A DNA stretch of 63,514 bases, filler included, from Octopus bimaculoides (taxonomy: Eukaryota), in NCBI RefSeq assembly GCF_001194135.2. It is 5 parts of 5 records of this genome, joined end to end, with 100 filler letters (N's around TTAATTAATTAA, not from the genome) between each part and the next. Parts side by side here need not be neighbours in the genome. Positions count along the whole stretch, not along the records: positions 17,309 to 28,355 come from NC_068982.1; 4 more parts are not named here. One strand, given 5' to 3'. Position 1 is the stretch's first letter. Each line of letters begins with the position of its first letter. This document shows positions 1-63,514 of the stretch, piece by piece. A model generated the notes under the pieces. The model worked only from the letters and a program-made list of their open reading frames with translations. It was not told where the DNA came from and ran no database searches. The position numbers and the translations under genes were made by a program.

Positions 1-85
1 ATATATATGTATATATATGTATGTATCCATGTGTATATGTGTATGTATATGTATGTGTATATATATATGTGTGTGTGTGTTTGTG

Positions 86-136
<51 letters not shown>

Positions 137-300
137 ATCCATATATATATATATATGTATATCCATGTATATATATATGCATGTATTATGTGTGTATATC
201 CATATATATATGTATGTTGTATGTATATATATCCATATATGTATATATATATATGTTATATGTATATACATATACATATATGGATATATATACATACAAC
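1..300. repeat. Compound (AT)n/(GT)n microsatellite
   Basis: Directly visible. Similar tracts occur throughout, e.g. 8330-8400, 12300-12570, 27250-27380, 43650-43720 and 62080-62200. Confidence 0.95.
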
Positions 301-304
301 ATAC

Positions 305-675
305 AGAATTTTGGGTCTGAAGTTAACTAATGTGTCCCTTTTGTTTTCGTCTTTCCTTATCAGCATCACTATACCCCGGCTCACAGACCTGGGAATACTC
401 CCAATCTGCTACCAGTTTCAGTACAACGCTTCGAGGAGATCGGAGAACAATTTTTGCATCTTTACGTAAAGTTCACGGGGAAGACCATCTAAACCGAGTG
501 ACTTGTGCCTCGTGCAACCGACAAGAGCATCCTGAATTTCGGCTGAAGTTAGTTGCCTTTCACAGCGCTCAGCGTCGGCCGCCAAGAGACGTGGAAGCCG
601 TCGAGGTAGGGACTGAAGTTCACCACCATCTCCGCCCTCTTTTTCTCTCCGAAAACCGAGCAAAGTGAAATCCAC
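305..675 (-). mobile_element. Tx1/L1-clade LINE ORF2 fragment (region before RT), with stops
   Basis: Minus translation LTSAEIQDAL...[13 protein letters not shown]...[41 protein letters not shown] matches the KSPG.DG.P.EFY ... G.I.LI.K ... N.RPI block. Confidence 0.8.
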
Positions 676-699
676 AAATATTCACAAAACATGAACAAA

Positions 700-1066
700 A
701 TATTACAGCAAATATTTTGCTCAGTACCACAGATTTGCTTGTCAGTTGTTTTACAGTTGAGCATGTCCCTTAGTGGCTGACGAAATGTGTATCTCTGATC
801 ACGAGCAGAAGTATTGGGGTACATCATAACCATGTATTGAGAGGAATTTTTGGGGTTTGGATAATTCAACTCTAGAAACATGGGTGTTTCGTTCAACATC
901 CTTAAATAACATCCTTAAATTCAGGGACATTTGAGCGGGATGATTTACTCCATCTGAAGAAAATTCTAACTGGGCTCTACCTGCAAGGCAATGTGCTGTT
1001 TATCTTCATATGAGATCACCATGTCACGCACATATGGTTGTGCCTTGTGTACCCTTATCAGACGGG
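700..1066 (+). repeat. Unclassified interspersed repeat; homolog at 58570-59027 (-)
   Basis: Shared blocks such as cacagatttgcttgtcagttg, gttgagcatgtccctt, ctctgatcacgag and aaattctaactgggc occur reverse-complemented at 58570-58830. Confidence 0.75.
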
Positions 1067-3714
1067 TGGTCATTTCTCGACTTCTGTGTTTCGTCTACTA
1101 ATTAAAACCACTCCATAGAGGAACGGGGGATGTTTGTATGTAATAGAATCACTGCGAAATTTCACTGAAATTATATCCACCTATGTTGAAATATACACAT
1201 TGAATAGTATGATCCTATCTATAGAATGTATGAGAAGCATTTCTGAATATATGAAAGGTAAACTAAGATGGCTGTCGCTGAAATATCTTTAATTATAGGT
1301 ATTGCTGATGAAGGCTTGCCTAAAACTAAACAACTACAACAATAAAAATTAAACCTTCTGATTTAGTTCGAAGCCCAGAAAGTTTAAGCGAAGAGGCAGC
1401 AGTCGATACTATCGACTCCAAAAGCAAAATAATAATTCATTTTATCGACCCCGGATGGCGAAAAGCAAAGGTCACCTCAACGAAATGTGAATTTTGAATA
1501 TACTGAACTGAAAGGAATACAACAGCAACTACAAAAGCAATAACCCTTGTGGAGTACTCATCAGAACACATGATAAATGCACTGCTTAAATTTCGTCGCC
1601 TCTTTATTCGTTTGATATATACGATTGAAATATTATTTCATCCTTATACTGAAATATAATTTCATTATACTGGTTTTCTACTCTTCATTTTGACATGAGA
1701 TGCACCAGCATGGCCACATTACAGACTGAAACAAATAAAAGAATGAAAGAATATAGAAGTATGTGCAGCAGTCTTCCTGTTTTCAAATACATTTAATCCT
1801 ATTCCAAAATGTACATCTACAACTAATCGCATAAATGTAAATAAGCGAGTGTTAGATAGTTATCTACCCCTTTCTAAAGTGTATCTACGTTGGAATGAAC
1901 ATACTTATTGTGAAATCTTTTAACCTTGTTTTTTAACTTTAACTGCTATGTTTTTCTAAGATATATCTTAATTTCTGTCTATATTTTATAATTAAGAACA
2001 TATCTTGACCCAAATGAATGTTAGTAGTCATTAATAGGACACATTTGTATTCAGTTGTTGTTAGAGTTCAGAGTAATATTCTAAATGAGAGTATTTTTAA
2101 ACGGAATGACCTTTATTTAATGATACATTTAATTTTGATAATACAGGCTGTGGTATTTGTCGAATTTAAACCACTGACCAGTGATTAAAGACGAATATAC
2201 ACAGGAGAAGAGGAATGATGTTTGTAGAAGAGACATTTCAAGGTAATAAAAGTGTACCAATTAAGACTGCAGGAAAGTAGTATCTGTGTTTATCTGTAGC
2301 ATAAAATCTGACTCGTGCTAACGATAAAGAATTTTAATACAACCAAACAACGACATATTTACATTTCCTTCTTTCTCAGTATTTTATTTTTATTTGGTTT
2401 TGTTGCTGAATTTGCTATTAAAATGTCCAAAATTCAAAGTAATTCATTAAGATTTTCTTTGCAGTCTACTTACAAAAATGTATATATATATAAAATAAAC
2501 AAAAATATAATATATAAATGAAAGAGACAAAAACCTTCATTCTGTCTATATAGCTGTCATGCAGATGTGAAGAGAAATCAGTTCATCCTCAGTGGCAGTG
2601 ATTGATTCGAAACTTACCAAAATGTGTAGAATTGCGTTTACCTTGGAAACAGACAATTTTATAAACACGTAGTAAAAGTAAATTAAAATATATAAAAGAA
2701 AACTTATTGATTTATGTTTTTTAACCTTAAAAATATTTCAACACCAGTGATTTTGCGATGAAATGAGTAAAATATTTTAAAAGAATTCTCTGAGTCTTTT
2801 CCATCAACATAGAAAATAATAATTTATTGATGTCAATCCACTCTCTTCCGGCTCACTGAATATTTCACTCTCAAGGCTCTGTGTTAAACAACATGTGGAA
2901 TTTTCCTTGTTCAAATCTACATCCATCAGATTCTTCAACTTATACTTCAATTCTAACTACCTACCCACAGCAGTAAGAAAGCATAAAAATAGAGTCTTTC
3001 TTTCACTGTAGCACCACAATCTCTTTATGTTTTAGTATATGAAATTCTCCGCGTTTAATCTATGCTCCAAACACTCATTATAAACCTGAATTTTAGATTT
3101 TATTCTATGGCAACGCTTTACATAATTTATTTCTGTTCCAGAATTTTCCAAGTCTTCATCTCAATCATGTCAATTTCGTTTATGTATATTCTACTTCTCT
3201 CCAAAATTTTCTCTGAAATAACTACCAGTAACATATTGAAATCGGTTCAATGACTAAAAATTACAAATCTTGAACTTATATCTATATGAGATTACCATAG
3301 AAGCAATAGTTCCAACAGTGGATTGTCGAAATCGGTAAAATTTGGAGAAATGGTGCAACCCTTATTCTGTTGTGACGTTTTATTAATCTGGCCGAAGGTC
3401 GACTTCCTTTTCCATCCGCCTGGTGTCAATAAAATATGACTACAAATTTCCTCCAAGTTGTATGAATTCTTTTCTAATGTTAGAAATGAACATACGTTGC
3501 AGGCTGTTTATTCCACGCATATTTATATATGTAAACCTAAACTAAATTACTCTGTGTGAACATAAAAGATGTCAAAATTCGTCTGAATGATGAATATAAA
3601 ATGCAATAATATTAAAATTAAAACATTTCACATGGTCACAAAACTAAAGATTTAGTTCGAAAAATGTGTATTTAATGATCAGAATTCTTCAAAATTATTT
3701 GTATGTGTATGATA

Positions 3715-3850
3715 TTCTTCTCTCTCTCACTTTCTGTCTCTCTCTCTCACTTTCTGTCTCTCTCTCTCACTTTCTGTCTCTCTCTCTCACTTTCTCTCTC
3801 TTTCTCTCACTTTCTCTCTCTCTCTCTCTCACACACACACACTCACACAT
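3715..3850. repeat. (CT)n-derived 18-bp minisatellite tctctctcactttctgtc followed by (CA)n
   Basis: Directly visible periodicity. Confidence 0.9.
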
Positions 3851-4096
3851 ACACTCATGCATACACCCAGTCACACACACGCAAACGCATACTTTCTCTT
3901 TCCTTCAGTGTTCTTACTCCTTTTCCTCGGTGCATTGTTCCCTTACAGTCCTGAGCTCAACTGTCACTGTCAGTATTTAACTTCAAACTCCAAAAACATA
4001 ATCAGGCTACGTTATGTACGTATGTCCACCACAAACATCTCTCTCTCTGTCTCACACACACACACACACACGCACACACACACACACACACACAAG

Positions 4097-4131
<35 letters not shown>

Positions 4132-4359
4132 TGTTTTTTCAAACTTATATTCACTCAGTAATATATTATATTACCTTAACATGCCGTCATATCAAATTTC
4201 ACATGAAAAAATGATGTAACTTCTAGCGAATCGCTTAACCAGCTAGAAAGGTAAAGAAATCTCCAATTCACAACCTAATGTTTTAAAAGTAAAGGACACA
4301 TTAGATAAACTGGTCGACAATGTCAAAGGTCATTTCGCATACAAATATTCTCGTTAGCC

Positions 4360-4393
<34 letters not shown>

Positions 4394-4664
4394 CAGAATG
4401 AGATGAAAAATCCCAGGCTGTGAAAGATTTCAAAACATTTATAAAGAGGTCTTCCAGCTGTTTCCGGGATATTTTATATATCCCTACATCAAAGACGGTG
4501 CGAGAAAATGGTGAATCAGTAGTTATTATAGAGAATATATGAAATACACAGTGAAGTGGAGGAATGAACGGACGTGAGATAAGTAAGGAAATTGTATCGG
4601 AATTTCTATAATTTAAGCAGAATGGTATACATATAAGTTTCCTATACCTTGTGTGTGAGTTGCA

Positions 4665-4699
<35 letters not shown>

Positions 4700-4700
<1 letters not shown>

Positions 4701-5105
4701 ACTTCAAGGCTTCTGTCAGTTAACCTCATCCTTGGACAGCGATGCATTGAAGACAGTCTTGGCTTATATAGAGTTGATTTCAAGTCTCATGTTGGAGTGC
4801 AGGTTTGAGATGGGTGGTTATTAGGTTATAGGCGAGTTGTTATGGAAAGATGTTTTAAAGGATTTTTCATTGATTAGATTCTGGCTTATGCTATTGTGTA
4901 GAGTATACTTATTTAAACTTTGTATGCAAGTGTGTATAATTAGGTGCTTCAGTTTTGTTAAGTAGGCACAAGATTTGTCACTCGTTTTTGATATTTTGGT
5001 TCTATTGGCCTTAATTCTTTGCGTTGACAATCTAACTGTCAAAAGTGCAAAACCCAGTATTTAAAACCTTACTAATTGAAAATTTGTAGGGTTTCAGAAA
5101 TGAAA
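4700..5105 (-). repeat. Penelope pseudo-LTR-like segment, downstream direct copy
   Basis: Its reverse complement aligns by eye to 7800-8200 (+): taaatactgg-ttt-g-ac-tttgaca, tgtg-ctacttaacaaaa, ctatataa(a)gccaaga. Confidence 0.6.
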
Positions 5106-5284
5106 AGAAGTAGGTGATATGCTTTATCTGGGCAGTTGCTTTACTTATTGTTATAGTTTTTTTTAGATATTTCCTCTTCATTTGGAAAGTTATATATATT
5201 CATATATATAAAAATGAGAATATAAATAAAATTTGATTTAAAAAAATTTTTAGAAATTAAAATTAAAATGATTTNNNNNNNNNN

Positions 5285-5313
5285 TTCGAGCCTACGCTCT
5301 TCAGCAGAAAGGA
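5285..5313 (-). ncRNA. Hammerhead-like motif truncated by an assembly gap
   Basis: Minus strand reads ccttt-CTGcTGA-a-GAGC gtag GCTC-GAA[N]. Stem II is a perfect 4-bp stem and core A6 is changed to C. Confidence 0.4.
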
Positions 5314-5589
5314 ATGAGAGAAAATAAACAGAGAAATATATAATGTGTCTGTGTATGTAGGTTTGAGCACTTATGAGAAAATCTTTTGTAAGGATTTTGG
5401 TTGGAGACAGGGAAGTTTTCAAATAATTTCTACTTTAGTGTAAAGGTGTAAAAGTGTTTTTTTATGTATATTATGGGGATAGTGCATGATGTAGGTGACG
5501 GGAGGGGAGTTTGTGAGATATTAACATATTTAGCCTTTACATTGTCAAAGCAAATGATGAATTTTAGAAAAAATATTGTTTTAAAATGT

Positions 5590-7700
5590 TTTATTGTTAT
5601 TCATATTTTGTGCTTGCATGGAGAGACTAGTTTAATTCAGAATTTGGTTCATATAGGTTAGAATGTGGTTAGATTCATTAGTACAAAATGGGCAGGATTT
5701 ATTGTTAGCTTGATATAGTTGTGTTTGTGAGAGTATTTTCCATTTGATGCTAAACAGACTATTTTTAAAATTTTAATTGCCATATATCTTTGGATACTCC
5801 CTTTACCCTTTTACTCTTTTACGTGTTTGTCATTTAACTGCGGCCATGATGGAGCACCGCCTTTAGTCGAGCAAATCGACCCCAGGACTTATTCTTTGTA
5901 AGCCTAGTCCTTATTCCATCGGTCTCTTTTGCCGAACTGCTATGTTATCGGGACGTAAACACACCAGCATCGGTTGTCAAGCGATGTTGAGAGGACAAAC
6001 ACAAACTCACAAACATATACACACACACACATATATATATACATATATACGACAGGCTTCTTTCAGTTTCCGTCTACCAAATGCCCTCACAAGGCTTTGG
6101 TCGGCCCAAGACTATAGTAGAAGACACTTGCTCAAGGTCCACGCAATGGGATTGAACCCGGAGCCAGGTGGTTGGTAAGCAAGCTACTTACAACACTGAA
6201 ACTCCTGCGCCTATATATAATGACATATGATTTTGCTGTTTGGGTTTGTTGTCTATATATTGCACTTTTTCTTTGTAGCCTCTGTTTACTGAAAGCTTTA
6301 TTATATGGAGGTTCATTTTTCTCTGTCTTTTTTTGATTTGAAGATAAAATGGAAAATGTGAGAGAAATGTTTTTTTACTGGATCTTTGATAATAAATATG
6401 GCGTGGTTAGACTGTTTTTCTATATACTGAATATTTTTTTATCTCTCTTGTCCAGTTTATAGATATTAGATTCCAGGTCGAGAGTGTCATCTAGGAAATT
6501 GACTGCTTTTCGTTGTGTTTCTACTGTAAGAGAGAAGCCCAAGTTTTTGAAAATGTGATGTCGTTCTTTCCTAAATTATCAGTCTTTTTTCTGGGCTGTA
6601 GTTCCTTAGTAGGAGTGGACAGTTGGCCCTATGTAGGCCACTTCAGACTGATGGAAATTCGTTGTGTGAGTTTATAATATGTGGAGACCAACGATATTGC
6701 TTATTCATCCACGTCCTTTGAACCCATGTCTACATCAAATGGTTCTTTAGTGTTATTCTTAATCCAGAATGCATTGTTGTGGAAAAGGTGCAATTTCCCT
6801 GCTTGTAATATTGTTTCTGGTTCAGTGTCGTTTATTGTGGTCATGGTTTTAGCAAGGTTCAAAGCAGCTGTAAAAATAGGTTTTGTTATTGACGCATAAT
6901 AATCTCATACGTCAAAGTGCAAGAAATGGTATTCTATTTTGTTTGAAATTTTGTTGAGTAAATCTTTTACTTAGCAAGTGCTACTCCAAAGAGGATTTGT
7001 GCACGATTTTCTTTGCTAATGTCAATGCCTTGTTTCGAAGCATTCATAAGTAAAGTCGGATGGGTTTCTAATGAATTTTTGTTTGTGGTCTTTCATGGTT
7101 ATATATGGGTGTTTTGATGTTAACGTGTCGACTGCATCATCTGTTTTACGTTTAGTTGCTATTTCTTTGGTTGTGGTCTTTATATCATTTAAAGCTGCAT
7201 GTTTTGTATTGTATTTGTTTATGTATTTGTAGGAGATTATGTCAGAAAAAAAATTGGTTATAAGCGGCTTTACTTATCTGACAGAAATTGTTTGTCTCGT
7301 CCAGTTTTGTGAATATATTTGGTCTTCTGATGTGGTAGATTTACTGATTCAGTTTTTTTCTATAGTTTGTTGATACGCTTGTTAAATTTTAATTGCATGA
7401 TAATTGCGAATATGTCACCTTCGAAGAGTTCTAGCAGTGGATTGGGAGGTGGACATTTGACCATTTTGAATTCATAGTTTTTGATAGGCTGTTTTACCTT
7501 TTGTTCTTTATCGTAATGGTAAATTTTCCACCTGAGCATTTTCAGAAAGCTTTTCGTTTTTATAGTGGTGTTTTGTGGTAACGGTTTTTGGTAAGTATCG
7601 GTATGGTTTAAACAGGGAAGTGTATTATTTGTTACTGCATGTTTTCCTGTTTTTGAGCTAATGTTACGAAAGCACTCACGTTTGAGCACAACTATTATGT
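5590..7700 (-). mobile_element. Decayed Penelope-like element (probably Naiad type): RT plus GIY-YIG endonuclease, interrupted by a SINE
   Basis: Minus-strand translation across frameshifts gives LRWKIY...FKMVKCPPPNPLLELFEGD, PYITMKDHK, FLHFDV*DYYASIT, EPFDVDMGSKD and KAVNFLDDTLDL. After the SINE come SKDIWQLK and IKWKILSQ...KSCPFCTNE...CKHK (C-terminal half of GIY-YIG). Confidence 0.85.
5800..6211 (-). mobile_element. tRNA-derived SINE family A
   Basis: tRNA-like head with a B-box-like ggttcaatccc, central (CA/TA)n and tail ggcggtgctccatcatggccgcag. Homologs at 15971 and 55960. Confidence 0.85.
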
Positions 7701-7719
7701 AAATGTATGTTCTTATGTT

Positions 7720-8210
7720 CAGTTATAATAAAAACCATTGTACATTATTCTGATGGATTACTCTCTCTGTTGTAAAGTACAGAGACCTCAGAAGTTCCAT
7801 TGCAAAACAGTTGACACTCCTAATTACTAGGTGTCTAAATACTGGATTTGGTACCTTTGACACTAACATTGTCAAAGAACGTATTGAATTCAACAAAGCC
7901 AAAACTAACGAAAGAAAATGACACTTCATGTGTCTACTTAACAAAAGGGACACACCTAAAGACATATCTACATAACCACACTTGCTAAGAAAGTTTTATA
8001 TAGGAATAAAGTCTAAACAATGACATAGCATTATAAAATATTAAAAAAAAACTTCTCTCCAAAACAATCATCCACTTAAAACCTAGTTATCTCTCCACTC
8101 AAACACACAAACATTCAAAGGCTATATAAAGCCAAGATTAACTGCAATTGCATTGCACCCCGACGATGTCTTAATTAGCCGAAACTTCGAAGTCTCTGCC
8201 AATAGTATTC
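7720..8210 (+). repeat. Penelope pseudo-LTR-like segment, inverted upstream copy ending in a hammerhead motif
   Basis: Homologous to 4700-5105 in opposite orientation. It abuts the 5' end of the PLE ORF remnant. Confidence 0.6.
8151..8203 (+). ncRNA. Degenerate minimal type-I hammerhead ribozyme motif
   Basis: CCGACGA-t-gtct taatt agcc-GAA-acttcgaagt (perfect 10-bp palindrome, stem III)-C. The triplet is GTC with predicted cut after 8194. Stem I is imperfect (attgca / tgc-c-aat). Confidence 0.55.
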
Positions 8211-8342
8211 TTCTTTAAGAATAACAAATTTGTATTCCACAAAAGAATTTGATGACCCATCAGATTAATGTGAAATCGTTTTTATTATAACTAGACATAA
8301 AAGCAAATATATGTGTGTGCATGTACATCTCTCTCTCTCTCT

Positions 8343-8395
<53 letters not shown>

Positions 8396-10017
8396 AACGA
8401 CTAAGAGATATAGCAGGAGTGATTTTTGCAAAAATGTCATGCGATAGAACTGAACTTGTATCGACGATGTGATGAAGCCAATCTGTTTTGGGTAGAACCG
8501 CATTCATGTATACATATATCCATCCATACATACATGCATACATGCATATATACTCACATACATACAGGTGCATACATGCACATATACGTGCTTATAGGGA
8601 GAAATAGCAAAGAGAGAATGAAAGATGTGAGAAACCTTCTTAGATATGCATCCGTTCAACCAATAATAAGTATAAGTATATTTGAATATCATTAAAGAGC
8701 ATATATAGTAACGAACACATACAAATTTGTGTGAGTATATGTACACTATATACATACACAAACACATATACACACGTATTATAAGAGAAAGGTGGGTAAT
8801 AGAATGAGATGTTAAATAGAAACAAAAATCTAAGTAAATAAATATTTATGTATTTTTCTATCTCCTTTTAATCCTGTGTTCATACACATACATATATAGA
8901 TACACACGTATGCTCACACTCCCAGTACTTTATCACTTGTATATATGTATATATACATTTAATTTTTGCGTATCATCTCTGTATTTATGCATGTGTTTTT
9001 GACTATATTTTATGCGTGTCTATGAATATCATATTACTATAACAGCTTAGAGATAGGCATCTAGTGGAGGGAGTGTTTCTGTGTGTCGAACCAACCTCAT
9101 TTGATTAAAAACCCTATTTATTATTGTAAATTTTCACCAAGTTAATTTTCTTAGAGACTGGCTCTGACCCAACACTAATAAACCCATCGTAGATTGACGC
9201 AATAATGAAGCGTAAATTATTAATTTATCATCAAAACATTGCCAATTCTATCAGACAGGTTCTTGAACACAACACTTTGAAGTGCAATGCTTTAGGCAGA
9301 GAGATAGAAGATAAAAAAAAATCCGAATGAATCCATAGAGATACGGAGGTCTTTAAGTGAAAGAATAAAGAGAAAGACTTCTGGGAACTGATCTAACGAT
9401 AGAGCTAGTATATCAGAGTTATCTAGGAAATGTTAACTCAGCAATGTTATTAAACACCCTTTCTTTGTTGTTGTAGTTTTTGTTGTTGTTTTTGCTGGTG
9501 TTTGATAGCTCTGCCGCGTACATAACTAAGAACTGGTAGAGGCTATTTCAGCAGAGTTTCTAGTTACGGTAATTAAATTCTAACTTTATTAATGGAACAT
9601 CACACCGCTCGATTTAACTACGTCGTTTTGGTCATAAGATGTCTTTAACCGAACTGCATCTGTGGTAAACTTTCACTTCAGATTGTTACTACCTAAGTCT
9701 GCCACCTCCCACTTTTTACCTCTGTATACTAATCTTTAAATATTTATTGCTGTATATTTATAAGGATGAGCATTCATAAGTACTAAACTACTTAGATATC
9801 TACACACATTTGTGTGTAGATATGCACACACATATGAACACACGTGCATTATATATATAAATATACAATATAATGTGTGTGTGAGTGTGTTTGTATGTGT
9901 CCGTATGTGCATGTGCATGTGTGCATATGTGCATATATTTATTCATACCTATTCCTCCGTATAAATACAAACATATCTCCATACACACACATACACACAC
10001 ATGTACACAGATATGTG

Positions 10018-10079
<62 letters not shown>

Positions 10080-10847
10080 GTAATCTGGTGGGTGTTTAAT
10101 ATATATGAGTGTATTACACAATGATAAACCATTAGTTGCTCTTGAAGCCTACGAGATATAGAGAAAGATGAGCATGTATCTCACTGTTTGGATTCTGAAA
10201 TCAATCAAAAGGACAAAAAAGTGTAGACTTGTGCAGAGTATAGGTTCTCAATGTCTCTTAACTATTGTTACCATAAAGCATCAAACTAGATTCGGAACAC
10301 GAAGCACTCAATTCGTGTTACACCAAGATTTTTCACACTGCAGCTGATGAGCCACTTTGACGGTCTAAAATATCTAAGAATTTATTTCATAAAACGATGA
10401 CGCGAATGATATAAAATAATATACATATCTATATATGGAAGTTCCTGGAAAGTTTAGCACCTAAATTCGGGATCCAAAATTATACTGAATGATTAACACT
10501 TCGCTGCATTGAACCAATGGTTGCATTGTGTCCCTCCAATCTTGAGCAGGAGATGGAATACTGTTTTTCTATACGTTGCCAAGAATCATCAGTGGTCTAG
10601 GAGGTATAGATATGGATATATTCAAAAATATTTAGACAGCCGTTTAATCTGAGATGCTATATGAAGCCTCATCACAGCAAGAAACTAGAACGGGGACGGC
10701 GTTGGCCAACTCATTGAGTCATCAAAACCAAATGTAGAGAGACTGCCGTGGAAATGAAATTGCTTTAAGTTAACAATCATACCAATGGCGTTACCACAGA
10801 ACCCTCACCACCTCTGCCTGAAAAAATAAAGTATAGAATGTATGGAA

Positions 10848-10879
<32 letters not shown>

Positions 10880-11360
10880 NNNNNNNNNNNNNNNNNNNNN
10901 NNNNNNNNNNNNNNNNNNNNNNNNNNNNNNNNNNNNNNNNNNNNNNNNNNNNNNNNNNNNNNNNNNNNNNNNNNNNNNNNNNNNNNNNNNNNNNNNNNNN
11001 NNNNNNNNNNNNNNNNNNNNNNNNNNNNNNNNNNNNNNNNNNNNNNNNNNNNNNNNNNNNNNNNNNNNNNNNNNNNNNNNNNNNNNNNNNNNNNNNNNNN
11101 NNNNNNNNNNNNNNNNNNNNNNNNNNNNNNNNNNNNNNNNNNNNNNNNNNNNNNNNNNNNNNNNNNNNNNNNNNNNNNNNNNNNNNNNNNNNNNNNNNNN
11201 NNNNNNNNNNNNNNNNNNNNNNNNNNNNNNNNNNNNNNNNNNNNNNNNNNNNNNNNNNNNNNNNNNNNNNNNNNNNNNNNNNNNNNNNNNNNNNNNNNNN
11301 NNNNNNNNNNNNNNNNNNNNNNNNNNNNNNNNNNNNNNNNNNNNNNNNNNNNNNNNNNNN

Positions 11361-11395
<35 letters not shown>

Positions 11396-11455
11396 CATAT
11401 ATATTAGCATATCTCCATTCATTCATTTATTCATACATACATACATACATACATG

Positions 11456-11502
<47 letters not shown>

Positions 11503-12370
11503 GCGTGTGTGTGTGTGTGTGTGTACATACATACATTTGTATATAAATATATAAACACATGCATAGAAGTTTCATATAGAAGACTTACATTTATGTCCAT
11601 GTCTGGCCAGGGTAAGTCAAGTAACGAAAACATTGAAATAATATAGTTTAAAGGGACATAGGGACATACCAATCAAATAACATTTGAGCCTAGACGTGCA
11701 GACAGATACACACACGCACACACACACATACAGACACACGCACGCACACACACACGTTCAAACACATAAGTACACAAACACATACACATATGCGCACTCA
11801 CTCAACAACAGAGGAAAGATAATCAAAGCAGCCATTAATGGCTGGTACCGATTCATGCGCATTGTTTAACAACTTCAAAAATTACTGCTTAATAAAGCTA
11901 AAATAAATGTTATTATTCAAATATTATTAACAATTCATTTGTGCTCCGGATGTAAACTAACTTAATACTACAGGTACACGCTTAGTTAAATACCCAAGAT
12001 GACCTACCAAATTAATACAGTTTTCATGTGTGCAAATATTTACTAAATTTACTATTGTCTGTGTATGATGGCAATGGCTAGCTTATTATACACGACTGTT
12101 TGCATACTAGCGTTTACATCCAATTCTCTGTACTGGTTTCGTGTTATATTTTATATAGATATGTGAATATAAATTTCTAAGCGAAGATATATATANNNNN
12201 NNNNNNNNNNNNNNNNNNNNNNNNNNNNNNNNNNNNNNNTTAATTAATTAANNNNNNNNNNNNNNNNNNNNNNNNNNNNNNNNNNNNNNNNNNNNATGGT
12301 TCGTATGTGTATATTGCATATGTATGTGTGCTCCTGTGCATTTATGCGTGTGGATGTGTGTATGTGTGCG

Positions 12371-12441
<71 letters not shown>

Positions 12442-12945
12442 TTGTATGTATGTGTGCGTGTAAATATATACATAGATACGTATATATGCATGTGCATACA
12501 CAGGAATACATATATATATTATACATATATATATGCATACATGTATATATATATATAACACGTTCACACATTTACGTGTGCATGTATGTTAAGTGGGTGA
12601 ATATATGAGAGGTGTGTGTTAGTCTTGTTTCTATATTTAACGAGTGTCCGCTATATCTTTCTGTGTGCTTGTCTGCATGTTTGGTTATGCGTCTATTGGT
12701 ACGTGTACGTGTGTGTTTGTGTGTGTGTGTGTCTGTGATCATGTGTATGTACATATGTATGTATTTATGTATATATGTATATGAGAAAATATATATATAT
12801 ATGTATATGTGAATAATATATATATGTATATGTGAATATATACCGGAGTAAGCACATGCAATGTGCAACAAGGTGGAAAAAAGAGTACTCAAATACCAGA
12901 GGTAGAGTAATATGCTTTATTTAAAAGCAGCAGAAATATAACAAA

Positions 12946-12991
12946 AAAACCGTTACTCTGAGTTTCACGTTCCCGTTCATCGGACAGTTTT
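12946..12991 (-). ncRNA. Minimal type-I hammerhead ribozyme in a short pLTR-like repeat (about 12835-12997)
   Basis: Minus strand: aaactgt-CCGATGA-acg ggaa cgt-GAA-actcagagt-A-acggttt. Stem I is 7 bp with one G-U pair, stem II is 3 bp, and stem III is the quasi-palindrome actc-a-gagt. The triplet is GUA with predicted cut between 12954 and 12953. The only change in the conserved core is U4C. Confidence 0.72.
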
Positions 12992-13447
12992 ATATATNNN
13001 NNNNNNNNNNNNNNNNNNNNNNNNNNNNNNNNNNNNNNNNNNNNNNNNNNNNNNNNNNNNNNNNNNNNNNNNNNNNNNNNNNNNNNNNNNNNNNNNNNNN
13101 NNNNNNNNNNNNNNNNNNNNNNNNNNNNNNNNNNNNNNNNNNNNNNNNNNNNNNNNNNNNNNNNNNNNNNNNNNNNNNNNNNNNNNNNNNNNNNNNNNNN
13201 NNNNNNNNNNNNNNNNNNNNNNNNNNNNNNNNNNNNNNNNNNNNNNNNNNNNNNNNNNNNNNNNNNNNNNNNNNNNNNNNNNNNNNNNNNNNNNNNNNNN
13301 NNNNNNNNNNNNNNNNNNNNNNNNNNNNNNNNNNNNNNNNNNNNNNNNNNNNNNNNNNNNNNNNNNNNNNNNNNNNNNNNNNNNNNNNNNNNNNNNNNNN
13401 NNNNNNNNNNNNNNNNNNNNNNNNNNNNNNNNNNNNNNNNNNNNNNN

Positions 13448-13687
13448 TTCAAAGATTTTGCCTCTTTTCTTATCGTTCGTCATCCCTGGGGCTTCAGATT
13501 TGATTTGAGCTAAAGTCTTGTCCTTATTATGTACAATCGTTAATACAGTTGTCCGACTCATCCCAAAAGATCGTGCGATTGCTCCCATTTTTTCACCCTT
13601 TTCATGGTATTTTATCACAACCAGTTTATCTACCAGCATTATAGCATGACACTTATCATTTTCACTATGAATTTTCTTAGGAGCCAT
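13448..13687 (-). mobile_element. Tigger/pogo transposase N-terminal HTH (psq/CENP-B type) fragment, running into a gap
   Basis: MAPKK...IMLVDKLVVIKYHEKGEKMGAIARSFGMSRTTVLTIVHNKDK matches the TIGD1/Tigger N-terminus. Confidence 0.8.
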
Positions 13688-14489
13688 GGCGACAAAAAAT
13701 AATGTCACAAATGAATGAAAATGAGCAGGTAGCCGATAAACAGACGTAAACAAATCTGAATTCAAAACAATCGCGGGAATCAGGAGTGACAACGACGCAT
13801 AACGGTAGATATTGGAACTACAGTGTAATATGATCCCCGAAAGACAGCTGATTTCATGATTCCGTTCGCTAAGCTACACTACTTTATGGTGTGTATCTCA
13901 ACATTTACTGTACATATTTTAATATGATTTTATATGCTTTCAGTCTTATTTATTGTACAGTAACACGATTTTATGTGCTTTTAATGGTTTTCTAGTGATT
14001 TTACGATTCCAGTATTAGTGGCAGACAGACGTAAAGTCGAGTAAAATGACTTAACTTGATTTTTATTTTTCCATATGTTATTTTTGAAAACTGACATATA
14101 ATCGAGAACGACTTAAACCGAAACTTCTTGCCACAAAATTAGAAACCATAAATAAAGTGTAATCCTAGCCTAATAAGATCATCCAGAAATCCGATCAAAG
14201 TATATCAATCACCACAAACTATGAACTCAAAAACAAGCTCACCCTTACAAAAATGGAGTCCAACTCAGAATACAGAAAATCTAAGACAAACAAGATTCAC
14301 AGGCAACGAACGCATCATACATTGTAATCTTCAGCTGCATTGTGGATATCACTATGGTTTCGACACCATAGTGAGTAGTACTATTTAATCCAGTAATGTC
14401 AACAGTGTTAAGGTCATAAATGCTGCCTGGGAATCAATATATATACATATGTGTGTATGTGTGCGTGTGTATAACTTCAGTATAATAGT

Positions 14490-15230
14490 ATAATGGTAAC
14501 ATGTCTGTCCAAGTTACTGTGAGTACGTTATTTGTGTCGCTTTGGCCATTTTTCCACCTTTTCGATCCAAGAGTGTTTCTTTTAAATCTATGTATTTCGA
14601 TCTGGATTCGAATCTGCAGTGTATGCATTCGTTAATGATTGTTGCATGGATGTATCTGATCCGTTTTATGGAAGATGTTTTTGCGAAAGCTATCAAATTC
14701 GCATTTTCCTTTCGATTTGTATGATCCAATGAAACCCGCCTCTGACGCTTTTTCTTCACATTTTGTTTTGTGAAGGGTTTTCATTTTATCGAAAACTGGG
14801 TCTAGTATTTTGGTTAATAAAGCCCAGCTCAAGTTTTGTGGGTTCAATCAGCGTAGCATTCACTGTATTTTTAACATTCGCTGTATTTTTAACATTCGCT
14901 GTATTTTTAACATTCACTTCGTGGTCTTTGAGTGTAATGTATGCGTTTTTCTTGGCTAAGAATATCTATGTATGATTCAAGTAAACATAAAGTGATGTTT
15001 TATCCACATATTTACTTTGTGGATGACTTTGGTTTTTCAATAACTGACTTTTATATTTTTGCTTGATAAAGTCTAACTCACTTTTTGCAGATTTTATTAG
15101 CGTAGCTTTCGCCGTGTTGTTTGCTTTTGTTGCATATGAATGTAATGCATTTTTGCATTCGCTTTTATTAATAATATCTATTTATGCACAGCATATGACG
15201 GGCTTTCGAAAGCACAACTACGCAAATCAG
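14490..15230 (-). mobile_element. Second Penelope-like (Naiad-type) RT fragment
   Basis: Minus translation DILSQENAYITLKDH...TLIEPTKLELGFI and KILDPV corresponds to the AFITLKDHK...RLINP.K.E.G.ISK.ILD block. Confidence 0.7.
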
Positions 15231-15361
15231 GTTATCCAGCACGTTGCTAGACTAATTTATGACTATATAACAGTTGATATATGTTATTGAGAGAGGAAAA
15301 AAGTCGATTACGTCTTATCTGAGAATCGATCCTCCTGGAAACTCCTTCCACTTTTTCTAAC

Positions 15362-15535
15362 CCAAGGCAGCCTAGTGGTTAGGGCGTTGCGCCCACAATT
15401 ACGAGATCATTGGTTCGATTCCCAGACCGAGCGGTGCGTTGTGTCCTTGAGCAAAACAATTCATTTTACGTAGTTTTAGTCCGCTCGGCAGCAAATGGGT
15501 AACCCTTGACGGACTTGACTTCCGATGAAGGGAAG
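15362..15535 (+). mobile_element. tRNA-derived SINE family D (V-SINE-like)
   Basis: A-box gcctagtgg, B-box ggttcgattcc, then gtgtccttgagcaaaaca and aacccttgacggac. Confidence 0.6.
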
Positions 15536-15970
15536 ACATTCGAAAGCTAAAGAAAAAATGCAAAGCGCANNNNNNNNNNNNNNNNNNNNNNNNNNNNNNN
15601 NNNNNNNNNNNNNNNNNNNNNNNNNNNNNNNNNNNNNNNNNNNNNNNNNNNNNNNNNNNNNNNNNNNNNNNNNNNNNNNNNNNNNNNNNNNNNNNNNNNN
15701 NNNNNNNNNNNNNNNNNNNNNNNNNNNNNNNNNNNNNNNNNNNNNNNNNNNNNNNNNNNNNNNNNNNNNNNNNNNNNNNNNNNNNNNNNNNNNNNNNNNN
15801 NNNNNNNNNNNNNNNNNNNNNNNNNNNNNNNNNNNNNNNNNNNNNNNNNNNNNNNNNNNNNNNNNNNNNNNNNNNNNNNNNNNNNNNNNNNNNNNNNNNN
15901 NNNNNNNNNNNNNNNNNNNNNNNNNNNNNNNNNNNNNNNNNNNNNNNNNNNNNNCATATGTGTGTGTATA

Positions 15971-16133
15971 GGCGCAAGAGTGACTGTGTGATAAGAAGCT
16001 TGCTTCCCAACCACATAGTTCCGGGTTCAGTCCCACTGCGTGTCACCTTGGGCAAGTGTCTTCTACTATAGCCTCGGGCTGACCAAAGCCTTGTGAATGG
16101 ATTTGGTTGACGGAAACTGAAAGAATCCCGTTG

Positions 16134-16178
<45 letters not shown>

Positions 16179-16378
16179 TTGTGTCGGTGCTTGTCTCTCA
16201 CCGCCGATTGACAACCGGTGTTGGTGGGTTTACGTCTCTGTAACTTAGCAATTCGGCAAACAGAAACTGATGAAATAAGTATCAGGCTTCAAAATGGGGT
16301 CGTTTCGCACGATTAAAATTCTTCAGGGCGTTGCTCCAGCATGGCTGCAGTCTAGTAGATGGAACAAGTAAAAGAATA
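15971..16378 (+). mobile_element. tRNA-derived SINE family A, full length
   Basis: Head ggcgcaagagtgactgtgtgataag...gggttcagtccc, central (GT)n, tail ggcgttgctccagcatggctgcag...aagtaaaagaata. Confidence 0.88.
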
Positions 16379-17166
16379 CACACATACACAAACACACACA
16401 CACATATAGAGAACCAGGCAGACAAACAGACATGTAGATAGAGAGATAGAGAGATAGATAGACAGACAGGCAGACAGACGGACCGAATAGATAAGATAAG
16501 GAAACTGTGTGTGTTTACATATATAGATTCGCTCCAATACAACCGCCATAAGGGAACATATTCTAGAAACTTCCTTCCAATCCACTTGAGAAAGTTGAAA
16601 CGGAGAAAGAAAATATAACCAAAAAAAGTGCGTCTGATCCCTTCGGGGTTTGAACATAAGGAATACGAAACATCGAAATACCACGGTAACAGCAAAGATG
16701 GTAACCGGAATGAATATTGAGTAGAAGGGTAAACGAAAGAATAGTAACTATTCTCGAAAAAATAGAGGAAAAATTGGGGTTAGTTTTGTGAAATTGTCTG
16801 CTAGAAGAATAGTAAGGTAGTGGGTTAATGTTATCGTCTGCTTCGTCTCATGAAATTTTTGATTCTCTTGAAAAATGATAATAATAATAATAAATAAGTC
16901 AGAGAATGCAGACATCTGCTAATATTACTATGTTATTGTAATGGTTAGAGTACATAGTGGTGGCGGTGGTAATGGTGGTGATGGCGGTGGTAGTGGGAGA
17001 TAACAGGAGACACATTTAGAAACTAAGAAGACGAAACAGAAAGATGGGTGCGTGTGCGCTTCCAAAATCTGTCTGTCTGTGTGTCAGTCTCTCTTTCTCT
17101 ATATCTCTCTCACTTTCTATTCATCTATTTACCTATTTATTTAACTATCTTTCTCCATTCCTCTGT

Positions 17167-17208
<42 letters not shown>

Positions 17209-17308
17209 NNNNNNNNNNNNNNNNNNNNNNNNNNNNNNNNNNNNNNNNNNNNTTAATTAATTAANNNNNNNNNNNNNNNNNNNNNNNNNNNNNNNNNNNN
17301 NNNNNNNN

Positions 17309-17620
17309 CTAGGTTGACTCTAAGGCCCTTCAATTTTAGACCTTGCTTCCACACCTGAAACTTCTCCTCTAGTTCTGATAGTGACTCCGCAATTAGGGCA
17401 AGGTCATCAGCATAGAGGAGCTCCCAGGGGCAACCTGTCTTGAACTCCTCTGTGATTGCCTGGAGGACTATGATAAATAAGAGGGGGCTGAGGACGGAAC
17501 CTTGGTGGACCCCTACCTCTACCCGGAATTCATTGCTGTACTCATTTCCAACCTTCACCTTACTGGCAGCATCTCTGTACATGGCTCGCACAGCTCTTAC
17601 TAACCATTCTTCTATCCCAT
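17309..17620 (-). mobile_element. RTE-clade LINE reverse transcriptase fragment
   Basis: GIEEWLVRAVRAMY...VGVHQGSVLSPLLF...WELLYADDLALIAES contains the QG..LSP and YADD RT motifs, with no stop in the visible part. Confidence 0.93.
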
Positions 17621-18124
17621 GATTTCATTTATTAGTGATGTTTTAAGAAACATTATCTTCACTGAATAAGCAGGTTCTTTTAGGCATTATTTATGGTTTT
17701 TTCAGTACCTCTAACATTTTGGAGTTCCCACACCTCTTGGGAACTGGTAAGGGTAAGGGAGGAAGAAACTACATCTTATTTTGTCTTCACCTAGCTGAAT
17801 GCTTGCAATAGAGGGGCTCAGCAAAAGGCACCTAAGGACCAGTTGACAATGTTAAACTGAGCAAAAAATGGTCACAGTCCAGTCCATGGGCTTGGACAGC
17901 GGGACTAAACTGAGAAGAAATATGTCGAGAAACAAACTTCTCAAACACACAACCATACAAGGACCAATATTAGTGGGTGTATTATATTATATTAACATTA
18001 TAGTATATATATACATTAACATATTATAGTACAAACATTCAAAAGTTAAATATAAAGTTCATAACGTATTATTTAAGAACATGATGGCAATAAAAAGTTA
18101 ACAAGTTTAAATTAGTAAGCTTTT

Positions 18125-18310
18125 TTAACCGTTTCATGACTATATTCCTAATGAAATACACAATCTATGTATTTCAGTAAATTTTTAATATAATCAAGAA
18201 CTTGGAAGGATTTACTAAAATAACTTTTTCATTATTAAGCTAATATTGAGAACATATCTTAAAAGATTTTACATAAATTATGATTGAAATTTTAAGTTTA
18301 ATATAAATAC
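18125..18310 (+). repeat. Probable non-autonomous DNA transposon (piggyBac-like MITE) remnant
   Basis: Begins ttaaccgttt (resembles TTAA+CCCT) followed by an AT-rich body. Classification is from memory of similar elements only. Confidence 0.3.
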
Positions 18311-18689
18311 ATTGATTTGCCTTAAATGACTGCAGTTGATCATTTGCTAGAAATGTCCTTCATTTGTTTGTTTTAATTTCTTATTGCCATAACACTATTT
18401 TTATTGATATCATTCATTAATTCGATTATTTAAACAGCAATGAACTACAGAAACACTCGTAAACGATCTCATACAATCACTTTCTCAAACACGATATTTT
18501 TATGAATTACAACTCCAACTACTTTCTAACATAGATAAGTTGGTTGTAGGCACAACTCAATAAAAAAAAGTAATATTCAATATGATGTAGAGCTTATATT
18601 TATCAGTTGACGATTCATTTCTTTGCCACAATTTTGCTCTACTCTTTCTTTTTTTTTTTTTTCTAGTCAAAAATGAAAACAGAGGCTAT

Positions 18690-19135
18690 GATCCTTCACA
18701 GGGTGTCCGAGATTGGGGAATGGGAAGAACTTATTCCTCAAAACGGTAACCCGGCCCAAAAGCTTGCATCAATGGAATCCACTACAAGACTAATGGATTT
18801 AAACTGAAAGACGAATTCAGTTTACTACCCATGTAAGCCATTACAAGATATGACCACAAAATACAAAGAGTTGAAACAAATAACGCAAGGCATCTGGTCT
18901 GATGTTCTTTCAGTTCCGAAAGAACGAAAAACCAAGTTGACGTCGGTGGGATTTGATCTTAGCACACGGAGAGCGAGACCTGTCTACTCGGTGAAGACCA
19001 GCGTGAAGAAACCGAAGCTGGCTACATCTTTTGCAAGGGACAAAAGCCATGAAGATCAGCGTGACTACGGTGTTGGCTTTGCCATCAAGAGCCAACCGGT
19101 CAGAATGCACGGTGAGGTAAGCTATCGGATGCTCT
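18690..19135 (+). mobile_element. RTE-clade LINE 5' region and apurinic endonuclease start, decayed
   Basis: Frameshifted translation VPKERKT, ETCLLGEDQREETEAGYIFCKG and DYGVGFAIKSQ matches PERRTA...ETR..GEG...GYTFFW.G...GVGFAIK. Confidence 0.75.
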
Positions 19136-19954
19136 AATGATTCTGCCAATTCATCACTCAAGCAATCTGTTGGAAATAGCAGCTAAATCTTCCTTAAACC
19201 ACTTATTACAACTTTAAATAAAGAAAATTACACCAGACTGACGGGTACGTCAGATACTCCTTTCATCATGGGTTTGCTCTTTCATTGTCGATTTGAGCTA
19301 ATTGGCCATAACTGATTGTTACTACATAAGGTTACCAGTTCTAACACAGCGATTTTTGTGTGCGCGTATGAGCAGACAGACAGAGATAGCTAGCTAAATA
19401 GATAGATAGATAGATACGTCGGGTCTACGGGGTTACCTTGGGTTTCACGTTCATAAAGCGCTTAGCTTTAGTGTTTCTTCAGAACCTAGGCCTATAATCT
19501 CTCTCTCTCTCTCTCTCTCCACACACACATGCGTGCAAGTAATTTATTTTATCTTTTGTTCATCAAAATTCTTATTGTTTCACTTTTCTTTGTATAAGTT
19601 TAAATTTAAAACGTATACTTATTCCTATAAATTTCGCTTCCAAATACCAACAAGAAAATACAAATTCAGAGACATTTTGTTACAATACATCGGACATATA
19701 CCACAACATCAATATTGTTAACTAAACATATGGCGGCGTAAATTTCTCAATCAAGTACAGTTAACTTGCACAATTATTTTTGATGCACATGAAACAGAAG
19801 CGAAACTACGCAACAAAAGTATGCGCGAGCATGCGGGTATGTATATAAACAAGGGTATGTCAACTAATATATATATAATAGTACCCGATGGCGAAGTTTA
19901 ACATACACACCTGAAAAAAAAAGTTACGATACGAGAAAATCTCTATACAGCCGA

Positions 19955-20100
19955 CTGATGTGCTAGAGATAGCAACTAAATCTCCCTCAAAATCACTGCC
20001 TTAAATAAGAGTACATACGGTAGGCAGGATGGTCACGTTTGGAACGCTCATGGCTAATTTGGGTTAAACTGATTGTTACTATATAAGGTTTCCTATCTGA
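19955..20100 (+). repeat. Unclassified repeat family E; related pieces at about 19170, 37350-37560 and 40895-41225
   Basis: Recurrent motif gaaatagcagctaaatctccctcaaa and ggatggtca(t/c)g...ggaacg on both strands. Confidence 0.45.
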
Positions 20101-21479
20101 TCTCAGAGATTTGTAAGTATAATTTAGTAATTAAATGATCATACAACAGTCTACAATAGAATGAAATTAATTTGATAACCAGCTGGCTTATAATTATTTG
20201 TTAAATGAGAAATATCAAAGTATTAGAACAATATTAGGTATGTATCACAGTTACCCTGTATTCTCTTTCTTCAACGATCATAATTGTAAACCAATTCTAA
20301 TAACTGGATATATTCGAAATAACGATTTATTTATAATGTAGGTGCAAAGCCACGAATGTTATGGAAGTTCTATTACCGAGTATATCGACGGTAGCACATT
20401 CCCCAAATTTCTGCTGTTACTTTACTTGCTTTATCGATTTCCCGGAAGGATGAAAGGCGAAGTCGACTATGACCAAACTTGGAACATTTGAAATAGTAAA
20501 ACGAATGAAGAGGTGATTATAAAGCGAATACACGAGAGAAAGTTTCAGTACTTACATCTGACAGAATGAAAAGCAACTCTAGGATTCGGATCAAAGCTTG
20601 CTCCAAGTCTAAGTTCAACAACACTATTGTCTTCTGCCATGACGAGACAAGCTAGAGTTGAGAAGGACCACGCTAAAATAGAAAAGTTATTTACAACAAA
20701 AACAGGAACTAAGAGAACTGATGTTATCTATCGAAAGAGATAGATGTGAGTAAAGAAAAGCATTTGTATGCATGTGAACAGTAGAGATGTCGAAAAATAT
20801 CTCGAATGGGACAGGAACTGTGAGTAGAGAGAGAATGTCAACAGACTCTGGAATGGGACATGAAAATAATAGGCATTGAAGAGCTCGGTAATAAAGAGAA
20901 ATAACTCTTATGTATACGCATCGTCTTTAGGATATGAAGTCGAAACCTCCAGCTTTACGGGAGTGTTGCGTTCTGTAATTTTACCGTAATGTGGGATTCC
21001 GTAAAACGAAAATCAATTCCCCATTGATTTCGATGTTATAAAATTTTCCGATGAATTTCTTTTTTTTTTCGAAAACCATACCCCCAGAACAATAGAGCAA
21101 TCTTTATGCATTCAAATAAATCTTAAACAGAATACAATACAAAACATTTTAAGAAAAATATATTAGGGAATAAATAGAAATATTACATTAGGATACATAT
21201 CACAAAATATGTTAGTCGGTAGGGTGCGATGGGAATTACTTGGATTAAAAGGGACACTATTTTCTACTCTGCAGATCATGATCATGACTATTTCAAGGGT
21301 GACAAACATCTTCAAAGTTATTCAACATTTACAGTATTCCATTTCGTTGAACAGCTCCTGGGTAGGGACTGAACTCAGTATGCAGTCTTTTTGTAATTTT
21401 ACGTTCACATTTCACAATTATGATTGTTATCGGCAAAGATTTGCAAACCTTATTCGGCAAATTCCAACCCTTTAGCTAT

Positions 21480-22625
21480 ATTCTTGACAGTCAACTGAAA
21501 AGGACCCAGTGGAGCTTCTATATCCTCTAACTAAACATTCTGCTCCTCTAAGAAAACCAGCTTCTATGGGACTTGAGCAACTAATCAATCAATCTACAAT
21601 TTCTTCAAACCTTACATCAAGTGCCAAGTGAATCGTAGCATCTGATATAGTAATCTGACTGCTGAATATTCCCACCAAACCTTTCTATTTGTGGAAAATC
21701 TGTAAAGTCCCTGATATAAACCAGACATATATTTTCCAAATCAAACATTCATATCGCTGAAAGATTCACTTCATCTCGTGACTCGACTGCAATCCTCTCT
21801 TGAACTTTTCCCAGGAGTTCCCATCAATTGCTTTTTATGAATTGTTTCGAAATTCTGATATGATATATTGTGAAACTTGCTATCACACCATGGTTCATTG
21901 ATTGGAGCAAAGAAATTGTGTTCTTAGGAATATACTCCACTCTCATATTATTAGAAAGCACATTTACTTTCACTGGATGGCTAAGTGTATTGTCTGAAAT
22001 GAGAAAAACTTTCTGGGAAACATTACACGGGACACGCATCTTTCTACAGCAGGGTAGGAAAGTTTGTAAACCAGTATCGCAAAAGGCTCGTAGTTCTTCA
22101 AGACTTTCTATTTGAATGTCAGATCATAGATAGATTAAATTTTGCATAACCTACGAAAATCATTGTATTTTTGGAGTAAGGGTAGTAATTTCACATCAAC
22201 AGTAGCATTTCTTTCGACTAGATGCGCAAGACGATTTTTGAAAATTTAATAACCCAGTGCTAAGTTTTCTTCACTTGAAATAAAAGCTCTAACAGACATG
22301 TAGACTCATAAAATCCTATTTTTATCAGTAGTGTTTATTTGTTCTGGTATGTAGCCTACTTCAGCAATTATTTTCCCCAGCTCCGCAGGATCATAATTAC
22401 TACAGGTTCTGTATAGTATTGTCAGTTTCACAGGTCAGTTTATCGTTGTGCAAAATCAGGCGTTTCTTATACCTTTCAAACCAGATTTTACTGGCCAGAA
22501 AAGGTTTTGCATCAAAAGTTGCACCTTCCCCTTCTTGCAAACCATCGAACAAGCTTTCAGCGTTCGCTTAAAACAATCGTTATTTTTATCGTCATATTGT
22601 GTCCAGTCTGATTGTCAATCCACTC
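21480..22625 (-). pseudogene. Decayed Tigger/TIGD1-like DDE transposase
   Basis: WIDNQ, FLASKIWFERYKKRLILHNDKLTCE, IIAEVGYIPEQINTTD, NATVDVKLLPLL and VFLISDNTLSHP...EYIPKNTISLLQSMNHGVIASF, with multiple stops and frameshifts. Confidence 0.85.
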
Positions 22626-22874
22626 TCTCTGGAGGAGGAGGAGCTTTAGAAAAGGTGATCAATTATAATTATTGAATAATGTTCATTGTTATATATAGTG
22701 CTCCAGCTTCATCTAGATTAGTGTGATAGAGGGAGACAGGAATATCTTGTGGACAGGAATTTAGAAAGACAAATTTCAATTTCTTTTGCTCCAGATGGAC
22801 AAGGATTTTCCCCATTTCATTAGATGTAACACACTATGTAAAGTATAATTCTTGCATGTCTCAATTCCTTATAA

Positions 22875-24110
22875 TTATACATTTATTATTTTTTTTTTTT
22901 TCACTTTTGAAACTATGGACTTTTTATACTTACGTTTCTGTTTACTTTCTATTGTTTCAGAGATAGGTATTCTCATATTTTTATTTATGGGGAAAGAAGA
23001 CTGAATTTCAGAAATACTATGGTAATGCTTCTCGACATCCTCTAAAACATTTGGCTGACATCTTTCCTTGAATCTTCTTATATATTTAGTTTCGGGACAT
23101 AAAGCTGATTGTAGAAATTTCTGTTTATTGTTGAGATTAAGAGTATGTAAACCATTATTTGATATTGGTTTCTTTTCCAGAAATTCAAAATCTGTGGAAT
23201 GAAAATGCTCTTCTGGACGATCTGAAGTCCCACGATACATTGCATTTAGCCGTCTTCTCACAAGTTGTTGCTGCTCCACTCTATAATACGGCCACGCAGC
23301 ATCAACTTCCTTCCAAGCAGGAATAGTCAAAGTAAATCGCTGTCTTTTGTAACATGTAGATACTTCACTTAATTTAAATTCAAAGGATTTTTTGTCATTT
23401 TCGGAAATGCCATGTCTTTTCAATAATCGAAGTAGTTCACACTTGTTATATGGTCGAAGAGCTAACAAATGAATAATTCTCTTTCGTAATGATGATTTCC
23501 TAACGTATGAGGGAATATGTAAATCATTACTCAATGAAAATGAAGATTCCCCAGATAAATTGTCAGATATTAAGGCCTTATTATTCCAGCCATCACAAAG
23601 TGATGCATTAAAATTCGAAACCTCATTATCCGAATGCGAGAGAAATTTGTTGTATTTAAGATTCTTTGATAGACAAATCTCTTTCGCAGGTTTCTTTTTC
23701 GCTTCTTCCACGTGCATTCTTTTTCTGAATTCTTTAAACGAATCACGATTCCCCTGCATAACTAGTTTATGAGTGATACACCCTAAAGAACTGATACAGT
23801 TTTCATTTTTTGACAGCACTTGCTGGAGACAATAAAAAACGCCATTGACTTTACCTTGCACGCAATATAAGTTAAAATGAAATGTATATTGTTCGCTATC
23901 TGTCTCTAAAGGACATACAGGAATTTGAATAAAACCTGTACCATCGTTATATATTTTAATAGTGGGATGCAGACAACTCTCTGTTGCGTTTCTTAAAAAA
24001 TCTTGCAGTTTTCCTAAAATGGACTCTGTAAAAACTGCGTGTATGATTGTTTTGTCGTCTTCACAGGAAGTCGACATGGTATACAGAGGATGTTTTTCTA
24101 GTGTTGACAT
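22875..24110 (-). CDS. ELL: Intronless ELL-like RNA polymerase II elongation factor (411 aa), C-terminally truncated; probable retrogene
   Basis: Uninterrupted 411-codon ORF in AT-rich DNA. The N-terminal part (KTIIHAVFTES...HPTIKIYNDGTGFIQIP...FYCLQQ...LGCITHKLVMQGNRDSFKEFRKRM) follows the ELL N-domain pattern. SLRKRIIHLLALRPYNKCELLRLLKRHG...WKEVDAAWPYY...QLVRRRL matches the ELL winged-helix motif (R.R.IHLLAL.PY.K.EL...DWP.Y). It ends in a Lys-rich stretch with no occludin/ELL domain. Confidence 0.88.
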   Translation of the reverse strand: MSTLEKHPLYTMSTSCEDDKTIIHAVFTESILGKLQDFLRNATESCLHPTIKIYNDGTGFIQIPVCPLETDSEQYTFHFNLYCVQGKVNGVFYCLQQVLSKNENCISSLGCITHKLVMQGNRDSFKEFRKRMHVEEAKKKPAKEICLSKNLKYNKFLSHSDNEVSNFNASLCDGWNNKALISDNLSGESSFSLSNDLHIPSYVRKSSLRKRIIHLLALRPYNKCELLRLLKRHGISENDKKSFEFKLSEVSTCYKRQRFTLTIPAWKEVDAAWPYYRVEQQQLVRRRLNAMYRGTSDRPEEHFHSTDFEFLEKKPISNNGLHTLNLNNKQKFLQSALCPETKYIRRFKERCQPNVLEDVEKHYHSISEIQSSFPINKNMRIPISETIESKQKRKYKKSIVSKVKKKKIINV

Positions 24111-24220
24111 AGTGTAAACAAACGACCTTCTTGTTTGATTAATTCCGAAATGCTTATTTTTTTAATATTTTCAGAACTATATTAGTTCAAAGCTGTTTCT
24201 ATTGTATCTACCCCAGTTTG

Positions 24221-24230
24221 ATGACGTCAT
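24221..24230. promoter_or_regulatory. Perfect CRE/ATF palindrome ATGACGTCAT, about 110 bp upstream of the ELL-like ATG
   Basis: Sequence gtttg-ATGACGTCAT-aatt. A TGACG half-site follows at about 24239. Confidence 0.5.
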
Positions 24231-25146
24231 AATTAGTTTGACGTTTTATTTGTGGAATTTTTATTGCAAAATCACTGATACCAGTTTTATCTTCAATATC
24301 CATTCTTCAAAAGTCTGTAGTAACCTACATATTAACAAGCGGGTGTAATTATTAAAATTCATATCTAAATTAACTTACATCCTTTTTGTAACTATTCTAA
24401 AATAACTGTTTTATACAAGTTTCATTAAAGAAAAGCTGCTTGCCAGTTACAAATTGAAACCAGTCAAACCGGGAAATTTTAATAAATTACATTATTGAAT
24501 TTCTCAAAACTGTAGTCGTTTTAAAAATGCTTATTAGTCTGATCTGGAGAGAGCGGCTGTGCTCATGGCTTTGACAAGCCCTCCAAAACCAGTGAAATAG
24601 ACCCAGTTAATGTTCCGCTGGTATTGTCGTAAGGTGACGGTTGCAGTAAGAAAAATGCTTGAAGAGAATTCCTGGACGACCGACATTTCGGAAAGAAACA
24701 ATTAGAAGCTGATAGGGTAGAACCTGAACTCAATATTGGAAACAAGAAGACATAGATGTACGAGTTTCAATGGATGTAACACGAGCTCGGTCAACCAGCC
24801 AGCTCTCAGGACTTGATGATGTCACTGTAATGAGCGGTAGAAAAGGAGGAGATAGGAAACATATCTATGTGCCAGAGGCTATAGTGTGTTGCTGAACCAC
24901 TTCATTGTGGTACTCACATGAGCTTGGTAGAGAATCAGTTGTTCTTTAGTTGGTGTGTATGTATTCACAAAAACATACATACATGCATACACACATACAT
25001 ACACAACCAAGACACGCACGCACACGCACACACGTATCCCAAAAGATGTATTTAAAAAAGCCTCCCTTTTTTGTTTGTTTGCTTTCATTAAATTAAGACT
25101 ATTCAATTTTCACGGTTCCCTTTGCATTTTCAATGATAGTCTGTTT

Positions 25147-25160
25147 ATTGCCATGGCAAC
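25147..25160. promoter_or_regulatory. Near-perfect RFX X-box (ATTGCCATGGCAAC)
   Basis: One mismatch from the palindromic X-box GTTGCCATGGCAAC, about 1.04 kb upstream of the ELL-like ATG. Confidence 0.5.
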
Positions 25161-25342
25161 TATAGCAGCAAACAGTTTCGACTTCCGCTTGTGAGGACAT
25201 GGACTCATTTCATTGGCTAAAACTATATAACTTTAAATGCTTCTATCCTGTTAATTATTAACCCCCCGCCCCAAAATGGATGCAATATTGTCATTGTAAA
25301 TTATGACATGATACAGGGCGCAGCCATTACTCTGCGTATTTG

Positions 25343-25374
25343 TTACGTCATACATCACAAACTCATGACGTCAT
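25343..25374. promoter_or_regulatory. CRE cluster: TTACGTCA plus a second perfect ATGACGTCAT
   Basis: ttacgtca at 25343-25350 and atgacgtcat at 25365-25374. Confidence 0.5.
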
Positions 25375-25550
25375 ACTACTTTGTGTGCACATCTTAACGT
25401 AAAGTCGCTTTCATTGCATCTCTCTTCTTTGTAAACATTCACATTCACATACCACCTTTTACATACACACACATATATTCACACAGAGTTGAAACACTGT
25501 TTGATTTATTTTATTAGCGTACAATTTTCATCATCCCACTACCAAGTATA

Positions 25551-25792
25551 ACATCACCCCTTCTTTCCTTATTCATCTATCACCCCTTCCTTTCTTATTC
25601 ATAAACACAATCATATTATCATAGTACATTATCTTGGTAACCATGGGAGTAATGAAAAAAATATGACATCACCCCTTCCTTCCTTATTCAGTTATCAACC
25701 CTTCCTTTCTCATTCGTAAACACAAGAGTATTATTATAGTAGATTATCTCGGTAACCATGGGAGCTATGAAAAAATACAAAGCCCAACATCA
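25551..25792. repeat. Tandem duplication, about 115-bp unit x2 plus the start of a third
   Basis: Units start acatcacccc at 25551 and 25666 and acatcacc at 25787. Both complete units contain ggtaaccatgggag. Confidence 0.85.
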
Positions 25793-27255
25793 CCACCGGA
25801 TCATTCTACATATCAGTGTAATTTTTCGCGCAATTCCACCCAGCCGTTTGACCGTGACTCCCAAGACAAGAAAGAATCGCACATGTTAAATTTATATGTA
25901 TAGATCCATCGATCTGTCTGTTTCAGATACTGATTTTTAAATTTGTAATATGAAACAACTAGTCGTCACAAAAGTTGAGTAACGTCCCTTGTGCTTTAAA
26001 TATTGAGTTACTTCCCTCAACAAAATATTAGGTTTGTATTTGTACACTTCACTGTTTAGCATTGCCACCTCGTAAGAGAAGAATAGATGAAACGATTTAA
26101 GCCCTAAAAAATGGGGTACTTTTATATAAAATAGAAACCTCATAATGTTTCATCCTAGCTTACTGTTAAGGTAGTCATGATAAAACTATTCAACAATGAA
26201 CTCATAATTAAATCCAGATTTCATCCGAGAAGGGGTATACATTTTCTATCGACTTAAAACCAAAGATTAAGTGCTAAAAAAAAAAAAGCAATTCTATAAC
26301 AGGTAAACTTATTTAAAGAAGCCTTGGAAAAAAAATTATTATATAAAAATTTCCCACATTATGAAAAAATCTTAAAGGATATAAGAAGGTATAAAAATAC
26401 CACATATATACATAAAAAATATCACACACACATAATACATTTTGGATATAAAAAGAGCAAAAGAATAAAAAAAAAGTAAGGATAGATCGAGCTATTCTTA
26501 ACAAAAGCAAATTAAAAAATAAAGTAAGACAAGGTTATTTAAATTTTTGTAAGATGTAATATTACAGGCACTGGTGTATGTAGAGTCATATAGTTCCTGG
26601 GGGCTATCGAACATACTTAGGGGAGGCATAAGATCTGGTAATTCATTGTAAATATACTTATTATGACTGATAGGGAAGAACGTCTTAGAACAGAAGGAAA
26701 AACACTGCAATCTACGTAGAGGATGAATGCATAATAAACTGATAGGGGTTGTAATAGGGCAATATTATATATAATTCCATACATTAGAGGGTATGTTATG
26801 AAAGATGACACCCCAGATAATTTCTATCAAGAAATCATTGTATAAGTATAATATTATTTGTATAATATTAAATCTACCGGTACTGCTATGCACACATTCA
26901 TATCAAACCAGCTGCTGCTAACTACCTAGAACCCACAAGAGTTAAAAAGAGTGACAGAGACAGACAGAAAAAAGGAAAATGTCCCTTACATTTGAAAACT
27001 ATGGAAATATATTTAAAAAAACATTTCATTTAATTTGTCCACAATTTAATTGTTTTTCATGGTTTACTCTACGTTGAAAAAGTTGCAAAGACTGAAACCG
27101 GTACTAAAATGTTCTTCATGATAAAATTATTTTAGCATTTTCTTCCTTTGTCTTATTTTCTTTATGTATATATNNNNNNNNNNNNNNNNNNNNNNNNNNN
27201 NNNNNNNNNNNNNNNNNNNNNNNNNNNNNNNNNNNNNNNNNNNNNNNNNNNNNNN

Positions 27256-27300
<45 letters not shown>

Positions 27301-28607
27301 GTATGTATGCATGTATGTATGTATGTATGCAATGCATGCATGTATGTATGTATGTATGTATGTGTGTGTGTATGTATGCATGCATTAATCGAATTGTACA
27401 ATATTATATATCCAGTTCGGCTTACCTTATCGTTGGGTTTCGCATTAGAGGTTCAACAGAGTGTTAGGTAACAATCCGATTATGTAACCTTGTGCTCTTC
27501 AGAGGTAGCTGGGACTCTTACTTACACGGCTTACACACACGCCCGCGCGCGCAAGCGCACACACATATCTTTTTTTCTTTTCGTCTTTTACTTGTTTCAT
27601 TCTGTAGACTGCGTCAGACTGCAGCCATGTTGGGGCAATATTATCTTTTATCTTTTGTTTCGGTCATTAGGTTGTAGCCATGTAATATAGGGGTTTTAGT
27701 TCTTCTGAACGGCTTTGTTATGCGGATATAAAAAAAAAAAACACAAGCGGTGGGTCAGAAGACACAGTGGCCCAAAGACACACATACATACACACGCGCA
27801 CACCAACCACCAACCTCACTCTATTCCACACTTCCTTTTTCTTCCTTCTCATCCTTCTCACTTCCTCGTTTCCTCCTTCCCTCCCTCTTAACCTCCCATT
27901 TTCTCCTTCTTTCTCTTTCTTTCTTTCTCTCCTTTTCTCTTCTCTTTTTCATTGACTTTCTTTTTCCTCCTCCTCTCTTTCTCTTTGTTCCACTCTTCAT
28001 TCACATTTAGATTGCGCATATATGCGTATTATACGCACGTTCACTATATGTTCTTGCTTATTTTCTCTCTCTACTTCTTCCTTCCTATCCCAGCCTTTCT
28101 CTCCTCTCTTTTCTTCCTTTGCTATCTTTCTTTTTTTCCATTTCTTTCTTTCTTTTTTCTCTTTCTTTCTTTATTCTCTTTCTTTCTCCCTTTCCTTTTT
28201 TATGACAACTACATTCCCCCCGCCACCCCCTTTCCCATATTTAACGTTATTATAGAGACGTTACTCTTTACCCCTCCACTCCATAGATTAAGATACAATT
28301 CTCGTTACCAGTGCATAGGTTTTCCATGCGCAAACTTATATGCGTGTGTGCGTATNNNNNNNNNNNNNNNNNNNNNNNNNNNNNNNNNNNNNNNNNNNNT
28401 TAATTAATTAANNNNNNNNNNNNNNNNNNNNNNNNNNNNNNNNNNNNNNNNNNNNAGGTCACAGAAGTGTGACGAAAGAACTCTGGCCGAAATAAGATTA
28501 AGATTAAGATTAATGTAATATAAAGCTGAAAAAAAAAAAAAATTAACACCAAATATACAGTGCGTGTGTTTTTATTGGCTAAACTGGCAATATGACCATC
28601 CCCAAGT

Positions 28608-28645
<38 letters not shown>

Positions 28646-29334
28646 GAAAACGAAGGAAAAAGCACAACAAGAAAATAAACAACAACGCGAGGACGTGGTA
28701 CATGCAAAGTATTAAAAGACGCTCATGGATGGAAAGAAAGGTTGTTTTATGTTTCGAGCAAAGCTCTTCTTCAGAAACAGGTGACAGAGGAAAGTCCAAG
28801 AGACAAGGAAGATGGAGGGAAAAATCGTCAACAATCCACATGGAGTTACATTTTGGGGGACACCCTCACAGCTTTCTTCTATCGGTTACACTCACAAGAC
28901 ATTGGTCTGCCTGAGACTATAATCGAGAACCTTTATCCAGGATGTCACACAGGATGATCGAATCCGACAGTTCATGGTTGTAGAGTCAACTTCTTAACCT
29001 CGTAGCTATGCCGAGAAAATATTTCTTCTATTTTTATAGAACTAAATCTATTTCTTTTTAATTCTTGAAACAAGTCACAACGCTGGCGGCCTTCCCACGA
29101 ACAACTGCGATTAAATTTCATTAAAACAACAAAGATTCTTTTTTTTTTTTTACCAGCTCAAGTCTCAGGAAAGCCAAGTTACACTTGCGTTTAAAATGTA
29201 AACAAATAAAACGAATTAAACTTATATGTTACAATTTTCCGTAAACATTTGATGAAGGCCATTTTTAAGTGATGCATGGTTAGTCTAGATGAGTTAAAAG
29301 TAAAATACACTTTCTGTCAAAATATTGGTTTCAG

Positions 29335-29530
29335 AATTTGACTTAAGGCCAGCAATTTCGGGGGACAGCTTAAGTCGGTTACAGTACTCAACTGGTACTT
29401 ATTTTATCGACCTCGGAAGGATGAAAGGCAAAGTAGGCCGCGGTGGAATGTGAACTCGGAACGTAAAGACGAACGAAATACCGCTAAGCACCTGGCGCGG
29501 TGTGCAAACGATTCTGCCAGTTCACAGCCT
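29335..29530 (-). mobile_element. tRNA-derived SINE family B
   Basis: Contains actggtacttattttatcgacctcggaaggatgaaaggcaaagt...tgaactcggaacgtaaagacgaacgaaataccgctaagca. Confidence 0.85.
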
Positions 29531-29649
29531 TACTTTCTGCCAAAAATATGAAAAAAAAACAAAAAGAACTACCGATGGGAGGTATTAAAGTGTCACTCAA
29601 CTACAATATAGCTCTCTTATAGCCATTATTTTCCCGTTCTTTCTAATAC

Positions 29650-29822
29650 AGCGAGCTGGTAGAAGAGTTAGTACGTCGGAAAAAAATGCTTAGCGACATT
29701 TGGTCCGGCTCTTTATGTTCTGAGTTTCAAGTACAGCCGAAGTGAACTTTGCCTCTCATCCTTCGACTGATCCCTTCCTTCGAAGATTCATGGGCTTGTG
29801 CCAAAATTTGAAACCATTATTG
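29650..29822 (+). mobile_element. SINE family B, inverted relative to the 29335 copy
   Basis: gcgagctggtagaag...aaatgcttagcgacatttgg...gttctgagtttcaag...tgtgccaaaatttgaaac. Confidence 0.75.
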
Positions 29823-29988
29823 CTTTTCCATTCTTTCAGAACAGTGATAGAATACCTGAAGGCAACCGACTTTCAGTAATATTAGCATACGCTGCAACGA
29901 TTTGAAACGCACACGCATACACATACACAATATAATATTCGTTCCGCTACTGACTGGCAAACAATAAAATATTTGTAATACCTCGCCC

Positions 29989-30019
29989 AAATAATAATAA
30001 TAATAGTAATAATAATAAC

Positions 30020-30087
<68 letters not shown>

Positions 30088-30122
30088 TAATAATAATATT
30101 AATAATAATAATAATAATAATA
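29989..30122. repeat. (AAT)n microsatellite
   Basis: Directly visible. Confidence 0.97.
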
Positions 30123-31599
30123 TTAACGCTTTATTGGTTGAAAGATTAGGTGAAGGCCTATCGTTGACTTAATTTAGAGTACAAATATGTTGAAGACGCA
30201 TGAAAGAGGGACTAGATATGAATTAAATAAATGATTTGCTAAGTCACCGAGTTTCAATTCGTCTACATTCAATGATTAACGAGAGGAAATGAAAATGTTA
30301 CGTAACACTTAATGGGCTATTGGGTCAGAAGCGAAGAATTCATCTTCATGCAGTGTGTAAAAACCAAGTCAGCATGGCGGAAAGTTTCCTTCTCCAGGCT
30401 ATTAACTACAGTCAGATATAGCAGCTAGAAGGAGTGCGTGAAACGGATCGGTTCAGCAGAGAATCAAACATGTTTTTCGCCGTATCTGTTCGCATGGAAC
30501 TTGGGTATAAATATACAGTTACAATAGAATGTAATATCCACCTCCATATTCATCTCAGAAAACCTGATTCCAATCGAAAAATACACTGAATAAACACAGG
30601 TCATCACATACACTCTGGTCCATCCAACCACCCAGCCAAAATGATCCATCCATCCATCCATCCATCCAACCATCCATACGTACATAATACATACGCATAC
30701 ATATATGCCAGCAATTTATCAGTGATTATAATAACAGCCAGTATTATAAGTGGGTGAATATATGCGCACGCGCACACGAAGAACTTCCAGACAATTTCAG
30801 TTCATTAAATTCCGTTTACAATGTATGTACGTACACTGGTAAATCCATACAACAACACATATCTTCTAATCATTGACATATGTGATGGTATTACTTGGTG
30901 TTCAATCAATAACCTAGATAATTTGTGGTTTTCAGATAACAAAACAGGACATGTAACACGTATTCTGTAAGCAGACCAGAATTTGCAAGTGGAACAGCAA
31001 TATTATGTAAGACGTTTCTAAAGTTTCGCTAGTATCATGAAACGTTCTTGATTTCTAAATAGTAATTATTATGCTTTGTTTCTTTGGTTGAAAGAAAACG
31101 TCTCCATCCATCCATCCATCCATCCACCCATCCATTTATTCATCCATTTATTCATCCATTTATTCATCCATTTATCCATTAGCATATCTTAAGTATTAAG
31201 ACATCATGTACTTTGTAAGAGAAACATACGTTTGCTTTTATAAAACAAATGTTTTTAAATGATAGTGAGCTATGTTTATACAGATAATCTAGAAAATGTG
31301 ATATAGATAGAAATAATGTATAAATATAAATAGCATCGACGATCACACGCATGTATAAAAGCATACTTACATACATGCACACTGACAAGCATACACATAT
31401 CTAATGTTTATTTACAATAGCGAAGTGAGAAATAAGCATGCAAAAGGTTTTACTGATCACAATGATATTTGAAACATGTACAAAGATGAAGATGACAAAA
31501 TCTACAGTGTAATAGGTGAATTAAATGCAGTACTATAAATATTTTACTATTTCTACTACTCAATTTTTTAATATAAAAATGTATGAATCATGGGATCAT

Positions 31600-32168
31600 T
31601 TCAAACGAGTAATTACAGCTTTACCGCAGTTTTGACCACAGGCATGACAAGGGAGTGTCTGTAACTTGGTGTAAGTCATATGTCGCAATGGATTCTGCTT
31701 AAGGATAACGGTTTTTCAGGTTTCTTGCCGATCATCAATTTTTGCTGATGACTGTGTTTGTATTCGTCGACGAAAGCGTACACAGATGTATACACAGTAC
31801 AAGCCACTTATTGTGGTCATTTCGGAACGAATTATTTTACATATAAATAAGAGTCTAATAACACTTAAACGTGGACATCAAGGAGTGATGCTTCACTAGA
31901 GAACAGTAGACATCATCATTTGATGTGCATTTGTACAATCCGTAAATCACAAATGAATTTATGCTAATGCCGGATGCAAAGGAAAATGGATATTTTAAGG
32001 CAGCCATCGATAAGACTGACACTTTTATTGTGCAATTATTGTAGCTTGTTTTAATTATACAAAATGAAAATAAGTATAAAAATTACCGTTAAGAAAACGC
32101 GACATTTCTTTGCTTTTGCCCGTTTGGCAAACACATTCATGCAATTCTTTCCCACCGCTTAAGGGTTA
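31600..32168 (-). mobile_element. Possible piggyBac transposase relic with a TTAA-CCCT end
   Basis: agggttaa at about 32160. Minus translation fragments KHHSLMSTF, TLSSTNT and GKKPEK...MPVV loosely resemble piggyBac DDD motifs. Confidence 0.35.
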
Positions 32169-32289
32169 ATCAAGGGATATAACAATGTTTTAAAGTGTTT
32201 GAGATTCACTCATTTGATAACAAAAGCCAGTTGATAAATTTATCCGTGATTATACAAATGACCAACATTACACGATATGTATGTGTGTG

Positions 32290-32460
32290 GGCGCGCACGA
32301 AGCGCTACCTTACAATTTCAGTTAATCAAATACCATTTGCAAGGAATTGGTAAACCCAAGGCTAAGAAAGGAGACACTAGCCGAAAGTGACACGGAGTGG
32401 AATCGAATCGAACCCAGAACAAAATGGTTAAGAAACGAAATTCTTAACCATACAACCAAT
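32290..32460 (-). mobile_element. Degenerate SINE family A head
   Basis: caatttcagtt...aaacccaaggct...gagacact...aatcgaacccagaac resembles the family A head. Confidence 0.55.
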
Positions 32461-32587
32461 GTACGATTTCAAATTCGTTTGAAGTAGCGAGAGATACTGT
32501 GGAGTTGCCAATAACATTCCTGGTTAAATGAATATCATATACCTAAAATAGTTACGTCTTTATATGATCAATAGTGACTTTGGTTCA

Positions 32588-32832
32588 ACATCATCATCAT
32601 CATCATCACCACCGCCACCGCCACCACCACCACCACTACCACCACCATCACCATCACCGCCATCATTATCATCATCGTCGCCACCACGACCACTACCACC
32701 ACCATCATCATAATCTCGTTTTTATTACCATCATAATCATCGACGACACCACCACCACCACCGACACCGACACCGTCATGGTCGTCGTGGTCATCATCAT
32801 CATCGTAGTCGTCGACACTGCCACTACCATCA
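32588..32832. repeat. Degenerate (CAT)/(CAC)/(CGT) trinucleotide tract
   Basis: Directly visible. It produces the spurious poly-His and poly-Val ORFs. Confidence 0.9.
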
Positions 32833-33365
32833 CTTGGCTTCATGTATTCTTTGTTAAATATTCCTGCCGCAGATGTACAATCTCATTAAAGACGACATGA
32901 TTTGAAAACACGAGAATGAGGTAGCAGTACTAAAATAACAAACTAAACTAAAATATACTGTTTATAATTTCGTCTTCTATTTTCAGCAGTAGTGAACGAG
33001 AGAGAGAGAGAGACAACGAATAGATATCAGCAACATATTTTATTTATTATTTATCGTAGAACCATCAAAGAAATCGGCCTTGCACTTCTCTGATGATTTC
33101 CAAACCAGTAGAATAGCTGCTTCACTGTTTTTTTTATCAGCCTCTTTCAATGATGTAATGCGCTAAATCAATAAATTAATTTCCGTCCAAATTTAAACTA
33201 AACAGGATTCTTTTGTTGAGACATGTCAAAGAAAGCTAAAGACGAAGAATACTAGCAGCAAACAACATCAGATATATAAATTCGTATATACAATACTCAC
33301 AACACTTATATTTGTATATCTATAAATATTAATTATGTATACAATACTATATTATAATCCCATTT

Positions 33366-33425
33366 CAGCCGAACTTCCAATGGGTTTTGGGCACGAACAA
33401 AAAAACTCAACACTCATCAGAGCTG
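33366..33425 (-). ncRNA. Degenerate hammerhead-like motif
   Basis: cagct-CTGATGA-...gtgcc-cAAA-ac...gtt-C-ggctg. Stem I is cagct/ggctg and stem III is aac/gtt, but G12 is changed to C and stem II is poor. Confidence 0.35.
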
Positions 33426-33491
33426 ATCGTAAAAGTATGACACATTTGTTTGCCAGTGGAGGTCAGAAAGTGGCATAAAAACTAACATTAA

Positions 33492-33540
<49 letters not shown>

Positions 33541-33635
33541 GTCTGTCTGTCTGTCTGTNNNNNNNNNNNNNNNNNNNNNNNTATATATATATATATATAT
33601 ATTTATTTACATACATGAAACTGTCAGAATGCTGT

Positions 33636-33686
33636 AGACGCCTCTGATGAAAACCAAGTAAGGTTCGAAAATCGATTATGGTTGTT
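33636..33686 (+). ncRNA. Degenerate minimal hammerhead-like motif
   Basis: CTGATGA-a-aacc aagtaa ggtt-c-GAA-aatcgatt (palindromic stem III)-A. Stem I is weak. Confidence 0.4.
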
Positions 33687-35613
33687 CATCATTTTTTCAG
33701 TCTGCGGAGAAATAGTTAAAATTTGCTCGGCTTATAATTATACCATATGTTACACACACACACATATATATATGTATATGTATGTATATGTATGTATGCA
33801 TGTATGTATGCAATGTAATGTATTAATTTGTGTATATATATATATATATATATAAAATAATATGACAAAAGGAAAATCTTTGTTGCAGCGCACTTAATTA
33901 GTGCTCAATATGAGCAAAATATAACAAAACTCAAAGTGGATGACAGATTTTCGTAGGTCAAGTTCCTTTATCATTGGAATACAAAATACATATAAAATTT
34001 ATTGAGAAGTTAGGTTTCAAGCGCTACAATATTGCAACCCATAGAAAAGCAGTATTACAAAACCTCACGATACTTTCGATCGTTATATATAAATAAATAA
34101 ATATATATATATATATANNNNNNNNNNNNNNNNNNNNNNNNNNNNNNNNNNNNNNNNNNNNNNNNNNNNNNNNNNNNNNNNNNNNNNNNNNNNNNNNNNN
34201 NNNNNNNNNNNNNNNNNNNNNNNNNNNNNNNNNNNNNNNNNNNNNNNNNNNNNNNNNNNNNNNNNNNNNNNNNNNNNNNNNNNNNNNNNNNNNNNNNNNN
34301 NNNNNNNNNNNNNNNNNNNNNNNNNNNNNNNNNNNNNNNNNNNNNNNNNNNNNNNNNNNNNNNNNNNNNNNNNNNNNNNNNNNNNNNNNNNNNNNNNNNN
34401 NNNNNNNNNNNNNNNNNNNNNNNNNNNNNNNNNNNNNNNNNNNNNNNNNNNNNNNNNNNNNNNNNNNNNNNNNNNNNNNNNNNNNNNNNNNNNNNNNNNN
34501 NNNNNNNNNNNNNNNNNNNNNNNNNNNNNNNNNNNNNNNNNNNNNNNNNNNNNNNNNNNNNNNNNNNNNNNNNNNNNNNNNNNNNNNNNNNNNNNNNNNN
34601 NNNNNNNNNNNNNNNNNNNNNNNNNNNNNNNNNNNNNNNNNNNNNNNNNNNNNNNNNNNNNNNNNNNNNNNNNNNNNNNNNNNNNNNNNNNNNNNNNNNN
34701 NNNNNNNNNNNNNNNNNNNNNNNNNNNNNNNNNNNNNNNNNNNNNNNNNNNNNNNNNNNNNNNNNNNNNNNNNNNNNNNNNNNNNNNNNNNNNNNNNNNN
34801 NNNNNNNNNNNNNNNNNNNNNNNNNNNNNNNNNNNNNNNNNNNNNNNNNNNNNNNNNNNNNNNNNNNNNNNNNNNNNNNNNNNNNNNNNNNNNNNNNNNN
34901 NNNNNNNNNNNNNNNNNNNNNNNNNNNNNNNNNNNNNNNNNNNNNNNNNNNNNNNNNNNNNNNNNNNNNNNNNNNNNNNNNNNNNNNNNNNNNNNNNNNT
35001 TAGAAGTGATTGTCCCTCATACTATTACTACTAGATAAGAGACAATAAAATCAGAGAAAGTTTAGAATTTTTGCCTAGAACCAATTACTAGCCTGATAGA
35101 CTTGGCTATGTCAAGATGGATTTTTATGTATTCTTCCTCCCACTTGGATTTGAAATGTTGCCACTATTATAATATGTCTATTCTACTGTGATTTTCTTCA
35201 TTTTCCTGCAGCTGAAGATTGCTCTACATATTGCTTTTAATGTAATGCTCGCATTACTTAAATAAATGGAGTAGCATGAAACGTGCGTACTGCAAGAAAT
35301 CTTAAAATAAAACTGAACAATGACATACATACATACATACACACACATATATATATGGGAACATATATATAGGAAGAGAGGTATACGTGAGGAAAGATGT
35401 TGAGAGATATAGACAGATAAATATATAGCTAAGAGAAAAATTAACGACAGGTGTCAGAGTAAATGTAAGATAGGAATAATCCGAAAAACGAAAGATATAC
35501 ACTCACGCTCAAGACATATACCTGCACATATACATATGCACGTGTGAATGAAATGTGTGTGTGTGTGTGTGTGTGTGTGAAAATGTGTGCTTGTGTGTGT
35601 GTGTGCCAGTTCG

Positions 35614-35651
<38 letters not shown>

Positions 35652-36344
35652 AGGGAGGGAAAGGGAAGGAGAGGCGGAGAAAGGTTGAGAAAGAGAGAGA
35701 TAGTGGGCAGGAAAAGCAGAGCTTCTAGCCGATGGAACCGCAATAAGCAGTTTCGACGCCGAATTTATTATGGATCTTCGTTTATACGGNNNNNNNNNNN
35801 NNNNNNNNNNNNNNNNNNNNNNNNNNNNNNNNNNNNNNNNNNNNNNNNNNNNNNNNNNNNNNNNNNNNNNNNNNNNNNNNNNNNNNNNNNNNNNNNNNNN
35901 NNNNNNNNNNNNNNNNNNNNNNNNNNNNNNNNNNNNNNNNNNNNNNNNNNNNNNNNNNNNNNNNNNNNNNNNNNNNNNNNNNNNNNNNNNNNNNNNNNNN
36001 NNNNNNNNNNNNNNNNNNNNNNNNNNNNNNNNNNNNNNNNNNNNNNNNNNNNNNNNNNNNNNNNNNNNNNNNNNNNNNNNNNNNNNNNNNNNNNNNNNNN
36101 NNNNNNNNNNNNNNNNNNNNNNNNNNNNNNNNNNNNNNNNNNNNNNNNNNNNNNNNNNNNNNNNNNNNNNNNNNNNNNNNNNNNNNNNNNNNNNNNNNNN
36201 NNNNNNNNNNNNNNNNNNNNNNNNNNNNNNNNNNNNNNNNNNNNNNNNNNNNNNNNNNNNNNNNNNNNNNNNNNNNNNNNNNNNNNNNNNNNNNNNNNNN
36301 NNNNNNNNNNNNNNNNNNNNNNNNNNNNNNNNNNNNNNNATTAG

Positions 36345-36960
36345 ATCGATCCCAATGTTTAACTGGTAGTTATTTTATCGACACCGAAAAAATGAAATCC
36401 GGCTTCGGCGGAATTTGAACTCAGAACCTAAAGACGGACGACAAAATGCTGCTAAGCATTTTGTCCAGTGTGCTAGCAGTTCTACCAGTTTGCTACCTTA
36501 TTCTGGAAGAATAATTTTCAAATATTGGCACAAGGCCAGCAATTTCGGGGAAGGGACAGATCGATTAGATCGACCCTAGAACTCATCTGGTACTTATTTT
36601 ATCGACCCCAAAAGGATAAAAGGTAAAGTCGGCAGAACGTGAAGACGGACGAAATACCGCTAAGCATTTCGCCCGCCTTGCTAACGATTCTGCCGGCTCA
36701 CCACCTTATTCTTGAATAATAATAATTCTTTCAAACTTTGGCATGAAGCCAATAATTTTGAGGTTAGTGAGTGTGGGTTGTAAGTCGATTACTGGTACAG
36801 TGGCTTAAGATCCACTACAGTGGTTAAATGCAATTACTTGCTCCGGAAGAATGGGTGGTAAAGTCAAACCTGTCGGGATTAGAGTTAATAACACAAAGGG
36901 AAGCAACTAAATTTTAAGAAGTATTTTGTTTTAGCGTTCTACCGGTTCTACACCGTCCAC
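36345..36960 (-). mobile_element. Three tandem SINE family B copies
   Basis: actggta(g/c)ttattttatcgac...cggcggaatttgaactcagaac...gctaagcattt repeats at about 36360, 36585 and, more degenerate, 36790. Confidence 0.8.

Positions 36961-63514: not shown

What the first reader, a model, noticed from the sequence alone, without database searches (positions are those of the whole stretch)
22875..24110. Intact, intronless, divergent ELL-like elongation factor lacking the occludin/ELL domain
Seen: a 411-codon single-exon ORF survives intact among neighbours that are full of stops and frameshifts. Established: ELL proteins act through an N-terminal EAF/Pol II-binding region and winged helix, while the C-terminal occludin/ELL domain binds AFF/AF4 in the Super Elongation Complex; animal ELL genes are normally multi-exon. 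Inference: this is a retrocopy kept by selection that could engage EAF and Pol II without joining the SEC. It would be a lineage-specific elongation-factor variant or a dominant-negative modulator.
Basis: partly seen in the sequence, partly recalled or inferred. Interest (0 to 1): 0.75.

Follow-up and report, generated by a model that had tools for sequence, protein, structure and literature searches.

The report
Octopus ELL retrocopy spliced onto EAF
The intact reading frame is a real, selected, intron-free copy of the transcription elongation factor ELL in octopuses, but it is probably not a stand-alone gene: it ends in a conserved splice site that joins it in frame to the first coding exon of EAF, ELL's normal binding partner, 2.3 kb downstream, so the two partners would be made as one protein.

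Summary
Window 22875-24110 (- strand) is a 411-codon ORF with a strong ELL domain (Pfam E = 7e-42) and no occludin/ELL (OCEL) domain. It lies between decayed transposon remnants. The sequence is Octopus bimaculoides.

The ORF is intact in O. vulgaris, O. sinensis, a fourth octopod and Argonauta hians. dN/dS is 0.2-0.4 overall and 0.03-0.09 in the winged helix.

Octopuses also keep a canonical ELL with an OCEL domain. It has at least 11 coding exons over 65 kb, and the ELL-like clade is its sister (bootstrap 0.99). Retrocopy origin and selection are therefore supported.

The "single-exon gene" reading is incomplete. A GTAAGT donor sits 19 codons before the stop (phase 1). Four gene models, from at least three annotation efforts in three Octopus species, splice it to an acceptor 32 nt upstream of the EAF start codon at 20640. 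The result is one open frame, 644 aa in O. sinensis. Donor, phase, acceptor and open leader are conserved in Argonauta, whereas the read-through tail differs in every species.

No other protein with both domains appeared among the top 150 hits from 1.84 billion representatives, and no paper describes it.

My best reading is an octopod-specific chimeric retrogene encoding an OCEL-less, single-chain ELL-EAF module.

The parts
24111..24306 (-). Conserved promoter-like / 5'UTR block directly upstream of the ELL-like ATG. It contains a CRE-type palindrome TGACGTCA at 24222-24229 (TGACGCCA in Argonauta).
   Evidence: This block is one of only two stretches of the piece that still align with Argonauta (alignment). 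Identity to O. vulgaris is 98.0%, against 90.9% further upstream. Promoter function is inferred, not shown.
22934..24110 (-). Exon 1 coding part: ELL-like aa 1-392 plus the first base of the junction codon (phase 1).
   Evidence: ORF. Pfam ELL E = 7e-42. The region is 100% identical to aa 1-392 of XP_014781336.1. It is intact in 5 species with a single 3-codon indel. dN/dS is 0.20-0.39. Identity to O. vulgaris is 97.6% with 0 gaps, against 86-87.5% with 15-19 gaps in the introns.
23691..24083 (-). aa 10-140: beta-rich N-terminal dimerisation domain, one half of a TFIIF-like triple barrel. In ELL2 this domain pairs with EAF1 and sits on the Pol II lobe.
   Evidence: phmmer matches 7okx_M residues 23-144. 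AF2 pLDDT is 75-95. Foldseek best hit is 7okx_M, TM 0.75 normalised to the target, followed by TFIIF subunits. dN/dS is 0.08-0.29. The role of the ELL2-EAF1 dimerisation domains on the Pol II lobe is taken from PMC10716050.
23232..23513 (-). aa 200-293: winged-helix domain (ELL_N2).
   Evidence: phmmer matches 2doa_A at E = 4e-12 and 2e5n_A at E = 4e-9. AF2 pLDDT is 92-98. Foldseek gives 2doa TM 0.78, rmsd 1.4 A. This is the most constrained part, with dN/dS 0.03-0.09.
22935..23231 (-). aa 294-392: predicted disordered tail. In the spliced product it would act as a flexible linker of about 100 residues to EAF.
   Evidence: AF2 pLDDT is below 40 over aa 298-385. dN/dS is 0.36-0.95 across the pairs (0.36-0.57 in the pairs with enough substitutions), yet the frame stays open in all five species with one 3-codon indel. 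There is weak colinear similarity to the middle region of canonical octopus ELL.
22928..22933 (-). 5' splice site GTAAGT, directly after ...CAGAAAC.
   Evidence: Sequence. GTAAGT is identical and in phase 1 in O. bimaculoides, O. vulgaris, O. sinensis, species X and Argonauta. The Argonauta/Octopus alignment ends about 10 nt downstream of it.
22875..22927 (-). Read-through tail of the 411-aa ORF (with the donor, 19 codons RKYKKSIVSKVKKKKIINV plus stop). It includes an A13 run at about 22889-22901. It is intronic if the donor is used.
   Evidence: The stop falls 2 (Argonauta), 6 (O. vulgaris, O. sinensis), 19 (O. bimaculoides) and 35 (species X) codons after the donor, and the tail sequences differ.
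20673..22933 (-). Intron 1 (2261 nt), holding a decayed pogo/Tigger-type transposon on the same strand (DDE_1 at 21827-22123; weak Tc5 HTH at 22403-22567).
   Evidence: Boundaries. Transposon remnants. Apart from the 244 nt next to the acceptor, the intron does not align with Argonauta. Intron length is 2069/2070 nt in O. vulgaris/O. sinensis and 6863 nt in Argonauta.
20673..20916 (-). Conserved non-coding block ending in the 3' splice site (ttttctattttAG, AG at 20673-20674). It may hold EAF's own promoter or 5'UTR, or splicing signals.
   Evidence: This is the second of the two Argonauta-alignable islands. Identity to O. vulgaris is 95.8%. Its function is not established. Cuttlefish and squid EAF 5'UTRs do not align with it above shuffled controls.
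20556..20672 (-). Exon 2: a 32-nt leader (20641-20672, read as PWSFSTLACLV in the fusion frame), the EAF start codon (20638-20640), EAF aa 1-28 (MAEDNSVVELRLGASFDPNPRVAFHSVR) and 1 nt, followed by donor GT at 20554-20555.
   Evidence: tblastn of P0001 and P0002. Sequence. The 28 residues are identical to the N-terminus of Argonauta EAF P0009. The leader has the same length and is free of stops in the fusion frame in Argonauta (SWHLSTQAHLV). Identity to Argonauta is 90.6%.

Best explanation
This is an octopod-specific chimeric retrogene.

Origin. A processed (intron-free) copy of the cephalopod ELL gene came to lie just upstream of, and on the same strand as, the gene for EAF, ELL's obligate partner. 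The copy kept the two N-terminal ELL modules, namely the triple-barrel dimerisation half that binds EAF and the Pol II lobe, and the winged helix. It has no occludin/ELL domain.

Product. Its coding exon ends at a consensus donor (C|GTAAGT, phase 1). The donor is spliced to an acceptor 32 nt upstream of the EAF start codon. Translation from the ELL-like ATG then runs through a disordered linker of about 100 residues and an 11-residue former 5'UTR leader into full-length EAF. This gives 644 aa in O. sinensis. The window holds exons 1 and 2 of this unit.

Inferred mechanism. The product is a single-chain ELL-EAF elongation module in which the two halves of the dimerisation barrel sit on one polypeptide. 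It could bind and stimulate Pol II. It could not be tethered through an OCEL domain to AFF-scaffolded SEC, and probably not to other OCEL-dependent partners. It would add to, or compete with, the canonical ELL/EAF pool.

What is shown and what is inferred. Shown: the domains, the selection, the retrocopy-type structure, the parent gene, the conserved splice signals and frame, and the existence of fused gene models in three species. Inferred: that the spliced mRNA is the main product, and everything about biochemical function.
For: Domains:
- Pfam ELL at E = 7e-42 with no OCEL hit.
- PDB sequence hits to ELL2 in 7OKX and to the ELL and ELL2 winged helices.
- The AF2 model has two confident domains. 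Foldseek's best hits are 7okx_M and 2doa, followed by TFIIF-type triple-barrel subunits.

Selection:
- The ORF is intact in five octopod genomes with one 3-codon indel.
- NG86 dN/dS is 0.20-0.39 overall, 0.03-0.09 in the winged helix and 0.08-0.29 in the dimerisation domain.
- Against O. vulgaris the exon is 97.6% identical with no gaps, while the introns are 86-87.5% identical with many gaps.

Retrocopy origin:
- Canonical O. sinensis ELL (P0153, ELL + OCEL) has at least 11 coding exons over 65 kb. At least 6 introns fall in the region that the ELL-like exon covers without interruption.
- The ELL-like clade is sister to octopod canonical ELL, bootstrap 0.99.

Fusion:
- XP_014781336.1 and UniProt A0A0L8GG99 (O. 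bimaculoides), XP_029655880.2 (O. sinensis, 644 aa, Pfam ELL + EAF) and CAI9717901.1 (O. vulgaris, ELL + EAF) all use the same junction ...ESKQK|PWSF..LACLV-MAEDNS.
- Donor and acceptor are consensus sites.
- GTAAGT, phase 1, the acceptor, and a 32-nt stop-free leader of unchanged length are all conserved in Argonauta, at a synonymous distance of about 0.8.
- The ELL-like to EAF order on one strand is also conserved there.
- Sequence after the donor is unconserved and stops at a different place in each species. The Argonauta alignment ends about 10 nt past the donor.
- The O. vulgaris model starts at an internal Met of exon 1. That is what a 5'-truncated transcript assembly would give, and the pipeline used Iso-Seq and RNA-seq.

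Context:
- ELL2-EAF1 dimerisation domains bind the Pol II lobe (PMC10716050).
- In human cells ELL-EAF1 was reported as a complex separate from SEC and LEC (PMC13324577).
Against: - I saw no RNA reads. Everything about splicing rests on gene models and on conservation.
- The gene models are not fully independent. The O. vulgaris pipeline also aligned O. bimaculoides UniProt proteins, which include a fused model.
- The Argonauta annotation calls ELL-like and EAF as two separate genes.
- A 244-nt conserved block upstream of the acceptor may be EAF's own promoter. EAF alone could then be the main product of the downstream exons, with the fusion a minor read-through isoform.
- The leader shows no amino-acid constraint: 5-6 of 11 residues differ in Argonauta. 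Ten stop-free codons are not improbable by chance.
- The linker and tail regions have dN/dS of 0.4-0.8.
- Intramolecular ELL-EAF pairing could not be modelled.
Confidence: 0.6

Rival explanations
1. Stand-alone retrogene. The ELL-like exon is translated from an unspliced mRNA into a free protein of about 400 aa: 411 aa here, 398 in O. vulgaris and O. sinensis, 427 in species X, 391 in Argonauta. This protein binds EAF in trans and Pol II, but not AFF, and acts as an SEC-independent variant or a dominant-negative. The fused gene models would then be read-through or prediction artefacts caused by the close tandem arrangement with EAF.
For: - The ORF has its own ATG, a stop and a conserved promoter-like block.
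- In every species a stop follows within 2-35 codons of the donor, so an unspliced message still gives a complete protein.
- The Argonauta annotation keeps the two genes apart.
- An AATAAA lies at the stop in O. bimaculoides and O. vulgaris.
- Contigs from a fourth octopod carry the unspliced ORF, though the type of sequencing run is unknown.
Against: - Four models, from at least three annotation efforts in three species, splice at the same donor.
- GTAAGT, its phase, the acceptor and the open leader are conserved to Argonauta. Meanwhile the supposed C-terminal tail and the AATAAA are not conserved.
- The contigs of species X are simply colinear with the genome and end at the same points in several samples. 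That pattern fits genomic assemblies.
- This rival is not exclusive: both products could be made.
Confidence: 0.27
2. DNA-level duplicate rather than retrocopy. A segmental duplicate of ELL lost all its introns and its 3' half secondarily.
For: Parent and copy lie on the same chromosome in O. sinensis, CM016860.1, at 51.7 Mb and 112.9 Mb, in the same orientation. No target-site duplication or clear poly(A) tail is recognisable.
Against: Loss of at least 6 introns at once across a contiguous coding region is the classic signature of reverse transcription of a spliced mRNA. At this age (dS about 0.8 within octopods alone), poly(A) tails and target-site duplications are not expected to survive.
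Confidence: 0.07
3. Decaying pseudogene or chance ORF with no function.
For: It is surrounded by transposon debris. The protein evolves about 3.6 times faster than canonical ELL.
Against: - The ORF is intact in five species, including Argonauta.
- dN/dS is well below 1, and as low as 0.03-0.09 in the winged helix.
- There are no indels in the exon, against 15-20 in the flanking introns.
- The AF2 domains are confident.
Confidence: 0.02

Closest known systems
Canonical metazoan ELL / ELL2 (Pfam PF10390 + PF07303), including octopus 'ELL2' XP model P0153
   Same: It has the N-terminal dimerisation domain and the winged helix. The fold matches ELL2 in the Pol II-DSIF-ELL2-EAF1 structure 7OKX and the ELL winged helix 2DOA. 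It is phylogenetically a daughter of the cephalopod ELL lineage.
   Different: - It has no OCEL domain.
- It is a single exon rather than at least 11 coding exons.
- It is only about 30% identical to the ELL of its own genus.
- It evolves about 3.6 times faster.
- Its predicted product continues into EAF.
EAF1/EAF2 (Pfam PF09816)
   Same: Exon 2 and the downstream exons are the ordinary single-copy-looking octopod EAF. It is 90% identical to Argonauta EAF and about 75% identical to cuttlefish and squid EAF.
   Different: In cuttlefish and squid, EAF mRNAs have short 5'UTRs of 115-230 nt containing stops and no ELL part. In Octopus models, the EAF start codon is internal to a longer ORF that begins in the ELL-like exon.
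Chimeric retrogenes such as jingwei (Drosophila) and TRIM5-CypA (owl monkey, macaques) (from my own knowledge)
   Same: A retrocopy is joined by splicing to exons of a resident gene, giving a new fusion protein that is then kept by selection.
   Different: In those cases the retrocopy supplies the 3' part and the partner is functionally unrelated. Here the retrocopy supplies the 5' part and its own promoter-like region. The resident gene encodes the physical binding partner of the retrocopy's parent.
'Rosetta stone' fusions of interacting proteins (Marcotte/Enright concept, from my own knowledge), and TFIIF-like triple-barrel heterodimers (TFIIF, Pol I A49/A34.5, Pol III C37/C53)
   Same: Two proteins that form an obligate heterodimer elsewhere are encoded as one chain in one lineage. 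The fold class of the dimerisation domain is that of TFIIF.
   Different: No other protein combining ELL and EAF domains appeared among the best 150 of 792 hits in 1.84 billion representatives. Whether the two halves pair within one chain is untested.
MLL-ELL leukaemia fusions and predicted C-terminally truncated ELL isoforms in mammals (e.g. P0213 rat, P0211 guinea pig: PF10390 only)
   Same: These are ELL-derived proteins with an altered domain complement. The truncated isoforms likewise lack OCEL.
   Different: As I recall, MLL-ELL depends on the ELL C-terminal part, the opposite half. The mammalian truncated forms are splice isoforms of the canonical gene, not a separate selected locus, and they are not fused to EAF.

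Membership tests
ELL family (PF10390) | N-terminal ELL domain scoring above Pfam's gathering threshold | tested here: met
   144.2 bits against a cut-off of 22.9, E = 7.4e-42, aa 10-288 covering profile positions 5-278 of 282.
ELL family (PF10390) | Triple-barrel dimerisation half and winged-helix fold, as in ELL2 (7OKX) and ELL (2DOA) | tested here: met
   phmmer matches 7okx_M, 2doa_A and 2e5n_A. AF2 pLDDT is 75-98 in both domains. Foldseek gives 7okx_M TM 0.75 and 2doa TM 0.78.
ELL family (PF10390) | C-terminal occludin/ELL (OCEL, PF07303) domain that binds AFF1/AFF4 | tested here: not met
   No PF07303 hit in the ORF. An HMM built from 85 canonical OCEL domains found nothing significant in the three forward frames (the strand of the gene) of the exon end and intron 1 in five species. 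All top canonical ELL hits carry PF07303.
ELL family (PF10390) | Binds EAF and stimulates Pol II elongation | not testable with these tools
   Only inferred, from conservation of the dimerisation domain (dN/dS 0.08-0.29).
EAF family (PF09816) | N-terminal EAF domain | tested here: met
   The window holds only EAF residues 1-28 (exon 2). The same exon in O. vulgaris and O. sinensis continues into models that carry PF09816. The 28 residues are identical to Argonauta EAF.
Processed retrocopy / retrogene | Lacks the introns of a multi-exon parent located elsewhere in the genome | tested here: met
   The parent P0153 has at least 6 introns within the region homologous to aa 1-330. The ELL-like region is one uninterrupted exon. 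The loci lie 61 Mb apart on CM016860.1.
Processed retrocopy / retrogene | Poly(A) tail remnant and target-site duplications | tested here: inconclusive
   An A13 run lies 27-39 nt after the donor. It is degenerate in the other species. The only flanking direct repeat (13 nt, 22946-22958 and 24196-24208) has one copy inside the coding exon, so it is not a target-site duplication. The age of the event makes this test weak.
Processed retrocopy / retrogene | Nested phylogenetically within the host lineage's parent clade | tested here: met
   NJ tree on 256 columns: ELL-like plus octopod canonical ELL form a clade with bootstrap 0.99.
Expressed fusion (chimeric) gene | One continuous ORF across a canonical GT-AG junction, conserved between species | tested here: met
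   C|GTAAGT...ttttAG|CG. Phase 1 on both sides gives an open frame in O. bimaculoides, O. vulgaris, O. sinensis and Argonauta.
Expressed fusion (chimeric) gene | Transcript and protein evidence for the fused product | not testable with these tools
   Only annotation models are available: XP_014781336.1, A0A0L8GG99, XP_029655880.2 and CAI9717901.1. The O. vulgaris pipeline used Iso-Seq and RNA-seq but also O. bimaculoides proteins. No exact-match transcript contigs were on record.
Super elongation complex subunit | ELL joins the SEC through OCEL binding to the AFF scaffold | tested here: not met
   OCEL is absent. The protein cannot be filed as an SEC-type ELL on this criterion. The OCEL-AFF interaction itself is from my own knowledge.

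The most novel reading that the evidence does not exclude
Octopods have hard-wired the ELL-EAF heterodimer into a single polypeptide. A retrocopy of ELL was captured by the gene of its own binding partner, lost the SEC-docking OCEL domain, and has been kept since before the Octopus-Argonauta split. It would serve as an SEC/LEC-independent, constitutively assembled Pol II elongation module. This would be the first natural ELL-EAF 'Rosetta stone' fusion and a natural single-chain TFIIF-like triple barrel.
Probability: 0.5. Interest if true: 0.72.

Novelty: new variant of a known kind. Interest (0 to 1): 0.6.

Why it matters
ELL and EAF are studied as separate subunits. Their assembly and their partition between SEC, LEC and a free ELL-EAF pool are thought to be regulated. 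A lineage that encodes both on one chain, and drops the domain that docks ELL to the AFF scaffold, is a natural experiment. It shows what the bare ELL-EAF module does on Pol II, and it offers a ready-made single-chain construct for biochemistry and structure work.

For genome evolution it is an unusually clean case of a chimeric retrogene whose host gene is the physical partner of the retrocopy's parent. It has been conserved across octopods. It also adds to the catalogue of cephalopod-specific changes in gene-regulatory machinery.

Practically, it shows that an "intact intronless ORF" can be the first exon of a larger unit. It also shows that current names for this locus are inconsistent: 'ELL-like', 'EAF1-like isoform X2', 'uncharacterized protein' and 'reverse transcriptase domain-containing protein'.

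Tried and rejected
1. Pseudogene or chance ORF: rejected by dN/dS and by intactness in five species.

2. Only ELL in the genome: rejected. Canonical ELL with OCEL exists in O. sinensis and Argonauta.

3. Remnant of the OCEL domain downstream of the donor. An HMM from 85 OCEL domains was run against the three forward frames (the strand of the gene) of the exon end and intron 1 in five species. All hits had E > 0.4 and about 0 bits. The resemblance of the exon end 'SKQKRKYK' to the OCEL start 'SQRQEYK' is only a lead.

4. Donor inherited from the parent gene. The parent has a phase-1 intron after ...SSKNE (G|GTATGT), the same phase as the ELL-like donor. Local sequence similarity is too weak to decide.

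5. Target-site duplications: no convincing pair.

6. Homology between the conserved block upstream of the acceptor and cuttlefish or squid EAF 5'UTRs: scores lie within the range of shuffled controls. I could not decide whether the acceptor lies in an ancestral 5'UTR.

7. Transcript evidence.
- An exact look-up of the 411-aa product found nothing.
- The Logan contigs carrying a 427-aa orthologue are colinear with the genome, and their run type could not be identified.
- No paper mentions the locus identifiers or a cephalopod ELL-EAF fusion.

8. AF2 of the whole fusion.
- MAFFT misaligned canonical ELL onto the EAF part when ELL-only and EAF-only rows were mixed.
- Only the ELL-like part was therefore modelled.

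9. ELL-EAF fusions elsewhere. Among the top 150 of 792 hits, the long EAF hits are Drosophila-type EAF with long tails, and the short ELL hit is a tick ELL fragment.

10. The EAF search did not list the fused cluster P0002 itself. The absence of an 'EAF-only' Octopus protein in that list therefore cannot be taken as evidence.
Full report
**1. The observation**

The piece (17309-28355) contains one long ORF, 22875-24110 on the - strand, ATG to TAA, 411 aa. Every other ORF is under 152 aa, and the longest of them lie in microsatellite or CT-rich low-complexity sequence. GC content is about 33%, so a 411-codon ORF is not a chance event.

The protein matches Pfam ELL (PF10390) over aa 10-288 at E = 7.4e-42. 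Nothing matches Occludin_ELL. By sequence it matches ELL2 of PDB 7OKX in two stretches (aa 16-138 and 197-292), and the NMR structures of the ELL and ELL2 winged helix, 2DOA and 2E5N.

The neighbours are broken transposon remains. A pogo/Tigger-type DDE_1 fragment lies at 21827-22123, with a weak Tc5 HTH match at 22403-22567. A reverse-transcriptase fragment lies at the edge of the piece.

**2. Whose DNA, and what is annotated there**

The ORF is 100% identical over aa 1-392 to XP_014781336.1, 'RNA polymerase II elongation factor ELL-like' of Octopus bimaculoides (431 aa). The last 39 residues of that model are not the last 19 of the ORF. They read PWSFSTLACLV-MAEDNSVVELRLGASFDPNPRVAFHSVR.

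tblastn places them at 20557-20727 on the same strand of the window. The DNA shows why:
- The ORF contains ...AAA CAG AAA C|GTAAGT (donor at 22928-22933, phase 1).
- At 20673-20674 a polypyrimidine tract ends in AG, followed by CG TGG TCC ... GTC ATG GCA GAA.

Splicing gives C+CG = Pro, then ten codons of former 5'UTR, then a Met that is the ordinary EAF start. The next 28 residues are identical to the N-terminus of Argonauta EAF. Exon 2 ends at ...AGA T|GTAAGT (20556 | 20555).

Three other models use the same junction:
- O. sinensis XP_029655880.2, 644 aa: ELL-like 1-392, the 11-residue leader and the whole 240-aa EAF. It carries Pfam ELL and EAF.
- O. vulgaris CAI9717901.1, 513 aa: starts at Met132 of the ELL-like exon, and also carries ELL + EAF.
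- The original UniProt model A0A0L8GG99 of O. bimaculoides.

I checked the O. sinensis junction base by base. The window therefore holds exons 1 and 2 of a unit of about 26 kb whose other exons are the normal EAF exons.

**3. Is the ELL-like exon functional?**

I fetched the orthologous loci of O. vulgaris (L001), O. sinensis (L014), an unidentified fourth octopod from Logan assemblies (L003-L006, 86% DNA identity) and Argonauta hians (L002).

The ORF is intact in all five. There is a single 3-codon indel in Argonauta across 392 codons.

Nei-Gojobori dN/dS:

| Region | dN/dS |
|---|---|
| Whole exon | 0.20-0.39 |
| Winged helix (aa 201-290) | 0.03-0.09 |
| Dimerisation domain (aa 1-140) | 0.08-0.29 |
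| Internal linker (aa 141-200) and tail (aa 291-392) | about 0.2-0.95; 0.36-0.73 against Argonauta |

dS between Octopus and Argonauta is about 0.8, so those ratios are approximate.

Against O. vulgaris the exon is 97.6% identical with no gaps. Introns 1 and 2 are 86-87.5% identical with 15-19 gaps. A pseudogene is excluded.

**4. Retrocopy?**

Octopus has a canonical ELL: P0153, O. sinensis 'ELL2', 578 aa, with ELL + OCEL. Argonauta has P0154. That gene spans 65 kb with at least 11 coding exons. At least six introns interrupt the part homologous to ELL-like aa 1-330.

The ELL-like protein is only about 30% identical to it. It nevertheless shares lineage-specific motifs (RPYNKxELL, QLVRRR). 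In an NJ tree of 31 sequences the ELL-like clade is sister to octopod canonical ELL with bootstrap 0.99. It sits on a very long stem and evolves about 3.6 times faster within octopods.

Simultaneous absence of all introns, plus nesting in the host's own ELL lineage, is the signature of a processed retrocopy. Poly(A) tail and target-site duplications are no longer recognisable. A DNA-level duplicate with complete intron loss therefore cannot be formally excluded.

Weak colinear similarity extends past the winged helix into the parent's middle region. The copy was probably longer than the ELL domain. No OCEL remnant is detectable after the donor.

**5. Is the junction to EAF real biology?**

I could not see RNA reads. 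What I could test is conservation.

- In Argonauta the ELL-like ORF lies 6.9 kb upstream of EAF on the same strand.
- Only two islands of the piece still align with Argonauta. One is 24306-22924: about 195 bp of promoter-like sequence plus the exon, ending about 10 nt after the donor. The other is 20916-20539: 244 bp upstream of the acceptor plus exon 2.
- GTAAGT is identical and in phase 1 in all five species.
- The acceptor (TTTTAG|CG) is conserved.
- The 32-nt leader keeps its length and has no stop in the fusion frame in Argonauta (S-WHLSTQAHLV-M), although 8 of its 32 bases differ.
- Sequence after the donor is unconserved. The read-through stop lies 2, 6, 6, 19 and 35 codons downstream in Argonauta, O. 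vulgaris, O. sinensis, O. bimaculoides and species X.

Taken singly these facts are modest. Matching phase has a chance of about 1/3. Ten stop-free codons have a chance of about 0.6. Seven conserved bases in a region of about 65% identity have a chance of about 0.05. These figures are my own rough estimates. Together they favour a splice site that is used.

Counter-points:
- The Argonauta annotators called two genes.
- The O. vulgaris pipeline also used O. bimaculoides proteins as evidence, so the models are not independent.
- The conserved block upstream of the acceptor may be EAF's own promoter. The fusion could then be one isoform among others.

In cuttlefish-type (cluster with Sepia pharaonis EAF) and squid-type EAF transcripts, the 5'UTR is 115-230 nt, carries stops and has no ELL part. 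The arrangement looks octopod-specific.

**6. Structure**

AF2 on the 411-aa ORF with a 48-sequence ELL alignment gives:
- a confident beta-rich domain, aa 10-140, pLDDT 75-95;
- a disordered stretch, aa 147-195;
- a very confident winged helix, aa 200-293, pLDDT 92-98;
- a disordered tail, aa 298-385.

Foldseek against the PDB returns 7okx_M (ELL2 in Pol II-DSIF-ELL2-EAF1, TM 0.75 to the target). It then returns 2doa and 2e5n, and then TFIIF and other triple-barrel dimerisation subunits.

The N-terminal domain is thus one half of a two-chain barrel whose other half is EAF in the known complex. The dimerisation domains of ELL2-EAF1 bind the Pol II lobe (PMC10716050). In the spliced product, about 110 disordered residues would connect the winged helix to EAF. 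In my judgement that is long enough for the two halves to pair within one chain. I could not model this.

**7. Mechanism proposed**

Shown:
- an ELL-derived exon under selection, with a dimerisation domain and a winged helix but no OCEL;
- a conserved, in-frame splice link to EAF.

Inferred:
- The main product is a single-chain ELL-EAF module.
- It binds Pol II as ELL2-EAF1 does.
- Through the EAF C-terminal region it keeps EAF's other contacts.
- Lacking OCEL, it cannot be docked to AFF-scaffolded SEC. The OCEL-AFF interaction is from my own knowledge.
- A recent report that human ELL-EAF1 forms a complex separate from SEC and LEC (PMC13324577) makes an SEC-independent role plausible.
- Whether it activates elongation or competes with canonical complexes is open.

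**8. Comparison and novelty**

It passes the ELL-domain tests and fails the OCEL test, so it is an ELL paralogue but not an SEC-type ELL.

A phmmer search of 1.84 billion representative proteins with the 644-aa fusion gave 792 hits. Among the best 150, only the octopod cluster matches both halves. Long EAF hits are Drosophila-type EAF, and a 300-aa ELL-only hit is a tick fragment.

Full-text searches found no paper on the locus or on a cephalopod ELL-EAF fusion.

The gene models are public, under four inconsistent names. I rate it a new variant of known kinds (ELL/EAF; chimeric retrogene; Rosetta-stone fusion).

**9. Verdict**

- Observation: confirmed.
Retrocopy, selection, loss of OCEL and presence of a canonical parent all hold. 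The gene is most likely not single-exon, and its partner EAF is probably attached in cis.
- Confidence that the exon is a functional ELL-derived coding sequence: above 0.95.
- Confidence that the in-frame splice to EAF gives a real, selected product: about 0.6.
- The biochemical consequences are untested.

Noticed in passing
window 21827-22567 (- strand): A decayed pogo/Tigger-type DNA transposon lies in intron 1. The DDE_1 match is at 21827-22123 (E = 2e-7) and a weak Tc5 HTH match is at 22403-22567. It is broken by stops and frameshifts. It is shared with O. vulgaris and species X, since the alignments run through it.
   Followed up: partly
window 17253-17627 (- strand; the piece starts at 17309): A reverse-transcriptase (RVT_1, E = 7e-12) fragment of a repeat is also present twice in the O. 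vulgaris locus (L001 about 30918 and 40698). It sits where synteny with O. vulgaris predicts EAF exon 3. The UniProt model A0A0L8GG99 ('Reverse transcriptase domain-containing protein', 743 aa) threads this fragment in as exons and lacks the exon-3 residues. That looks like an annotation artefact of a LINE insertion in intron 2.
   Followed up: partly
window 24222-24229 within 24111-24306: A perfect CRE palindrome TGACGTCA, with an upstream ACGTCA half-site, lies in the 195-bp block upstream of the ELL-like ATG. The block is conserved to Argonauta, where the palindrome reads TGACGCCA. It is a candidate core promoter element.
   Followed up: partly
window 20673-20916: A 244-bp non-coding block upstream of the EAF exon's acceptor is conserved between Octopus and Argonauta (68% identity, in a region where neighbouring intron sequence no longer aligns). 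It could be EAF's own promoter or 5'UTR, or it could hold splicing enhancers. Cuttlefish and squid 5'UTRs did not align with it significantly.
   Followed up: partly
L015 and L014 (O. sinensis CM016860.1, 51.7 Mb and 112.9 Mb): The canonical ELL parent and the ELL-like/EAF locus lie on the same chromosome, in the same orientation, about 61 Mb apart.
   Followed up: no
window 22935-22960 versus L015 66749-66790 and L015 about 65700-65720: Two weak leads on how the donor arose. First, the exon end ...ESKQK|RKYK resembles the start of the canonical OCEL domain (...DSQRQEYK). Second, the parent gene has a phase-1 intron after ...SSKNE (G|GTATGT), the same phase as the ELL-like donor. Neither is statistically supported.
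   Followed up: partly
window 25547-25775; 27258-27382; 27750-28355: A 115-bp unit is duplicated in tandem (2 copies, 86% matches). A (TATG)n microsatellite of 31 copies lies next to a run of N. A long CT-rich low-complexity tract produces spurious ORFs on the + strand.
   Followed up: no
L003-L006 (Logan runs SRR11869384, SRR11869385, SRR11869390, SRR11869391): Four samples of an unidentified octopod (86% DNA identity to the window) give nearly identical 2.7-3.1 kb contigs. They are colinear with 24715-21609 and carry an intact 427-aa orthologue. Species and library type (DNA or RNA) could not be determined.
   Followed up: partly
(database behaviour, not sequence): The word-indexed protein search with the EAF half did not return the fused cluster P0002, from which the query was cut. 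Negative results from that tool are therefore unreliable for this locus.
   Followed up: no
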